A stretch of DNA of 64,000 bases, taken from contig JBJDZG010000026.1 of the NCBI GenBank assembly GCA_051867875.1, forward strand, positions 42,071-106,070, in the 5' to 3' direction. Position 1 is the first letter of the stretch. Every line of letters begins with the position of its first letter. The notes beneath the pieces are model-generated. The model did not search any database and was not told the origin of the DNA. It saw nothing but the letters and a program-made list of their open reading frames with translations. Of this stretch, positions 1 to 64,000 are shown in pieces. Position numbers and translations under genes: made by a program. The DNA is from Eubacteriales bacterium. Lineage in GTDB: Bacteria > Bacillota > Clostridia > Oscillospirales > CAG-272.

Positions 1-956
1 CCTTTAAGATACTTATAATAGTGCTTCGTAACGGTGCCGTGCGCCGCCTCGTACTCGTATTTTCCGTCGGGAGAAACAAGTACCGAGGTCATCATGGCAA
101 GTGAGCCGAAAGCGGTAGATACCATATCGCTCATAACGTCGCCGTCGTAGTTTTTGCAAGCCCAGATAAAACCGCCCTTGCTTCTTATAACTCTTGCAAC
201 GGCGTCGTCTATCAAGGTATAAAAATACTCTATGCCGATTTTTTCAAATTCCGCTTTATAGTAGGTATTGAAAATATCCTCAAAAATAAGTTTGAATGTC
301 TGGTCGTACTGCTTTGAGATAGTGTCCTTAGCTGAAAACCAAAGGTCCTGCTTTGTATTTATCGCATATTTGAAGCAGGAATGTGCAAAGGACTCTATCG
401 AGCTGTCCTTATTATACTGACCTTGAAGCACGCCGGCGCATTCAAAATCGTAAACGGTTTCTCTGAAGCTCGTGCCGTCCTTACCCGTAAACACAAGCTC
501 TGCCTTACCCTCGCACGGCACTCTGTATTCAGTAGCCTTATAAACATCACCGTAAGCGTGGCGCGCAATCGTGATTGGCTTTTCCCAATTTCTGACGGCT
601 GGCTTTACGCTGTCAATAATTATCGGAGCGCGGAAAACCGTTCCGTCAAGAATTGCTCTTATAGTACCGTTCGGGCTCTTCCACATATTCGAGAGGGAAT
701 ACTCTAAGACTCTTTGTCTGTTTGGCGTAATTGTGGCACATTTGACCGCAACGCCGTATTTTTTTGTCGCGTAGGCAGAATCAAGCGTAACCTTATCCCG
801 AGTCCTCTCTCTGTTTTCAAGTCCAAGGTCATAATACTCTGTTTTTAGGTCTACAAAAGGTATAATCAGCTCGTCTTTTATCATCTTCCAGAGTATTCTC
901 GTCATTTCGTCCCCGTCCATTTCAACGAGGGGAGTTGTCATTTTTATCTTTTGCAT
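1..956 (-). CDS. icd: NADP-dependent isocitrate dehydrogenase (homodimeric, eukaryote-like subfamily); C-terminal part lies outside the window
   Basis: Absent from the ORF track because it runs off the window edge. My reverse-strand translation from ATG 956 reads [31 protein letters not shown]...VKCATITPN...[18 protein letters not shown]...ARHAYGDVY...[11 protein letters not shown], which are typical IDH blocks. It lies last in the citrate synthase-aconitase operon. Confidence 0.9.
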
Positions 957-973
957 ATCATACTCCAAATTAA

Positions 974-2899
974 TTATTTCGTTTTGGTATACGGTAGCAG
1001 ACCGCCTGCCATCAAGATATTCGTCTGTCTTTCCGTAAACTCGCATCTGAGCAGATACTTCTCGTTTTTGCTCACATTATAGAGATACATCCTGCCGTTT
1101 TTGAGGGATGAGTGGATATTGGAAAGTTTAAGGATATCGTCCTCGGAGAGCTTGTCGTAATCGCTCGCATCGTCAAAAGTAAGAGGAAGTATTCCCGCGT
1201 TTATAAGATTTGCCGCGTGGATTCTTGCAAAGCTCTTTGCTACTACTGCTTTAACGCCGAGATAGAGCGGAACGAGTGCCGCATGCTCACGCGATGAGCC
1301 CTGACCGTAGTTTGAACCGCCGACGATTACCGTCGAGCCGTTTTTAAGAGCTTTTTCGGAGAATTTTTCATCGCAGACGGCGAAGCAGAACTTTGAAAGA
1401 TACGGAATGTTTGACCTGTAAGGCAAAATTTTTGCGCCTGCGGGCATTATGTGGTCTGTGGTTATATTGTCGCCCACCTTCAAAGTTAAATGCGCCTCAA
1501 TACTGTCTTTGAGGGGCTGAGTGGTGGGCAGGGGTTTGATATTGGGTCCGCGGAGTATCTCAACACTCTTTGACTCCTCCTTTGAAGCAGGCATAATAAC
1601 GGCACTGTCGTCAATTTTGAATTTTTCGGGAATTTCTATCTCGGGGTAATCACCGAGAGCTCTCGGGTCGCTTATATAGCCTGTAAGTGCGGACGCTGCC
1701 GCAATTTCGGGCGACACGAGATAAACCTGTGCGTCCTTCGTTCCGCTTCTGCCCTCAAAATTTCTGTTAAAGGTGCGTAGTGAAACGCCTGCGGAATTAG
1801 GAGAAAAGCCCATTCCGATGCAAGGACCGCAAGCACATTCAAGCACCCTTGCACCCGAGGCGATTATATCGTTCAGCGCACCGCATTCTGCAAGCATTGA
1901 AAGCACCTGCTTTGAGCCCGGAGAAACGGAAAGACTGACGCTGTCCTTTATTTTTTTGCCCCTTAAAATTGACGCTACGCGAAGCATATCACGAAGAGAG
2001 GAATTAGTACACGAGCCTATGCAAACCTGGTCCACGGGCACGCAAGAAAGCTCATCGACACTCTTTATATTATCGGGGCTGTGAGGGCAGGCAACGAGAG
2101 GGTTAAGAGCCGAGAGGTCAATGTCGATAATTCTGTCGTATACCGCGTCCTCATCGCTTTTAAGGGGTATAAAATCATTACCTCTGTTTTGAGAAATAAG
2201 GAAATCCCTCGTAATCTCATCCGACGGAAAGATGGAAGTAGTGGCACCGAGCTCCGTTCCCATATTCGTAATAGTCGCACGTTCGGGCACGGAAAGCGTT
2301 TTAACGCCATCACCGCCCCATTCGATTATTGCACCCACCCCGCCTTTTACGGAGAGTATACGCAAAATTTCAAGGCTTATATCCTTAGCAGACACCCACG
2401 GGGAGAGTTTTCCGGTGAGATTTACTTTATACATTTTCGGCATAGTGATATAATACGCACCGCCGCCCATAGCTACGGCGACGTCCATTCCGCCCGCGCC
2501 GAATGCGAGCATTCCGATGCCGCCGCCCGTTGGCGTGTGGCTATCAGAGCCAATAAGAGTTTTACCGGGGACACCGAATCTTTCAAGATGCACCTGGTGG
2601 CATATACCGTTTCCAGGGCGGGAAAATCTGATGCCGTACTTTTTGGCGACGGACTGAATATATCTGTGGTCGTCGGCATTCTCAAAGCCCGATTGAAGCG
2701 TATTGTGGTCGATATACGCCACGGAAAGCTCGGTCTTGACTCTGTCAATTCCGATTGATTCAAATTCAAGATACGCCATTGTACCCGTTGCATCTTGAGT
2801 CAGGGTCTGGTCAATCCTCAGCGCTATCTCGCTTCCGGGAGTCATATCGCCGGATATAAGATGCGATTTTATTATTTTTTGAGCTATAGTAAGTCCCAT
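974..2899 (-). CDS. aconitate hydratase (about 640 aa clostridial type)
   Basis: 641 aa. Contains aconitase family motifs ([30 protein letters not shown]) and a swivel domain with SSREHAA. Sits between the citrate synthase/GntR genes and IDH. Confidence 0.9.
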
Positions 2900-2901
2900 A
2901 A

Positions 2902-3549
2902 TTACTCCAAATTATTATTCAAAATATTGTTTTTAGCGTTTTGCGTATGAATAAGCACAAGTCTTTCGGCCTCGTCTGCATTTTTGCTCAAAATCGCCTC
3001 GTATATTGCTCTGTGCTCACGCACGGATTCCTCGGCGCGCTTTCTGCTCTGTACCGATGCACCTCTGAATTTCAGCGTTTTCTTATGAAGGCTGTAAAGC
3101 ATTTCGTAGAAATGCGTTGAATCCATCATTTGATAAAGGATATTATGAAAACTCGTGTCCATTGATTTAATGTTTTCGGCGTCGCCCTTTGAGCAATAGA
3201 ACTCTTGCAAATCAAGTATTTCTTTCATTTGGGCAAGCTGTTCGTCAGTCGCATTTTGAACTGCGAGCCTTACTGCCAATCCTTCCGTTCTCAGTCTGAC
3301 CTCAAAGATGACCTCTATATCCTCTCTGGATATACCGATAACCTTGACTCCCTTGGGAATAAACTCGATAAGGTGTTCCTGTTCAAGGCGGGAGAGCGCC
3401 TCTCTTACGGGCGTTCTGCTGACGCCAAGTGTTTCCGAAAGCCCGAGCTCAGTCAAAATCTCGTCCTTTGCATATTTTCCTATCAATATATCGTTTTCAA
3501 GTTTTTCAAAGACTTGGTCTGCTATTGATATACTTCTGTGTCTTTCCAT
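2902..3549 (-). CDS. GntR family transcriptional regulator (FadR/FCD subfamily)
   Basis: 215 aa. N-terminal winged HTH (LSETLGVSRTPVREALSRLEQEHLI) and an all-helical FCD-like C-terminal domain. Embedded in the TCA-branch operon. Confidence 0.85.
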   Translation of the reverse strand: MERHRSISIADQVFEKLENDILIGKYAKDEILTELGLSETLGVSRTPVREALSRLEQEHLIEFIPKGVKVIGISREDIEVIFEVRLRTEGLAVRLAVQNATDEQLAQMKEILDLQEFYCSKGDAENIKSMDTSFHNILYQMMDSTHFYEMLYSLHKKTLKFRGASVQSRKRAEESVREHRAIYEAILSKNADEAERLVLIHTQNAKNNILNNNLE

Positions 3550-3564
3550 ATCTATCTCCTAAAA

Positions 3565-4941
3565 TCAAAACTTTTTAAGTCTTCCGCCCGAGAGTTCTTC
3601 TATCTTGTTTTCAAGTTCAAAATTCGAGAGGGAAGAAACTCTGCCGTCCTCGTAGATTTTATCAATCCATTCTTTAAGTGCGATTACCAATGGGGCTTTT
3701 TTATCCACCGCAAGCTCGCCCGAGAGGGAATAGTTTTCATTTATCCAATAAGCAATTCCCGCAAGTCCCGAGGTCTTGCTTATAAGCACGGACGCAGGTC
3801 TGTTCAGTATTTTTTCGGTATTGAAAATGTTATAAATCTCCTCATCTTTAAGCAATCCGTCAGCGTGGATTCCCGCGCGGGTTACGTTGAAATTTCTGCC
3901 CACGAACGGAGTCATCGGGGGGATATTGTAATTGATATTATTTCTGAAATATTCACCGATTTTCGTTATAACGGTGGGGTCCATTCCGTCAAGAGAACCG
4001 CGCAGGGAAGCGTATTCAAAAATCATGGCTTCAAGCGGGATATTTCCCGTGCGCTCTCCTATACCGAGAAGCGAGCAATTTACACCGCACGCGCCGTAAA
4101 GCCAAGCAGTACCCGCGTTTGCAACCGCCTTATAAAAATCATTATGGCCATGCCATTCAAGCAACTCGCTCGGCACTTCCGAATAGTGCTGCAAGCCGTA
4201 AATAATACCCGGAACGCTACGCGGAAGAGCAACCTCGGGATATGGAACACCGTATCCCATCGTATCGCAGGCGCGAATCCTGACGGGGATTCCCGCTTCC
4301 GCAGAGAGCTTCATCAGCTCGTTGACAAAGGGAACTACGAAGCCGTAAAAATCGGCTCTCGTGATATCTTCAAGATGGCATCTCGGCATAACACCCGCGT
4401 CAAAGGCCATTTTGACAGTTGCAAGATAGTGCTCCATAGCCTCTTTTCTCGTCATCTTCATTTTTTTGAATATGTGATAGTCACTGCAAGAAACCAAAAT
4501 ACCCGTTTCTCGAATGCCGAGGTCCTTTACGAGCTTAAAGTCCTCCTTGTTAGCACGTATCCAAGTAGTAATCTCGGGAAATTTAAGCCCGAGGTCCTGA
4601 CATCTTTCTATTGCCTCGCGGTCCTTTTTGCTGTATACGAAAAATTCAGTCTGTCTGATAATTCCATAAGGCCCGCCAAGCTCCGACATGAGTCCAAAAA
4701 GGTCCACTATCTGCTCAACCGTATAGGGCTCAACAGACTGCTGACCGTCCCTGAAAGAAGTGTCGGTTATCCAGATCTCTTTCGGCATAGACATGGGCAC
4801 GCGTCTGTGGTTAAAAGCAACCTTGGGAATATCTTCATAATTGTATATATCACGGTACAAATTAGGGTCTTTTACGTCTTGAAGGGAGTAATGGTAATTT
4901 CTTTGTTCAAGCAAATTCGTTTTATTTGAAAACTCTAACAT
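3565..4941 (-). CDS. Re-face citrate synthase / homocitrate synthase-isopropylmalate synthase family (DRE-TIM aldolase)
   Basis: 458 aa. ITDTSFRDGQQS motif and HxH metal site (EWHGHNDF) of the HMGL-like family. The operon context with aconitase and IDH matches clostridial Re-citrate synthase loci; the function is inferred from that context. Confidence 0.72.
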   Translation of the reverse strand: MLEFSNKTNLLEQRNYHYSLQDVKDPNLYRDIYNYEDIPKVAFNHRRVPMSMPKEIWITDTSFRDGQQSVEPYTVEQIVDLFGLMSELGGPYGIIRQTEFFVYSKKDREAIERCQDLGLKFPEITTWIRANKEDFKLVKDLGIRETGILVSCSDYHIFKKMKMTRKEAMEHYLATVKMAFDAGVMPRCHLEDITRADFYGFVVPFVNELMKLSAEAGIPVRIRACDTMGYGVPYPEVALPRSVPGIIYGLQHYSEVPSELLEWHGHNDFYKAVANAGTAWLYGACGVNCSLLGIGERTGNIPLEAMIFEYASLRGSLDGMDPTVITKIGEYFRNNINYNIPPMTPFVGRNFNVTRAGIHADGLLKDEEIYNIFNTEKILNRPASVLISKTSGLAGIAYWINENYSLSGELAVDKKAPLVIALKEWIDKIYEDGRVSSLSNFELENKIEELSGGRLKKF

Positions 4942-4962
4942 GGCATCTCCTTTTCACATAAT

Positions 4963-5006
4963 TGTATTATTGTATACAATTATACACACTTTGTAAAAAA
5001 AGTCAA
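4963..5006 (-). promoter_or_regulatory. sigma-A type promoter of the citrate synthase operon overlapped by a 24-bp near-perfect palindrome (candidate GntR operator)
   Basis: On the minus strand: TTGACT (5001-5006), 16-nt spacer, TATAAT (4979-4984). The palindrome TGTATTATTGTATACAATTATACA (4963-4986) matches its reverse complement at 22/24 positions. Its core TTGTATACAA fits the FadR-subfamily t.GT.n.AC.a pattern and covers the -10 element and start site. Confidence 0.5.
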
Positions 5007-5115
5007 GACAAAAATTAAAAATTTACACATCGGCAACAAATAGCCATGAAAAATCGTATATAATTATGCTGTAACACAGCAACTAAATTCAGCACAGCAA
5101 CTTTAAGGAGGAACA

Positions 5116-6375
5116 ATGAAAAACGATTTTAACGTATTTTTACTTAACGACTCTTTTCCGCCGACGATTGACGGCGTTGCAAATACAGTAATGAACTATG
5201 CAAATTACATTAATAAAAATCACGGAACACCTACCGTTATAACACCGTTCTATCCAAACGTCGTTGACAATTATCCGTACGAGGTAATCAGGTATCCCAG
5301 TGTGAATACTCAAAAGTTCGTCGGATACAGATTGGGCGTTCCCGCTGATGATGCTATATTCCATAAAGCAGTCCAAACAAATCCCAATATAATACACTCG
5401 CACTGTCCGTTCGTTTCTACTATGATTGCAAGAGCCTTGCAACGAAGAACGAACGCTCCGATAGTTTTTACATATCACACTAAATTTGATATCGATATTC
5501 AAAAGCTCATTCACAGCAGTATTCTTCAGGAATCCGCCATTAAGCTTATAGTTGACAACATAAACGCATGCGACGAGGTTTGGGTTGTAAGCCAGGGTGC
5601 AGGAGAAAATCTCAGGTCCTTGGGATACGAAAAAGATTTTATCGTTATGCAGAACGGCGTGGATTTCCCCAAGGGCAAATCGGAAAAAGAAAAAATCGAA
5701 AAGGTTATTGATAAATACAAATTGAGGTCGGATGCCGTAAAGTTCATTTTTACAGGCAGAATGATGTGGTATAAAGGAATAGATATCATACTCAAATCTC
5801 TAAAAGAAATAGACTCTTTGGGATACGATTTTCAGATGATATTCGTCGGCACGGGACTTGACCTTGACGAAATAAAGGCCATGGCAAAAGACCTTGAAAT
5901 AATGAACAAGTGTCTGTTTACAGGTGCAATAACAGACAGGGAAGAGCTGCGCTCACTTTACTCGGCGGCTGATCTGTTCCTGTTTCCCTCGACCTTTGAC
6001 ACAAACGGTCTTGTCGTTCGTGAGGCGGCTGCTTGCGAGCTCCCGAGTATCCTTATCACCGATTCTTGCGCTTCAGAAGGAATAGTTGACGGCGAAACGG
6101 GCTTTTTGATTGATAAAACTCCCGAGGGTATGACCGCAAAAATCGAATATCTGTTAAATCACCCCGAAGTGATGAACAAAGTGGGAAAGAATGCACAGGA
6201 TAAGATATATCTGTCGTGGGAAGATGCGATAGCGGTCGCTAACGAGCGCTATCACAGAATAATTGAAAATTACAAGCCCAAGTCATTTGACAGCAAGGAA
6301 CAGTGGACGGATAAGTTCTATAACCTGCTTGACCAAATGTATGAAATAAGAAGCCGTTTCCATTACGAATCTTGA
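5116..6375 (+). CDS. GT4 family glycosyltransferase (diacylglycerol glycosyltransferase-like)
   Basis: 419 aa. GT-B fold signature with the C-terminal E(x7)E-like region (FPSTFDTNGLVVREAAACELPSI). AGGAGG Shine-Dalgarno sequence upstream. Confidence 0.8.
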   Translation: MKNDFNVFLLNDSFPPTIDGVANTVMNYANYINKNHGTPTVITPFYPNVVDNYPYEVIRYPSVNTQKFVGYRLGVPADDAIFHKAVQTNPNIIHSHCPFVSTMIARALQRRTNAPIVFTYHTKFDIDIQKLIHSSILQESAIKLIVDNINACDEVWVVSQGAGENLRSLGYEKDFIVMQNGVDFPKGKSEKEKIEKVIDKYKLRSDAVKFIFTGRMMWYKGIDIILKSLKEIDSLGYDFQMIFVGTGLDLDEIKAMAKDLEIMNKCLFTGAITDREELRSLYSAADLFLFPSTFDTNGLVVREAAACELPSILITDSCASEGIVDGETGFLIDKTPEGMTAKIEYLLNHPEVMNKVGKNAQDKIYLSWEDAIAVANERYHRIIENYKPKSFDSKEQWTDKFYNLLDQMYEIRSRFHYES

Positions 6376-6478
6376 TTTTCCAAAATTATTTTACTAAAAA
6401 TTTTCAAAAAAACTATTGATTTGTTTTGAGCAATATTATATAATTTACTCATCAAGATGATTATAAGGAGATATTTTT

Positions 6479-7384
6479 ATGACACTTGTAATTCTCGCTG
6501 CGGGCATGGGCTCCAGATACGGCGGTATGAAACAAATCGACCCTATAAACAAGGACGGAAATTTCATTATTGACTTTTCGATATACGATGCTGTCAAATC
6601 AGGCTTTGACAAGGTGATTTTCATAATCAAAGAGGAAAATCTCAGCGATTTTAAGGAAACTATCGGAAACCGAATCAGCAAATATATTCAGGTTGAGTAT
6701 GCCTTCCAAAGACTTCACGACCTTCCCGAATGGTTTGACGCTCCGAGCGACAGAAAAAAGCCTTGGGGCACAAATCAGGCGCTTTTAAGTGTAGCAAATA
6801 TAGTCAAGGAGCCTTTTGCGGTAATTAATTCGGATGACTTTTACGGACGCGAAACCTTTGAAATTATTGCAAATCATCTGAAAAAAGTTGAGAACGCCAA
6901 GGGTAAGCCTCAATTTTGCATGGCAGGTTACAGACTCGGAAACACTGTTACAGAGCACGGTGCAGTAAACCGCGGTGTATGCAATATCGGCGCTGACGGA
7001 CGTCTTAAAAAGATTGTCGAAACAAAAGAAATCGTGCCTGACGGCAAGGGCAAGGCAGTATATCCCGTCGGTAACGGCGTAGCAGAGCTTGACCTTGATA
7101 CAGTGGTATCAATGAACTGCTGGGGATTTACTCCCGAGCTTTTCGGATACATTGAAGCCGAATTTGACAGATTTCTTCACAACGTCGAAAATCCAATGAA
7201 GGACGAATCCTATCTCACGGACACCATAGACTCCGTGATAGAATCCGACGCTTGCGACGTAATCGTATACAATACTAACGCTTCTTGGCTCGGCGTGACT
7301 TATCCCGACGATAAACCCGGCGTAGTGGCGGGTATAAATAAACTTGTGAATGAGGGAGTATATCCCGAACATCTTTGGAAATAA
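6479..7384 (+). CDS. sugar-phosphate nucleotidyltransferase (NTP_transferase superfamily)
   Basis: 301 aa. N-terminal LAAGMGSRYGGMKQ pyrophosphorylase signature. Immediately upstream of galE. Confidence 0.7.
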   Translation: MTLVILAAGMGSRYGGMKQIDPINKDGNFIIDFSIYDAVKSGFDKVIFIIKEENLSDFKETIGNRISKYIQVEYAFQRLHDLPEWFDAPSDRKKPWGTNQALLSVANIVKEPFAVINSDDFYGRETFEIIANHLKKVENAKGKPQFCMAGYRLGNTVTEHGAVNRGVCNIGADGRLKKIVETKEIVPDGKGKAVYPVGNGVAELDLDTVVSMNCWGFTPELFGYIEAEFDRFLHNVENPMKDESYLTDTIDSVIESDACDVIVYNTNASWLGVTYPDDKPGVVAGINKLVNEGVYPEHLWK

Positions 7385-7395
7385 GGAGATAGAAA

Positions 7396-8409
7396 ATGGC
7401 TATTTTGATTACAGGCGGTGCGGGCTTTATCGGCTCACACACAATGGTGGAATTTTTAGAGGCAGGCTACGACCTTGTCGTAGTTGATAATTTTTCAAAC
7501 AGCAAGCCCGAAGCGCTCAAACGCGTTAAGCAGATTACCGGCAGAGATTTCAAATTTTATCAGATTGACGCTACCGATTACAATGCCTTCGAGCGGGTAT
7601 TTATAGAGAATAATATCGAATCCGCAGTGCATTTCGCGGGTCTTAAAGCGGTTGGCGAATCCGTTTCCGTACCTCTTATGTACTACGAAAACAATCTTCT
7701 TTCTGCTATCACACTCTGCAAGCTTATGAGCAAATATAATGTTAAAAAGCTTGTTTTCAGCTCGTCTGCCACAGTTTACGGCAAGCCCAAAAGCAATCCC
7801 ATAAAGGAAGACGCTGACCTTTGGACCACTAACCCTTACGGCGAAACCAAGCTGATGATTGAGAGAATACTCAAGGATATGTATAACGCAGACCCAACGT
7901 GGTCAATCGCTATTTTGCGTTATTTCAATCCCATCGGCGCACACCCCTCGGGACTTATCGGTGAAGACCCCAACGGCATTCCCAACAATCTTCTTCCTTA
8001 CGTAACGCAGGTTGCATCGGGCAAAAGAGAGTGCCTGAACGTATTCGGAAACGATTATAATACGCACGACGGCACGGGAATCCGCGACTATATCCACGTG
8101 GTAGACCTCGCACAGGCTCATCTCAAGGCTCTTGAATGGACTGACGGACAGACGGGAATTGACTACTTTAATATTGGCACAGGTCAGGGCTATTCCGTAC
8201 TTGATATCGTGAATGCTTATGAAAAGGCTACGGGAATCAAGATTCCTTACAGAATTGTAGACCGCCGCCCGGGAGATATCGACGAGTGCTGTGCAGACCC
8301 CACTAAAGCGTATAACGTACTCAAATGGAAAGCAAAGTACGGAATCGAAGAAATGTGCAGAGATTCTAATAATTGGCAGTTGAAGAACCCCAACGGTTAC
8401 GACTGCTGA
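7396..8409 (+). CDS. galE: UDP-glucose 4-epimerase
   Basis: 337 aa. GGAGFIGSH Rossmann motif, SSSATVYG and YGETK (YxxxK) catalytic motifs. Collinear with GalE along its full length. Confidence 0.92.
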   Translation: MAILITGGAGFIGSHTMVEFLEAGYDLVVVDNFSNSKPEALKRVKQITGRDFKFYQIDATDYNAFERVFIENNIESAVHFAGLKAVGESVSVPLMYYENNLLSAITLCKLMSKYNVKKLVFSSSATVYGKPKSNPIKEDADLWTTNPYGETKLMIERILKDMYNADPTWSIAILRYFNPIGAHPSGLIGEDPNGIPNNLLPYVTQVASGKRECLNVFGNDYNTHDGTGIRDYIHVVDLAQAHLKALEWTDGQTGIDYFNIGTGQGYSVLDIVNAYEKATGIKIPYRIVDRRPGDIDECCADPTKAYNVLKWKAKYGIEEMCRDSNNWQLKNPNGYDC

Positions 8410-8471
8410 AAAGCTGAAAATACGAACAAAACGGCAATTAATAATTGCCGTTTTGATATATAGGAGATTTT

Positions 8472-9533
8472 ATGGGAATAAATAAAGAGTTATTCGGCAC
8501 ATTCAAGTCGAAAACTGTATACAAATACATATTGAAAAATTCATCCGGTATGGAAGTTGCGCTCTCCGATTACGGCGCTACCGTACTCAGCATTAAAACG
8601 GCTGACAAGCACGGAAACCTCATTGATGTAGTTTGCGGATATGATGACCTCACCTCTTATACCGAGGCTGACGGATATCAGGGCGCGACTATCGGCAGAG
8701 TCGGAAACAGAATAGATGCGGGCAAGTTTTCTCTTGACGGGATTGATTATAAGCTTTACATAAATAATGCTCCAAACCATCTTCACGGCGGAAAATCGGG
8801 ATTTGACGATAGAATTTGGCAGGTAATTGATGCAAACGACAGAGACGAGCCCTCAATAAAATTCTTTCTGCTCTCACGCGACGGTGATGAGGGATATCCC
8901 GGAAATCTCGCCGTTTACGTAACCTTTACATTGACTGGAAATAATGAGCTTTCGATAAAATATGAGGCAAAAACCGACAGAAGAACGCCCGTAAACCTTA
9001 CGAATCACACCTATTTCAACCTCGGCGGATACGATTCGGGCAAGATTTACGACCACACGCTTTGGATAGATGCCGACACGTATATTCCGACTAATGAGGT
9101 GCTTATCCCGACGGGAGAGATAAAGAGCGTAGATAATACTCCGTTTGATTTCAGAATCCCTAAAAAGATAGGCAGAGATATCAATTTGCAGAATAAGGAT
9201 TTGATAATTGCAGGCGGTTACGACCACTGTATGAACTTTGTCGGAGGTAAGACTGTATATCCCAAGCTCCGTGCAAAAGCAGAAAATCCCGAGAGCGGAA
9301 TAGTTATGGAAATGCTCACAAATCAACCTTGTGTACAGTTTTACAGCGGAAATTTCCTTAACGACGAAAAGCACCCCTTTAAGAACGAATGTTCGCAAAA
9401 TAAACAGATGGCATTTTGCCTTGAAACGCAGAAAATGCCCGATTCAGTAAATCACCCGAATTTTACCGACGTGATACTGAATCCCGAGGATAAATACGAC
9501 TACACGACGATTTATAAATTTTATACGAAATAA
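8472..9533 (+). CDS. galM: aldose 1-epimerase (galactose mutarotase)
   Basis: 353 aa. Mutarotase blocks GRVGNRI, NHLHGG, LTNHTYFNL and ETQ. Confidence 0.9.
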   Translation: MGINKELFGTFKSKTVYKYILKNSSGMEVALSDYGATVLSIKTADKHGNLIDVVCGYDDLTSYTEADGYQGATIGRVGNRIDAGKFSLDGIDYKLYINNAPNHLHGGKSGFDDRIWQVIDANDRDEPSIKFFLLSRDGDEGYPGNLAVYVTFTLTGNNELSIKYEAKTDRRTPVNLTNHTYFNLGGYDSGKIYDHTLWIDADTYIPTNEVLIPTGEIKSVDNTPFDFRIPKKIGRDINLQNKDLIIAGGYDHCMNFVGGKTVYPKLRAKAENPESGIVMEMLTNQPCVQFYSGNFLNDEKHPFKNECSQNKQMAFCLETQKMPDSVNHPNFTDVILNPEDKYDYTTIYKFYTK

Positions 9534-9553
9534 GAAGAGGGCTGAATGACAAG

Positions 9554-10333
9554 TCATTCAGCCCGATTTTGTCTGTAAACCTCAAACGCAAGCACAGTTG
9601 ACGCGGAAGAAGCGGTAAGAGAGCCCTTGAAGGTATTACCGTACTCAATTCTGACGATAATATCGGATTTTTCAAGCACTGCGCTCGAAATACCACGTTT
9701 TTCGCCTCCGACTATCAAAAGCAGAGGCTTTTTGAGGTCGGCGTCGTAGAGAGATACCGAGTTGCAGATACCCGCAGAGGCTATCTTATATCCGCGGGCT
9801 TTGAAGATATCAACGGCGTCAGAGATATCACATTCAAAGATATCCATAACCTCGGAAATACCTGCCGAGCCTTTGCATATAAGCCCTTGAGCGTTCTTAA
9901 ATCTGTACGAGGATACAATAATTCCGTCAGCGCCCGATGCGTAAAGCGAGCGCACGGCGTAGGCGAAATTATAAGGGTCCTCGATGCCGTCAAGGAAAAC
10001 GTAAAAGCCTTTATCTTTGAGTTGATTGGAATTTGTCAGTTTAGGAATATCAACTCTTGAACATACGGCAACAATACCGCCGTGAGTTTTGCCGCTTGCG
10101 AGCTCATCAATGACGGAGTGGGAAACTCCGATAAGCTCAAAGCCCAAATCGCGGGATTTGAACTCCAAAAATCTAAGCTCGTTATATTTGCTTTTTTTCT
10201 TGTCCTGATTGTACAATACCTTGATAATCTTTTTTTGCGAAGAATTGTTTTCGATAGCTGAGATAACAGAGCTGATACTCGTCATACCTTCGTAAATATC
10301 GAAATTTTCTTTATCATAATAAAGCTCATTCAT
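9554..10333 (-). CDS. TrmH/SpoU family RNA 2'-O-methyltransferase (RlmB-like)
   Basis: 259 aa. SPOUT C-terminal motifs (LDGIEDPYNFAYAVRS, LLLIVGGEKRGIS, SLTASSASTVLAFE). Confidence 0.8.
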   Translation of the reverse strand: MNELYYDKENFDIYEGMTSISSVISAIENNSSQKKIIKVLYNQDKKKSKYNELRFLEFKSRDLGFELIGVSHSVIDELASGKTHGGIVAVCSRVDIPKLTNSNQLKDKGFYVFLDGIEDPYNFAYAVRSLYASGADGIIVSSYRFKNAQGLICKGSAGISEVMDIFECDISDAVDIFKARGYKIASAGICNSVSLYDADLKKPLLLIVGGEKRGISSAVLEKSDIIVRIEYGNTFKGSLTASSASTVLAFEVYRQNRAE

Positions 10334-10418
10334 ATTAAAAATCCTTTACAGTTAATATTTTAAGAAGCGCCCGCATAAATATTTATTAGTCTATAAATCA
10401 TTTTGCGAGGAAAGCTGT

Positions 10419-10685
10419 ATGTATATTTCAACCAACAAAGAAAGATGCGTGATAATCGGAACATATCTTGTCGAAAATCAGTCAACGGTCCGTGCGGTTG
10501 CCAAAAAATTCGGAATAAGCAAAAGCACGGTACATAAAGATGTAACACAGAATCTCAAAAAGCATAATAAAGAATTGTATTTACAAGTAAAAGAAATTCT
10601 GGATAAGAATAAACAGGAAAGACATTTGCGAGGTGGTGAGGCTACAAAGCAAAAATTCCTAATGATTAAAAATTCAAACGGCTGA
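10419..10685 (+). CDS. spoIIID: sporulation transcriptional regulator SpoIIID
   Basis: 88 aa. Collinear with SpoIIID (TVRAVAKKFGISKSTVHKDVT...RHLRGGEATK). Confidence 0.9.
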   Translation: MYISTNKERCVIIGTYLVENQSTVRAVAKKFGISKSTVHKDVTQNLKKHNKELYLQVKEILDKNKQERHLRGGEATKQKFLMIKNSNG

Positions 10686-10790
10686 CTTTGAACAAGCTCT
10701 TGAAATGAGTATTCAAACAGCTAATTTGAGAAAACCGTGAATGGGAGCATTAAATAACTGATTTTAACAAATACCAATTATAAAATAAGC

Positions 10791-10835
10791 GTTGAGGGGG
10801 TTATCTATGAAAAAAGCCCCCTTAACTGCCTTTTT
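10791..10835 (+). terminator. candidate intrinsic terminator after spoIIID
   Basis: GTTGAGGGGG (10791-10800) pairs with CCCCCTTAAC (10817-10826) at 9/10 positions, with a 16-nt loop. A TTTTT run follows 4 nt downstream. The long loop makes this a weak call. Confidence 0.35.
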
Positions 10836-10990
10836 CGGCTCCCCGAATTATACAAAATTTGCATTTTGTATAATTAATTCATACATATGCCCTATACGCG
10901 CAATTATCCCACCTTCGCCGTTTTATCCTATTCGTCTGTGTAATTACAAGTGCATTATATCGTGCTTGGTATTACTATATTACGCACATT

Positions 10991-11926
10991 TTATTTATTT
11001 TTTTGCTGTTCAAAAAACTCCATTTTTTCGAAAGTCAGATTTATAGGCAGGCAAATATAAGACTTTATATTTTCCCTTTCAAGTGCCATTTGCGCGTCTT
11101 CCGCATACAGACTGTCGGGAAAAATTCCGTACACGGACGGACCGCTCCCCGTAAGGCTTGCAAAGCACGCTCCGTTGTCAGTCATTATCCGTTTTATTTT
11201 CTCTACTCCCGAATCTTTTCCGTAAAGTGTACCGAAAATATTGTACATATACTTAAAAGCGTCCTTGAGCCTTCCTGCGGTCAAGGATTCCGCAAGATTC
11301 ATATACGCCATTTTGTGATAATCGCGTTCAAAATTATAAAACAGTTCGTCAAGCCTTCTGTACTGCTCCTTCGTTGAGTCCTTTTTATCCCCGCAGGCTA
11401 TGAGCAAATGATAATTATGTATTCCGCACAGGCTGACGCTTACCTCGCCCCTGCCTCTGCAAACCTGAACTCCTCCGACTATACAAAAAGGTACGTCCGA
11501 GCCTATTTCAAGCCCCATTTCGCAAAGCTCTTCCGTAGTAAAAGGCTTACCGTAATACTTATTGAGTCCTCTTAATACGGCAGCCGCGTCCGCACTTCCC
11601 CCGCCGAGCCCTGCCGCTACGGGAATACTCTTAATTATCTCTATTCTCGGATAATTAATAGCTCCGACATGTCTTTTTTTATAATATCCATAAAATGTTT
11701 CCGATGCAATATAGGCAAGATTGCTCTTCTCGTCTATCAGCGCTTCGGAATTTTTAACCTCTACTACCGTCCTTGCGTTTTCTGCTGAAAAATCAATAAG
11801 AACTTCATCGCATAGCGATACTAACTGCATAATCGTTATGATATTATGATATCCGTCATCTCTTCTTGACTCAATATCAAGGTAAAGATTTATCTTAGCA
11901 TAAGCCTTTTCCGAAATGAAGCCCAT
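10991..11926 (-). CDS. ispE: 4-diphosphocytidyl-2-C-methyl-D-erythritol kinase
   Basis: 311 aa. GHMP kinase motifs (AKINLYLDI, PVAAGLGGGSADAAA). Confidence 0.9.
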   Translation of the reverse strand: MGFISEKAYAKINLYLDIESRRDDGYHNIITIMQLVSLCDEVLIDFSAENARTVVEVKNSEALIDEKSNLAYIASETFYGYYKKRHVGAINYPRIEIIKSIPVAAGLGGGSADAAAVLRGLNKYYGKPFTTEELCEMGLEIGSDVPFCIVGGVQVCRGRGEVSVSLCGIHNYHLLIACGDKKDSTKEQYRRLDELFYNFERDYHKMAYMNLAESLTAGRLKDAFKYMYNIFGTLYGKDSGVEKIKRIMTDNGACFASLTGSGPSVYGIFPDSLYAEDAQMALERENIKSYICLPINLTFEKMEFFEQQKNK

Positions 11927-12073
11927 ATTATTCCTCCATACATTTCGTCATTATATAAATAATAGCATATTATTTGTAAATTTTCAATAGAATAATTGCA
12001 ATATCTCTTGACTTAAAAGATATTTTTATTTATAATATTATAGTACAAAATATCTGAGAAAGGATTACTAAAT

Positions 12074-13489
12074 ATGAGCCAATGGTTTTCGGAAAATAAA
12101 AAAACCATTCATACTACCCTCATTATTTCGGGCATAGTCTTAATCACTCTGTGCCTGCTTTACGGTATTATCAGCGGCAGTATCGGAGGTTTTTTGAGAG
12201 ATTTGCTCAACGTTGCATCGCCGATTTTTATCGGTTTTATATTAGCGTATTTGTCAAATCCCATTGTCATGTTTTTGGAAAAACGCCTTTTTGCGTGGGT
12301 TCCGAAATTCACACTTAAAAGACTCATTTGTATTGTTCTGACATTAATTTTAATTCTCCTTTTTTTAGCCTTTATAATCACAATGCTTATTCCCAGCGTC
12401 GTCACTACATTAGCGTCGTTTTGGGAAACGTATATCGTAAATTATGAGGTATCTCTCCTGAATTTAACCGAACAGATAAATGCTATTATGGACGATATTC
12501 CCTTTTTAGATGCTACGCAACGTCTTGACGGCGATTCAGTAGTCAAATGGGTTAAAAGCACTTTTCCGTGGATAGACGACGTAGTCGCGGGAGATATCAG
12601 TGCTATATTCCCCGACAGTTCGGAAAATCCCGACGCACCCGGTTCAAGCTTTGACCTCAAAGAGTTTCTGACCTCTGACGGTTTTATGTCTGCTCTCGGT
12701 TACATTCTGTCGCTCGGCACATCTGTGTTCAACGGAATTACCGACGGAATTATCGGCATGTTTATCGCTATATATATGCTAATGTCTAAAGAAAAATGTT
12801 CCGCTTACTTTAAGCGTCTTCTTAATGCGTTGCTTCCTGCGCCGAATGTACGCTCCGTCATAAGATTTACAAAGCTTCTTGACCGCTCCTTCGGCGGATT
12901 TATCGAAGGTCAGGTTTTCGAGGCTATCATCATCGGCATTATGTCTTATGTAACCTTCCTTATCTTCGGTATGCCGATTCCCCACCTTCTTGCCACCCTT
13001 ATAGCGGTTACCAATGTAATTCCCATTTTCGGTCCGTTCATCGGCGGTATTCCCGCAGCATTTCTGGTCTTTTTGAGTGCTCCCGGAAAAACAATACTCT
13101 TTATTCTACTTATGATTATCATTCAGCAGATTGAAGGAAACATTATCTGTCCTAAGGTTGTAGGTGACAGAATTAACATCAGCTCGCTTACGACAATGAT
13201 TGCCGTCGTTACAATGGGCGGACTTTTCGGAATTTTCGGCATGCTCATAGGCGTTCCCGTATTTGCGGTATTCGTTCATCTGATTAATAATTACACAATG
13301 AATACATTGCGCCGAAAAGGTCTTGAAACCTCTCTGAAATACTATTACATCGGAAATGCGGAAAGAATTTCGGACAGCGAAAACAAAACCAAGATATACA
13401 ATCCCGTTTCATTAAAGAAACTCACGGGTCAAATAAAGAAGATTTTTCAGAAGGCAAAAGACAAAGATAACAATAAAGAGGAGAAATAA
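12074..13489 (+). CDS. AI-2E family (PerM-like) transporter
   Basis: 471 aa polytopic membrane protein with a conserved C-terminal core (NVIPIFGPFIGGIPA, QQIEGNIICPKVVG). TTGACT-17-TATAAT promoter upstream. Confidence 0.85.
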   Translation: MSQWFSENKKTIHTTLIISGIVLITLCLLYGIISGSIGGFLRDLLNVASPIFIGFILAYLSNPIVMFLEKRLFAWVPKFTLKRLICIVLTLILILLFLAFIITMLIPSVVTTLASFWETYIVNYEVSLLNLTEQINAIMDDIPFLDATQRLDGDSVVKWVKSTFPWIDDVVAGDISAIFPDSSENPDAPGSSFDLKEFLTSDGFMSALGYILSLGTSVFNGITDGIIGMFIAIYMLMSKEKCSAYFKRLLNALLPAPNVRSVIRFTKLLDRSFGGFIEGQVFEAIIIGIMSYVTFLIFGMPIPHLLATLIAVTNVIPIFGPFIGGIPAAFLVFLSAPGKTILFILLMIIIQQIEGNIICPKVVGDRINISSLTTMIAVVTMGGLFGIFGMLIGVPVFAVFVHLINNYTMNTLRRKGLETSLKYYYIGNAERISDSENKTKIYNPVSLKKLTGQIKKIFQKAKDKDNNKEEK

Positions 13490-13490
13490 A

Positions 13491-13745
13491 ATGGCTCATA
13501 TAACCTACACCACTCACGGCACCTGCTCAAGACAGATAGACATTGAAGTTAACGATAATAACGTAATCGAAAAGGTGCAGTTCACAGGAGGTTGCTCCGG
13601 CAATACTCAGGGTGTTTCCGCACTCGTTGCCGGAATGGACATCGACGAAGCAATAAGCCGTCTTGAAGGTATCAAATGCGGTCCCAGACCTACGTCCTGC
13701 CCCGACCAATTAGCACGTGCCCTTAAAGAATTCAAAGACAAATAA
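13491..13745 (+). CDS. TSCPD domain-containing small protein (four-Cys type)
   Basis: 84 aa. GTCS...GGCSGN...TSCPDQ motif. The start codon lies 1 nt after the transporter stop codon. Confidence 0.8.
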   Translation: MAHITYTTHGTCSRQIDIEVNDNNVIEKVQFTGGCSGNTQGVSALVAGMDIDEAISRLEGIKCGPRPTSCPDQLARALKEFKDK

Positions 13746-13770
13746 TTCTATCGAAAGGACTGTTTTATAT

Positions 13771-15495
13771 ATGGAACTTTACAGACAGGAATACGAAAAA
13801 TGGCTCGCCTCCGTTGCTCTTTCCGATAATGAAAAGTCAGAGCTTCTCTCCATATCGGAGAATGAAAATGAAATCAAGGAGCGTTTTTACTCATCTCTTG
13901 AATTCGGCACCGCCGGCCTTCGCGGCAAGATGCGCCTCGGCACGAATGCCATGAACAAATTTACGGTGGCACAGGCTACCCAAGGACTTGCAAACTTGAT
14001 AATCAAGCAGGGCCGCGCGTCTGACGGCGTTGCCATTGCCTATGATTCGAGAAATAATTCCGAGCTCTTCGCCAAGGTGTCCGCGAGCGTTTTGGCTGCC
14101 AACGGTATTAAGGCGTATATCTTTGACGAACTCCGCCCCACGCCCGAGCTTTCCTTTGCTTTGCGTGAGCTTCATTGTGTTGCGGGAATTAATATCACCG
14201 CTTCTCACAACCCCAAGGAATACAACGGTTACAAGGCATACTGGGAGGACGGCGCACAGCTCCCCCCCGAGCACGCTAAAACCGTTTCTGCCGAAATTGA
14301 AAAGATAGAAATTTTTGACGGCGTAAAATGCACTGATTTCGATAAAGCGGTTGGGGACGGAAAGATAGTCATTCTTGATAACGAGATGGACGAAAAATAC
14401 CTCTCTGCCGTTATGAAACAGCTCGTAAACCCCGACGCTATCAAAAAAGTCGCTAACGATTTGAAAATAGTTTATTCGCCTCTTCACGGCACGGGATACA
14501 GACTTATTCCCGACATACTCTCCCGCTGCGGCGTTGAGCACCTTTACGTCGTTCCCGAACAGATGGAGATTAACGGCGACTTCCCCACCGTTGAAAAACC
14601 CAACCCCGAATATTCCGAAGTATTTGAACTCGGTATTGAGATAGCGAACAACGTCGGAAGCACTCTCGTAATTGCTACGGACCCCGACGCTGACCGTGTC
14701 GGCGTTGTAACAAAGAACAATGAGGGCAAATTCGTTACCATTTCGGGAAACCAGATGGGCGCACTTCTTATCGACTATATCATCACCGCGTACGAGGAAA
14801 CGGGCACTATGCCGAACAATCCTTACGCAGTAAAAACGATAGTTTCCACCGAGCTTGTAGCCAAGATATGCGAGGCACACAATGTTAAGCTTCACAATGT
14901 TTTGACGGGCTTCAAATTCATCGGCGAAGTTATTAAGAATTACGAGCAATCGGGTGCTGACGCTGCCTTTCTCTTCGGCTTTGAGGAGAGCTACGGCTAT
15001 CTTAAAGGTACTTATGCAAGGGATAAGGACGCCGTAGTTGCCACAATGCTTATCTGCGAGATGACCGCCTTCTACCATGCAAAAGGAATGACTCTTTTTG
15101 ATGCTTTGAACGGTTTGTACGAAAAATACGGCTACTATCTCGAAGCAAATCAGGAGATTTATATGCAGGGCATTGACGGTAAGGAAAAAATGGCTAAGCT
15201 CATGGACACCCTCCGAAATAACGCTCCAAAATCCATCGCAGGCAAAGATATCGTTGAAATCGGCGATTATCTTAAAGTCACTATCACAAATAAACTGACG
15301 GGTGAAGAAGCGTCAACGTGTCTTCCCTCTTCCAATGTTATCTCCTTCAAGATGGACAACGGCGATGTGGTCATCGCACGTCCCTCGGGAACTGAGCCTA
15401 AGATTAAGTTCTACTATCTTCTCAGAGGAGAAAGCAAGGCAGAGATGAACGGAAATCTTGAAGCATATAAGGAATTCATTTCTCGGTTCGTATAA
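13771..15495 (+). CDS. phospho-sugar mutase (phosphoglucomutase/phosphomannomutase, PgcA-like)
   Basis: Motifs GTAGLRG, active-site TASHNP, DPDADR and EESYG. I use ATG 13771 (MELYRQEY...). The track start at 13717 would overlap the preceding gene. Confidence 0.88.
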   Translation: MELYRQEYEKWLASVALSDNEKSELLSISENENEIKERFYSSLEFGTAGLRGKMRLGTNAMNKFTVAQATQGLANLIIKQGRASDGVAIAYDSRNNSELFAKVSASVLAANGIKAYIFDELRPTPELSFALRELHCVAGINITASHNPKEYNGYKAYWEDGAQLPPEHAKTVSAEIEKIEIFDGVKCTDFDKAVGDGKIVILDNEMDEKYLSAVMKQLVNPDAIKKVANDLKIVYSPLHGTGYRLIPDILSRCGVEHLYVVPEQMEINGDFPTVEKPNPEYSEVFELGIEIANNVGSTLVIATDPDADRVGVVTKNNEGKFVTISGNQMGALLIDYIITAYEETGTMPNNPYAVKTIVSTELVAKICEAHNVKLHNVLTGFKFIGEVIKNYEQSGADAAFLFGFEESYGYLKGTYARDKDAVVATMLICEMTAFYHAKGMTLFDALNGLYEKYGYYLEANQEIYMQGIDGKEKMAKLMDTLRNNAPKSIAGKDIVEIGDYLKVTITNKLTGEEASTCLPSSNVISFKMDNGDVVIARPSGTEPKIKFYYLLRGESKAEMNGNLEAYKEFISRFV

Positions 15496-15504
15496 CAAAA
15501 AATC

Positions 15505-15536
15505 AAGCTCCGTAGGTTATTCTACGGAGCTTTTTT
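15505..15536. terminator. bidirectional intrinsic terminator between the mutase gene and dpaB
   Basis: AAGCTCCGTAG (15505-15515) / CTACGGAGCTT (15522-15532) form a perfect 11-bp stem. An A-run lies upstream and a T-run downstream. Confidence 0.8.
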
Positions 15537-16095
15537 ATACGAATATTTTGGGGTACTGTTTTCCGGCAAGCGCATATTCAAGCGTTATTTCAACAAGCTC
15601 AAAATCCGCAACGAGAGAATGCGGTTTTAAGATGGGTTCATCTTGCCGCATCGGAGTAAAATACACGTTTTTTCTCGACAGAAGCGTGGCTATGTTTTTA
15701 AGATTAGCCGATAATCCGTCGTTTGACGCAAGGGCGATGACAAGTGGATTGTCATTTCTTAAATGCGCCTTTGATGCCATACAAACGGGCGTATCGGTTA
15801 TTCCGTTGGCTATTTTTGAAAGCGTATTTCCGGTGCACGGACAGATAATCAAAGCGTCAAGCCCTATCCCCGAGCCGAGGGGCTCTGCATCAACTACTGT
15901 GTGCACTATTTCCCTGCCCGTTATATCGTGTACCCTCTTTCTGATATCCTCGGCACGTGCAAATCTCGTGTCCGTGCTATAAGCATTATCGCTCATAATG
16001 GGAAGGAGCTCGTAACCGCTTGAAACCAATTTTTCCATAAGTGAAAGTGCCTTGGAAAAGGTGCAGAATGAGCCCGTTAATGCAAATCCTATCAA
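15535..16095 (-). CDS. dpaB: dipicolinate synthase subunit B
   Basis: 186 aa flavoprotein-like sequence (GSFCTF...PCTGNT). 4-nt overlap with dpaA. Confidence 0.9.
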   Translation of the reverse strand: MIGFALTGSFCTFSKALSLMEKLVSSGYELLPIMSDNAYSTDTRFARAEDIRKRVHDITGREIVHTVVDAEPLGSGIGLDALIICPCTGNTLSKIANGITDTPVCMASKAHLRNDNPLVIALASNDGLSANLKNIATLLSRKNVYFTPMRQDEPILKPHSLVADFELVEITLEYALAGKQYPKIFV

Positions 16096-16928
16096 ATCTC
16101 TATCCCCCTTGAAAGTAATATATTCATAATCGTCTTTCCGATTATCTCGCCCGCGCTTTTCGGTGCGTATCTACCCGGAATCCCGAGCTCGCGTCTGTAA
16201 TTCAGATTATACTTTTTCACAAGCTCTCCGTCAATTCCGAATGGAGCTGAAGCAAGGTCTATTATCACGGTATCACGCCCAACCGTTTTGGCAAATTCCT
16301 CGTCCATAATTTGACTCGGAACTGTATTGAATATAATATCGTATTTTTTATTCATCGCTCTGATACCCGTTTTTTTGATTTTGAAGCCGTCAAAACCAAT
16401 GAGCCTACTCCAGACGTAATCCGTGTCCTTTCGTGCGCAAACGGTAATTTTTGCGCCTTGAAGGTGCAAAAGATAGGAGATAATCTTCCCTATTCGTCCA
16501 AAACCGAGAATTGCTATGTTTGCTCCGTGTATCGTGGAATCAAAGTTTTCCTTGGCGTAATATATTGCTCCCTCTGCCGAAAGCAAGGCGTTTTGGATTT
16601 GAAAGGTTTCAATATCAAGCAAATCTATATAATCGAGATTATAAAAATCAAAAATCTCCTTTACCTTTTTTCCAACGCTGCCACAAATTATGAGCGCATC
16701 GGCCGGAATTATTTCAAGCAGTTCTTTCAGTGGAATTTGCTCTTTATATACCGTTTCTCCGTCTTTTGATACAGGCAGCGGAAGCACTATGACATTTGAG
16801 CTTTTAATACGGCTTGCTACCTCGTCCGAAAGTTCAACCCCCCGGAGTATATCTGTATCAATTCCATTAATTTTCAAATAGTCCGAGGCATATTTTTGTC
16901 TTAAATCACCGCCCAAAAACAAAATCAC
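16092..16928 (-). CDS. dpaA: dipicolinate synthase subunit A
   Basis: 278 aa with an NAD-binding GFGRIG motif. GTG start preceded by GGGGGAGGTGG. Confidence 0.88.
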   Translation of the reverse strand: MILFLGGDLRQKYASDYLKINGIDTDILRGVELSDEVASRIKSSNVIVLPLPVSKDGETVYKEQIPLKELLEIIPADALIICGSVGKKVKEIFDFYNLDYIDLLDIETFQIQNALLSAEGAIYYAKENFDSTIHGANIAILGFGRIGKIISYLLHLQGAKITVCARKDTDYVWSRLIGFDGFKIKKTGIRAMNKKYDIIFNTVPSQIMDEEFAKTVGRDTVIIDLASAPFGIDGELVKKYNLNYRRELGIPGRYAPKSAGEIIGKTIMNILLSRGIEI

Positions 16929-16982
16929 TGTCCCACCTCCCCCACATTGATTATTATATTAATTCTCTCAATGTGAAGTGAC

Positions 16983-17010
16983 AAAAACACACCCCGCAGG
17001 GTGTGTTTTT
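16983..17010 (-). terminator. intrinsic terminator after the pilus ATPase gene
   Basis: AAAAACACACCC / GGGTGTGTTTTT perfect stem with a CGCA loop. Confidence 0.75.
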
Positions 17011-17022
17011 ATCTTTATTCGG

Positions 17023-18684
17023 TTATTTAACTATATCAACAAGTTGGTCGTATTCTTCAAGGCTCGTCTGTCCCAAAAGAACACGCTCTCTCGTGTGAGA
17101 AAGGACTGTCGTCATATCTCTTTCGACGATTTCGCCGACCTTTTCACTCATGAAATCGGGAGACATAATAATGTTCTTAATCTCATCGGTAAGTATCATT
17201 ATCTCAAATACACCGATACGTCCGAGATATCCCGTATTGTTACAGTAAAGGCAACCCGTTGCCTCGTAAATCTCGCGGGGCTCATCAATTTTAAGAATTG
17301 CCATTTCAGCCGCATCAGTTACCTTGAGCTTTTTGCACTTCGGGCAAAGCTTACGTACAAGTCGCTGGGAAATAGCACCGAGCAAGGAGTCTGCAACGAG
17401 ATATTTCGGAATACCCATATTTATAAGTCTTGTAATAACGCCTGCGGCGTCGTTGGTATGTATTGACGAAAGAACCAAGTGACCGGTAATAGCGGCTCTG
17501 GTCGCTATTTGAGCTGTTTCCTCGTCACGAATCTCTCCTATCATTATTACGTTGGGGTCCTGACGCAAGAAGCTTCGGAGTGCGGCAGCGAAAGTCAAAT
17601 TAGCCTTGGTGTTAACCTGAACCTGATTGATACCGACTATTTCGTTCTCGACGGGGTCCTCTACCGTCATAATATTCGTATCTTCCTTCGCAAGATAACG
17701 AAGGAACGTATAAAGAGTCGTTGACTTACCGCTTCCCGTGGGTCCAGTAAGAAGAATAATTCCGTGAGGACGGGTTATCATACCCATAATCAAATCCTTC
17801 TGCTTATCGGAGAAACCAAGTGAAGAGATATCACTTGAATTAAAGGAGCGGCTGTAAATACGAATAACTATCTTCTCTCCGTGAATCGTGGGAAGAGTAG
17901 ACACACGGAAGTCATAAGTATTGCCTTCAATGTCAAGGCTTATCTTACCGTCCTGAGGAACACGCCTTTCTGCGATATTAAGCTCGGACATAATCTTATA
18001 ACGTGCGAGGATAGCGGGATATATCACGGGGGAAAGCTCATCAATTTTGTTAAGCTTACCGTCGATACGGAAACGGATAAATACCGTCTTTGCGAAAGGC
18101 TCGATATGAATATCACTCGCGCCTCTGTTGATAGCATCTTTGAGAATTGAATCACAAAGCTTGATAACGGGCGCATCGATTGGAGCATCGGGATCTATAT
18201 CCTCTTTTGCGTTGTCGCTGTTAATGTATTCACTCATTACCTCGTCCTGCTGAATTTTATTGTTAGCATAGTCGAGGATTCTCTTCATCTGCGTAGGCGG
18301 ACTGATTATGAAATTCAGCTTTTTACCGCCCTGAAGCAAGAGCTCGCGGAACTCTTCAATGCGGAAGGGATTTGAGCAAAGGACTGTGAGAACGTCGCCT
18401 CTGAGCTCGAACGGAACACCTTGATATTCAAGCAAGAGGTCTCTTGGGTACTGCTTTACAAATTCAAGGTCAATCTCCGCCAACTGACAGAAGCGGTATT
18501 CATAACCGAGGTAGTCGGCAAGTGCCTGATATATCTTCTCTTCCTCAATCATCTTACTCTCAACGAGTTTTATATAGATGGGAGTATCTACCGCGTCGGC
18601 TTTATCACAATACTCCAACGCAACACTTTTTTCTACAACTCCTTCGTCAATAAGAAACTGTGTAAAAAGTTTATTAAAAATCAT
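17023..18684 (-). CDS. pilB: type IV pilus assembly ATPase (GspE/PilB family)
   Basis: 553 aa. Walker A GPTGSGKST, Asp and His boxes, tetracysteine motif (CPKC...CLYC), and an N-terminal GspE_N-like domain. Confidence 0.9.
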   Translation of the reverse strand: MIFNKLFTQFLIDEGVVEKSVALEYCDKADAVDTPIYIKLVESKMIEEEKIYQALADYLGYEYRFCQLAEIDLEFVKQYPRDLLLEYQGVPFELRGDVLTVLCSNPFRIEEFRELLLQGGKKLNFIISPPTQMKRILDYANNKIQQDEVMSEYINSDNAKEDIDPDAPIDAPVIKLCDSILKDAINRGASDIHIEPFAKTVFIRFRIDGKLNKIDELSPVIYPAILARYKIMSELNIAERRVPQDGKISLDIEGNTYDFRVSTLPTIHGEKIVIRIYSRSFNSSDISSLGFSDKQKDLIMGMITRPHGIILLTGPTGSGKSTTLYTFLRYLAKEDTNIMTVEDPVENEIVGINQVQVNTKANLTFAAALRSFLRQDPNVIMIGEIRDEETAQIATRAAITGHLVLSSIHTNDAAGVITRLINMGIPKYLVADSLLGAISQRLVRKLCPKCKKLKVTDAAEMAILKIDEPREIYEATGCLYCNNTGYLGRIGVFEIMILTDEIKNIIMSPDFMSEKVGEIVERDMTTVLSHTRERVLLGQTSLEEYDQLVDIVK

Positions 18685-18696
18685 AGCATTTTCTCC

Positions 18697-19902
18697 TTAT
18701 ACAGCGTTCATCATGGACATCATGGGAACAAGAACGGAAAGAACTACGAGCATTACGACACCACCGAGCATAACGATAGCCATGGGCTCAATAGCCGCAA
18801 CTGCCTTAGCGATACTTGACTCAACCTGCTCGTCAAAGTATTCACTCGTAGACTCAAGAACTTCTTCGATATTACCGCTCTTCTCGCCGACGTTAATCAT
18901 TTCGGTGAGCATTGAGGGGAAAAGTCCCGTTGCTTCAATAGAGGGAGCAATTCTTCTTCCACGCTTAACTTCTTCAATGGTATAGTCGAACTTTCTCGTA
19001 AACACCTCGTTACCAAGCATTCTTCTGAGATTTTCAAGGACGTCTATCATATTCATACCGCTGCTTAGCAGGATAATAAACGCTCTTGAAAAACGTGATG
19101 TGATAAGATTCTTCTGAACCGTTGAAATAATCGGAAGGTTGAGCATCAAAACGTCCTTAACGTACTTGCCCTTTTTTGTTTTGAAAAACATTACGATTGC
19201 AAAAACAACTATAACGGCTACGGGAAGCATGATAAAGAAATAATCTTGGACGAATTTTGAAGCGCCCATAACGATTTTCGTAATCTGCGGAACTTCGCCG
19301 CCGAGTTCATTGATAGTCGCCTCAAACTGAGGAAGAATGAAAAGACAAAGGAAAATTACGACTACGATTACCATTACGATAAGCATCGTGGGATAAACGA
19401 GTGCGGACGATGCCTTTTTCTTAATTTTACGGTCGTTTTCATAGTAGTCAGCCATATTTGTAAGAACTCTGTCAAGAGAGCCGCTGACTTCACCGATTCC
19501 GACCATGCTTACGAAGAACTGCGGAAATACTTTAGGGTGCTTGGCAAACGCCGCAGAGAGCAGAATGCCCGACTCGACGTCGAGATATACCGCCTGTAAT
19601 ACGTTACGGAAAGGCACGCTGAATTTCTGCTTATGTAAGTTATTGAGGCAGTCACTAATCGGAATACCCGCTTTAAGCATAACCGAAAACTGACGGAAGA
19701 ATGTAATTACCTCATTGAATTTAATCTTACTGCTGACCGCGAAAAATTCGTTTTCTTTTTCTTCCTTGACAACAGTATAGCTTAACATATGAATCTCGTC
19801 CTGACGGATTTGAGCACGCAAACTGAGCTCATCAGATGCCTCTCTTAAAACCGTCTGTCGCTGACCTGACGAGTTTATAACTTTACACTTGTATAAAGGC
19901 AT
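18697..19902 (-). CDS. pilC: type IV pilus platform protein (GspF/PilC family)
   Basis: Two T2SSF repeats with three transmembrane segments. I prefer ATG 19902 (MPLYKCKV...), which overlaps the pilD stop as TAATG and has a GAAGGTGG Shine-Dalgarno sequence. The track start at 19920 is TTG. Confidence 0.88.
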   Translation of the reverse strand: MPLYKCKVINSSGQRQTVLREASDELSLRAQIRQDEIHMLSYTVVKEEKENEFFAVSSKIKFNEVITFFRQFSVMLKAGIPISDCLNNLHKQKFSVPFRNVLQAVYLDVESGILLSAAFAKHPKVFPQFFVSMVGIGEVSGSLDRVLTNMADYYENDRKIKKKASSALVYPTMLIVMVIVVVIFLCLFILPQFEATINELGGEVPQITKIVMGASKFVQDYFFIMLPVAVIVVFAIVMFFKTKKGKYVKDVLMLNLPIISTVQKNLITSRFSRAFIILLSSGMNMIDVLENLRRMLGNEVFTRKFDYTIEEVKRGRRIAPSIEATGLFPSMLTEMINVGEKSGNIEEVLESTSEYFDEQVESSIAKAVAAIEPMAIVMLGGVVMLVVLSVLVPMMSMMNAV

Positions 19903-20702
19903 TAAAGCACCACCTTCCAATAGAAATTCATTATTGCTTCACCGTAAATAGCCATAAAACCGATACCGAGCAAAAGGTACGGACCGAAGGCTATCTCAGC
20001 TTCTCTGTCGGACTTTGAGATTCTTATCTTGATAATCTCGATAATTGAGCCGAGGAGAGTTGAGAACATTATGGCAAGCAAGAGCGGAAATGCTCCTATA
20101 ATAAGCCCGCCGATACCGACAAGATAAATATCGCCCGTACCGAGAGCATCTTTCTTCAAAATAAACTTTGCTATAAGCTTAATAGCTCCGAAGAAGCCAA
20201 AGCCAAGCAACGCACCGCCGATATGGTTCCAAATATCGCTGCCAAAAGCGAATACGCGGTATCCTGCGATAACTACTGCCAAAACTCCGTAGATAATCAG
20301 CGTAATATCATAAATATCGTGCGTTTCGTGGTCAATTCCCGCCATAACGAGGAACAGGAACACGAGGAGCAAAACCGATATAAAAATAGGCAAATTCTCA
20401 AAAGAATTACCGAATTGAAGATACGCACACATAAAGCCAAGTCCGCCGAATATCTCCATAAGGAGCGAAAATACTCCGATTTTCGCCTTGCAATTTCTGC
20501 ACTTTCCGCCGAGTATAAGCCAAGAAATAATCGGGATATTATCGTAAGGTTTTATGGGATTCTTACAGCTTGGGCAGTAAGAATCCGGCTTTACTATTGA
20601 CTGCTTTTTGGGAAAGCGGTAAGCCACAACGCCTGCAAAGCTCGCAAAAACGGCGCCGAAAATAAATGCGAAAACCGCAAGTATAATTTCAAACGGATTC
20701 AT
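19902..20702 (-). CDS. pilD: prepilin peptidase (A24 family)
   Basis: 266 aa. N-terminal CxxC...CxxC zinc motif, two catalytic Asp regions (GIDHETHD, GTGDIYLVG), polytopic. Confidence 0.9.
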   Translation of the reverse strand: MNPFEIILAVFAFIFGAVFASFAGVVAYRFPKKQSIVKPDSYCPSCKNPIKPYDNIPIISWLILGGKCRNCKAKIGVFSLLMEIFGGLGFMCAYLQFGNSFENLPIFISVLLLVFLFLVMAGIDHETHDIYDITLIIYGVLAVVIAGYRVFAFGSDIWNHIGGALLGFGFFGAIKLIAKFILKKDALGTGDIYLVGIGGLIIGAFPLLLAIMFSTLLGSIIEIIKIRISKSDREAEIAFGPYLLLGIGFMAIYGEAIMNFYWKVVL

Positions 20703-20883
20703 AATTATGTACCTCCACTGTGGAATAATAGAGTCCGCTGCTTTGCAAGTCCTTGAGATTGTTTTTTGCGCGGTTCATATACCTGAGAAGCAACGGCGTT
20801 GCCGAAACCACAGTCATAGACATTACAAAGCAAAGCAACATAACGATTATAAGGACGTAGCCCTTTTTCTTTTTATTCTTCAT
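20689..20883 (-). CDS. small single-pass membrane protein, pseudopilin-leader-like (no Glu5)
   Basis: MKNKKKKG/YVLIIVML... has a basic leader, then Gly, then a hydrophobic helix, but lacks the conserved Glu at +5. Its ATG overlaps the upstream gene's stop as ATGA. It could alternatively be a PilN/O-like anchor. Confidence 0.45.
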   Translation of the reverse strand: MKNKKKKGYVLIIVMLLCFVMSMTVVSATPLLLRYMNRAKNNLKDLQSSGLYYSTVEVHNYESV

Positions 20884-21290
20884 TGACTCACCCCGCAATT
20901 AATGTTTTCTGCATAGGTATAATCACCTTTTTTGATAAAAATTATTATCAGCTCGTCATCAGAAGTTTCCGATGTACCTTTGCCGTCATAATCATATTTT
21001 AAGGTATACACTTGATTTACGGCATCGGTAACCTTAAAATCGGAATCCAAATAAATGAATTTGCCGCTTGAAACACCTTTAGTATAATTGTTATACCAAT
21101 TTTCGCCGTAAGCGTCCCAATAGGCGTTGATATCGTAACAGACCATTTCAAGACGGGCGTATTCTTCCTGCCTTAAAACGACTTTTCTCATAGAGAGCAC
21201 CGAAGAAAACAAAGCAAGCGAAATAATCGTGAACACCGCTATTGAAACTATAACTTCGACCAAGGTAACTCCCTTGCGAGTCTTTTTCAT
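20880..21290 (-). CDS. minor (pseudo)pilin with prepilin-type N-terminal cleavage/methylation domain
   Basis: 136 aa. MKKTRKG/VTLVEVIVSIAVF has the cleavage Gly, Glu at +5 and a hydrophobic helix. Confidence 0.75.
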   Translation of the reverse strand: MKKTRKGVTLVEVIVSIAVFTIISLALFSSVLSMRKVVLRQEEYARLEMVCYDINAYWDAYGENWYNNYTKGVSSGKFIYLDSDFKVTDAVNQVYTLKYDYDGKGTSETSDDELIIIFIKKGDYTYAENINCGVSQ

Positions 21291-21340
21291 AGATATGACC
21301 TCATCTTTCGCTCAGCGAAAGCTTCCTTTCTGTCAGATTA

Positions 21341-22561
21341 TCAGGGTTTCGGAACGAGTCCTTGCTCTGCAGCAAGCTCGCCGACAAGCACGAATGCACC
21401 TTCCTGACGGAATGCAGTAGCAATTCTGTAAAGGCAGGGTGTATCGTCAAATCCCTTACGCTTCGTAAGCGCGCAAGGATAACGCGAATTGATATATTTC
21501 TCGGGATTAGTAGCAAGATATAGCATTACTCTGTTGTTACGGATATCCATTTTTGCGTATACAGTGGAATTGATATGGAATACAGAGCAAGCATCGGTTA
21601 CCTTGGACTTCATTCCCGTATAGGAAAGCAACGCTTTTGCAATAGCGTCGTATCTCGTGCGTAAGATGCTGTTTGCATCGTTGTAACGCTTTGTAAATAC
21701 GGTGCCGTCGTTGGCATAATCCTCCCAATCGACCTCAAGCTCGTCAGTCTTTTGCTGAATGGACTGAGCCATCGACGCTTCAAGCTCTGTCTTTTTCGTT
21801 TCTTCGGCAAGCTCAGCTTCTCCGAGCTTGGCAAGTCCCAAACGAAGCTCAATCGGGTCGTCGGCGCTTATGCCGTAATGCGTAATCTTTTTACGGTCAA
21901 ATTCAAATTCATGCTTTGACGCAACAAGTAAGAATTTGTTCAAGATTTCTCTGCTGTTTTCAAATTCAAAATCATAACTTGTAATCAAATTTTTATTTGA
22001 TGACAAAATCATTGTGCAGACCTTGCGTCTGATATGGAAAAATACGTAGTTGCTCGTATAATCAAGCGACTCGCAAAGATACATACCGTAGGGCTTAGCC
22101 TCTCCGACCTCTGTACCGAGCTGTTTTGCGATTTTGAGGAAAGAGTCAACTATTGCCTTGGGCATAAAGTAGGTATTGTATGTATATCCTACTTCGCGTT
22201 TGTAGGAGTTAGAAGCCGTATAGAAATCGTCTTTATCAGGTCTTGCCTTCATTTCCTTGTTGTAAAGCATCTTTGCCTGCCAAGCGTTCTTAACGGGAAG
22301 CGGGAGAGATTTTCTGTAAACCTCTTCGCAGCGAAGAAGCAAAAGAATCGAGGGCATGTAAACGAGGTCAAGCTTTTTGAGTTCGTCTTTGATTCTGTCA
22401 ACTATGGGCTCGATTTTTGTGATGACACCGTTGACCATTGAATAGTCTTCAAGGTCAATCATAATCTCTTTTGCGTCGGTATTCTTTTTTTGAGGAAAGT
22501 AGATTCTTAAATATCCCTTCCCAAAATTACAGTATTCAAATATACATTGATTTTGAGCCAT
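21341..22561 (-). CDS. hypothetical cytoplasmic protein: PilM-like N-terminal region plus an unassigned C-terminal module
   Basis: 406 aa with no transmembrane segment. It sits in the operon slot between the pilins. The N-terminal roughly 250 aa follow the PilM/actin-like strand-helix pattern only loosely (my by-eye judgement). An acidic linker and a C-terminal domain of about 120 aa follow. No named motif was recognised. Confidence 0.4.
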   Translation of the reverse strand: MAQNQCIFEYCNFGKGYLRIYFPQKKNTDAKEIMIDLEDYSMVNGVITKIEPIVDRIKDELKKLDLVYMPSILLLLRCEEVYRKSLPLPVKNAWQAKMLYNKEMKARPDKDDFYTASNSYKREVGYTYNTYFMPKAIVDSFLKIAKQLGTEVGEAKPYGMYLCESLDYTSNYVFFHIRRKVCTMILSSNKNLITSYDFEFENSREILNKFLLVASKHEFEFDRKKITHYGISADDPIELRLGLAKLGEAELAEETKKTELEASMAQSIQQKTDELEVDWEDYANDGTVFTKRYNDANSILRTRYDAIAKALLSYTGMKSKVTDACSVFHINSTVYAKMDIRNNRVMLYLATNPEKYINSRYPCALTKRKGFDDTPCLYRIATAFRQEGAFVLVGELAAEQGLVPKP

Positions 22562-22578
22562 TATTACTCAACCTCCGA

Positions 22579-22980
22579 TTATTTTTCGCCTAAAATAAAC
22601 TTATAATAAGTAGAATCTTTGAATTGCATAATGCAATAGACAAAATCGTCTTGAATTGCTATCAAAAATATGGATAAATCCGTGTCCTCAAACAGCACCT
22701 TGTCATCATCGGGGTTATCCGTAGTACCATTGTTGTGTATGATTTTTCCGTCTTCGAGAACTATTTTGCCGACAAGATTAACTGAACCTTCATCTTTTGC
22801 GTATCCGCGAACACTGTTCTCAATGGACTGTGCAAGCATAATCTGTTCGGATTTTACGATAAGCTCTCTTGAAGAGTTAGTCATAAACACAAACAGAGTG
22901 GCGACCATTCCGAGCACAATAGTCGTAATAGCTATGACCACTACTACCTCGATAAGCGTAAATCCACGCTTTTTAGACAT
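22579..22980 (-). CDS. pilA: type IV major pilin candidate (prepilin)
   Basis: MSKKRG/FTLIEVVVVIAITTIVLG is a canonical class III signal peptide. I use ATG 22980, which has an AAAGGAG Shine-Dalgarno sequence 8 nt upstream. The track start at 23007 is further upstream. Confidence 0.8.
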   Translation of the reverse strand: MSKKRGFTLIEVVVVIAITTIVLGMVATLFVFMTNSSRELIVKSEQIMLAQSIENSVRGYAKDEGSVNLVGKIVLEDGKIIHNNGTTDNPDDDKVLFEDTDLSIFLIAIQDDFVYCIMQFKDSTYYKFILGEK

Positions 22981-23014
22981 AGACTTTTCTCCTTTCGCAG
23001 GATTCATAAATGAT

Positions 23015-23045
23015 GGCGAGGAGATGAGGGTGTCATCACCTCGCC
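23015..23045 (-). other. 12-bp stem-loop in the pilin 5' leader
   Basis: On the minus strand: GGCGAGG-T-GATGA-CACCC-TCATC-T-CCTCGCC. It lies between the predicted transcription start and the Shine-Dalgarno sequence, and no U-tract follows it. Confidence 0.5.
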
Positions 23046-23111
23046 GTGATTTTTGAAATTATTGATTTGTGATTGTCATTTTTTACAGTCTGTATGACCT
23101 TCGACTTTGCC

Positions 23112-23140
23112 ATTATACCACTTTACGCTCAATTTGTCAA
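23112..23140 (-). promoter_or_regulatory. sigma-A type promoter of the pilin operon
   Basis: On the minus strand: TTGACA (23135-23140), 17-nt spacer, TGgTATAAT extended -10 (TATAAT at 23112-23117). Predicts a leader of about 125 nt. Confidence 0.65.
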
Positions 23141-23362
23141 CCCTTTTTGATTTTTTTATACTGCGGGTGTTTGCCAAGATTAACAAAAATCAGCAATTTT
23201 CAACATATATTTACATTTTATACCAATATAGCTGTCAAAACAGGCTATATTGCTTGATTTTTCAACTGCTTCGTTTTTCTTTGTGAAAAATGACGAATTT
23301 TTTCTTTTTGGAGCAAAAGTATGCGTGTGATATTCCCCGCTTTTCATGGCAGAACGGTCTTT

Positions 23363-24337
23363 TCAGTTAATATAATTTATATTTTGTGCATATTTCACTT
23401 CAAAAAATACGAGATTTTCGCCGTCCATGTCCTCATTGTGCATATTGACTGCACATATCTGGCTGTTTTCATAGGTTCTGTAATAATATATTCCCTTTTC
23501 TGTATTGCAACAACTCGTATATTGCGTTTTTTCATACTTGTCGCCGACCTTCATAGCGCCTTCGGGGCACTCAACCGAGCCGAGAATGTGGAACATCTGT
23601 CCGACACTGTCCTCCTCGCTCTCGGGCTTCACCGCATTGAGCTTCATAAATGCCGCGCGCACGAACCTTGAAGACGAGGACATATCGCCGGGCATACCGA
23701 TAGCGCCCATTCCTTTGCAATAGATATTGAAGTCAACCTTATCGGAAAATCTGTTTACGGGCTCCTCATTTGTAAGATTGATGTAATTATTCAAATACAT
23801 CATCTGATAATTGAACGGCGGGTTATTCGTAAGAACTCCGACGGGATTTTCAAATATCCTCATTCCCTCTTGCATAAATTCCACGGTAATACATCTCTCG
23901 CCGTCGGAAATCATCCAATGAAGCTGGGCGTTTTGAAGTCCCGGCATAAACGTAATATCAATAAGGTTTATATTTTCAAGCTCGCGCTCACACTCTCCGA
24001 CCGTTTTACATCTTCCGAGCAGGTACGGGATAAGCTCAAAGGGTGCAAGATTCGTTTTTCCCTCGACCGTTTCTTTTGCAAAATACGCATTTCCCACGAA
24101 ATTAAGTCCCGCGATACTCAGACCGCACTCGTTAGTAGCATCGTAATAGAGCGGGTAATCCTGCATAACGGTAGCCATTCCTATCATGGCGTATCCCGCT
24201 CTCTCGCTCTCCCTCTCTCTATATTTGAACACGTAATTTCTCGGCGTTACGGTAACGCTTTCGTTATATCTTATTTCGAGGTCAAGATTTCTGCCGAAAT
24301 AATGGCTTTTTGATTTGAAATCAACTGCTGTACACAT
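23363..24337 (-). CDS. choloylglycine hydrolase family protein (bile salt hydrolase / linear amide C-N hydrolase, Ntn type)
   Basis: Starts MCTAVDF..., with the nucleophile Cys directly after Met. An AAGGAAG Shine-Dalgarno sequence lies upstream of ATG 24337, so the track start at 24421 is unlikely. Substrate (bile salt or another amide) cannot be determined from sequence. Confidence 0.85.
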   Translation of the reverse strand: MCTAVDFKSKSHYFGRNLDLEIRYNESVTVTPRNYVFKYRERESERAGYAMIGMATVMQDYPLYYDATNECGLSIAGLNFVGNAYFAKETVEGKTNLAPFELIPYLLGRCKTVGECERELENINLIDITFMPGLQNAQLHWMISDGERCITVEFMQEGMRIFENPVGVLTNNPPFNYQMMYLNNYINLTNEEPVNRFSDKVDFNIYCKGMGAIGMPGDMSSSSRFVRAAFMKLNAVKPESEEDSVGQMFHILGSVECPEGAMKVGDKYEKTQYTSCCNTEKGIYYYRTYENSQICAVNMHNEDMDGENLVFFEVKYAQNINYIN

Positions 24338-24398
24338 ATTTTTTACTTCCTTTTTATAGTATTTAATTTTATTGTGTTCCTTTTTACTTAATCGATAC

Positions 24399-24428
24399 AA
24401 AAGCGGTGAACAAATGTCCACCGCTTTT
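24399..24428 (-). terminator. intrinsic terminator after the zinc-ribbon membrane protein gene
   Basis: AAAAGCGGTG / CACCGCTTTT perfect 10-bp stem with a 10-nt loop, immediately after the stop at 24431. Confidence 0.6.
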
Positions 24429-24430
24429 CT

Positions 24431-24838
24431 TCAAGTCTTTTTGTCAAATTTGTGTTGACATTTTACGCAAGTAATCGTTATCTTGCCTCTGCCCTTAGGG
24501 ACTCTGAGCCAAGTTTTGCATTTCGGACAGCGGTAAAATTTATGCGTTTTTCTCTGCGCGTATCTTGTTTTTGCCATATTTACGGCACCGAGATATTTTT
24601 TGTTTTCCTGTACTCTCTTATACACGTTCTTTGAGAGAATCCTGAAATAACCATATCCCATCAGAAGCAATACCAAAATGTAGAGTATACTTTTTACAAT
24701 TCCGCGCGGACAAAATCCGCAAATAAGCAATACAATTACCGATGCAATAATACTTACCTTTGCCAGGTCGTCAAATCCGTTTCTGCCGTACATAAACGTT
24801 CTGATTTTCATACCGAGCTTTGATATAAAATTTCTCAT
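24431..24838 (-). CDS. small membrane protein with C-terminal zinc ribbon
   Basis: Two predicted transmembrane helices followed by CPKC...(x17)...CVKC. I prefer ATG 24838 (MRNFISKL), 14 nt after the ABC gene stop. Confidence 0.6.
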   Translation of the reverse strand: MRNFISKLGMKIRTFMYGRNGFDDLAKVSIIASVIVLLICGFCPRGIVKSILYILVLLLMGYGYFRILSKNVYKRVQENKKYLGAVNMAKTRYAQRKTHKFYRCPKCKTWLRVPKGRGKITITCVKCQHKFDKKT

Positions 24839-24851
24839 TTTTCTCACTCTC

Positions 24852-27500
24852 TTATTCGGTTCTGAGCGCAATTACGGGGTCTTTCTTAGAAGCTGTCTTT
24901 GACGGGAACAAGCCTGCTACGAACGTAAGGACTACACTGATACCTACAAGGATGATAGCAGGAATGGGTTCAAGGACTGCCTTGAGATTTGCAAGGCCTG
25001 TGAAATGGAACAGTATCATGTTTATCACTACTATAAGTCCGAGCGAGCAAACAATGCCTATAAGACCAGCAACAAATCCGACGAATATCGTTTCTGCATT
25101 GAATACTCGTGCAATATCTCTCTTGGAAGCACCGATAGCGCGCAAGATACCTATTTCCTTCGTTCTTTCAAGAACGGAGATATACGTGATAATACCTATC
25201 ATAATTGAAGATACAACGAGAGAAATTGCAACGAATGCGATAAGAACGTACGAGATAGCATCAATGATAGTCGTTACAGAGCTCATAAGAAGCGCTACCG
25301 TATCGGTATATGTTATTCTATCGTCTTTAGACTGCTTTTCGTTGTATTCGGAAATGTACTTAACTATCTGCTCCTTAGCCTCAAAGTCCTTGGGATAAAT
25401 CGAGATGGACGACGGATTATCAACGTCAATATAGCCGAGCTTTTTGAGGTTCCCGTCGTAGGTGTTAGTAGTTACTCTATCCTTATTGAGATAATTAAGC
25501 ACCTGATTAATTATAGCACTTGCAACATCGGAAGGATATTTTTCAAGTATTTCGGAAAGATAAGGAATATCGTCGATGGTGTAGCCCTTGGAATCAAATC
25601 TGATACCCGTAAAGAGGTCTACTTCCTTATCGGCAAGCTGAGCCTTTACGACGTCGCTCTTATTTGAACGTGCGATAACATTGTCCATAAGGTCGGACAT
25701 ATATCCGATAGTACCTATATTTGCCATAGCCATCGAATCGTCGGAAGGACGCAGGATGCCTACTATCTTAAGCTCCATAGCGTTATCAAGACGCTCGTTG
25801 AGTATTGCGTTATCCTCTTCAACGCTCGTGTCGAGCTCGTGAATCTTGCCGTCCTGAAGCACGTAATGGTCGCTGTCAAGGAGCACCTTGAACTGGAAAT
25901 CGTAAATTTCGTCAAAGGTGTAATTGGTGGGCTCTATCTCATAGGTATTCTCGGTACCGTTGATATATGCCTCAATAGCGTGTTTCATCCACTCCTGAAC
26001 CTCTGCGTAATCTCGGATACCGAGGACGTAAAGCGTGTAGTCGGAAATCTGATTGTTCTTGTCAACTATGAGAACTATCTCGTTAAGGCTTTCTGGATAT
26101 CTTCCGTCAACGAGCTCATAATCATTCATAATGCTTTCTGTGTCGCCGATAAGCTCAGTCCAACCCGTAACGCTGCCCATACTGCTCATCATGGACGCCA
26201 TACTGCTCATCATTTCCTTGGAGATGCCCGTAAGACCCATTGTGTCGTACATCTGGTCCATACCCTTTGAGCTGTTCTTATACGTTCCGTCTTCCTGAAG
26301 GAAATAGGTGTTAAGCTTTGCTGAATAGGAATATTTTACGTCCGTGCAGTAATTTTTGAAATCGGGGTGGGATTCAATGTAATCCTTGAATTTTTCAAGA
26401 TTGTTTATAGATATCGATGAGGACATTGATGTCATCATCTGCACCATTATCTCACTTGAATAAATCTTATTGGGGTCCCTCGGTTCATTGGACGACGAAC
26501 TCTGCATAAGAGCGGACATCATCGAGCTTGGGTTCATCGTACTCTGCTGAATTTGAATAGGATACGACGACATCGTGCTTTGCTCTATCGAATCTATATA
26601 CGCCTGAACACCCGTCGAAACCGACAGAATAAGCGCTATACCTATAATACCTATCGAGCCTGCAAAGGAAGTAAGGAAGGTCCTGCCCTTTTTAGTCATA
26701 AGGTTATTAAAGGAGAGCGACATAGCCGTAATGAAGGACATCGACGACTTCTTCTTTCTTCTTATGGGCTCTTTTCTTCTCGGAGTATCTACGCAACCTG
26801 CTTCGTTGTAAACTATTCTTCCGTCAAACGGGTTGGAGTCGCCGATAAGATTACCGTCGGATAGTCTGATTATTCTCGTTGAATACATTTCGGCAAGCTC
26901 GGGGTTATGAGTTACCATGACAACGAGTCTGTCCTTAGCTATTTCTTTGAGAAGGTCCATAACCTGAACGCTCGTTTCGGAGTCAAGAGCACCCGTCGGC
27001 TCGTCTGCAAGCAAAATGTCGGGGTTATTGATAAGAGCACGCGCGATAGCTACTCTCTGCATCTGTCCGCCGGAGAGCTGATTTGGACGCTTATGCATAT
27101 GGGAGCGAAGTCCCACCTTATCGAGAGCCTGAACGGCCTTCCTTCTTCTCTCCTGCTTCGATATACCGCTGAGGGTCAGCGCAAGCTCTACGTTTGCAAG
27201 GACGCTCTGGTGGGAGATAAGATTATAGCTTTGAAAAATGAAACCTATCGTATGGTTTCTGTACGTATCCCAGTCGGAGTCTTTATAAGCTTTCGTGGAA
27301 ACGCCGTTTATTATAAGGTCGCCGCTCGTGTATTGGTCAAGACCGCCGATTATATTAAGCAACGTGGTCTTTCCGCAACCCGATTGACCGAGTATGGAAA
27401 CAAACTCGCTCTCTCGGAATTTTATGCTGACACCCTTGAGTGCCTCAACCGCGGACTCATCTTTTCCGTAAGTTTTTCTAATGTTAATGAGCTCTAACAT
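24852..27500 (-). CDS. fused ABC transporter ATP-binding protein / FtsX-family permease (MacB-like)
   Basis: 882 aa. N-terminal ABC ATPase (GQSGCGKTT, LSGGQMQR, LLADEPTGALD). A large extracytoplasmic domain follows, then a C-terminal FtsX four-helix permease block. Confidence 0.88.
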   Translation of the reverse strand: MLELINIRKTYGKDESAVEALKGVSIKFRESEFVSILGQSGCGKTTLLNIIGGLDQYTSGDLIINGVSTKAYKDSDWDTYRNHTIGFIFQSYNLISHQSVLANVELALTLSGISKQERRRKAVQALDKVGLRSHMHKRPNQLSGGQMQRVAIARALINNPDILLADEPTGALDSETSVQVMDLLKEIAKDRLVVMVTHNPELAEMYSTRIIRLSDGNLIGDSNPFDGRIVYNEAGCVDTPRRKEPIRRKKKSSMSFITAMSLSFNNLMTKKGRTFLTSFAGSIGIIGIALILSVSTGVQAYIDSIEQSTMSSYPIQIQQSTMNPSSMMSALMQSSSSNEPRDPNKIYSSEIMVQMMTSMSSSISINNLEKFKDYIESHPDFKNYCTDVKYSYSAKLNTYFLQEDGTYKNSSKGMDQMYDTMGLTGISKEMMSSMASMMSSMGSVTGWTELIGDTESIMNDYELVDGRYPESLNEIVLIVDKNNQISDYTLYVLGIRDYAEVQEWMKHAIEAYINGTENTYEIEPTNYTFDEIYDFQFKVLLDSDHYVLQDGKIHELDTSVEEDNAILNERLDNAMELKIVGILRPSDDSMAMANIGTIGYMSDLMDNVIARSNKSDVVKAQLADKEVDLFTGIRFDSKGYTIDDIPYLSEILEKYPSDVASAIINQVLNYLNKDRVTTNTYDGNLKKLGYIDVDNPSSISIYPKDFEAKEQIVKYISEYNEKQSKDDRITYTDTVALLMSSVTTIIDAISYVLIAFVAISLVVSSIMIGIITYISVLERTKEIGILRAIGASKRDIARVFNAETIFVGFVAGLIGIVCSLGLIVVINMILFHFTGLANLKAVLEPIPAIILVGISVVLTFVAGLFPSKTASKKDPVIALRTE

Positions 27501-27688
27501 TCTTCTGTCACCTGTTCAAAATATTTATTTTATTAATTATATCACCAAACAAAACACATTTCAACACTTTGATTGGATTTATTTTTACATTCTAATACTA
27601 ATACTTGAACCTTAAAAATTCCTTAAATTATCCATTTCAGTCAAAATGATTAAAAAGCAGTGCTAAAAATTGTGAAAAGTTACAAAAA

Positions 27689-27740
27689 TATCAATATATA
27701 GTTTTTGGGGCTTGACTAAACCACAATATATAGTTATAAT
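27689..27740 (+). promoter_or_regulatory. nrdDG promoter with two candidate NrdR boxes
   Basis: TTGACT (27712-27717), 17-nt spacer, TATAAT (27735-27740). The identical 10-mer CAATATATAG occurs at 27692-27701 and 27724-27733, exactly 32 bp apart. It matches the core of the NrdR-box palindrome acaCwAtATaTwGtgt. The second box overlaps the spacer and -10 element. Confidence 0.65.
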
Positions 27741-27798
27741 TAGAATGTCGATTTTTCGTTTAGATTTATATACATGATAAAATTTTTAGGAGGTTTTT

Positions 27799-29976
27799 AT
27801 GAAAATTATTAAGAGAAACGGCTCTGAAGTTATTTTTGACGTAGAAAAAATAATCGTTGCCATAACAAAAGCAAACGAAAGCGTCGTTCCCACCGAAAGA
27901 ATGACCGAGGAACAGATTAAGAAAATTGCTCAGGACGTTGAGTCTGCCGCTCTCAACATGAATCGCTCACTTAACGTAGAGGAGATTCAGGATATGGTAG
28001 AAGACCAGATTATGAATCAGCGCGCCTTTGAGGTAGCGAGAAGATATATTACATACCGTTACAACCGTGCGCTTGTAAGAAAGTCAAATACGACCGACGA
28101 GCAGATACTCAGCCTTATCGAGTGCAACAACGAAGAGGTAAAACAGGAAAACTCAAACAAAAACCCCACCGTCAACAGCGTTCAGCGTGACTACATGGCG
28201 GGCGAGGTCAGCAAGGATATCACAAAGCGAATTCTTCTCCCTGCCGATATCGTTGCGGCACACGAAAACGGTCTTATACACTTCCACGACTCCGACTATT
28301 TTGCACAGCACATGCACAACTGCGATCTTGTCAATCTTGAAGATATGCTTCAAAACGGCACGGTTATCAGCGGCACGATGATAGAAAGACCTCACAGCTT
28401 TTCAACGGCTTGCAATATAGCAACTCAGATTATCGCTCAGGTTGCTTCCTGCCAGTACGGCGGTCAGAGCATAAGCCTTACCCATCTTGCTCCCTTCGTT
28501 GACATCAGCCGTCAAAGAATAAAAAAGGACGTCGCAGCGGAACTTTGCAGTATAACTCCCGATGTCAGCGATGAGGATATTGCGAGAATCGCCGAAGCCA
28601 GAGTCCGTGATGAAATCAGGAGAGGCGTACAGACTATTCAGTATCAGGTCGTTACCCTTATGACAACTAATGGACAAGCTCCTTTCGTTACGGTATTTAT
28701 GTATCTGAACGAAGCGAAAAACGAGCAGGAGAAGCGCGATTTGGCTCTCATCATAGAGGAGACACTTAAACAGCGTTATCAGGGTGTTAAAAATGAGAAG
28801 GGCGTTTGGGTTACTCCCGCCTTCCCCAAGCTCATCTACGTGCTTGAAGAGGACAATATTCACGAGGACAGCCCCTACTACTACCTCACAAAGCTCGCAG
28901 CAAAATGCACAGCCAAGAGAATGGTTCCCGACTATATCTCCGAAAAGATTATGCTTCAGAATAAGATTGACAAAAACGGAGAGGGACACTGCTATACCTG
29001 CATGGGTTGCAGAAGCTTCCTGACTCCCTACGTTGACGAAAACGGTCAGCCCAAGTATTACGGAAGATTCAATCAGGGCGTAGTTACTGTAAACCTCGTT
29101 GACATCGGTCTTTCCGCCGAGGGCGATATGGACAAATTCTGGGAGATATTCGACAGCAGAATGGAGCTCTGCCACAGAGCACTCCAGTGCCGTCACGAGC
29201 GTCTTACGGGCACTCTCTCCGATGCCGCACCTATTCTTTGGCAACACGGTGCACTTCTCCGCTTGAAGAAGGGCGAAACTATTGACAAATATCTTCACGG
29301 CGGTTATTCCACCTTATCCCTTGGTTATGCCGGTCTTTGGGAGTGTGTTCTTTCTCTTAACGGCAAGAAGCTCACAGAGCCCGAGGGCGAGGCACTCGGA
29401 CTTGAAATAATGAAAAAGCTCAACGAGTACACCGCAAAGTGGAAAGCCGAGGAGAATATCGACTACTCTCTTTACGGCACTCCGCTTGAGAGCACGACGT
29501 ACAAATTTGCAAAGTGCTTGCAGAAACGCTTCGGCGTAATAAAGGACATTACGGACAAGTCCTACATAACCAACAGTTATCACGTTCACGTTACGGAGAA
29601 AATTGACGCATTCAGAAAGCTTGCTCTTGAATCCAAATTTCAGACTCTCTCTCCCGGCGGCGCAATATCCTACGTTGAAGTTCCCAATATGCAGAACAAC
29701 CTTGACGCAGTCCTCTCTGTAATGAAATTCATATATGACAATATTATGTATGCCGAGCTCAACACGAAAAGCGACTTTTGCCAGCTTTGCGGATTTGACG
29801 GCGAAATAGAGGTTATCGAGGACGGCGACGGCAAACTCATTTGGAGATGTCCCAACTGCGGCAACACCGACCAGAGCACTATGAACGTAGCAAGGAGAAC
29901 CTGCGGTTACATAGGCACTCAATATTGGAATCAAGGAAGAACACAGGAAATAAAGGAAAGAGTTCTTCATCTTTAA
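27799..29976 (+). CDS. nrdD: anaerobic ribonucleoside-triphosphate reductase
   Basis: 725 aa. N-terminal ATP-cone, C-terminal Zn site (CQLCG...CPNCG) and glycyl radical motif RRTCGYIG. Confidence 0.93.
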   Translation: MKIIKRNGSEVIFDVEKIIVAITKANESVVPTERMTEEQIKKIAQDVESAALNMNRSLNVEEIQDMVEDQIMNQRAFEVARRYITYRYNRALVRKSNTTDEQILSLIECNNEEVKQENSNKNPTVNSVQRDYMAGEVSKDITKRILLPADIVAAHENGLIHFHDSDYFAQHMHNCDLVNLEDMLQNGTVISGTMIERPHSFSTACNIATQIIAQVASCQYGGQSISLTHLAPFVDISRQRIKKDVAAELCSITPDVSDEDIARIAEARVRDEIRRGVQTIQYQVVTLMTTNGQAPFVTVFMYLNEAKNEQEKRDLALIIEETLKQRYQGVKNEKGVWVTPAFPKLIYVLEEDNIHEDSPYYYLTKLAAKCTAKRMVPDYISEKIMLQNKIDKNGEGHCYTCMGCRSFLTPYVDENGQPKYYGRFNQGVVTVNLVDIGLSAEGDMDKFWEIFDSRMELCHRALQCRHERLTGTLSDAAPILWQHGALLRLKKGETIDKYLHGGYSTLSLGYAGLWECVLSLNGKKLTEPEGEALGLEIMKKLNEYTAKWKAEENIDYSLYGTPLESTTYKFAKCLQKRFGVIKDITDKSYITNSYHVHVTEKIDAFRKLALESKFQTLSPGGAISYVEVPNMQNNLDAVLSVMKFIYDNIMYAELNTKSDFCQLCGFDGEIEVIEDGDGKLIWRCPNCGNTDQSTMNVARRTCGYIGTQYWNQGRTQEIKERVLHL

Positions 29977-30031
29977 TTTGCAAAAAACAATCCCTTGCAG
30001 TCATGCAAGGGATTGTTGACGAAAGGTATTT

Positions 30032-30598
30032 ATGAATTACGCATTGATACGAGAAAACGATATAGCCAACGGTCCCGGTGTACGCACAACCCTTTTTGTC
30101 AGCGGTTGCAGGCATCATTGCAAGGGCTGTTTCAATCCGGAAACGTGGAATTTTTCTTACGGTGAGCCGTTCACTCAAAATGAAATAGACAAAATCATTT
30201 CCGCGTGTAAGCCCTCTTTCATAGGTGGATTGACGCTTCTCGGAGGTGAGCCGTTTGAGCCCGAAAACCAGGGTGCGCTCATTGAGCTTTTGAAGCAGTT
30301 CAGGGCAAATTTTCCCGAAAAAAGCGTATGGTGCTATTCGGGATTTACTTTCACGAACGACCTTTTACCCAAGGCACAGCAAGGTCTTGAAAACGTCGCT
30401 GAAATGCTTTCGCTGATTGACGTGTTGGTTGACGGAAAGTTCGTTGAGGAGCTCAAGCATTCGGGTCTTCTATTCCGAGGCTCGGCAAATCAGAACATAA
30501 TTGACGTAAAAGCGTCGCTTGCAGAGAAAAAAATGATTCTTTTAGCGGGAAAATGGGAAAGAACGCCGGGAAACGGCGACATATACGAAAATCAATAA
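30032..30598 (+). CDS. nrdG: anaerobic ribonucleotide reductase activating protein (radical SAM)
   Basis: 188 aa. CRHHCKGCFNPETW radical-SAM cluster motif typical of NrdG. Confidence 0.9.
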   Translation: MNYALIRENDIANGPGVRTTLFVSGCRHHCKGCFNPETWNFSYGEPFTQNEIDKIISACKPSFIGGLTLLGGEPFEPENQGALIELLKQFRANFPEKSVWCYSGFTFTNDLLPKAQQGLENVAEMLSLIDVLVDGKFVEELKHSGLLFRGSANQNIIDVKASLAEKKMILLAGKWERTPGNGDIYENQ

Positions 30599-30624
30599 AA
30601 AAGCGGAGAAATCTCCGCTTTTTT
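30597..30624. terminator. bidirectional intrinsic terminator between nrdG and the SDR gene
   Basis: AAAAAAGCGGAG-AAAT-CTCCGCTTTTTT. Confidence 0.8.
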
Positions 30625-30630
30625 ATTAAA

Positions 30631-31455
30631 TTAAACTCCCGAGTAAGCGGAGAAGCCGCCGTCGATGGGAATTATTACGCCCGTCACAAAGCCCGATTCA
30701 GCGGGATTTGTAAGAAATCTCAATGCACCGAGAAGCTCCTCGGACTCGCCGAAGCGATGCATGGGAGTTGCGGCAAGAATCTTTCCCGTTCTGGCTGTGG
30801 GTGTTCCGTCGGGATTATAAAGAAGCGCTCTGTTCTGATTAGTTACAAAGAAGCCGGGCGCGAGAGCATTGACTCTTATGCCTGCGCCTGCAAAATGAAC
30901 TGCAAGCCACTGTGTGAAGTTGGAGATACCCGCCTTCGCTGCGCTGTATGCGGGAATCTTCGTAAGAGGAGTATACGCGTTCATAGAAGAAATGTTAAGA
31001 ATCGAGCAGCCTTCCTCGCCGAGCATATCCTTTGAGAAAACCTGGGTGGGAAGAAGCGTTCCCATAATGTTGAGATTGAACACGAAGTCAAATCCCGACT
31101 TGTCGAGATTAAAGAAAGTCTTGATGTCCTCTCTGTCCTCGTCGCCGATCTCATAATATTCTTTATCGGTGGAGGCTCTGGGGCTGTTTCCGCCCGCGCC
31201 GTTGATGAGAATGGTGCACTTGCCGAGGTCGCTCAAAATTGCCTCGTGAGCGGATTCAATGCTCTCTTTTTCAAGGCAGTTTACCTTATAAGACTTGGCA
31301 ATTCCGCCGTTTTCGTTGATTCTGTCGGCAACTGCGCGTGCCGATTCTTCATTAAGGTCAAGTAATGCGATTTTGTAGCCGTGCTTTGCCATTTCCTCAG
31401 CGAACGAGGAGCAAAGAACACCGCCCGCACCTGTGATAACACAAACTTTATTCAT
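30631..31455 (-). CDS. SDR family oxidoreductase (D-mannonate oxidoreductase-like, UxuB type)
   Basis: 274 aa. TGAGGVLC glycine motif and YSAAK catalytic motif. Directly downstream of uxuA; the function is inferred from that context. Confidence 0.72.
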   Translation of the reverse strand: MNKVCVITGAGGVLCSSFAEEMAKHGYKIALLDLNEESARAVADRINENGGIAKSYKVNCLEKESIESAHEAILSDLGKCTILINGAGGNSPRASTDKEYYEIGDEDREDIKTFFNLDKSGFDFVFNLNIMGTLLPTQVFSKDMLGEEGCSILNISSMNAYTPLTKIPAYSAAKAGISNFTQWLAVHFAGAGIRVNALAPGFFVTNQNRALLYNPDGTPTARTGKILAATPMHRFGESEELLGALRFLTNPAESGFVTGVIIPIDGGFSAYSGV

Positions 31456-31472
31456 TTTTATTTCTCCGTTTT

Positions 31473-32519
31473 TTATTTATTTTGAGCATCTTTTTCGATA
31501 GCTTCCCAAAGACCGAGGAGGTACGTTGCGCCGAGAGCACGGTCGTAAAGTCCGTAACCGTATCTGCCCTTTTCGCCCCAAATCATTCTGCCGTGGTCGG
31601 GACGCATATATCCGTCAAAACCGCCCTCATAAAGCGCTTTCATAATTCCGTAGATATCGAGAGAGCCACAAGCCGTGGGGTGCGCTACCTCATGGAACTG
31701 ACGGGGACCGGTATGCTTAATGTTACGAATGTGAGCGAAGTGTATTCTCTTTGCAAACTTCTTGCTCATTCTTACAAGGTCATTTTCGGTTGAAGCACCG
31801 AGAGAGCCCGTGCAGAACGTAATGCCATTTTCGGGAAGGTCAACGATATTTAAGAATCTTTCAATATTTTCTTCGCAGGTGATGATTCTGGGAAGTCCGA
31901 AGATGCCCCACGGCGGGTCGTCGGGATGAATTGCCATATTAATTCCGACCTCGTGAGCCACGGGAATAACCTTCTTCAAGAATGCTTCGAGATTCTTCCA
32001 GAGCTGCTCCTCGTCTATTGACTCGTACTGATTAAGAAGGTCGCGGAGTCCGTCCGGAGTGTAGCTCTCGTCCCAGCCGGGCAAGGAAAGTCCGCCCTCG
32101 AGAGGGTTCATAGCGAGAACCGTCTCTTCGTCGTAAGCAAGGCTATTAGAGCCGTCGGGTGCCTCGTGTTCAAGTTCACTGCGAAGCCAGTCAAAAACGG
32201 GCATAAAGTTATAGCAAACACATTTAACGCCTGCCTTTGCAAGTCTTCTGAGGTTTTCGCAATAGTTTTCAATAAGCTGAGGTGCTTTTTCATTTCCGAG
32301 TTTAATATCTTCGGGAACGGGCACGCTCTCTACCACCTCAAATTTAAGTCCGTGAGCTTCGGCATTTGCTTTAATGGCATTGATGCTCTCCTCGCTCCAG
32401 ACTCCGCCTGCGGGCACGTCGTACACGGCAGACACTATCGAATACATACCGGGGATTTGAGAAATCTGTTCAAGAGTTACGGGGTCTTTCGGTCCGTAAT
32501 GCCTGAATGTCATTTTCAT
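31473..32519 (-). CDS. uxuA: mannonate dehydratase
   Basis: 348 aa, collinear with UxuA (MKMTFRHYGPKDPVTL..., HPDDPPW, FAHIRN). Confidence 0.9.
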   Translation of the reverse strand: MKMTFRHYGPKDPVTLEQISQIPGMYSIVSAVYDVPAGGVWSEESINAIKANAEAHGLKFEVVESVPVPEDIKLGNEKAPQLIENYCENLRRLAKAGVKCVCYNFMPVFDWLRSELEHEAPDGSNSLAYDEETVLAMNPLEGGLSLPGWDESYTPDGLRDLLNQYESIDEEQLWKNLEAFLKKVIPVAHEVGINMAIHPDDPPWGIFGLPRIITCEENIERFLNIVDLPENGITFCTGSLGASTENDLVRMSKKFAKRIHFAHIRNIKHTGPRQFHEVAHPTACGSLDIYGIMKALYEGGFDGYMRPDHGRMIWGEKGRYGYGLYDRALGATYLLGLWEAIEKDAQNK

Positions 32520-32625
32520 AAGTTTAACCTCCTGTTTTTATTATCATAAATACATATCGTACATACTTGAATTTAGTATATCACATTATTTTGCTTTTTT
32601 CAATATTATTTTTTGCAAATATTAA

Positions 32626-32666
32626 AAAATCAAAGAACGGCGAAGCAACCGCCGTCCTTTGATTTT
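32626..32666 (-). terminator. intrinsic terminator after the ABC exporter operon
   Basis: AAAATCAAAGAACGGCG / CGCCGTCCTTTGATTTT long stem with one mismatch. A T-run follows on the minus strand. Confidence 0.75.
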
Positions 32667-32668
32667 GT

Positions 32669-34579
32669 TTAATCGAGCTCCTTTTTACCCGTATAGAGTT
32701 CGTAATATCTGCCCTGCATCTCAAGGAGCTCTTCGTGAGTTCCCCTCTCGACTATCTCGCCGTGTTCAAGCACCATAATAGCGTCTGAGTTTCTTACAGT
32801 CGAGAGTCTGTGCGCAATTACAAACGTCGTTCTGTCCTTCATAAGTCTGTCCATACCGTGTTCGATATGGCGCTCGGTCCTCGTATCGACCGAGCTCGTC
32901 GCTTCGTCAAGCACAAGGATAGGAGCTTTTGACAGCGCCGCACGGGCGATATTGAGAAGCTGACGCTGACCTTGCGAAAGATTTGCTCCGTCGCCTTCAA
33001 TTACCGTATTGTAGCCGTCGGAAAGTCGCATTATAAAGCTATGCGCGCTTGCCGTTTTTGCGGCGGAAATAACCTCTTCGTCGGTTGCGTCAAGTCTGCC
33101 GTAACGGATATTTTCCATTATAGTACCCGTAAACAGATGCGTATCCTGAAGCACCATAGCGATATTCTTTCTGAGTTCGGTAAGGCTGTATTTCTTGATA
33201 TCAACTCCGTCAACGGTAATACTTCCGGATTCAATATCGTAAAAACGGTTAAGAAGATTCGTAACGGTGGTTTTGCCCGCACCCGTTGAACCCACGAAGG
33301 CTATCTTCTGTCCGGGGTGAGCGTAAAGAGAGATATTTTTCAAAATAGTCTTATCGGGGTTATATCCGAATGTTACGTTTTCAAGGACTACATCTCCCCT
33401 TATATGTTCAGCAGGATGAGGATTCTCTGCCGTATCTGCCTCTGGCTCTCTGTCCATAATTGCAAATACGCGTTCAGCTCCTGCAAGAGCGGAGAAAATA
33501 GTGCTCATCTGCTGAGAAATCTGGTTAATGGGCATTGAAAACTGTCTTGAATAGTTCACGAATACGGAAAGACCTCCGACGTCAAAGCCGTTAAGTACGC
33601 AGAGCAAACCGCCGATACCGGCCGTCAGTGAGTAGCTTATTTGGCTCGTATTGCCGAGAACGGGAGGCATGATACCGCCGAAAAACTGCGCCTTGAACTG
33701 CTTATCACGCATATCGTTATTGAGCGTTTCAAATTCTTCCTCGCAAACCTTTTCGTGATTAAATACTTTAATGACCTTCTGTCCCGAAACGGATTCCTCA
33801 ATGTAGCCGTTGATGGCACCGAGTGCCGCCTGCTGTCCGACGTAATATTTTGAGGAGCGCTTTGCTATCTCTCCTGCAAGGAAAATAAATATCGGCATAA
33901 ACACTATGGTTATCATGGTAAGCCAGATATTCGTGTATACCATCATACAAAACGTTCCCACGAGAGTAATCGTACCCGAAATAAGATTTACGACTGTATT
34001 ATTGAGCATCATATCGATATTATCGATATCATTGGTAAAACGGCTCATTATCTCGCCGTTTGAGTCGCTGTCGAAAAATCTTACGGGAAGCTTCTGCACC
34101 TTCTTGAAGAGGTCGTTTCTGAGGTTTTCAATGGCGTTCATCGAAACGGAGAGCATTATTCTCGACTGAACGTATGAAGATATAACTCCGCAAATATATA
34201 CGCAAGCAATTACTATGAGTATTACTGCAAGATATTCGATGGGCTCATCAAAGGTAAAGCCGAGGAAATTGAGTTCGGCATCACCTACGAGAGCATTGAT
34301 TACGGGACGGAGTATATACGAGCCCACAAGTGACGAAAGAGTCGTGAAAAACATACATACGAGGACTAAAAGCAAACGGAATTTATATTTTGCTATATAT
34401 GAAAGCAGTCTTCTTACGGTCTGTTTCGTGTTTTTGGGTTTTCCCTGTGCTCTCGGACCGCGTCCGCCGGGGCCTCTTCCGCCGCCGTGGCCGTCCATCG
34501 TTTTGCCTTTTGGGGCTTTGGATTCGGGAATTTTGCTGCCGTATTGCTTTTGAAGTTCTTCAAGATTTCTTGCAGCCAT
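32669..34579 (-). CDS. ABC exporter, fused permease/ATPase (heterodimer partner 2)
   Basis: 636 aa. Gly/Arg-rich N-terminus, six-helix type I exporter domain, Walker A GSTGAGKTT, LSQGQRQ signature. Confidence 0.88.
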   Translation of the reverse strand: MAARNLEELQKQYGSKIPESKAPKGKTMDGHGGGRGPGGRGPRAQGKPKNTKQTVRRLLSYIAKYKFRLLLVLVCMFFTTLSSLVGSYILRPVINALVGDAELNFLGFTFDEPIEYLAVILIVIACVYICGVISSYVQSRIMLSVSMNAIENLRNDLFKKVQKLPVRFFDSDSNGEIMSRFTNDIDNIDMMLNNTVVNLISGTITLVGTFCMMVYTNIWLTMITIVFMPIFIFLAGEIAKRSSKYYVGQQAALGAINGYIEESVSGQKVIKVFNHEKVCEEEFETLNNDMRDKQFKAQFFGGIMPPVLGNTSQISYSLTAGIGGLLCVLNGFDVGGLSVFVNYSRQFSMPINQISQQMSTIFSALAGAERVFAIMDREPEADTAENPHPAEHIRGDVVLENVTFGYNPDKTILKNISLYAHPGQKIAFVGSTGAGKTTVTNLLNRFYDIESGSITVDGVDIKKYSLTELRKNIAMVLQDTHLFTGTIMENIRYGRLDATDEEVISAAKTASAHSFIMRLSDGYNTVIEGDGANLSQGQRQLLNIARAALSKAPILVLDEATSSVDTRTERHIEHGMDRLMKDRTTFVIAHRLSTVRNSDAIMVLEHGEIVERGTHEELLEMQGRYYELYTGKKELD

Positions 34580-34580
34580 A

Positions 34581-36377
34581 TCAGTTCCCCTCCTTCTTAT
34601 CCATTTGTGAATAGTAAATTTCTTGGTATTCGGTATTGTGCTCGAGCAGATAATCGTGCGTACCCACGCCCGTTATTCTGCCCTCGTCAAGCACGATTAT
34701 CTCGTCAGCGTCCTTAACGGAATTGATACGCTGAGCGATTATAATTTTAGTAGAGCCCGCAAGGCTTTCGCGGAATGCTTCTCTTATTCTCGCCTCGGTA
34801 GCCATATCGACAGCACTCGTTGAGTCGTCAAGTATAAGAATCTTCGGCTTTTTGAGGAGTGCGCGGGCAATACAAAGCCTTTGCTTCTGTCCGCCCGAAA
34901 CATTTGTTCCGCCTTGACCGAGGTCGGTGTTATAGCCCTCTGTAAAGCTCGTGATAAAGCCGTCAGCCTGCGCGTAATCCGCAGCTTCTCTTATCTCTTC
35001 CATCGAAGCATCGCCGTTACCCCAGCGGAGATTGTCAACGATGCTTCCCGAGAACAGTATGTTCTTTTGAAGCACCATTCCGACGCCCTCACGGAGATTA
35101 TAGAGCGAATAATCCTTGACGTTTACGCCGTCAACCAAGACCTCGCCCTCGTCAACGTCGTAAAGTCTTGCAATCATCGAAACGAGAGTAGTTTTTCCGC
35201 AGCCCGTTGAGCCGATGATACCGACTGTATCCCCCGCCCTTATCTTCAAATTGATATTGTCGAGCGCTTTTTCCGCGCTGTCTTTATAGTAGCGGAAGGA
35301 CACATTGCGGAATTCGACCTCGCCCCTCTCGACTTTATATTCGGAATGTCCCACGGCGTCAACTATGTCGATTTCCTCGTTCATAACCTCGCCTATACGC
35401 TTTGCCGATGCCATTGACCTTGAAAACATCATAAAGAGCATCGTTACCATCATAAGAGATGAGAGAATCTGTGTGATATAAGTTACGAATTTCGTAAATT
35501 CACCTGTGGTCATCTGACCCATAACGAGCTGATTTCCGCCGAACCAGTAAATCGCAATTGAGGTCGCGTTCATGATAAGCGTTATTATTGGAGAGAGGAG
35601 AATCATATTTTTCATCGCTCTCGCGGCGGTATCCTTCATATCCTTATTTGCCTTTGAGAATTTCTTTTCCTCAAAATCTTCTCTTACGAACGACTTAACA
35701 ACTCTTACGTTCGTGAGGTTTTCCTGAACGGTGGAGTTAAGTCCGTCAATCCTCTTCTGCATCTGTGAGAACATCGGGAAGCCCCTTGCTATGATAACCG
35801 ATATCGAGCAGAGCAACAGAGGAACCGAAACCGCCAAAACGGCGGAGAGAGAGGGATTTATGCTTATCGCCATAATGAGAGCGCCTATGAGCATACCGGG
35901 TGCGCGGAAGAACATACGGAGCATCATATTGACGAAGTTCTGAAGCTGTGTTACGTCGTTTGTGAGTCTTGTTACGAGCGAAGCAGAGCTGAATTTGTCA
36001 ATATTTGAGAACGAGAAGCTCTGTACCTTTTTATAAATATCCGCACGAAGGTCAGCCGCAAAGTTTACAGACGCCTTTCCTCCGAAATATGCGCCGCCGA
36101 CACCGCCGAGCATCATAAGAATTGCCGTCATTATCATTCCCATTGCTATCGCCACGATAAAAATGGCGTTGCTTCCGAATTTTTCATACACCCACAAAAT
36201 AAATTCGGGCATATTTTCGGTTTTCCCGTCTATTCCGAGGTCGATTATATAGGAAAGAAGCGTCGGCATAAGCACCTCTCCTATAACCTCGATTACCATA
36301 CATATCGGTCCCAAAATAAAGTAGGGCAGATACGGTTTTATGTATTTCATCCAATTGATAGTGTTACTTTTCTTCAT
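34581..36377 (-). CDS. ABC exporter, fused permease/ATPase (heterodimer partner 1)
   Basis: Walker A GSTGCGKTT and VSGGQKQR signature. I prefer ATG 36377 (MKKSNTINW), which has an AGAGGA Shine-Dalgarno sequence. The track start at 36398 is TTG. Confidence 0.86.
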   Translation of the reverse strand: MKKSNTINWMKYIKPYLPYFILGPICMVIEVIGEVLMPTLLSYIIDLGIDGKTENMPEFILWVYEKFGSNAIFIVAIAMGMIMTAILMMLGGVGGAYFGGKASVNFAADLRADIYKKVQSFSFSNIDKFSSASLVTRLTNDVTQLQNFVNMMLRMFFRAPGMLIGALIMAISINPSLSAVLAVSVPLLLCSISVIIARGFPMFSQMQKRIDGLNSTVQENLTNVRVVKSFVREDFEEKKFSKANKDMKDTAARAMKNMILLSPIITLIMNATSIAIYWFGGNQLVMGQMTTGEFTKFVTYITQILSSLMMVTMLFMMFSRSMASAKRIGEVMNEEIDIVDAVGHSEYKVERGEVEFRNVSFRYYKDSAEKALDNINLKIRAGDTVGIIGSTGCGKTTLVSMIARLYDVDEGEVLVDGVNVKDYSLYNLREGVGMVLQKNILFSGSIVDNLRWGNGDASMEEIREAADYAQADGFITSFTEGYNTDLGQGGTNVSGGQKQRLCIARALLKKPKILILDDSTSAVDMATEARIREAFRESLAGSTKIIIAQRINSVKDADEIIVLDEGRITGVGTHDYLLEHNTEYQEIYYSQMDKKEGN

Positions 36378-36843
36378 CGTTTGTCCTCTGTCTTTCAAGC
36401 AATTTTGCCTGCATTTTATCTAAATAACCGTTGAATTTTATGATATCGTCCTCATCAAAATTCTCAAATAACGACTCGTCCGTTTCCTTGAACATCTTAA
36501 AGGACCTTTCCGCGATATCTATACCCTTTTCGGTAACGGAAATCTTATTGTATCTGCCGTCGCCGTCGATAGCGTGTCTTGTGATATACCCCTCCTGCTC
36601 AAGTGATTTTAATGAGCGCGCAACCGCCGCAGGTGTTATATTGAACTTTTCGGCTATCTCTTTTTGCGAATTTATCTCGCCGTGTTTGACAATATACATC
36701 AAAAGGTGATGCTGGCTGTGGTGTATTCCCATCGCCGAAATATTTCGCTCAAAGTAAGCTCTGTGAAGCCTTAATATGTGCATCATTTTGCGAATTGTGT
36801 TCTTATAAATCTCAACCTCATTCTCTTCCGTATGCTTTTCCAT
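36364..36843 (-). CDS. MarR family transcriptional regulator
   Basis: 159 aa winged HTH (QKEIAEKFNITPAAVARSLKSLEQEGYI). First gene of the exporter operon. Confidence 0.85.
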   Translation of the reverse strand: MEKHTEENEVEIYKNTIRKMMHILRLHRAYFERNISAMGIHHSQHHLLMYIVKHGEINSQKEIAEKFNITPAAVARSLKSLEQEGYITRHAIDGDGRYNKISVTEKGIDIAERSFKMFKETDESLFENFDEDDIIKFNGYLDKMQAKLLERQRTNDEEK

Positions 36844-36864
36844 ATACTTCTCCCCTCCAAATAA

Positions 36865-36906
36865 TTAACGCGTTAACTATTATAACATAAAAGTTGAGAA
36901 TGTCAA
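36865..36906 (-). promoter_or_regulatory. marR-ABC operon promoter with a palindromic operator candidate
   Basis: On the minus strand: TTGACA (36901-36906), 16-nt spacer, TGtTATAAT (TATAAT at 36879-36884). The perfect 12-bp palindrome TTAACGCGTTAA (36865-36876) sits just downstream of the -10 element. Confidence 0.6.
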
Positions 36907-36924
36907 TAGCGTTCACAGATTTTT

Positions 36925-36964
36925 TACAAAAAAATTTAAGGCTTTCGGAGCATCCGAAAGCCTT
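36925..36964 (-). terminator. intrinsic terminator after asnA
   Basis: AAGGCTTTCGGA / TCCGAAAGCCTT perfect 12-bp stem, followed on the minus strand by AAATTTTTTT. Confidence 0.8.
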
Positions 36965-36969
36965 GCAGA

Positions 36970-37974
36970 TTATAGTAAATTTATTCCGTATTTTTCGCAG
37001 AATTGATGATCGTTTTCGCTCCAGAATGACGATTGCACCTCGCCGATATGCGCCTTTCTCAAAAAGAACATACACATTCTCGACTGACCGATGCCGCCGC
37101 CAACGGTATAAGGCAGCTCGCCCGCAAGGAGTGCTTTATGGAACGGGAGCGATGCTCTGTCCTCACATCCCGATATTTTAAGCTGCTTTATCATCGCTTC
37201 TTCATCAACACGGATACCCATGGAAGAAAGTTCAAGCGCGATATCGAGCACGGGATAGTAGACGAGTATATCTCCGTTGAGCGTCCAGTCGTCATAGTCG
37301 GGTGCTCTGCCGTCGTGCGGCTTGCCGGAAGTGAGAGAGCCGCCTATCTGCATAAGAAAGACTGCACCCTTATCCTTACAAATTCTGTGTTCCCTCTCTC
37401 TTGGAGAGAGGTCGGGATACATATCTTCGAGCTCCTGAGTAGTAACAAAGGTTATCTCATCGGGAAGTATTTTTTCGATAAAGGGATACTCGCTTGAAAT
37501 GTATATCTCGGTATGCCTTAGAGCTCTGTAAATACATTTGACCGTCTTTTTTAGCGTCTGTTCGTTTCGCTCGCTTTTATCGATTATTCTCTCCCAGTCC
37601 CACTGGTCAACGAACATGGAATGGATATTGTCAAGCTCTTCGTCTCGGCGAATGGCATTCATATCCGTATAAAGTCCCTCGTGAAGATTGAACTTATAGA
37701 GTTTAAGCGCCATTCTCTTCCACTTTGCGAGCGAGTGGACTATCTCAAGCTCCTCACCGCTTTGAATATCAAAGCAAACGGGTCTTTCGTGTCCATTCAG
37801 ATTATCGTTAAGACCGCTGTCCGAGCGCACGAAAATGGGCGCGGAAACACGCGTCAGATTGAGCTCTACCGCAATCTGTCTTTCAAAAAAATCCTTTACC
37901 TTTTTAATTGCGACCTCGGTTTCTCGCAAGGTCAAAAGCGATTTATAGTCATCGGGGATTGAATAATGTAACAT
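36970..37974 (-). CDS. asnA: aspartate--ammonia ligase
   Basis: 334 aa, collinear with AsnA (class II aaRS-like; motifs ...SAPIFV..., IGGGIGQSR). Confidence 0.92.
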
Positions 37975-37987
37975 ATACTACTCCTGA

Positions 37988-38863
37988 TTAAGTATTTTTG
38001 GATTTGATAAGCTCGAAAAGTCTATCGGAAAGCGCGACGAACTCATCAATTCCGAGTCTTTCGCCTCTTATGTCGGGCTTGAAGCCGCAGGCGGTTATAG
38101 CCTCGGTTATCTCGTCCTTTGAAAGCTCGCCAAACGTTGCGGAAAGCGCATTGGGAAGCGTCTTTCTTCTCTGCTCGAATGAGCCCTTAACAGTTCTGAA
38201 AAGCGTCTTTTCGTCCCGTGGTTTATAGGGTTTATCCTCATGGAGTTTTATTCTTACAACCGTAGAATTTACCTTCGGAGCAGGCATAAAATTATCTGCA
38301 CTCACGGTAAAGAGTTTTTCGGCGCAGCCGTAATACGCAAGCACTGCGGTAATAGCTCCGTAATCGGACGAGCCCGCTCTGGCGCAAAGTCGGTCTGCGA
38401 CCTCGGACTGAATCATAATAGTTATATAATCAAACGGAAGTCCGCATTCAAGCAATTTCATCAGAATAGGCGTAGTGATATAGTAAGGAAGATTGGCGCA
38501 GACGGATATGCTTCCCTTTTCAAAATAGGGCTTTAAGAGCTCGCCGAGGTCCGCCTTCATAACATCCTCGTTGATGACGGTAACGTTATTGAACTCACCG
38601 AGCGTATATTTAAGCACGGGAATAAGTCCGCGGTCGATTTCAAGTGCCACGACATTATTATATCTCATAGCAAGCTCGGTCGTAAGCGGGCCTATGCCGG
38701 GACCTATCTCAAGAATGGAAGTGTCCGTACTGTCCGCACAGTTATCGGCTATATCCTCAACTACGGCTCTGTTGATAAGAAAGTTCTGTCCGAATTCCTT
38801 TCTGAATTTCAAATCAAACACCGTCATAATGTGTTTTATTGTTTTTACGTCGCAAAGATTCAT
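37988..38863 (-). CDS. rsmA: 16S rRNA (adenine1518/1519-N6)-dimethyltransferase
   Basis: FGQNFL and EIGPGIG motifs. I use ATG 38863 (MNLCDVKTIK...), which has a GGAGA Shine-Dalgarno sequence. The N-terminal extension from the track start at 38950 is not KsgA-like. Confidence 0.9.
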   Translation of the reverse strand: MNLCDVKTIKHIMTVFDLKFRKEFGQNFLINRAVVEDIADNCADSTDTSILEIGPGIGPLTTELAMRYNNVVALEIDRGLIPVLKYTLGEFNNVTVINEDVMKADLGELLKPYFEKGSISVCANLPYYITTPILMKLLECGLPFDYITIMIQSEVADRLCARAGSSDYGAITAVLAYYGCAEKLFTVSADNFMPAPKVNSTVVRIKLHEDKPYKPRDEKTLFRTVKGSFEQRRKTLPNALSATFGELSKDEITEAITACGFKPDIRGERLGIDEFVALSDRLFELIKSKNT

Positions 38864-38902
38864 TTTTTCTCCATATATTAAATAAATTTTTCGTTCTCCC
38901 AC

Positions 38903-38931
38903 TTGACAAAACATTTTTTTAGTGGTACAAT
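38903..38931 (+). promoter_or_regulatory. sigma-A type promoter for tRNA-Thr
   Basis: TTGACA (38903-38908), 17-nt spacer, TGgTACAAT (TACAAT at 38926-38931). Lies 33 nt upstream of the tRNA. Confidence 0.55.
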
Positions 38932-38963
38932 AACAAAGTCGCATAGACAAAGTCTAACAAATT

Positions 38964-39039
38964 GCTAGTGTAGCACAGTCGGTAGTGCAGCTGATTCGTA
39001 ATCAGCAGGTCGAAAGTTCGAGTCTTTTCACTAGCTCCA
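38964..39039 (+). tRNA. tRNA-Thr (anticodon CGT), CCA encoded
   Basis: Hand-folded cloverleaf. Acceptor stem GCTAGTG/CACTAGC, D stem GCAC/GTGC, anticodon stem GCTGA/TCAGC with loop TTCGTAA, T loop TTCGAGT, then T-CCA. Confidence 0.9.
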
Positions 39040-39042
39040 TGC

Positions 39043-39070
39043 AGCCGTTCCGTTTCGGAACGGCTTTTTT
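39043..39070 (+). terminator. intrinsic terminator after tRNA-Thr
   Basis: AGCCGTTCCG / CGGAACGGCT stem followed by TTTTTT. Confidence 0.8.
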
Positions 39071-39183
39071 GTTTGCTATGGGATAATTATATACTATTTC
39101 TCCCGAAATTTCAAACGGTTTTGTAAATATTTTTAACATTTCTTCATATTATTTTATAAATTGACTGTTTTGGGGGCGATTTT

Positions 39184-40107
39184 TTGGATATTGAGAGAAA
39201 AAGATACTCATTTTGCGAGTATTTTGATTACACGGAATTGCAAAAGGCTCTTGATATACTGCAAAGCAGGTATGATTTTTTGGAAATTGGAAGCATCGGA
39301 AAAAGCATTTTCGGCAGAAACATACCGCGTCTGACGCTTGGAAAAGGAAGAAAAAGCGTAATTTACATAGGTGCTCATCACGGAATGGAGTGGATAACGA
39401 GCGCGCTTCTTATTAAATTCGTTGAAGATATATGCGAGGAGTACGGAAACGGTACTCATATTTTCGACCTATCGACGCGCGTGCTCCTTGAAACGAGGCG
39501 TATTCATATAATTCCCATGCTCAATCCCGACGGCATAGACTACGCTATACACGGAGTGGGAGAAAAAAACATAATGAAGGACAGGGTTTTGAGAATGAAC
39601 GGAGGTTCGCCCGACTTCTCATGCTGGCAGGCAAACGCGCGGGGAGTTGACCTCAATCACAATTACGGTGCGGGCTTTGACGAGTACAAAATAATTGAGC
39701 GAAGGTCGGGACTCTTCATGGGTGCTCCCACTAAATACAGCGGCGACTGTCCCGAAAGCGAGCCTGAAACGAAATCCCTCTGCACCTTCGTCCGATTTGA
39801 AATGCCCGAGCTTGCTCTGACGCTTCACACGCAGGGTGAGGAGCTCTACTACACGAGCGGCGAGCGCTCCGCATCAAACTCTCTGCCCATTGTAAAAACC
39901 GTTTCCCGACTGACGGGATACAAAATCGCCCTTTCCGAAGGAACTGCCAGATACGGCGGTTTTACGGACTGGTTCATTGACGAATTTGACAAACCCTCGA
40001 TAACGCTCGAATGCGGTAAGGGGAAAAATCCGCTTCCCTTTTCGGAGCTTGATTCAGTATACGGAAAACTCAAAAGAGCGCTCTTTACCGCTCCTATTTT
40101 GATTTAA
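39184..40107 (+). CDS. M14 family zinc carboxypeptidase-like peptidase (gamma-D-glutamyl-diamino acid endopeptidase I-like)
   Basis: 307 aa. HHGMEW (HxxE zinc motif), a later His ligand region, and NPDG. The TTG start given by the track is preceded by GGGGG; the start is uncertain. Confidence 0.78.
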   Translation: MDIERKRYSFCEYFDYTELQKALDILQSRYDFLEIGSIGKSIFGRNIPRLTLGKGRKSVIYIGAHHGMEWITSALLIKFVEDICEEYGNGTHIFDLSTRVLLETRRIHIIPMLNPDGIDYAIHGVGEKNIMKDRVLRMNGGSPDFSCWQANARGVDLNHNYGAGFDEYKIIERRSGLFMGAPTKYSGDCPESEPETKSLCTFVRFEMPELALTLHTQGEELYYTSGERSASNSLPIVKTVSRLTGYKIALSEGTARYGGFTDWFIDEFDKPSITLECGKGKNPLPFSELDSVYGKLKRALFTAPILI

Positions 40108-40172
40108 TCACTTGCAAAATTCGGCACAATGTGATAAAATGAAGTAAAAGGACGAAAAGGACGGGCAGGACG

Positions 40173-41255
40173 ATGGAAGAACTACACAAAATACTGCTGA
40201 AAAAGAAGCTGAAAAGTATGAAAACATCTATTATTTACGGTGTTATCGTGCTTTTGGCTTGTGCTGTTCTGTATTTCGTCTTTTTCTATCACGCTCACTC
40301 ATATTCGGAGTGGGAAGTTATCCGCGAGGCGTCGTGCACGCAAGACGGCATTGAAAGAAGCTACTGCTCCTGCGGTGAATACAAGCAAAGAACAATCTGT
40401 AAAACCTCGCACACAGAGGGCGAATGGACTGTGAACGAAGAGCTCTGCGAGCGTCAGCTTCTCTGCTCAACCTGCGGAACGGTACTTAATTCCGAAATCT
40501 ACACCCCTCACACGCACGTCTTTGGCGAGTGGGAAACCGTCACTTTGCCGAAATGCGAAGAGGCAGGACTAAAAAAGCGTTTCTGCGCTTGCGGAGAAAG
40601 CGAAATCGAGATTATTGACGCGCTCGGTCACACAGAGGGCGACTGGGTTCTCGACGGCATTACGAAATCTTATCCGTGCATTCTCTGCGGTACTGTTTTG
40701 CGAGAGGAGAAATTTGAAGCGTCATCGGGGCTTCTCATTGAAAGCGGCGTAGTTCTCGGAATCGGAAACTGTACAGACGATGAAATAGTCATTCCGTCTA
40801 CTTACAACGGAGAGCCCGTTACAAAGATAGCAGACAGAGCTTTTGGATATGAGAAAATAAAAAGCGTTTTTATTCCCGAAAGTGTCAAGGTCATCGGAAA
40901 AGAGGCATTTTACGAATGTACCTCGCTTGAAGAAGTCAGATTTGAGGGCGGTGTTGAAGAAATCGGTTTGCGGGCGTTTTGGAACTGTAAATTGCTTAAA
41001 GAAGTACAACTTCCCAATTCCCTTATCTCGCTTGGCACAAGTGCGTTTGCATATTGCTTAAATCTCGAAACAATTTACATTCCAAAAACGCTCTCCCGCC
41101 TTGAAATGTGGACTTTTAATCAGTGCACGAGTTTTTCTGCCGTGCATTTTGACGGCACGGTACAGGAATGGCAAGCATTGCAAAAGGATTCCGAATGGGA
41201 TTTGGGAACTAATGAATACAAAATTTACTGCACTGACGGCAATATAGAAAAATGA
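40173..41255 (+). CDS. membrane-anchored surface protein: four Cys-rich modules plus BspA-type leucine-rich repeats
   Basis: 360 aa. N-terminal transmembrane anchor, then alternating H..(E/D)W...C...C.CG modules. The C-terminal half carries LRR_5-like repeats (IPESVKVIGKEAFYECTSLEEV, LPNSLISLGTSAFAYCLNLETI). Confidence 0.75.
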   Translation: MEELHKILLKKKLKSMKTSIIYGVIVLLACAVLYFVFFYHAHSYSEWEVIREASCTQDGIERSYCSCGEYKQRTICKTSHTEGEWTVNEELCERQLLCSTCGTVLNSEIYTPHTHVFGEWETVTLPKCEEAGLKKRFCACGESEIEIIDALGHTEGDWVLDGITKSYPCILCGTVLREEKFEASSGLLIESGVVLGIGNCTDDEIVIPSTYNGEPVTKIADRAFGYEKIKSVFIPESVKVIGKEAFYECTSLEEVRFEGGVEEIGLRAFWNCKLLKEVQLPNSLISLGTSAFAYCLNLETIYIPKTLSRLEMWTFNQCTSFSAVHFDGTVQEWQALQKDSEWDLGTNEYKIYCTDGNIEK

Positions 41256-41280
41256 GCGAATAAATTCGCTCATTTTGCTT
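41252..41280. terminator. bidirectional terminator between the LRR gene and secA
   Basis: ATGAGCGAAT-AA-ATTCGCTCAT hairpin followed by TTTGCTTTTT. Confidence 0.65.
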
Positions 41281-41281
41281 T

Positions 41282-44011
41282 TTATTTACCTGCACCGCAG
41301 CAGTGCTTGTATTTCTTTCCGCTGCCGCAGGGACACGGGTCGTTTCTGCCGACCTTATCGCCCTTGACGACGGTTATTTTCTTTTTGGCTATCTCGCCCG
41401 ATGCGGATTCGGTTATTGGGTTTGCTATCTGCACTCTCGCGGTTTCGGGAGCTTTTTTAGTTAAGCAGAGTATCATTCTCGCGGTATTTTCTCTTATATC
41501 GTTTATAAGCTCGTCAAACATATCTGCGCCACGGAAGCGATATTCGTTTACGGGGTCCCTCTGGGCGTAGCTCTGGAGTCCGACACTTCCCTTGAGGTCA
41601 TCCATAGCATCAATGTGGTCCATCCACTTGCGGTCAACGTTACGCAAAAGCACGGCTCGCTCTATCTCACGCATATTCTCCTCGCCGAAGAGCTCTTCTT
41701 TGGATTTATATACCTTCTCGGCGCGCTCTTTGAGTATACTTGCAATTTCGTCAATATTATGCTTTTCTGCAAGCTCTCTTATCTCACGCAGAGGATATTC
41801 CTCTCGAAGCAGGAGTGCAAAATACGGTTCGAGCGAAGCTATATCCACCGTCCTGTCGTTTTCGTTATAGCACTCGTAAACTTTATTCTCAACGGTTGCA
41901 TCTATCATATTCTGAATTTTGTCGGAAATATCAACCCCGTTGAGAACGTCCTGTCTTTGCTTATAAATAATCTCTCTTTGCCTGTTCATTACGTCGTCGT
42001 AAGCCAAAACGTTCTTTCTGCGTTTGAAGTTGATATCTTCAACCTTCTTCTGTGAGGACTCTATAACGCCCGAGAACATTTTGAAATCAAGGCAATCGTC
42101 GTCCTGCATACCGAGGTTATTTGCGACGAGGTGCATTCTCTCACCGCCGAAAAGGCGCATAAGGTCGTCCTCAAGCGAGAGGAAGAAGCACGATTCGCCC
42201 GGGTCGCCCTGACGGCCCGAACGACCTCTGAGCTGGTTGTCGATTCGTCTTGACTCGTGTCTTTCCGAGCCGAGAATGTAAAGACCGCCCGCTTCTCTTA
42301 CCTTTTGCGCTTCGGGCTCTATCTCTTCCTTGAACTTTTTATTGAGTTCGGCAAATGTTCTTCTTGCGTTCATTATCTCCTCGTCGTCAACAACCGCGGA
42401 GCCTGTTGAGAGAGCTATGAGCTCATCGGAAAAGCCCATTTTTCTCATCTGATTTTTTGCCATAAACTCCGAGTTGCCGCCGAGCATGATATCCGTACCG
42501 CGTCCTGCCATATTGGTTGAGATAGTTACTGCACCGTACTTACCTGCCTGAGCAACTATCTCTGCCTCTTTTTCGTGGAGCTTTGCGTTGAGGACGGTGT
42601 GCTTGATGCCCTCTTTATCAAGAAGTCTTGAAAGTGCCTCGGATTTATCAATGGAAACCGTACCGACAAGCACGGGCTGACCTTTTGCGTGGCACACCTT
42701 GACCTGCTCGACTATTGCCTTGTATTTGGCGTTGATGGTCTTATAGAGAACGTCGTTATGGTCAACTCTTATCATGGGCTTATTGGTTGGCACTTCAACT
42801 ACGTCGAGCGCGTATATCTCGCGAAATTCCGCGTCCTCTGTAAGTGCCGTACCCGTCATACCCGAGAGCTTTTTATACATTCTGAAATAATTCTGGAACG
42901 TAATGGTCGCAAGGGTCTGGTTTTCCTTTTCAATCTTGACCTTTTCCTTTGCCTCGATAGCCTGATGAAGACCGTTTGAATATCTTCTGCCGGGCATAAG
43001 ACGTCCCGTAAAGGTATCGACGATGACTACTCCGTTTTCGTTTACTACGTAATCGACGTCACGCTTCATCGTACCGTATGCGCGAATCGCTTGGTTAATA
43101 TGGTGCGCTATCTCATTGTTTTCGGGGTCGCTGAGGTTTTCAATGCCGAAGAATTTTTCAGCCTTGCGCGTACCCTCGGCGGTAATTACGGCATTCTTTG
43201 CCTTTTCGTCAACGATATAGTCCGCATCGACCTCGTCGTTATCCTCCTTATTATCCATTTCCTTAACTACGAGCTTTTTGAACTTGCGGACGAGCGTATC
43301 CGCCTTGGTATAAAGGTCGGTAGAGGGATCGCCTGCGCCCGAAATAATAAGGGGAGTTCTCGCCTCGTCAATAAGAATCGAGTCAACCTCGTCAACTATT
43401 GCAAAGGCGTGTCCGCGCTGTGAAAGATTTGATTTATAGACTACCATATTGTCGCGAAGGTAGTCAAATCCGAACTCATTATTAGTTCCGTAAGTAATAT
43501 CCGCTTTATAAGCTTCCTGCTTTTGCTCGGGAGTCTGCCCGTGGACGACGATACCCGTTTTAAGTCCCATAAAGCCGTAGACTCTGCCCATTTCTTCGCT
43601 GTCACGGCAAGCGAGGTAGTCGTTTACGGTTACTATGTGCACGCCCTCGCCTGTAAGAGCATTAAGGTATGCCGGCATCGTAGCAACGAGGGTTTTACCC
43701 TCGCCCGTTTTCATCTCGGCAATTCTTCCCTGATGAAGAATGATACCGCCTATAATCTGCACGCGGAAGGGGCGTTTGCCGAGCACACGGTCTGCCGCCT
43801 CTCTGACTGCCGCAAAGGCGTCTGGGAGAATGTCGTCGAGGGTTTCTCCCTTGGCAAGCCTGTCCTTGAAAACGGCGGTCATACCCGAAAGCTCGGAATC
43901 CGTCATACTGCCGTATTTATCCGCAAGGGATTCGACCTGACAGACTATTTTATCTATTTTTTTAAGTTCTCTTTCGCTGTAAGTTCCGAAGAGCTTTGTA
44001 AAAAGTCCCAT
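41282..44011 (-). CDS. secA: preprotein translocase ATPase SecA
   Basis: Canonical SecA throughout, with the C-terminal zinc motif CPCGSGKKYKHCCG. I use ATG 44011 (MGLFTKLFG), which has a GGAGGT Shine-Dalgarno sequence. Confidence 0.95.
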   Translation of the reverse strand: MGLFTKLFGTYSERELKKIDKIVCQVESLADKYGSMTDSELSGMTAVFKDRLAKGETLDDILPDAFAAVREAADRVLGKRPFRVQIIGGIILHQGRIAEMKTGEGKTLVATMPAYLNALTGEGVHIVTVNDYLACRDSEEMGRVYGFMGLKTGIVVHGQTPEQKQEAYKADITYGTNNEFGFDYLRDNMVVYKSNLSQRGHAFAIVDEVDSILIDEARTPLIISGAGDPSTDLYTKADTLVRKFKKLVVKEMDNKEDNDEVDADYIVDEKAKNAVITAEGTRKAEKFFGIENLSDPENNEIAHHINQAIRAYGTMKRDVDYVVNENGVVIVDTFTGRLMPGRRYSNGLHQAIEAKEKVKIEKENQTLATITFQNYFRMYKKLSGMTGTALTEDAEFREIYALDVVEVPTNKPMIRVDHNDVLYKTINAKYKAIVEQVKVCHAKGQPVLVGTVSIDKSEALSRLLDKEGIKHTVLNAKLHEKEAEIVAQAGKYGAVTISTNMAGRGTDIMLGGNSEFMAKNQMRKMGFSDELIALSTGSAVVDDEEIMNARRTFAELNKKFKEEIEPEAQKVREAGGLYILGSERHESRRIDNQLRGRSGRQGDPGESCFFLSLEDDLMRLFGGERMHLVANNLGMQDDDCLDFKMFSGVIESSQKKVEDINFKRRKNVLAYDDVMNRQREIIYKQRQDVLNGVDISDKIQNMIDATVENKVYECYNENDRTVDIASLEPYFALLLREEYPLREIRELAEKHNIDEIASILKERAEKVYKSKEELFGEENMREIERAVLLRNVDRKWMDHIDAMDDLKGSVGLQSYAQRDPVNEYRFRGADMFDELINDIRENTARMILCLTKKAPETARVQIANPITESASGEIAKKKITVVKGDKVGRNDPCPCGSGKKYKHCCGAGK

Positions 44012-44162
44012 TTTTACCTCCGAAAAATTAAATATCAGTTTATTATACAACATATTTCAGTCAAATACCATACTTTTTTGTAAATTTTTTATTTTATTAT
44101 TGAAAAAACGTGCAAGATAATATATAATTGTAGTTAAAGTACAAACCGACAAGGACGAAAAG

Positions 44163-44675
44163 ATGACAGACATAAATATTGTTCTTCACGAGCCGGAAAT
44201 TCCGCAAAATACTGGCAATATTGCGCGCACCTGCGCCACGACGGGCGCGGCGCTTCATATAATAAGACCCACCGGCTTTGAGATAACGGACAGAAATCTC
44301 AAGCGCGCGGGACTTGATTACTGGCATTTGCTTGATATCTACTACTACGATAATCTTGAAGATTTCTTTGAGAAAAATCCCGATGCAAATCTATTCTATT
44401 ACACGACGAAAGCACCGAGAAAATATACCGAGGCTGATTTTTCGGGGAAAGTGTTTTTAATGTTCGGCAAGGAGTCAAGAGGACTTCCCGAGGATTTGCT
44501 CGCAAAAAATCCCGACTCTTGCGTACGTATTCCCATGCGCCCGACGCTTCGCTCTCTCAATCTTTCAAACTCGGTAGCGATAGCCGTTTACGAGGTTTTA
44601 AGACAGAGAAATTTTGAGGGAATGCTCGAAGAAGGAACGCCCACGACCTTTTCGTGGGAAGATTACAAAATCTGA
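44163..44675 (+). CDS. trmL: tRNA (cytidine/uridine-34 2'-O)-methyltransferase TrmL-like (SpoU family)
   Basis: 170 aa. NIVLHEPEIPQNTGNIARTC and the SPOUT knot motifs LNLSNSVAIAVYE. Confidence 0.82.
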   Translation: MTDINIVLHEPEIPQNTGNIARTCATTGAALHIIRPTGFEITDRNLKRAGLDYWHLLDIYYYDNLEDFFEKNPDANLFYYTTKAPRKYTEADFSGKVFLMFGKESRGLPEDLLAKNPDSCVRIPMRPTLRSLNLSNSVAIAVYEVLRQRNFEGMLEEGTPTTFSWEDYKI

Positions 44676-44690
44676 ATTAAGGAGATAAAA

Positions 44691-45752
44691 ATGAAGGTAC
44701 TCGTTGCTATGAGCGGCGGTGTTGACAGCGCCGTTGCGGCCTATCTCATTAAGCGGGAGCACGACGCGCTCGGCGTTACGATGCGCTTGCACGATGAGAG
44801 CGACAATTTGATATACGGAGAAAATTCCTGCTGTTCAAGCAAGGATATTCAGGACGCAAAGTCGGTTTGCTCAACGCTCGGCATTGAGCACGAGGTGCAC
44901 GATTTCGGCGCGGAGTTCAAAAACACCGTAATTGCGGACTTCATCGACTGCTACAAATGCGGTGGTACGCCAAACCCGTGCGTTGTATGCAACCGCAAGA
45001 TAAAGTTTGACGGGCTTCTGTCCTTGGCACTCGGGCGCGGCATGGACGCTATTGCCACGGGGCATTACGCGCGAATCGAGAGAGGCGAAAACGGCAGATA
45101 TCTCTTAAAGAAAGCACTTGATATCACGAAGGACCAGAGCTACGTTCTCTACTCTCTTTCGCAGTATCAGCTCGCCCACACTCTCTTTCCTCTCGGCGAG
45201 ATGACAAAGGCTGACGCAAGGGCGCTTGCGGAAGGGTTGGGCTTTTCAAACGCAAGAAAGCACGACAGTCAGGACATTTGTTTTATTCCCGACGGAGATT
45301 ATGCTTCGTTTATTGAGCGTTTCACAGGAGAAAGTTTCAAAAAAGGCAATTTTATTGACACTTCGGGAAATATTCTCGGCACTCACGAGGGTATAATAAA
45401 ATATACCATAGGTCAGCGCAAGGGATTGGGGCTTGCGCTTGGCGAGCCGATGTACGTATGCGCCAAGGATATTGAGAGAAACACCGTTACTCTTGCAAGA
45501 AACGAGGAGCTTTTCGGTAGCGAGCTCACCGCAAAAAATATTAATCTCATCTCCTGCGAGAGCATTGACTCCCCCATGCGCGTTCGTGCGAGAATAAGAT
45601 ACAATCAAAAGGAACAGCCCGCCACCGTAGAGCAGATGGGAAAAGACAGACTGTTCGTAAAATTTGATGAGCCACAAAGGGCGATAACCCGCGGGCAGAG
45701 CGTCGTTCTCTACGACGGAGATACCGTCGTCGGTGGCGGAATAATCGAATAA
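44691..45752 (+). CDS. mnmA: tRNA 2-thiouridine(34) synthase
   Basis: 353 aa. PP-loop VAMSGGVDS, catalytic Cys regions, ATGHYAR. Confidence 0.93.
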   Translation: MKVLVAMSGGVDSAVAAYLIKREHDALGVTMRLHDESDNLIYGENSCCSSKDIQDAKSVCSTLGIEHEVHDFGAEFKNTVIADFIDCYKCGGTPNPCVVCNRKIKFDGLLSLALGRGMDAIATGHYARIERGENGRYLLKKALDITKDQSYVLYSLSQYQLAHTLFPLGEMTKADARALAEGLGFSNARKHDSQDICFIPDGDYASFIERFTGESFKKGNFIDTSGNILGTHEGIIKYTIGQRKGLGLALGEPMYVCAKDIERNTVTLARNEELFGSELTAKNINLISCESIDSPMRVRARIRYNQKEQPATVEQMGKDRLFVKFDEPQRAITRGQSVVLYDGDTVVGGGIIE

Positions 45753-45794
45753 TTAATAATTTTTCTCAATTTTTATTGATTTTAAGATATTTTA

Positions 45795-45823
45795 TTGACA
45801 TTTCAATTCGGATATGGTATAAT
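45795..45823 (+). promoter_or_regulatory. sigma-A type promoter of the riboswitch/P-type ATPase transcript
   Basis: TTGACA (45795-45800), 17-nt spacer, TGgTATAAT (TATAAT at 45818-45823). Confidence 0.7.
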
Positions 45824-45828
45824 CTCTT

Positions 45829-45946
45829 CACTCGAGGGAGTAGTTCGCGTATATCGTGATATGTCAACATTCATGAATTTTTTAATTCTGGCATATCTTA
45901 ATGAACAAGACTCAAGTGTAGAAATACACTTGAGTCTTGTTTCGTT
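45829..45946 (+). ncRNA. probable yybP-ykoY (Mn2+) riboswitch with terminator expression platform
   Basis: GAGGGAGTAG (45834-45843) resembles the conserved GGGGAGUAG loop. CAAGAC (45906-45911) resembles the conserved 3' element. P1 forms between CACTCGAG (45829-45836) and CTCAAGTG (45911-45918) at 7/8 pairs. The P1 3' strand is shared with a 15-bp terminator hairpin (45904-45918 / 45927-45941) followed by TCGTT. This is ON-switch logic. The assignment is by eye only, with no covariance model run. Confidence 0.6.
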
Positions 45947-45991
45947 AATAAACCCCGACAATAATATTTTTGAATACAAAAGGAGAAAAAG

Positions 45992-48664
45992 ATGAATTTC
46001 TACAACAAATCTACGGGGGAAGTTCTTTCGCATTTCAATACGAATGAGTCCGGACTTTCTTCGTCGGAAGCAAGTGCAAGACTTGAGAAAAACGGCAAAA
46101 ACAAGCTTGCCGAGGGCAAAAAAGAATCAATGATTCAAAGATTCTTAAAACAGCTCGCGGAACCCATGACGATAATTCTCATCGTTGCGGCAGTTATTTC
46201 GGCGGCTCTCGCTATCTTTGAGCAGGAGTTTCCCTCCGATACCATTATCATTCTTGCAGTAGTTCTTATCAATGCGATTTTGGGAGTTTTGCAGGAGAGC
46301 AAAGCCGAAAAAGCCATTGAGGCACTTCAGGAGATTGCCGCCGCTACGAGCAAAGTAATCCGCGACGGACGTCAGATAACTGTCAAGAGCGAGGACCTTG
46401 TAGCAGGCGATATCATCGTGCTTGAAGCGGGCGACGCCGTTCCCGCAGATGCGCGAATTATCGAATGTGCTTCACTTAAAGCAGAGGAAGCGGCTCTCAC
46501 GGGCGAATCCGTTCCCGTAAACAAAACCGAAAACACAATAGATGCAGAGGAAGTAACTCTCGGCGACCGCAAAAACATGGTCTACATGGGCAGTGTCATC
46601 GTTTACGGACGCGGAAAAGCCGTCGTTACGGGCACGGGCATGGACACCGAGATGGGCAAAATTGCCGACGCTCTTGCAAATGCCGAAGAGGGCAAAACTC
46701 CTCTTCAGATAAAGCTCGCTCAGCTCTCAAAGGTGCTCACGGTTCTCGTTATCATTATTTCCGTTCTCGTGTTCGGTATCAACATAATCCGAGAGCTCGT
46801 TACAGTCGGCTCGTTCACTTTCGGCAAGGTAATGGACTTCTTTATGGTTGCTATTTCCCTCGCAGTTGCGGCAATTCCCGAGGGCCTTTCCACAGTCGTT
46901 ACGATAGTTCTCTCCATCGGCGTTACAAATATGTCGAAGAGAAACGCAATTATAAGAAAGCTCACCGCAGTTGAAACGCTCGGCTGTACGCAGATTATCT
47001 GCTCCGACAAGACGGGTACGCTCACTCAAAATAAAATGACGGTAGTTGACCACTACGGCGACGACGAGGCGCTTTTAGCAAATGTTATGTCGCTTTGCTC
47101 CGACGCAGAGTTTGATACCAATGAAAACACCGCAGTCGGTGAGCCCACGGAGTGTGCTCTCGTAAACTACGCCGAAACGCTCGGTCTTTCAAAGAACACG
47201 CAGAAAAATCTTTTCGTTCGCGTGGGCGAAGTTCCATTTGATTCCATGCGTAAAATGATGAGCACCGTTCACAGGACCGAGGACGGCTCACTTATACAGT
47301 TCACGAAGGGCGCTCCCGACGAGATTCTCAAAGTCTGCACAACCGCTCTTATCGGCGGCAAAGAAATTGCATTGACAGATGAGATAAGAGCCGAAATTCT
47401 TTCAGCTAACAAATCTATGGCTGATAATGCTCTGCGCGTGCTTGCGGGCTCGAAGAAAAATCTTGATTCTCTCCCCGAGGTATACGAAGCCGATGCGCTT
47501 GAGCGCGGTCTTTGTTTCGTCGGCATGGTCGGAATGATTGACCCCGTCCGTCCCGAGGTTAAGCCTGCTATTGACGAATGCCGTCTTGCGGGAATACGCC
47601 CCATTATGATTACGGGCGACCACAAGGACACTGCGGTAGCTATCGCTACTCAGCTCGGAATTATAAACGACGCCGGCGAAGCTATCACCGGCGCAGAGCT
47701 CGACGGCATATCCGACGAGGATTTCGACACCCTGGTTGAAAAATACTCCGTATATGCGCGCGTTCAGCCCGAGCACAAGACGAGAATAGTCAACGCTTGG
47801 CGTAAAAAGGGCAAGATTACCGCTATGACGGGGGACGGGGTCAACGACGCGCCCTCAATTAAGAATGCGGATATCGGTGTCGGTATGGGTATCACGGGCA
47901 CTGACGTAACAAAGAACGTTGCGGATATGATTTTGGCTGACGACAACTTTGCAACAATCGTATCCGCCGCAGGCGAGGGACGCAGAATTTATGACAATAT
48001 CAGAAAAGCCATTCAGTTCCTTCTCGCATCAAACCTTTCTGAAGTACTCACTATCTTCTTTGCAACGCTTTTCGGTGTCAACAGCATCTTCCTCCCCGCT
48101 CATCTTCTCTGGATAAATCTTATCACGGACTGCTTCCCCGCTCTCGCTCTCGGCATGGAAAAACCCGAAAGCGACGTTATGAAGCGCAAGCCCCGCGACT
48201 CAAAAGAGGGTATATTTGCGGACGGTCTCGGAGTGGCAGTCGTATATCAGGGACTTCTCGTAACAATTATCACACTTGCGTCATATTTCATCGGACGCGA
48301 CCTGCTCGCAGAGCTTCATCACGCTGACGCTATTGCCGCAGGTCATTACAGCGCGGAAATGCTCGGAACTTCAATGGCGTTTTTGACGCTGTCCATGGCG
48401 GAGATTTTCCACGCCTTCAATATGCGCTCGCTCAAGGGCTCTGTTTTCACGATGAAAACTCAAAACGTATGGCTCTGGGGTGCGGGACTTCTCTCCTTCC
48501 TCCTCACTACGGCGGTTATTGAGATAGATTTCCTTGCAAACGCATTCAGCCTTGCGCAGCTTGACCTCACCGAGTACGGTATTGCCATGGCTCTCGCGGT
48601 TTGCGTCATTCCCATCGTTGAGATAGTAAAGCTTATTCAAAGACTTATTTCAAAAAAGAAATAA
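45992..48664 (+). CDS. cation-transporting P-type ATPase (P2-type, Ca2+/Mn2+ class)
   Basis: 890 aa. TGES actuator motif, DKTGTLT phosphorylation site, MITGD, GDGVNDAPS. Confidence 0.9.
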   Translation: MNFYNKSTGEVLSHFNTNESGLSSSEASARLEKNGKNKLAEGKKESMIQRFLKQLAEPMTIILIVAAVISAALAIFEQEFPSDTIIILAVVLINAILGVLQESKAEKAIEALQEIAAATSKVIRDGRQITVKSEDLVAGDIIVLEAGDAVPADARIIECASLKAEEAALTGESVPVNKTENTIDAEEVTLGDRKNMVYMGSVIVYGRGKAVVTGTGMDTEMGKIADALANAEEGKTPLQIKLAQLSKVLTVLVIIISVLVFGINIIRELVTVGSFTFGKVMDFFMVAISLAVAAIPEGLSTVVTIVLSIGVTNMSKRNAIIRKLTAVETLGCTQIICSDKTGTLTQNKMTVVDHYGDDEALLANVMSLCSDAEFDTNENTAVGEPTECALVNYAETLGLSKNTQKNLFVRVGEVPFDSMRKMMSTVHRTEDGSLIQFTKGAPDEILKVCTTALIGGKEIALTDEIRAEILSANKSMADNALRVLAGSKKNLDSLPEVYEADALERGLCFVGMVGMIDPVRPEVKPAIDECRLAGIRPIMITGDHKDTAVAIATQLGIINDAGEAITGAELDGISDEDFDTLVEKYSVYARVQPEHKTRIVNAWRKKGKITAMTGDGVNDAPSIKNADIGVGMGITGTDVTKNVADMILADDNFATIVSAAGEGRRIYDNIRKAIQFLLASNLSEVLTIFFATLFGVNSIFLPAHLLWINLITDCFPALALGMEKPESDVMKRKPRDSKEGIFADGLGVAVVYQGLLVTIITLASYFIGRDLLAELHHADAIAAGHYSAEMLGTSMAFLTLSMAEIFHAFNMRSLKGSVFTMKTQNVWLWGAGLLSFLLTTAVIEIDFLANAFSLAQLDLTEYGIAMALAVCVIPIVEIVKLIQRLISKKK

Positions 48665-48676
48665 CTAATTAAAAAT

Positions 48677-48710
48677 AAAGTACCGCTTCCACAAGCGGTA
48701 CTTTTGCTTT
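48677..48710. terminator. bidirectional intrinsic terminator between the ATPase and cysteine desulfurase genes
   Basis: AAAGTACCGCTT-CCAC-AAGCGGTACTTT perfect 12-bp stem flanked by A and T runs. Confidence 0.8.
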
Positions 48711-49875
48711 ATTTGATTTTCACGAGTCTTGAAATTCCGTCGTCAAGTGCAGAAATAAGCTCGTCAATATCCTCTTTTGTATTCTCGGCGCAAAGACTGA
48801 TTCTCAAAGAGCAATCCGCGTCAAAGTCGGAAAGCCCGAACGCTCGCAGTGCACGGCTGACCTTTCTCGTGCCCGAATTTGAATGACAGGCAGAGCCGCT
48901 CGAAACATAAATTCCGTTCGCAGAGAGATGATGAAGCATGGTTTCGCTCTTAATGTTCGGAAGTGTTATATTTATAATGTGGGGCGCGCACTCGCCATAA
49001 GGCAAGTTTACCCTGACGTCAAGCTCTGCGAGCCTTTCCAGTGCGTATGCACGCAGCTCGCGCATTTTAGATATGTCTTTTGAGAGATTCTTAAATCCTC
49101 TCTCGGCAGCCGCTCCGAAGCCTACTATTCCCAATACGTTCTCCGTGCCCGAGCGGAACGCACTCTCCTGTCCGCCACCGTAAATTATGGGGCTGAGCTG
49201 TTTTTTCTTTATTACCTCGGGGCTGACGTAAAGCGCGCCCACGCCTTTCGGTCCGTGAATTTTATGTGCGCTCACGGTAATCAAATCCGCACAGAGGTCG
49301 GTGGGCGACACCTTGGCTTTCATATACGACTGAACTGCATCTGTATGAGTTACGACGTCGGGATTTACCTCTTTTGCATACTTAAAGCATTTTTTGATAT
49401 CGTAGAGTGCTCCCGTTTCATTGTTGACGTGCATCATTGTAACGAGAAGTGTATTTTTATTCACGGCGTTTTTGAACTGCTCAAAATCAATCACACCGCC
49501 GAGGGTTGAAATTCTTACAACCTCAAATCCGTCGGCTTCGAGAGCTTTTAAGGAGTTTTCAACTGCCGAATGCTCGGAATCGGTTGTGATTATTCTGTTT
49601 GCTCTGCGGGCTTTTGCGTAAGCCACGCCGAGAAGTGCGAGGTTGTCCGCCTCAGTTCCGCTTGCCGTAAATATCAGATTTTCCGGCTTTTCGCCGCGCA
49701 CAAAAAGCGAGGCGAGCACTCTGTTTCTCGCTTCGAGCAAGAGCTTTGATGCTTCAAAGCCCTTTTTGTGCAAGGACGAGGGGTTGCCGTAGCACTCCAT
49801 AGCCGTAAGCATTGCCTGCTTTGCCTCGTCGCAAAGTGCGGTTGTCGCGCTGTTATCAAGATATATTTCTCTCAT
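48709..49875 (-). CDS. cysteine desulfurase (class V aminotransferase, NifS/IscS-like)
   Basis: IYLDNSATT, SAHKIHGPKG (PLP lysine) and SSGSAC active-site Cys loop. I prefer ATG 49875 (MREIYLD), directly after the upstream stop. Confidence 0.85.
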   Translation of the reverse strand: MREIYLDNSATTALCDEAKQAMLTAMECYGNPSSLHKKGFEASKLLLEARNRVLASLFVRGEKPENLIFTASGTEADNLALLGVAYAKARRANRIITTDSEHSAVENSLKALEADGFEVVRISTLGGVIDFEQFKNAVNKNTLLVTMMHVNNETGALYDIKKCFKYAKEVNPDVVTHTDAVQSYMKAKVSPTDLCADLITVSAHKIHGPKGVGALYVSPEVIKKKQLSPIIYGGGQESAFRSGTENVLGIVGFGAAAERGFKNLSKDISKMRELRAYALERLAELDVRVNLPYGECAPHIINITLPNIKSETMLHHLSANGIYVSSGSACHSNSGTRKVSRALRAFGLSDFDADCSLRISLCAENTKEDIDELISALDDGISRLVKIK

Positions 49876-49876
49876 A

Positions 49877-51133
49877 TCAAGTCCTGTCAAGTACCGTCTG
49901 CGCGGCACTCATAATTCCTATTTTTCCGCTCTCGTAGGTGAGACCGCCTTGGAAATATACCGTATAAGGCGGTCTTATCGGTCCGTCTGCGGAAAGCTCT
50001 ATGGACGAGCCCTGTGTGAACGCTCCTGCCGCCATTATTACCTTATCCGTATAGCCCGGCATATCCCAAGGCTCGGGGGTAACGAAGGCATCAACGGGCG
50101 AGCCTGCCTGAATACCGCGGCAAAACGCGCAGAGCACCTCTGGGTTCTCGGTGATGACGGTCTGAATTATATCGGAGCGTTTTTCAGTCCACTTGGGAAC
50201 GGCGTTGTAGCCGAGTTTTTCAAACATATACGCCGCAAGATACGCCGTTTTGAGCGCCTGAACGGTCGTATGGGGGGCGTAGAAAAGCCCTTTATACATA
50301 TTCTTATTCTGACCTATCGTTGCACCTACTTCTCCGCCCGTTCCGGGTGAGGTAAGGCGGTAGGAAACGAGCTCTACCGCTCTCTTTGTGCCCGCAAAGT
50401 ACGCGCCCGTTTCAGCCATACCGCCGCCGGGATTTTTTATAAGCGAGCCGACACACAGGTCAGCACCCACCTCGGTGGGCTCTTTTTCTTCTACAAATTC
50501 ACCGTAACAGTTATCAACTACCACGAAGGTTTCAGGGGAGCGGGATTTGACAAAGCGAGCCATCTCGCCTATTTCATCGACGGTAAGAGTTCTGCGGTTA
50601 AGGTACCCCTTTGAGCGCTGAATAAAGACCATTTTTATTCTCTTCGAGTTCTCTCTGAGTGCCTTTTCCACTGCCGTATAATCAAAAGTTCCCTCACCGT
50701 TAAGTTCAATCTGGCGGTATTCGACGCCGAAATCTTTAAGAGAACCGTTTCCGCTCTCACCTGAGATGCCTATTACTTCCTCAAGCGTATCATAGGGCTT
50801 TCCCGCGACGGAGAGCATAATATCACCGGGGCGCAAGATGCCGAAAAGTGCTACCGTGAGCGCATGTGTACCGTTGGCGACGGAGTGGCGGACGAGTGCT
50901 TTTTCCGAGCCGAAAACGTCAGCCCATATCTCTTCGAGCGTTTCTCTGCCCTTATCGTCGTATCCGTAACCGCTCGTGGAACCAAAATGGCTCTCGGAAA
51001 CGCGGTGGGACGCAAAGGAGTTCATCACTCTTTGAGTATTCTTAAAGGAGAGCCTGTCCAGCTCGGCAAATGTATTTGCCAAGGCGAGCTCTGCTTCCTC
51101 TGCGAGTGACAAAACTCTATTTGAAAATTCCAT
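49877..51133 (-). CDS. PLP-dependent methionine gamma-lyase family protein (YnbB / aluminium-resistance-protein family)
   Basis: 418 aa, collinear with the YnbB-like family (GSTSGYGYDDKGRETLE..., SLIKNPGGG). Confidence 0.8.
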   Translation of the reverse strand: MEFSNRVLSLAEEAELALANTFAELDRLSFKNTQRVMNSFASHRVSESHFGSTSGYGYDDKGRETLEEIWADVFGSEKALVRHSVANGTHALTVALFGILRPGDIMLSVAGKPYDTLEEVIGISGESGNGSLKDFGVEYRQIELNGEGTFDYTAVEKALRENSKRIKMVFIQRSKGYLNRRTLTVDEIGEMARFVKSRSPETFVVVDNCYGEFVEEKEPTEVGADLCVGSLIKNPGGGMAETGAYFAGTKRAVELVSYRLTSPGTGGEVGATIGQNKNMYKGLFYAPHTTVQALKTAYLAAYMFEKLGYNAVPKWTEKRSDIIQTVITENPEVLCAFCRGIQAGSPVDAFVTPEPWDMPGYTDKVIMAAGAFTQGSSIELSADGPIRPPYTVYFQGGLTYESGKIGIMSAAQTVLDRT

Positions 51134-51142
51134 AATTACTCC

Positions 51143-52138
51143 TTAATTTTTAATAAACTCAACTGCGAGCTCTACGCAAGCGCGGACGTCGTTCATATCT
51201 ATCATCTCAACGCCCGAGTGAATATATCTTGAAGGAATGGAGAGCGCACCTGCGCGAGCGCCTGCGCCCGTCATCTGAATGGACGAGGTATCCGTTCCGC
51301 CGTAAGCAAGAATTTCAAGCTGGGATTTGATATTCTTCTCTTTTGAGAGAGTCCCGAGCTTTTCAACGATATCGACGTCGCATATTACGGACATATCCTT
51401 AATCTTGATTGCCGCACCGCCGCCGAGCTTGACTGCCATGGGCTTTGAGCCTGACGTATCACCCGTTCCCGTTACGTCAAACGTGAGTGAATAGTCGGGT
51501 GCTACTTCAAAAGCGGCGGTTTTAGAGCCTCTGCAACCAACCTCTTCCTGAACGCTGAATACGTAATAAATGTCGTCTGCAACGTTTTCTTTTGCAATCT
51601 GCTTTGCAATTTCGATTACAACGGCACAGCCCACTCTGTCGTCAAGAGGTCTGCCTACGACTCTCTGTCCTGCGAGCTTGCTTATATTGGATTTGAGCGC
51701 GAAGGTATCGCCGATTTTAACCTTTCTCTCGGCATTTTTTCCCGAGTCCGCGCCGATATCTATGTAGAAAAGGTCGGGAGCGAAGTCCTGCGCCTTAGTG
51801 CCCGAATTTGGCACGAGAACGCCGTGAGTTCCGTTTTCCGAGATGACCTCGCCGAAGGCACAAGCTACCCAATTAATGCCGCCCACGGGAGCAACTCTGA
51901 TAAATCCGTTATCCTCAATAAAGTTGACAATAAAACCTATCTCGTCCATGTGCGCGCAGAGCATAATCTTCTTGGGATTTTCTGCGCTTCCCCTCTTTAC
52001 GGCGATAAGATTTCCGAGCGCGTCGATATAAGAGCTGTCGCAATAGGGTGTGATGAGCTCTTCGACTTTATGTGCCACGCGGTGCTCCTTACCCGAAACA
52101 CCGTGAACGAGTGTTACCTGTTTTAATGTATTGTACAT
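51143..52138 (-). CDS. M42 family metallopeptidase (paralog 3)
   Basis: 331 aa. HMDEIGF, DDRVGC and QEEVG motifs. Confidence 0.85.
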   Translation of the reverse strand: MYNTLKQVTLVHGVSGKEHRVAHKVEELITPYCDSSYIDALGNLIAVKRGSAENPKKIMLCAHMDEIGFIVNFIEDNGFIRVAPVGGINWVACAFGEVISENGTHGVLVPNSGTKAQDFAPDLFYIDIGADSGKNAERKVKIGDTFALKSNISKLAGQRVVGRPLDDRVGCAVVIEIAKQIAKENVADDIYYVFSVQEEVGCRGSKTAAFEVAPDYSLTFDVTGTGDTSGSKPMAVKLGGGAAIKIKDMSVICDVDIVEKLGTLSKEKNIKSQLEILAYGGTDTSSIQMTGAGARAGALSIPSRYIHSGVEMIDMNDVRACVELAVEFIKN

Positions 52139-52142
52139 AATA

Positions 52143-53210
52143 TTAAACCTCCGCTTTCATATTTTTTAGCATTGTAAATACAAGCTCTCTTATTGACGTA
52201 TAGTCCTCCATGCTTGCAACGCAGGCGGGAGAATGAAGATATCTCGTTCCCATTGATATGGCAACACACTTGACTCCCTTGCCCGATTTATGGATATGCC
52301 CTGCGTCGTTACCGCCCGAAACGTATCTCTTGACCTGAGCCTTGATACCGTTTTCCTTGGCAGTGCCGAGTGTAAAATCGACAAATTCCGTATTGTAGAT
52401 GGTTGAGCGGTCCATAATGGACACGACTCCGCCCTCTCCTACGTCAGCTACTCTCTTATGTGCGGGTGCGCCTGCGATATCTCCGATAGCAGTAGTTTCA
52501 AGGATAATGGCACGCGAGGGCTTTACCTTTTCCGCGACAACCTTTGCGCCCGAAAGTCCTACTTCTTCGCGTACGGTAAAGCAGAAATACACGTCAAAAG
52601 GAAGCTTGAGGTTATTTTCCCTTATCTTTCTGATGACTTCAATCATAGCGCAGCAGCCCGCTCTGTCGTCTATAGCCTTTCCCTTTGCGTACTTTTTGTC
52701 CGTACCGAAGAAAACGAAATCGGAATTGAACACGCCGAAATCGCCGACGTTTACGTACTCGCGCACCTCGTCGCCGTCCTTTGCGCCGATGTCTATGTAC
52801 ATTTCCTTAACGGGAGTTACGCTGAATCTCTCCTCACGGCTTTTATGGTGTATTGCCTTTGCGGCTATAACGCCGTTTATTCTGTGATTCTCGTTTCCGA
52901 GAATTACCTGCTTACCGTAAAGCACCTTGGGGTCGATGCCGCCGAGATTTGAAAAATGGATATATCCGTCGTCGTCAATGAAAGTAATCATAAAGCCCAC
53001 TTCGTCCATATGCGAGGATATCATAACTCTGTCGCGGGGGGCTTGTCCCTCTCCCTCGATTACGGCGTAAATGTTTCCAAAGCTGTCGCGTGCTACTCTG
53101 TCGCAGTCATTTCCGAGCTCTTCGGTGATGGCGTCAGCGACCTCAGCTTCAAATCCTGTAGGACCGAATTTTCCGCAAAGATATTCCAAAAGTTCTCTGC
53201 CTTCTCTCAT
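52143..53210 (-). CDS. M42 family metallopeptidase (paralog 2)
   Basis: 355 aa. HMDEVGF, DDRAGC and REEVG motifs. Confidence 0.85.
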   Translation of the reverse strand: MREGRELLEYLCGKFGPTGFEAEVADAITEELGNDCDRVARDSFGNIYAVIEGEGQAPRDRVMISSHMDEVGFMITFIDDDGYIHFSNLGGIDPKVLYGKQVILGNENHRINGVIAAKAIHHKSREERFSVTPVKEMYIDIGAKDGDEVREYVNVGDFGVFNSDFVFFGTDKKYAKGKAIDDRAGCCAMIEVIRKIRENNLKLPFDVYFCFTVREEVGLSGAKVVAEKVKPSRAIILETTAIGDIAGAPAHKRVADVGEGGVVSIMDRSTIYNTEFVDFTLGTAKENGIKAQVKRYVSGGNDAGHIHKSGKGVKCVAISMGTRYLHSPACVASMEDYTSIRELVFTMLKNMKAEV

Positions 53211-54262
53211 ATTTCAAGTCCTCCTTTGGCGAAATGTTCCGCAATCTTTGCGTCCTTTATAAAGGCTTTGACGAGTTCAGTAAGAGTGTTTGCATCGTCA
53301 AGTGAAATTATCTCGTTATACGTATGCATTGATGCGAGCGGAAGTCCCACGTCAACCGTCGGGATACCCTCTCTTGCAAGCTGAATGGATACCGCATTGG
53401 TTCCCGTATGCGTAGGAGAAACGGACACCTGATGCGGTATCTTATTTTCCTTTGCAATATCGAAAAGCATATTCGTAAGTTTTCTGTCGGTTACTGCGGA
53501 GACAGTAATGGACGGACCTTTGCCAATCTCAACCGTTTCCTCTTTTTTAGTTCCGGGCACTCTGCCGAGGTTTACGTCAATGGACATAGCGTAGTCGGCG
53601 TTTATGGCATACGCTCCGGGGAGCGCCATGCCCGTAACCTCTTCACAGCAGGAGAGCATTACGTATACGTCGCCTGCGAGTTCATCTTTGGGCGTATTTG
53701 CGACTGCGTAAATCGCGCAAGCCGCGCAAGCCTTATCGTCAAAGCTCTTACCCATAATCTTATTGCCGAGCAACTCGGTATATTTGGGTGCAAATCCGAC
53801 GGGTGTGCCTATTCTTATCTTGCTTTCAAGCTCCTCTTTTGTAAGGCAGGTATCTATAAGAAGCTCGTCAATCTTGGGAAGCTCCTTATTATCCCCGCTC
53901 GCAAGGTGGGGCGGAGTTGATGCGATAACGCCGAAAAGTCTTTCTTCCTTTCCGTAAATTATGACGTCGCTCGCCTGTAAAATTCCCGTGTCGATGCCTC
54001 CGATATTGATGACGCGGAGAAATCCGCCGTCAAGAATCTCGGTTACGTACATTCCTATCTCGTCCATGTGTGCGTCAAGCATAATCTTAGGTGCTCCGTC
54101 GCGTCCGCAACGCTTGACAAAAATCTGATTTCCGACGTTATCGAGATAGCTTTCGTCAAAGCTGTCGCCGACCATGGAAAGCAGTTTTTCTCTTTCAAAC
54201 CTCTCAAAACCGCCTATGCTCATAAGCGAGGAGAGGTCTACTATCAGATTTTTAAGTTCCAT
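53207..54262 (-). CDS. M42 family metallopeptidase (paralog 1)
   Basis: 351 aa. HMDEIGM, DDKACA and CEEVTG motifs (more divergent). 4-nt overlap with paralog 2. Confidence 0.8.
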   Translation of the reverse strand: MELKNLIVDLSSLMSIGGFERFEREKLLSMVGDSFDESYLDNVGNQIFVKRCGRDGAPKIMLDAHMDEIGMYVTEILDGGFLRVINIGGIDTGILQASDVIIYGKEERLFGVIASTPPHLASGDNKELPKIDELLIDTCLTKEELESKIRIGTPVGFAPKYTELLGNKIMGKSFDDKACAACAIYAVANTPKDELAGDVYVMLSCCEEVTGMALPGAYAINADYAMSIDVNLGRVPGTKKEETVEIGKGPSITVSAVTDRKLTNMLFDIAKENKIPHQVSVSPTHTGTNAVSIQLAREGIPTVDVGLPLASMHTYNEIISLDDANTLTELVKAFIKDAKIAEHFAKGGLEI

Positions 54263-54280
54263 ATATTTTTCTCCTATCCG

Positions 54281-55699
54281 TTAAAAGTCTTTTACTATCT
54301 GTTTGAATTTGTTTCCGCGCTCCTCAAAGTTCTTGAAGGCATCAAAGCTTGCGCAGGCCGGCGAAAGAAGAACGGTATCACCGCTCATTGCCATGCTCTT
54401 TGCAAGCAGCACTGCTTTTTCAAAATCCTTTTCGGTGCAAAGTACAAGCTCGGCTTTTCGCCTCTCAAGTTCCGTTTGCAAAACGGCTTTTATCTTTTCC
54501 GCAGTTGCGCCCGTGAGCACTACCGCTTTTGCTCTGTCGCAAAGCGCCTCTGCCAAAGGCTCAAACGGTATATTTTTATCATAACCGCCACAGATTACTA
54601 TGGGCTTTTCGGATAACGCCGAAAGTGCCGCAGCGGTTCTTGAGGGACTTGAATCGATTGAGCTGTTGTAATACTTTACTCCGTTGTACTCTCGCACGAA
54701 TTCAAGTCTGTGCTCCACTCCGCCAAAGGTTTTTGCGAGCTCTCTTATTTTTTCAATCCCAACCTCGCCCCACGTAAGCGAAATGGCGGACATATAATTT
54801 TCGATGTTGTGAACTCCCGGCACCAAAATCTCGCCCGTATTGAGTATATCCTCACTGTTCTTACCGTCGTAATACTTGATAAATCCGTCCCGAAGGTAAA
54901 ACACCGAGTTTGCTTTCGGCATTCTGCGAAGTATTTCGCCGAGTGTAAGGTGAGCCGAAAAAAGACTTGTTTCAATACCGCACCGACGGGCATTTTCAAG
55001 GCAGACCTCGTCATTTGCATTAGTGGTAAGATGAGAAGCACCTCTGCGGTAAACATTCGTCTTGGCTTCAATATACTCGCTCATTCCCCTATGCCAATCG
55101 AGGTGGTTGGGGCTGATGTTGGTTATTACCGCGCGATGTGGCGACTTTTTCATCGTGAAAAGCTGAAAGCTCGAAAGTTCAAGCACGGCTATATCGTTTT
55201 CCGTCATATCTCCCACTTTTGAGAGCAAGGGCGTGCCGATGTTACCGCCGACAAATACTTTTCTGTTTGTATTCTCAAACGCTTTTTCAAGCAATTTATA
55301 ACTGAGCGTCGTTGTAGTGGTCTTTCCGTCGCTTCCCGTGACCGCAAACACCTTTGCGGGAGTCAGCTCGAGGAAAAGCTCCATTTCGGAGATGAGCTCC
55401 GCACCGCCCTTGACGGCTTTTACGATTCCCTCATAATCAGGTCGGATTCCGGGTGAGCGAAAGATGATATCGGCGTCGATTTGGTCGAGATAACGCTCCC
55501 CCGTGACGAATTTTACACCGCGCGCCATAAAATCCTTTGCGCGTGCGTCAAGGCGGTCTATGCCGTTTTTATCGTGTACGGTTATTTCGTTTCCGCATTC
55601 GAGCAGAAGAGCAACGAGCGGAATGTTTGATATGCCGAAGCCAAGCACCGCCACTCTTGCGTCCTTTATTCTGTTTTTCACAAGCTCAACAGTTCTCAT
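54281..55699 (-). CDS. murD: UDP-N-acetylmuramoyl-L-alanine--D-glutamate ligase
   Basis: 472 aa. GFGISN N-terminal domain, Mur ligase P-loop GSDGKTTT. Confidence 0.92.
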   Translation of the reverse strand: MRTVELVKNRIKDARVAVLGFGISNIPLVALLLECGNEITVHDKNGIDRLDARAKDFMARGVKFVTGERYLDQIDADIIFRSPGIRPDYEGIVKAVKGGAELISEMELFLELTPAKVFAVTGSDGKTTTTTLSYKLLEKAFENTNRKVFVGGNIGTPLLSKVGDMTENDIAVLELSSFQLFTMKKSPHRAVITNISPNHLDWHRGMSEYIEAKTNVYRRGASHLTTNANDEVCLENARRCGIETSLFSAHLTLGEILRRMPKANSVFYLRDGFIKYYDGKNSEDILNTGEILVPGVHNIENYMSAISLTWGEVGIEKIRELAKTFGGVEHRLEFVREYNGVKYYNSSIDSSPSRTAAALSALSEKPIVICGGYDKNIPFEPLAEALCDRAKAVVLTGATAEKIKAVLQTELERRKAELVLCTEKDFEKAVLLAKSMAMSGDTVLLSPACASFDAFKNFEERGNKFKQIVKDF

Positions 55700-55880
55700 A
55701 ACGCCTCCGAGTACAAACTGACCTATTGTATATTATATATTTTTCTTTCACTTTTTGCAATAGAAAAATGCCGATATTTCGTTATTTTTTTCATAAAAGC
55801 CCTTTTCAAACGCAATTTTTTTTGGTATAATAAATTTTGTATGAAAAAACTTGCAAAATTATATCGAATTGGAGATAAAA

Positions 55881-57881
55881 ATGGCAAAAGCAAAAAAAGC
55901 GGCAACTCAATACGATAACCAAAGCATCAAGTCGCTCAAGGGTGCTGACCGTGTAAGACTCCGCCCCGGAGTAATATTCGGCTCGGACGGTCTTGAGGGC
56001 TGCGAACACTCATTCTTTGAAATACTTTCCAACTCCGTTGACGAAGCACGCGAGGGACACGGAAATATCATAAAGATAACTGCATACAAGGACCATTCCA
56101 TTGAGGTTGACGACCACGGACGCGGCGTTCCGCTCGGGTACAACGAAGCCGAGGGCAGATGGAACTGGGACCTCATTTACTGTGAGCTATATGCGGGCGG
56201 TAAATACGACAACAACAGTGAGGATTCCGCTTACGAATACTCCCTCGGTCTTAACGGTCTGGGCGCGTGTGCTACGCAGTACAGCTCGGAATATATGGAT
56301 ATCTACTCATACGACGGAGAAAACGTTCATTCCATTCACTTCAAAAAAGGTGAGCCCGTCAGCGAGCTTGAAACGCGAGAGCTCGTCAAGGGCGAGAAGC
56401 GAACGGGTACGGTGGTACGCTGGAAGCCGGACCTTGACGTATTTACGGACATAAATATTCCGATTTCTTTCTTTGAGGAAACTCTGCGCCGTCAGGCAGT
56501 TATAAACGCGGGTATTGAGTTTGAGCTCCTGGTTGAAGAGGACGGCAAAAAATTCAGCAAAAAATCCTTCCTTTACGAGAACGGTATTTCCGACTACATT
56601 ATGGAAATGACCGACGGAAGCAATATGACGGAGCCCGTGCTCTGGCACCTTGAAACTCAAGGACGCGACAGAAACGACAAGGACGAATACAAGCTTAAAG
56701 CGGACTTTTCATTCTGCGTTTCCAACACCGTAAACAGACTTGAATACTACCACAATTCGAGCTATCTTGAACACGGCGGTTCGCCCGACAAGGCGGTAAA
56801 GGTCGCTTTTGTCAACGCGCTTGACAAGTATATAAAAAATGCGGGCAAGTACAACAAGACCGAGGCGAAAATTCAGTTTGCCGACGTCTCTGACTGTCTT
56901 TGCCTCGTTATAAACAGTTTTTCAACGATGACCTCCTATGAAAACCAGACGAAGAAATCCATCACCAACACCTTTATTTACGAGGCTATGGCGGATTTTC
57001 TCAAGAAAAATCTTGAGATATATTTCATGGAGCACCCCGTTGAAGCCGAGCTTTTCGCAAATCAGGTTCTTCTTAACAGACGAAGCCGTGAAACTGCCGA
57101 AAAGACGAGAATCCAGCTTAAAGAGAGCCTTAAAAGCAAAATGGACTTTGCAAACAAGGTGGAAAAATTCGTCAACTGCCGAAGCAAAGACCCGAGCATC
57201 CGCGAGCTGTATATAGTTGAGGGCGACTCCGCTCTTACTTCCTGCAAGCTCGGCAGAAATGCCGAATTTCAGGCTATTATTCCCGTCAGAGGTAAGACTC
57301 TTAACTGTCTTAAAAGCTCTTATGATAAGATTTTCAAGAGCGAGATAATCACGGACCTGCTCCGCGTTATCGGCTGCGGTGTTGAGATAAACGGAAAGGT
57401 CAAGGGAAATATCGACCCGTTTGATATCAACGACCTAAAATGGTCGAAGATAATCCTCTGCACCGATGCAGACGAAGACGGATTCCAGATAAGAACTCTG
57501 CTCCTCACTCTTTTCTACCGTCTGCTTCCCACGCTTCTCAAGGAACACAAGGTGTTTATTGCCGAAACGCCTCTTTTCGAGATAACGGCGAAGGACAAGA
57601 CCTATTTTGCCTATGACGAATTTGAAAAGGCACAGATACTTAAACGGCTTGAAGGCACGAAATACACGATACAGCGCTCTAAGGGACTCGGCGAAAACGA
57701 GCCCGACATGATGTGGGAAACCACTATGAATCCCGAGACGAGAAGGCTTATATCCGTTGACCCCGCCGACCCGCATCTCACAGACATAATGTTTGAGACA
57801 CTTCTCGGCGACGATTTACCAGCGCGCAAAAAGTTTATTGCGGAGCACGGCAGCGAGTATATTAAAGATATTGACGTATAA
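55881..57881 (+). CDS. type IIA DNA topoisomerase subunit B (divergent GyrB/ParE-like)
   Basis: GHKL ATPase motifs (EILSNSVDEA, DHGRGVP, GGKY, GLNGLGA), QTK loop (ENQTKKS), TOPRIM (VEGDSA, DADEDGFQIRTLLLTLFY), KGLGE...WETTMNP. I use ATG 55881 (MAKAKK), which has a GGAGA Shine-Dalgarno sequence. Confidence 0.85.
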   Translation: MAKAKKAATQYDNQSIKSLKGADRVRLRPGVIFGSDGLEGCEHSFFEILSNSVDEAREGHGNIIKITAYKDHSIEVDDHGRGVPLGYNEAEGRWNWDLIYCELYAGGKYDNNSEDSAYEYSLGLNGLGACATQYSSEYMDIYSYDGENVHSIHFKKGEPVSELETRELVKGEKRTGTVVRWKPDLDVFTDINIPISFFEETLRRQAVINAGIEFELLVEEDGKKFSKKSFLYENGISDYIMEMTDGSNMTEPVLWHLETQGRDRNDKDEYKLKADFSFCVSNTVNRLEYYHNSSYLEHGGSPDKAVKVAFVNALDKYIKNAGKYNKTEAKIQFADVSDCLCLVINSFSTMTSYENQTKKSITNTFIYEAMADFLKKNLEIYFMEHPVEAELFANQVLLNRRSRETAEKTRIQLKESLKSKMDFANKVEKFVNCRSKDPSIRELYIVEGDSALTSCKLGRNAEFQAIIPVRGKTLNCLKSSYDKIFKSEIITDLLRVIGCGVEINGKVKGNIDPFDINDLKWSKIILCTDADEDGFQIRTLLLTLFYRLLPTLLKEHKVFIAETPLFEITAKDKTYFAYDEFEKAQILKRLEGTKYTIQRSKGLGENEPDMMWETTMNPETRRLISVDPADPHLTDIMFETLLGDDLPARKKFIAEHGSEYIKDIDV

Positions 57882-57887
57882 AACAAG

Positions 57888-57924
57888 GACAGAGGCGATG
57901 AACGTATCATTGCCTCTGTCTTTT
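57888..57924. terminator. bidirectional intrinsic terminator between the topoisomerase and SOD genes
   Basis: GACAGAGGCGATGA / TCATTGCCTCTGTC stem of about 14 bp followed by TTTT. Confidence 0.8.
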
Positions 57925-57925
57925 G

Positions 57926-58429
57926 TTATCTGCGGTAGCGTTCGACAATTTCACCGCACGCGATTTTTGTACCCGAGTTGCCCGAGGGCTGAGTTGTGAA
58001 ATCGTCGGGTTTTGAATGCAAAATGACGGTTTTGCCGATAATTTCATCTATGCCGAATCGGTCTGTCAAACAAGCACTGACTGCGTATCCGTTTGCGCTG
58101 AAGAGCGGCGGTAAATCGCCCGCGTGGTACGGGTGGGGGCAGTTACGGGAATTATAATGCATACGCGCGTTGGCAAATTGGTCCTCGGCGTTGCCCGTAC
58201 AGGAGTTTCCGTCGTGGATATGAAGCGCGAATATCGGCGACGCGCACGCGTTTTGCGTATCGGGCAAACCCTCGACCTCTGTTACTGCTAGCACACCGGA
58301 AGCGGTAGCGTAAAAACGCACCGTGCCGTATAAATCCGGATAGAGCGAACTGCCTCTCAATGTCGCCCATGCTTGCGGACGTGTGCGCAAAATCGAGTCA
58401 ATATGCGGAAAACGATAATTTCTGTTCAT
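57926..58429 (-). CDS. sodC: Cu/Zn superoxide dismutase family protein without signal peptide
   Basis: HIHDGNSC (HxH), MHYN, PHPYHAGDLP and VILHSKPDD align with all the Cu and Zn ligand positions. I use ATG 58429 (MNRNYRF), which has a GTGAGGT Shine-Dalgarno sequence. No hydrophobic leader. Confidence 0.82.
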   Translation of the reverse strand: MNRNYRFPHIDSILRTRPQAWATLRGSSLYPDLYGTVRFYATASGVLAVTEVEGLPDTQNACASPIFALHIHDGNSCTGNAEDQFANARMHYNSRNCPHPYHAGDLPPLFSANGYAVSACLTDRFGIDEIIGKTVILHSKPDDFTTQPSGNSGTKIACGEIVERYRR

Positions 58430-58496
58430 AACGTACCTCACTGAGTTTTTATTTATAATTATATGTAAAAACCGTGCAAGCGTGAGGGTATATTCT

Positions 58497-58534
58497 TGAA
58501 AAAAGAAGAAAGCACCCAATTGGGTGCTTTCTTC
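58497..58534 (-). terminator. intrinsic terminator directly after the truncated four-helix-bundle ORF
   Basis: GAAGAAAGCACCCA-AT-TGGGTGCTTTCTTC perfect 14-bp stem, followed on the minus strand by TTTTTTC. Confidence 0.8.
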
Positions 58535-58657
58535 TCAGAATGTTGCACTACGCTCTAACTGATTGATAAGGGAATAGTGCCGTTTTATGCCATCGGTCAT
58601 TTTTAACACTTTGACCGCAAAATCCATAGATAAATCTGCAAGCTTGTTTTCTGCCAT
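58535..58657 (-). pseudogene. N-terminal remnant (40 codons) of a four-helix-bundle protein gene (23S rRNA IVS protein / Avd-like family)
   Basis: Below the track size cutoff. It translates to MAENKLADLSMDFAVKVLKMTDGIKRHYSLINQLERSATF*. It stops where family members normally continue with S-I/V-G-A-N-I. It retains an AAGGGGTGA Shine-Dalgarno sequence and runs straight into a terminator. Confidence 0.6.
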
Positions 58658-58708
58658 AATAATCACCCCTTAATATAAGTATAGCACAAACTTAAAACAA
58701 AAGCAACA

Positions 58709-58876
58709 ATGAAATCCTGCTTTGCAGGATGAAATCCGAGTAAACTCGGATGAAATCTTCAGCCTACTGCTTCAGATGAAATTAAATCCGCCTCCCTTCA
58801 CCCCGCGTTAGCGGGATTTCATCGCGAAGCGATTTCATCCACGAAAGCGGATTTATTCCGCAAAAGGCGGATTTAG
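58709..58876. repeat. array of seven short stem-loops with conserved ATC(C)...(G)GAT stem ends, spaced about 20 bp apart; linkers are GAA in the left block and TTC/TT in the right block
   Basis: Hairpins at 58714-58730, 58734-58751, 58755-58777, 58784-58819 (with an internal loop), 58821-58833, 58837-58852 and 58857-71. ATGAAATC(C) occurs 3 times in direct repeat on the plus strand. GGATTTCAT, GATTTCAT, GGATTTAT and GGATTTAG follow in inverted orientation. Confidence 0.7.
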
Positions 58877-58879
58877 TTG

Positions 58880-58917
58880 AAAAAGACTCAGAATTGTATC
58901 CAATCCTGAGTCTTTTT
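58880..58917 (-). terminator. intrinsic terminator after tRNA-Arg (usable in both directions)
   Basis: AAAAGACTCAG / CTGAGTCTTTT outer stem plus an inner AATTG/CAATC extension. T-runs lie on both sides. Confidence 0.8.
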
Positions 58918-58918
58918 C

Positions 58919-58995
58919 TGGCGTGGCATGAGGGATTCGAACCCCCGACCTTTTGGTTCGTAGCCAAATACTCTATCCAGCTGAGCTAATGCCAC
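58919..58995 (-). tRNA. tRNA-Arg (anticodon ACG), CCA encoded
   Basis: The reverse complement folds as acceptor stem GTGGCAT/ATGCCAC, D arm GCTC..GAGT, anticodon stem TTTGG/CCAAA with loop CTACGAA, T arm GGGGG-TTCGAAT-CCCTC, then G-CCA. Confidence 0.92.
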
Positions 58996-59019
58996 ATATC
59001 TTGTTTTTCGGACTTGTAT

Positions 59020-59048
59020 ATGATAACACACAAGTTAAGTTTTGTCAA
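59020..59048 (-). promoter_or_regulatory. sigma-A type promoter for tRNA-Arg
   Basis: On the minus strand: TTGACA (59043-59048), 17-nt spacer, TGtTATCAT (TATCAT at 59020-59025). Confidence 0.55.
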
Positions 59049-59158
59049 GAAGATTTTTCAAAAAATTAAAATATTTTTTGAAATTTCAATTTTCATCTTC
59101 CCTTTTACTCTTATTTGTGTTACAATGTAGAAAAGATTTTGTATAATTGGAGGACAAA

Positions 59159-60163
59159 ATGAGTTCATTCCCCGCACTTAGTGAATTTTCCGAACAGGTA
59201 CAGCAATTTGCGATATACAAACGCACTATACAGGGCTGTTCCGAAAAAACCGTTAACGAATATATGCTCGACCTTCGTACCTTCTTTCGCTATCTGATTG
59301 CCGTCGAGCAAGGAATAGAGATAGATTCCGATGAATTTACAAAGATAGATATCCGCTCCGTTGACGCGGATTATTTATCAAAGGTAAAGACCGAACAGAT
59401 ATACGAATTCCTTTTTTATACGGGAAACGTGCGCAAGAACCTTTGGTCTGCAAAGGCGCGCAAGCTTTCCGCGATAAAGGGACTTTACAAATATATGACC
59501 GTAAAGCGCAATTATTTTGAGGACAATCCCGCCATAAATATCGAGTCGCCGAAGCCGAAAAAGACTTTGCCCAAATTCTTAAATCTCGACGAGTCGATGC
59601 TGCTGCTTCAAGCGGTGCTTGACGACGGGGAGAGCAACACAAAAGAGAGAGATTACTGCATTATCACGCTCTTTCTCAACTGCGGTATGCGTCTTTCCGA
59701 GCTTGTCGGCATAAATCTCAACGATATCGACCGAGAGCTTCGCTCCCTGCGGGTACTCGGCAAGGGCAACAAGGAGCGAATCATATATCTGAATGAAGCT
59801 TGCAGGACGGTGCTTGGCGATTATCTTGCGATACGCAACGGTCCGAAATATGAAAACGTACAGACACGCGCGCTGTTTTTGAGCCGCCTTAACAAGAGAA
59901 TAAGCGCAAAGACCGTTCAATGGCTCGTTTACAAATATCTCGAACGCGCGGGACTTGAAGCGAAGCACTTCTCCGTTCACAAGCTCCGCCACACCGCCGC
60001 GACCTTAATGTATCAGAGCGGAAACGTGGACGTGCGCGTTCTTAAAGATATTTTAGGTCACGAACAGCTCAACACAACGCAGATTTACACGCACGTTTCA
60101 AATGAAAATATGCGTTCGGCGATGGAGCAAAATCCGCTCGCAAAGGTCAAAAAGGACAACTGA
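59159..60163 (+). CDS. tyrosine recombinase, XerC/XerD-like
   Basis: Catalytic set R (GMRLSEL), K (GKGNKER), HxxR (HKLRHTAAT), H (LGHEQL), Y (TQIYTHV). I use ATG 59159, which has a GGAGG Shine-Dalgarno sequence. Confidence 0.85.
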   Translation: MSSFPALSEFSEQVQQFAIYKRTIQGCSEKTVNEYMLDLRTFFRYLIAVEQGIEIDSDEFTKIDIRSVDADYLSKVKTEQIYEFLFYTGNVRKNLWSAKARKLSAIKGLYKYMTVKRNYFEDNPAINIESPKPKKTLPKFLNLDESMLLLQAVLDDGESNTKERDYCIITLFLNCGMRLSELVGINLNDIDRELRSLRVLGKGNKERIIYLNEACRTVLGDYLAIRNGPKYENVQTRALFLSRLNKRISAKTVQWLVYKYLERAGLEAKHFSVHKLRHTAATLMYQSGNVDVRVLKDILGHEQLNTTQIYTHVSNENMRSAMEQNPLAKVKKDN

Positions 60164-60164
60164 A

Positions 60165-61034
60165 TCAGTTTTTAATATCAAACAGAAATTCAAAGCTTTC
60201 GGGCAGAATCTCGCGCCAGCTTTCCTCGTTATGAGGATATTTTTCGACGTACTTCTCCCCTATCAGATTTCCGTCGTAGCCGTATTTTACAAGCAAATCC
60301 TTCATTTGCTTTGCATCGGCTATCAGCAACTTTTCAAGAAAGTCGCCCTCTCCGCAGTAGATATGTATTTTCGGGAGTTTGTCAAGGTTTTCGGCAAAGT
60401 GTTTCTTTCCGAAATAATTCTCAAAGCCCTCTTTTTCATAGAGTGCGTAGGCGGGCGAGTACGAGAGCACGTACTTATAAAAGCCAAGCTCGCGCAGAGC
60501 GCACCAGAATGATGCAATACCGCCCATTGACGAGCCGCCTATTCCTATATCTTCCTCATTTACGGTATAGTTTTCGCAGATAAATGGGTGCAATGTCTGC
60601 ATCATAAAGTCGGACAAGCCTTCAAGATATCCGCGTGAGTAATCCTCGCCCTCAAAAGCCGTTGCGAGCGGGGCGAGCTTGCCAAAGCTCGCGGGCTCGG
60701 GAAAGAGCTCCTGCTCTCTGTATTTGTCGGCGTTATCTATTCCGACTGCGATAATATTCTTTCCGTATTTTTCGTGCAGTTCGTCAAGTACTATGTCGAG
60801 CTTCCAGCCGCCGTACGGGTCGGCGTGCTCGGTATAATATCCCGCATTTGAGAAAAGATTTTGCGCGTCGAAAAAGTACAGAATACCGTGCGGTGTTACT
60901 CCGTCGTAGCTTTTCGGCACAAACACATTAATTATTTTTGACGCGTCTGCACGGTGGGAGAGATTTTTCTCATCTCTCAAAATATAGGTATCCACCCTGC
61001 CTGTTTTCGTTTTGGCAGTAAAATCAATTTTCAT
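60165..61034 (-). CDS. alpha/beta hydrolase (putative esterase family)
   Basis: 289 aa. Nucleophile elbow GGSSMGG and overall esterase-D-like layout. No signal peptide. Confidence 0.72.
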   Translation of the reverse strand: MKIDFTAKTKTGRVDTYILRDEKNLSHRADASKIINVFVPKSYDGVTPHGILYFFDAQNLFSNAGYYTEHADPYGGWKLDIVLDELHEKYGKNIIAVGIDNADKYREQELFPEPASFGKLAPLATAFEGEDYSRGYLEGLSDFMMQTLHPFICENYTVNEEDIGIGGSSMGGIASFWCALRELGFYKYVLSYSPAYALYEKEGFENYFGKKHFAENLDKLPKIHIYCGEGDFLEKLLIADAKQMKDLLVKYGYDGNLIGEKYVEKYPHNEESWREILPESFEFLFDIKN

Positions 61035-61188
61035 ATCGTCACCTCACTTTTTTCTAATTGTATCACATTTTCGAGCGTTTGGCAACCGCTATTTGCAGGA
61101 AAACCGAATATTGTGCAATTTAGCAGGGTTGAATTTTTGCTCAAAATCGTCTAAACTTATAATGATGAGATATATTTTGGAGGTACTT

Positions 61189-62880
61189 ATGAATAACGGC
61201 GTTAAAATATATTCCCTCGTTTTAATCCTTTCGATAATTCTCTCACTCTCCGCGTGCGCGGACGTACATATATGCAAAAGTATGTGCTCCGAATGTTTGC
61301 TCTGTAAAAATACGGAGTGCGCAGAGCCTATATGCTATCCAAAGTGTACCTGTAATAAAGGCGAAGAAAAACCGCCCGTTAACGATGACGAAAGGCTTGA
61401 GAGCGTTGTCGAATACGTTGCTCCGCCGTCGGGCGTTGAGCTTTACGACGGTGTAAAGGTGTTCGTCGAGGACGTCGAAATATCACTTTACAACGTTATG
61501 GTAAACAATTCGCAGGCGTGGACGCCCAACGTTACCGACAGGGACAGAAGCGGTGTCGGATATTTCACGCTCACGGGCAAGACTCAGATAAGAATTGAAA
61601 AAGAAGGTATGACCTTTTGCACCGTTCGTCCCCTCTCTGCGGGAGTGGACGTTGTCTGCAATGATGGCGTGGCAACCTTTACCCTTTCCAGTAGCGGAAA
61701 TTACGCGATTGAACCCGACGGCAATCCCAAGGAAGCATTTTATCTCTTCGTTTCAAGCCCCGAATATGAGCCGGAGCCCATCGGGAACGTGATAAGATTT
61801 GAAAAGGGTTTACACACCTCGGAGAACAATTCCTACATTAATAATAATACCGTACGTCTTTCCTCAAACACGACGGTAATTCTCGAAGAGGGCGCGGTAG
61901 TTCGTGCAAGATTCGTCGCCAACGACGCCGAAAATATCAAAATTATCGGTAATGGCATCATCGACGGCTCCGCGTTTGCGCGCGACGCCGAAAAAGGTCT
62001 AGTTACCGTTCCCCTCGATTTTAACCGTTGCAGAAACGTTACTTTCAAGGATTTCACGGTGCTCGACCCTGCTGGTTGGTGCGTCAACTGGTATTTCTGC
62101 AAGGACAGCAGTATTGACGGCATAAAAATAATCTCCTCACGTTCAAACGGAGACGGAATTTCCATTCAGTCCTGCCAGAATATCCACGTTGCAAACTGTT
62201 TTCTCCGCACGTGGGACGACACGCTCGTGGTCAAAAATTATCCTTTATGGAGCGACAGAAGCATTGAGGGAGAAACAAGAAATATCACGTTTGAAAACTG
62301 CACGCTCTGGACGGATTTGGCGCAGAGCATGGAGATAGGCTACGAAACAGTCGGTAAGACACTGACGGACGTTACGTTCAGAAACATTACCGTTCTTCAC
62401 AATTTTCACAAGCCCGTAATGAGTATTCACAACGGAAACAATGCCGATGTGCAAAATATTCTTTTCGACACGATAACAGTCGAGAACGCTCCGGTAGTAA
62501 GTCAATCGCTTTGCGAGTTTTCCGTTGCGTTCAGCTCCACTTGGTCAAGTCAGCACAAGGTTACGGGGCTCGGAAGCATATCCGGCGTAAGAGTTAAAAA
62601 TGTTACGGTGCTGAACTGTGCCCCTTCGATGGCTATCAGAGTCTCGGGCTCGGTTGACACGCGTGCGGGCTACGGCACGACTCATTACGTAAACAACGTG
62701 GTTTTTGAAAACGTATGGATAAAAAATCAGCACATTGACCAGAGCAGGCTCCGTGTTAATAAATACGCCGAAGCGGAGATAGTTACAGGTGAGAGTGCCG
62801 TTATTTGCCCATTCGTGTTCGATATGGAAGAAAGCGAGCTTTTACAGTACAAAGATAACGCAAAAGTCATAATCAAGTAG
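61189..62880 (+). CDS. lipoprotein with Cys-rich N-terminus and right-handed beta-helix glycoside hydrolase-like domain (GH28/GH49-like motifs)
   Basis: I use ATG 61189, which has a GGAGG Shine-Dalgarno sequence. Lipobox LSLSAC, a 33-aa stretch with 9 Cys, and beta-helix repeats with NGDGISIQ and WDDTLVV acid motifs. The track start at 61012 overlaps the esterase gene. Confidence 0.75.
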   Translation: MNNGVKIYSLVLILSIILSLSACADVHICKSMCSECLLCKNTECAEPICYPKCTCNKGEEKPPVNDDERLESVVEYVAPPSGVELYDGVKVFVEDVEISLYNVMVNNSQAWTPNVTDRDRSGVGYFTLTGKTQIRIEKEGMTFCTVRPLSAGVDVVCNDGVATFTLSSSGNYAIEPDGNPKEAFYLFVSSPEYEPEPIGNVIRFEKGLHTSENNSYINNNTVRLSSNTTVILEEGAVVRARFVANDAENIKIIGNGIIDGSAFARDAEKGLVTVPLDFNRCRNVTFKDFTVLDPAGWCVNWYFCKDSSIDGIKIISSRSNGDGISIQSCQNIHVANCFLRTWDDTLVVKNYPLWSDRSIEGETRNITFENCTLWTDLAQSMEIGYETVGKTLTDVTFRNITVLHNFHKPVMSIHNGNNADVQNILFDTITVENAPVVSQSLCEFSVAFSSTWSSQHKVTGLGSISGVRVKNVTVLNCAPSMAIRVSGSVDTRAGYGTTHYVNNVVFENVWIKNQHIDQSRLRVNKYAEAEIVTGESAVICPFVFDMEESELLQYKDNAKVIIK

Positions 62881-62906
62881 AAAATATTTGTGTAAATTTC
62901 ACAAAG

Positions 62907-62955
62907 GACAGCAGTATTACAACCCATTTTGCAATACTGTTGTCTTTTATTTTTT
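62907..62955 (+). terminator. intrinsic terminator after the first beta-helix lipoprotein gene
   Basis: GACAGCAGTATT / AATACTGTTGTC 12-bp stem (one G-T pair) followed by TTTTATTTTTT. Confidence 0.75.
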
Positions 62956-63024
62956 ATGAAAAGGGTTTATAATTATATTACAATGAAATTGGTGTATCCA
63001 AAATCTAAACAAATGGAGATTGCT

Positions 63025-64000
63025 ATGAACAGGAAAATTTTATCTCTCCTTCTGTGCGTTGCGATGCTTCTCGGCTTGCTCGCTTCGTGCTCTTTCCTAT
63101 GCACAAGCAAATGCGAGATATGCGGCAAGTGCACTGACCCCGATTGCTCATTGTGCTCCGAAAAATGTCTCGGACACAGCGATACCCCCGGAACAATCGT
63201 CGGCGACAAGGTAGTAAAAGAAACCAGCCTCGTAACTTACGACGGTCCCGAAATCCTTGACTCATCAAGCGCAGTTTCGGTTAAGGTTGAAAATGAGGAG
63301 CTTTTCGTATTCGATACGAGAGTAAATCATCTTCGTTCCTTTACCTACGTTGCTCCCGAGACGATGAATCAGGTCGTTATATTCGACTTTGAAGGCAAGG
63401 TTACCGTAGAAGTCGTTGTCAACGGTGCAACGACTCTTACAGATGTTAAGGTAAGACCTCTTTCGACGGGTGTTGAGCCAGTAGTTGACAGTAACAAGAT
63501 AACTTTCACTCTTGAATACCCCACGAACTACGTTCTTGAATATGCAACCGCCGAGGGCGAGGACCCTGCTGACAATGCTCTTCACATTTTTGCAAACGAA
63601 ATTGAAGAAAAAACGATAACGCCCGACAACATTCCCGAAAACACTCTTTACATAGGTCCCGGTGTTTGGATGGCTAATTCTCTTCCCGTTCTCGGGGACA
63701 ATTCCACCGTCTACCTTGCAGGCGGTGCGGTAGTCTACGGACAGATTCGCACGAGCAACGCAAAGAATATCACCATCAAGGGACGCGGTGTTCTCTGCGG
63801 TTCGGTTTACGACAGAGAAAAAGCGAGTGAGTTCACTCTTCCCATAGAGCTTCAAAACTGCGACGGTGTCAAGATTGAAGATATCACAATTCTCGACCCT
63901 GCAGGTTGGGCAGTTACTCTTTACAAATGCAAAAACGTTGAAATAGACAACCTCAAAATTATTACCGCGCGTGCAAACGGAGACGGTATCAGCGTTCAGT
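63025..64000 (+). CDS. paralogous Cys-rich beta-helix lipoprotein (3' end outside the window)
   Basis: Absent from the track because no stop codon falls within the window. ATG 63025 has a GGAGA Shine-Dalgarno sequence. Translation: MNRKILSLLLCVAMLLGLLASCSFLCTSKCEICGKCTDPDCSLCSEKC...LDPAGWAVTLYKCKNVEIDNLKIITARANGDGISVQ, parallel to the 61189 gene. Confidence 0.78.
   Translation, partial: MNRKILSLLLCVAMLLGLLASCSFLCTSKCEICGKCTDPDCSLCSEKCLGHSDTPGTIVGDKVVKETSLVTYDGPEILDSSSAVSVKVENEELFVFDTRVNHLRSFTYVAPETMNQVVIFDFEGKVTVEVVVNGATTLTDVKVRPLSTGVEPVVDSNKITFTLEYPTNYVLEYATAEGEDPADNALHIFANEIEEKTITPDNIPENTLYIGPGVWMANSLPVLGDNSTVYLAGGAVVYGQIRTSNAKNITIKGRGVLCGSVYDREKASEFTLPIELQNCDGVKIEDITILDPAGWAVTLYKCKNVEIDNLKIITARANGDGISVQ

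Follow-up and report, generated by a model that had tools for sequence, protein, structure and literature searches.

A hairpin array related to the orphan Gut-1 RNA motif in a small cassette behind a tRNA-Arg gene

Layout and conservation of the hairpin array

The window, i.e., the whole 64,000-nt stretch of Eubacteriales DNA analyzed here, carries a non-coding array of short hairpins between a tRNA-Arg(ACG) gene (58919-58995, minus strand) and a remnant of a four-helix-bundle gene of the PF05635/TIGR02436 family (58541-58657, minus strand). The features of the locus are as follows.

58497-58535, minus strand: original terminator hairpin of tRNA-Arg (AGAAGAAAGCACCCAATTGGGTGCTTTCTTCT), orthologous to AAAAAAGCACTCTATTGAGTGCTTTTTT of L139/L140
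58536-58919, no strand: inserted cassette of 384 bp, a clean indel relative to the syntenic loci L139/L140
58541-58657, minus strand: truncated four-helix-bundle gene (PF05635/TIGR02436), codons 1-39, with its ATG at 58657 and a ribosome binding site (AAGGGGTGA) upstream
58678-58706, minus strand: putative outward promoter with -35 TTGCTT (58706-58701), 17-nt spacer and extended -10 TGcTATACT (58686-58678)
58714-58777, plus strand: distal (left) array, H1-H3, GAA linkers on the plus strand
58714-58730: H1, ATCCTGC/TTT/GCAGGAT, 7 bp stem
58734-58751: H2, ATCCGAG/TAAA/CTCGGAT, 7 bp stem
58755-58777: H3, ATCT..AGAT outer stem, conserved TC/TC internal loop, inner stem of 3-4 bp
58784-58792, no strand: centre segment a, AAATCCGCC, 5' arm (plus strand) of the long-range stem
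58800-58852, minus strand: proximal (right) array, H4-H6, GAA linkers on the minus strand
58800-58817: H4, starting with AC; its C.A mismatch on the plus strand equals U.G on the minus strand
58821-58833: H5, ATCGC/GAA/GCGAT
58837-58852: H6, with a single A.C mismatch on the plus strand
58857-58871: 'H7', TCCGC/AAAAG/GCGGA
58857-58861, no strand: segment a', TCCGC, local pairing partner of segment b
58866-58874, no strand: segment b, GGCGGATTT, pairing locally with a' or long-range with a
58879-58918, no strand: bidirectional intrinsic terminator of the cassette (GAAAAAGACTCAG...CTGAGTCTTTTTC), folded in every minimum-energy structure
58919-58995, minus strand: tRNA-Arg(ACG), target gene outside the cassette, called by ARAGORN and Rfam and identical in empty-site relatives

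The linker 11-mer GGATGAAATCC is found at 58727-58737 (plus strand), with a one-mismatch copy at 58748-58758 (plus strand) and inverted copies, i.e., on the minus strand, at 58814-58824 and 58830-58840. Four of its five matches in the window fall into the array, with 1.4 expected over the whole 64 kb.

A preliminary description of this locus, made from the letters alone, had named the same flanking genes, the lack of coding potential and the flip of the GAA linkers of the left side past a centre, all of which we confirm (centre at about 58780-58790). Its view of the right block as an inverted left block holds for the linker flip but not beyond: the blocks are unequal and the tRNA-proximal one is enclosed by a long-range stem. 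That is, since the 3' arm of 'H7' pairs with the centre, the right block forms a closed domain of three hairpins and is no mirror image. Most of the seven reported hairpins with stems of 5-7 bp are recovered, with the exceptions that H3 is not clean and that 'H7' is weak across homologues, while the claim that every stem starts with ATC(C) is true for only five of the seven. The suggested spacing of about 20 bp, i.e., two helical turns, does not carry over to the family, where units are spaced by 15-28 nt (modes 16 and 20-22), such that helical phasing of the sites is not a rule and was discarded.

We assessed folding and covariation of the array. For 58700-58918, folding energies correspond to z-scores of -9.2 (RNA, plus strand), -9.3 (RNA, minus strand) and -8.7 (DNA), and none of 200 shuffles folds as well. 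For covariation, 28 full-length homologues from gut Clostridia MAGs were used (alignment A1). Here, 91.8% of the cells are paired compared to 28-39% in slid controls, and changes on both sides are observed for 22 of 56 pairs (135 cells), values that are reached by none of 500 shuffles. Helices 1-3 of the distal array are 94.6-98.5% paired with both-sided changes in 10 of their pairs, and compensatory changes are also present in helices 5-7 of the proximal array. The long-range stem a/b (58784-58792 with 58866-58874) comprises 9 pairs, 97.7% paired. It appears in the minimum-energy fold of both strands, shows a double change (AAATCCGTCC/GGACGGATTT) in the homologue L018 and is kept in every lineage, i.e., equivalents of other sequence are found in lineages B and C (see below). 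For the local 'H7' stem, only 4 pairs are conserved across homologues; a fifth is 36% paired. The hairpin array in the window is thus real and selected, and the compensatory stem changes that the preliminary description had proposed to look for are found, in agreement with its observation of conserved stem ends and variable inner stems.

Among 102 distinct hairpins, we count 579 Watson-Crick, 9 G.U and 6 A.C pairs; three-nucleotide loops predominate. Loops bounded by G..A (GNA/GNNA) reside on the strand opposite the GAA linkers in 92 hairpins vs. 4. On the GAA-linker strand itself, a U.G second pair (GU-GAA-AU) is found in the GUGAAAU and GUGAUAU lineages as well as in H4 of the window. The strand signals therefore conflict, i.e., the U.G second pair points to the GAA-linker strand and the G..A loops point to the opposite one. 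An assignment of the strand by wobble pairs was dropped because non-Watson-Crick pairs are too few.

Relation to Gut-1 and to a family of inserted cassettes

The preliminary description knew no feature class that explains the array. We find that both halves match the Rfam family RF01706 (Gut-1), i.e., the distal half at 58695-58761 (plus strand, 43.4 bits, E = 1.4e-7) and the proximal half at 58792-58879 (minus strand, 36.5 bits, E = 7.6e-6), with the alignments spanning model positions 1-77 in both cases. The Rfam scan it had suggested thus yields Gut-1 on both strands, although each match stays below the gathering score of 50 bits. Since, in the homologous copy L018, the half orthologous to the proximal one (3528-3600) passes this threshold with 50.7 bits, the window copy is a sub-threshold relative that is tied to Gut-1 through this homologue. 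No further Gut-1 match was found elsewhere in the whole-window Rfam scan. The array shows the Gut-1 hallmark of three hairpins with A-U and U-A/U.G closing pairs and GAA joins ((G)UGAAAU), its stems are supported by covariation, and the sequences that flank the original seed alignment of Gut-1 feature the same dyad and an upstream tRNA with terminator. By these comparisons, the window array represents a variant form of Gut-1, an orphan RNA motif. Both have at least three short GAA-joined hairpins and uncultured gut-associated bacteria as hosts; they differ in the linker/stem-base signature, which is GGAUGAAAUCC in the window, not GUGAAAUA or GUGAUAUU.

Gut-1 was described in 2010 from one half only, without function or gene context and with no sequenced organism carrying the motif; Weinberg et al. 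graded it as 'RNA: certainly' from covariation (PMC2864571). Our search for literature on Gut-1 or TIGR02436 returned nothing past that description, and we found no paper describing the dyad, the long-range stem, the tRNA/tmRNA 3'-end site, the insertion polymorphism or the PF05635 neighbor.

The earlier guesses of an intergenic repeat and of a structured RNA were both heading in the right direction, and the earlier exclusion of a CRISPR, a terminator stack and a tRNA-like element is supported. The units differ and flip their orientation, which is at odds with a CRISPR array, and a tandem-repeat finder reports a 2.4-copy 16-nt stretch only. The closed domain is called neither by ARAGORN nor by the Rfam tRNA models, i.e., it is no tRNA-like cloverleaf. 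We also rejected a kink-turn or C/D-box motif (the partner strand for tandem G.A is absent) and a type III toxin-antitoxin repeat RNA (the units are non-identical). A second array near tRNA-Thr flagged by the unit finder (39083-39139) is a plain terminator in AT-rich DNA.

Syntenic loci, whose alignment had likewise been proposed, show that close relatives do not have the array. L139 and L140 share the gene order (XerC is 96% identical) but are without 58536-58919, i.e., a 384-bp indel, and the site is also empty in L141, L142 and L144. In L139/L140, the terminator directly abuts the tRNA; in the window, it is now about 384 bp off, behind the gene remnant, because of the cassette insertion. 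The boundaries are uncertain by up to 4 nt given TTCT at both junctions; this junction repeat represents a single event and overlaps the T-tract and the CCA. As judged from these alignments, a small cassette with the array as its structured core was inserted in this lineage only, exactly between the CCA end of tRNA-Arg(ACG) and the gene's own terminator. The terminator at 58879-58918, missed in the preliminary description, is part of the insertion and ends one base short of the tRNA-Arg CCA end.

Related cassettes are found in dozens of MAGs, which answers the search for units in related genomes put forward earlier. Positions 58540-58945 are about 80-85% identical to tRNA-adjoining blocks in L074, L065, L095, L094, L103 and L055, and the same terminator allele lies beside tRNA-Ser, tRNA-Leu, tRNA-Arg(ccg) and tmRNA in other MAGs. 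A stable-RNA 3' end (tRNA, tmRNA or fragment) adjoins 25 of 33 full-length copies, i.e., the terminator lies 0-1 nt behind the CCA of 19 tRNA genes, representing 13 anticodons, and of 2 tmRNA genes, while 4 copies abut a tRNA 3' fragment of 12-23 nt. The matches listed include at least about 60 true arrays, with at least 6 copies in one MAG and many at contig ends. On this genomic evidence, the cassettes form a widespread family that occurs in multiple copies in uncultured gut Clostridia.

In its complete form and in tRNA direction, the cassette consists of the bidirectional terminator, the closed proximal array, the inverted distal array, the outward promoter and the PF05635 gene, whose product is Avd-like and goes by the name '23S rRNA intervening-sequence protein'. 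In the proximal array, which is the half filed in Rfam as Gut-1, a long-range stem of 9-10 bp encloses three hairpins with GAA linkers; the distal array has three or four hairpins in opposite orientation. Single-orientation arrays of four hairpins occur at many loci, with a long hairpin before and sometimes a terminator after them. Some array loci are located between operon genes, beside terminators.

The right end of the cassette is fixed at the CCA while left ends vary among copies, and the left junction in the window falls inside the four-helix-bundle gene. The 384-bp insertion is not bounded by terminal inverted repeats (a gene fragment forms its left end, the terminator its right end); weak inverted termini (13/19) are restricted to subfamily c (JAZTYY MAG). 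The cassette encodes no recombinase gene, and the neighboring XerC was rejected as recombinase since it is a conserved housekeeping orthologue that is also found at empty sites. A classical integrase insertion was discarded, too, as no duplicate of the tRNA 3' end is found at the far junction in the window. Duplicates of tRNA ends in L056, L038, L017 and L079 are later unrelated insertions between tRNA and cassette. Concerning a phage origin, two DNA patterns were compared with viral contigs and gave coding or chance matches only, i.e., the association is weak. Two viral-labelled contigs bear a four-helix-bundle gene together with an array.

The four-helix-bundle remnant, named as a flanking feature in the preliminary description, is the cassette's own gene and no unrelated neighbor. 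It amounts to 40 codons and is cut after codon 39, i.e., the cassette copy of the window is decayed. Residues 1-39 are 87% identical (tblastn) to the intact 116-aa gene of L074. Against the Pfam and NCBIfam profiles, with cut-offs of 33.8 and 24 bits, the 40-aa remnant reaches 18 and 17.9 bits and the intact L074 orthologue 91.3 and 102 bits. An intact PF05635 gene is located at the equivalent position in L074, L095, L065, L094, L103, L117 and L102. The gene is present in only 8 of the 33 full-length dyad copies and absent from most single-orientation arrays, such that persistence of the array, and perhaps its function, does not depend on a cis-supplied protein. Most four-helix-bundle homologues are on contigs below 2 kb. 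By residue count, the protein of L074 type is slightly acidic and in this differs from basic nucleic-acid binders.

The outward promoter was read by eye and fails the consensus scan; L162 and L163 (lineage B) show the same TGcTATACT, 17 nt after a -35 TTGATT. We regard 58678-58706 as the putative promoter of the four-helix-bundle gene. For a transcript of the distal half, the scan reports no promoter, and candidates picked by eye are unconvincing.

Possible roles of the array

Three lineages of the four-helix-bundle gene go along with three linker motifs (TGAAAT, TGATAT and TGTAAT). Invariant are the 3-nt linker and two closing pairs on each side, while the inner stems are free if paired; by four-helix-bundle lineage, the invariant motif reads GATGAAATC or GTGAAATA, GTGATATT, and TATGTAATC. 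Homologues in L160/L161 with 69% identity have arrays with GTGAAATA. Lineage B (38% identity; L084, L162-L165) shows ATGTAAT arrays after tmRNA, tRNA-Val or protein genes, and lineage C (52-55% identity, 9 metagenome loci) GTGATAT arrays after tRNA-Arg or tRNA-Tyr.

Given that the linker motif differs by four-helix-bundle lineage, the linkers are most simply interpreted as sites of a lineage-specific factor. The best explanation overall, which we consider fairly probable, is thus that the core of the inserted cassette is a cis-acting folded partner of such a factor. Our best guess is that this partner acts in single-strand-folded form. The hairpins would fold in single-stranded nucleic acid, i.e., RNA or single-stranded/cruciform DNA, and hold out the linkers as recognition sites. 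The cassette's own four-helix-bundle protein is the obvious candidate for the factor; its role is suggested by adjacency and by three or four co-variations at lineage level. The array may act in cis on cassette spread or maintenance or may control the adjacent outward promoter.

The two strand signals bear on two alternatives. When the G..A loops are put first, the hairpins of the TTC-linker strand could be a mobility signal in single-stranded or supercoiled DNA, with active strands that diverge from the centre and an HUH/RAYT-type transposase, or a reverse transcriptase with an Avd-like protein as in DGRs, as mover. This is possible but doubtful. It fits the presence/absence polymorphism with its precise junction, the dispersed multi-copy occurrence, the fixed CCA-side end with variable left ends (the window junction being within the four-helix-bundle gene), the almost purely Watson-Crick stems and the strand bias (92 vs. 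4) of loops of the C(GNA)G or C(GNNA)G type, which are known as extra-stable DNA mini-hairpins (PMC13037366) and of which H5 of the window carries one as GCGAAGC. Furthermore, DGR target sites need a DNA hairpin/cruciform in which the stem sequence is free and the GRNA loop strand-specific (PMC3240598), and DGRs include Avd, which is PF05635-like (PMC10053308). On the other hand, there is neither a transposase nor a reverse transcriptase among the ORFs of window positions 52-64 kb and no TR/VR-like repeat in the 64-kb window, the stems of 5-8 bp are shorter and less GC-rich than DGR hairpins, and the C.A mismatch of the second pair (H4, lineages A' and C) is destabilizing for hairpins of the very strand proposed. 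The 4-nt junction repeat equally fits microhomology-mediated illegitimate recombination. When the GAA-linker sense is put first, both halves could be transcribed as free-standing, trans-acting sRNA genes, whose transcripts would converge and stop either around the centre or at the bidirectional terminator and which would offer, e.g., as a sponge, repeated single-stranded (G)UGAAAU sites to an RNA-binding protein. The match of both halves to the Gut-1 model, its rating as 'RNA: certainly' (PMC2864571), the strong covariation, the regular occurrence of U.G as second pair in the GAA strand (GUGAAAU/GUGAUAU lineages and H4) and the single-orientation four-hairpin arrays at many loci argue for such genes. 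We nevertheless deem them unlikely: the 3 nt between tRNA terminator and proximal array leave no room for a promoter, such that the proximal half could be produced by read-through only, and the consensus scan finds no promoter for the distal half. Moreover, wobble pairs are nearly absent from the stems (9 G.U in 102 hairpins), which is unusual for RNA, three-nucleotide loops predominate with the G..A signature on the other strand, and a fixed tRNA/tmRNA 3'-end site linked to a single gene family is unexpected for a trans-acting sRNA.

Two further alternatives are a passive repeat and a double-stranded operator. A repeat of passive REP/BIME- or BOX-like type would affect transcript ends only, i.e., by termination or insulation after a stable-RNA gene or by protection from exonucleases. 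The family is in fact intergenic, dispersed and rich in hairpins, lies beside terminators and sometimes inside operons and brings its own bidirectional terminator; we still regard this as very unlikely, since a GTAG head or many near-identical copies of one palindrome are missing, the fixed domain order and lineage-specific linkers exceed the needs of a stability element, and the strong upstream terminator should shield most of the array from transcription that starts at the tRNA. If instead the linkers were bound by a transcription factor controlling the outward promoter, the array would be a double-stranded operator with incidental palindromes. A promoter-like TTGNTT-17-TGnTATAMT, pointing away, is always found directly beyond the array, and the 11-mers of the window lineage (GGAT-GAA-ATCC) are near-palindromic, yet the linkers of the other lineages are not. 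As a duplex-binding protein would have no need for the selected pairing of variable inner stems, the spacing of 15-28 bp is without helical phasing and the long-range stem is conserved in structure but not in sequence, an operator is highly improbable. That the array is a fortuitous low-complexity relic, which the preliminary description had named as an outcome that would lower interest in it, has a probability close to nil: nothing but the short unit length is in its favor, but z-scores of about -9, covarying homologues in dozens of MAGs and Rfam E-values of 1e-7 and 1e-5 stand against it.

The analysis links two orphans, namely Gut-1 (2010, without function or host) and the PF05635/TIGR02436 family. 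The latter has been recognised in rRNA intervening sequences since the 1990s, is Avd-related and very widespread, and its function is unassigned. Should the four-helix-bundle protein have the array as its cis partner, both orphans would be open to direct tests. The exact lodging behind the CCA of many different tRNA/tmRNA genes, which in the window left no duplication of integrase type, suggests an undescribed way of targeting stable-RNA genes. A more general proposal, which we hold to be decidedly unlikely, is that dyad arrays and PF05635 (Avd-like) proteins form an unrecognised protein-nucleic acid pair and define a class of site-specific mobile cassettes, with arrays folded in DNA, a linker code read by the protein, and insertion behind tRNA/tmRNA genes or inside rRNA (IVS). 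In that case, GNA/GNNA mini-hairpins would lie on the strand leading away from the centre, insertion might occur by reverse transcription primed at the 3' CCA end, and Gut-1 would be no small RNA gene at all. On the practical side, the arrays break metagenome assemblies and are likely mis-annotated as sRNA genes in gut MAGs.

Comparison with known systems

With CsrB/RsmZ sponge RNAs, the array shares a short motif that is repeated between or on covarying variable hairpins. The motif is, however, not GGA in loops, and the GUGAAAU and GUGAUAU lineages are without GGA, for which reason a CsrA-type GGA sponge was rejected. We know of no partner RNA-binding protein of the array. Similar to integron attC sites, a conserved stem base is combined with a variable inner stem; attC is recognised as folded single-stranded DNA and also has adjacent cassettes. 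An attC site forms a single imperfect hairpin, 60-140 nt long and with extrahelical bases, which IntI recombines at attI. The units of the array measure only 13-23 nt, and neither an integrase nor attI is present.

REP/BIME, BOX and Correia elements resemble the cassette in being dispersed, multi-copy and intergenic, in forming hairpins both ways, often at gene 3' ends, and in showing presence/absence polymorphism, possibly along with promoters or terminators. This polymorphism, which is also expected for MITEs, is seen for the cassette in the empty sites of L139/L140, L141, L142 and L144. In REP-type repeats, one imperfect palindrome of 20-40 nt with a conserved GTAG-like 5' tetranucleotide recurs many times in nearly identical form. 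In contrast, the hairpins of the array differ from each other and share only the ATC..GAT ends and the GAA linker, and no RAYT (Y1 transposase) gene is among the ORFs of window positions 52-64 kb. REP/MITE-like repeats further differ in that the cassette has no terminal inverted repeats, targets the CCA end of tRNA/tmRNA genes with striking specificity and is tied to one protein family.

The 23S/16S rRNA intervening sequences known from Leptospira and Coxiella combine an inverted-repeat structure with a PF05635 (23S_rRNA_IVP) ORF. The cassette is likewise a small insertion at a stable-RNA gene with the same gene family and an inverted-repeat structure. It differs in following the mature tRNA/tmRNA 3' end instead of lying inside the RNA, in having its own terminator and in that its inverted arrays are together upstream of the ORF instead of flanking it, and it does not imply RNase III excision. 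Occurrence of the PF05635-type ORF family in rRNA insertions is documented (PMC11270868).

Finally, a DGR target site is one hairpin with a GC-rich stem of 7-10 bp beside the VR and requires a reverse transcriptase and TR/VR, whereas the cassette has 6-8 hairpins, whose stems measure 5-8 bp and many of which have loops of 3 nt. A reverse transcriptase is not found within about 6 kb of the array and a TR/VR-like direct repeat of at least 40 nt is not found in the window, such that a DGR in the window was rejected. What the DGR target site and Avd (Guo et al. 2011, PMC3240598) have in common with the cassette is a short stem in which pairing matters and sequence is free, a strand-specific 4-nt G..A loop and an Avd/PF05635-like protein in the system.

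Relation to Gut-1 and conserved structure of the array

The hairpin array at 58709-58876 is a selected structure and a sub-threshold variant of the Gut-1 RNA (RF01706). We followed the preliminary description in scanning it against Rfam (cmscan), and its halves match Gut-1 on opposite strands, i.e., the distal half (hairpins H1-H3) at 58695-58761 (+) with 43.4 bits and the proximal, tRNA-side half (H4-H6) at 58792-58879 (-) with 36.5 bits. Both matches span the full model with E-values of 1.4e-7 and 7.6e-6 (local search) or 3.2e-5 and 1.8e-3 (whole-window search), and both scores are below the gathering score of 50. The description of Gut-1 (Weinberg et al. 2010, PMC2864571) rests on 43 representatives, all from human gut metagenomes, and names neither a host nor a function; our literature search found no later publication on it. 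The inverted second half can already be seen in the flanking sequences given with the original Stockholm alignment, as can, for one seed, a tRNA and its terminator immediately upstream.

Features of the array and its surroundings
58497-58535: native tRNA-Arg terminator, still recognisable beyond the insertion
58714-58730 (+): H1, joined to H2 by GAA
58734-58751 (+): H2, between H1 and H3 with GAA on both sides
58755-58777 (+): H3, joined by GAA, with a conserved TC/TC internal loop
near 58784-58792: array centre, beyond which the linkers change from GAA to TTC or TT
59159-60163: XerC gene, its protein identical to one from 'MAG: Eubacteriales bacterium', with many orthologues

The sequence agrees with the array as initially described (seven stem-loops with conserved ends), apart from details of H3, H4 and the seventh hairpin. 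All palindromes are present, four of them right of the centre with TTC or TT linkers (+ strand reading), but H3 is interrupted by its internal loop. H4 departs from the uniform stem ends, since it begins with AC and so has a C.A mismatch when read on the + strand, which becomes U.G on the - strand. A palindrome for the seventh hairpin is present (58857-58871), but a long-range stem is its stronger competitor. With at most one mismatch, GGATGAAATCC shows four copies in the array and one elsewhere in the window, given an expectation of 1.4 per whole 64 kb. Folding of 58700-58918 yields z-scores of -9.2 (+ strand RNA), -9.3 (- strand RNA) and -8.7 (DNA), with no shuffle as good. Elsewhere in the window, the Streptococcus sRNA SSRC10 (RF02617) shows a weak match at 45831-45943 (38.4 bits, E = 0.0014; gathering score 56).

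We scanned one genome per species for GGATGAAATC-N(6-16)-GGATGAAATC, which returned at least 119 loci. About 60 of the 119 loci listed are true hairpin arrays, the remainder being coding or simple repeats. Among these matches, all true arrays are hosted by gut/rumen Clostridia/Eubacteriales, Christensenellaceae, Acutalibacteraceae and Oscillospiraceae MAGs, several of which carry 2-6 copies. Many copies are placed at true contig ends because multi-copy repeats break assemblies that way.

The full dyad, i.e., two half-arrays in opposite orientation, is found in 33 loci, and 29 distinct copies were aligned. Therein, 91.8% of cells are paired (28-39% with slid partners), and the proposed check for compensatory stem changes finds 22 of 56 pairs and 135 cells altered on both sides; 0/500 shuffles attain these values. 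The nine-pair long-range stem AAATCCGCC/GGCGGATTT (58784-58792 with 58866-58874) is 97.7% paired in this alignment and altered on both sides in one homologous locus (L018), while the local seventh hairpin keeps just four pairs across homologues. The structure therefore consists of three free hairpins and a closed three-hairpin domain, followed by a terminator.

Insertion at tRNA genes

At the 3' end of tRNA-Arg a decayed cassette has been inserted, with the array as its core. In the syntenic loci L139/L140 (XerC 96% identical, gene order SodC - tRNA-Arg - XerC as in the window), the terminator directly follows tRNA-Arg with no cassette between. Relative to these, the window holds 384 extra bases (58536-58919) between the tRNA-Arg terminator and the CCA end, with TTCT at both junctions. 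The alignment of syntenic loci, also proposed beforehand, thus places the array within an insertion that is missing from L139/L140 and likewise from L141, L142 and L144. The parsimonious reading is that the cassette was gained in the window's lineage. In more distant XerC relatives (L145-L147, 3640-3900), tRNA-Arg lies on the other strand and a second tRNA 3'-end fragment about 100 nt downstream of it looks like an integration remnant. The window also holds three tandem paralogous M42-family peptidase genes (51143-54262, - strand; family name from the Pfam annotation of L142).

Of the 33 full-length copies, 19 adjoin a tRNA gene on the opposite strand, whose CCA end is 0-1 nt away from the terminator of the element (13 anticodons); two further copies neighbour a tmRNA gene. 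In four (L056, L038, L017, L079), the terminator is directly adjoined by 12-23 nt that duplicate the tRNA 3' end (region about 220-445 nt right of the array start, window orientation), and the intact tRNA follows 170-220 nt beyond, past an unrelated stretch starting with its own terminator. This stretch resembles an att-type insertion by another element that entered the same tRNA later. The cassette's terminator moves together with it, since two terminator alleles recur in different MAGs, each time next to other tRNAs. One subfamily, present in two MAGs, lies away from tRNAs and has a different terminal hairpin.

Cassette gene and linker lineages

By profile matches, the cassette gene belongs to PF05635 ('23S rRNA intervening sequence protein') / TIGR02436 ('four helix bundle protein'). 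Six dyad loci carry it intact (114-118 aa) left of the array on the - strand; it is truncated in the window and L055. In other copies a conserved arm (about 190 nt) takes the place of the gene and includes a putative TTGATT-17-TGATATAAT promoter, which points outward into whichever gene comes next. In L102, a homologue stands beside single arrays; three single-orientation arrays and the gene fit inside 1.5 kb (249-1560), one array lying between it and an RNase HI-like gene. In L065 (locus coordinates 6020-6110), the 3' end of the gene is joined to a second, truncated proximal half-array, which puts array sequence on both sides of it. Most clusters of homologues of the L084 gene are known only from 0.5-2 kb contigs, which therefore places the gene between assembly-breaking repeats on both sides. 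A small unrelated ORF (138-146 aa, no Pfam match) often follows after a short gap or overlap (L162:2378-2794, also L103 and L074), suggesting that the unit comprises two genes, the second of which varies.

Viral-labelled contigs (L160/L161) encode a 69% identical protein behind dyad arrays with GTGAAATA linkers, in L161 in the order tRNA - terminator - array - inverted array - gene. A further lineage, 38% identical (L084, L162-L165), is arranged in the same way behind tmRNA, tRNA-Val or protein genes, with (T)ATGTAAT(C) linkers and a putative TTGATT-17-TGcTATACT promoter immediately before the gene. We also scanned metagenomes for three GTGATATT units (the linker of classic Gut-1); of the 120 loci returned, 51 are true arrays, and nine of these arrays read tRNA-Arg(ACG) or tRNA-Tyr - terminator - dyad - four-helix-bundle gene (52-55% identity). 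A long-range stem of differing sequence closes the proximal half in each lineage (AATCCGAAGG/CCTTCGGATT in one, TATATTCGCC/GGCGAATATA in another). The linker motifs, three or four in number, thus go with as many protein lineages, and the module is older than the window's lineage.

In L093 (4250-4480), an ATATCAC-type (antisense) array adjoins one of the TGAAAT type, so that a single genome can hold two linker lineages, even as direct neighbours. Tandem short repeats (GAGTGAA, GGAATGC, GAACAAAGTGAAG-containing units) adjoin arrays in L008 (3560-3851), L080 (3876-3959 and 5410-5463) and L037 (249-480). An Anaerolineales MAG (L110:4780-5260) has a PF05635-like gene (40% identical) with tandem GGATGAAG repeats on both sides and inverted CTTCATCC repeats beyond the downstream set, which may be a hairpin-less version of the array-gene association in another phylum.

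Folded species and possible role

Evidence on whether RNA or single-stranded/cruciform DNA folds points both ways. Folding of the GAA-linker strand is favoured by the second closing pair: in two lineages (GUGAAAU and GUGAUAU), as in H4 of the window, it is U.G on that strand and a C.A mismatch on the opposite one. On the other hand, G..A-bounded loops (GNA/GNNA) are found on the strand opposite the GAA linker in 92 of 203 distinct hairpins vs. 4 on the GAA strand (p ~1e-11), H5 of the window (GCGAAGC) being an example, and such loops form extra-stable DNA mini-hairpins (PMC13037366). Composition is also atypical for RNA, i.e., the first six pairs of 102 distinct hairpins comprise 579 Watson-Crick, 9 G.U, 6 A.C and 2 other pairs, with mostly three-nucleotide loops. 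The gap separating the proximal half from the tRNA terminator has no space for a promoter.

The unit spacing is not phased, which speaks against a rigid series of binding sites in duplex DNA. We infer that a lineage-specific factor would recognise the conserved linkers, the simplest candidate being the predicted four-helix-bundle protein of the cassette itself, and that the array would act in cis for the cassette.

The main interest is that the array connects two orphan families and that the ends of stable-RNA genes are targeted so precisely. The uncharacterised PF05635/TIGR02436 family is known from insertions in rRNA genes (PMC11270868) and is related to the DGR protein Avd (PMC10053308); DGR target sites combine a DNA hairpin/cruciform of free stem sequence with a strand-specific GRNA loop (PMC3240598).
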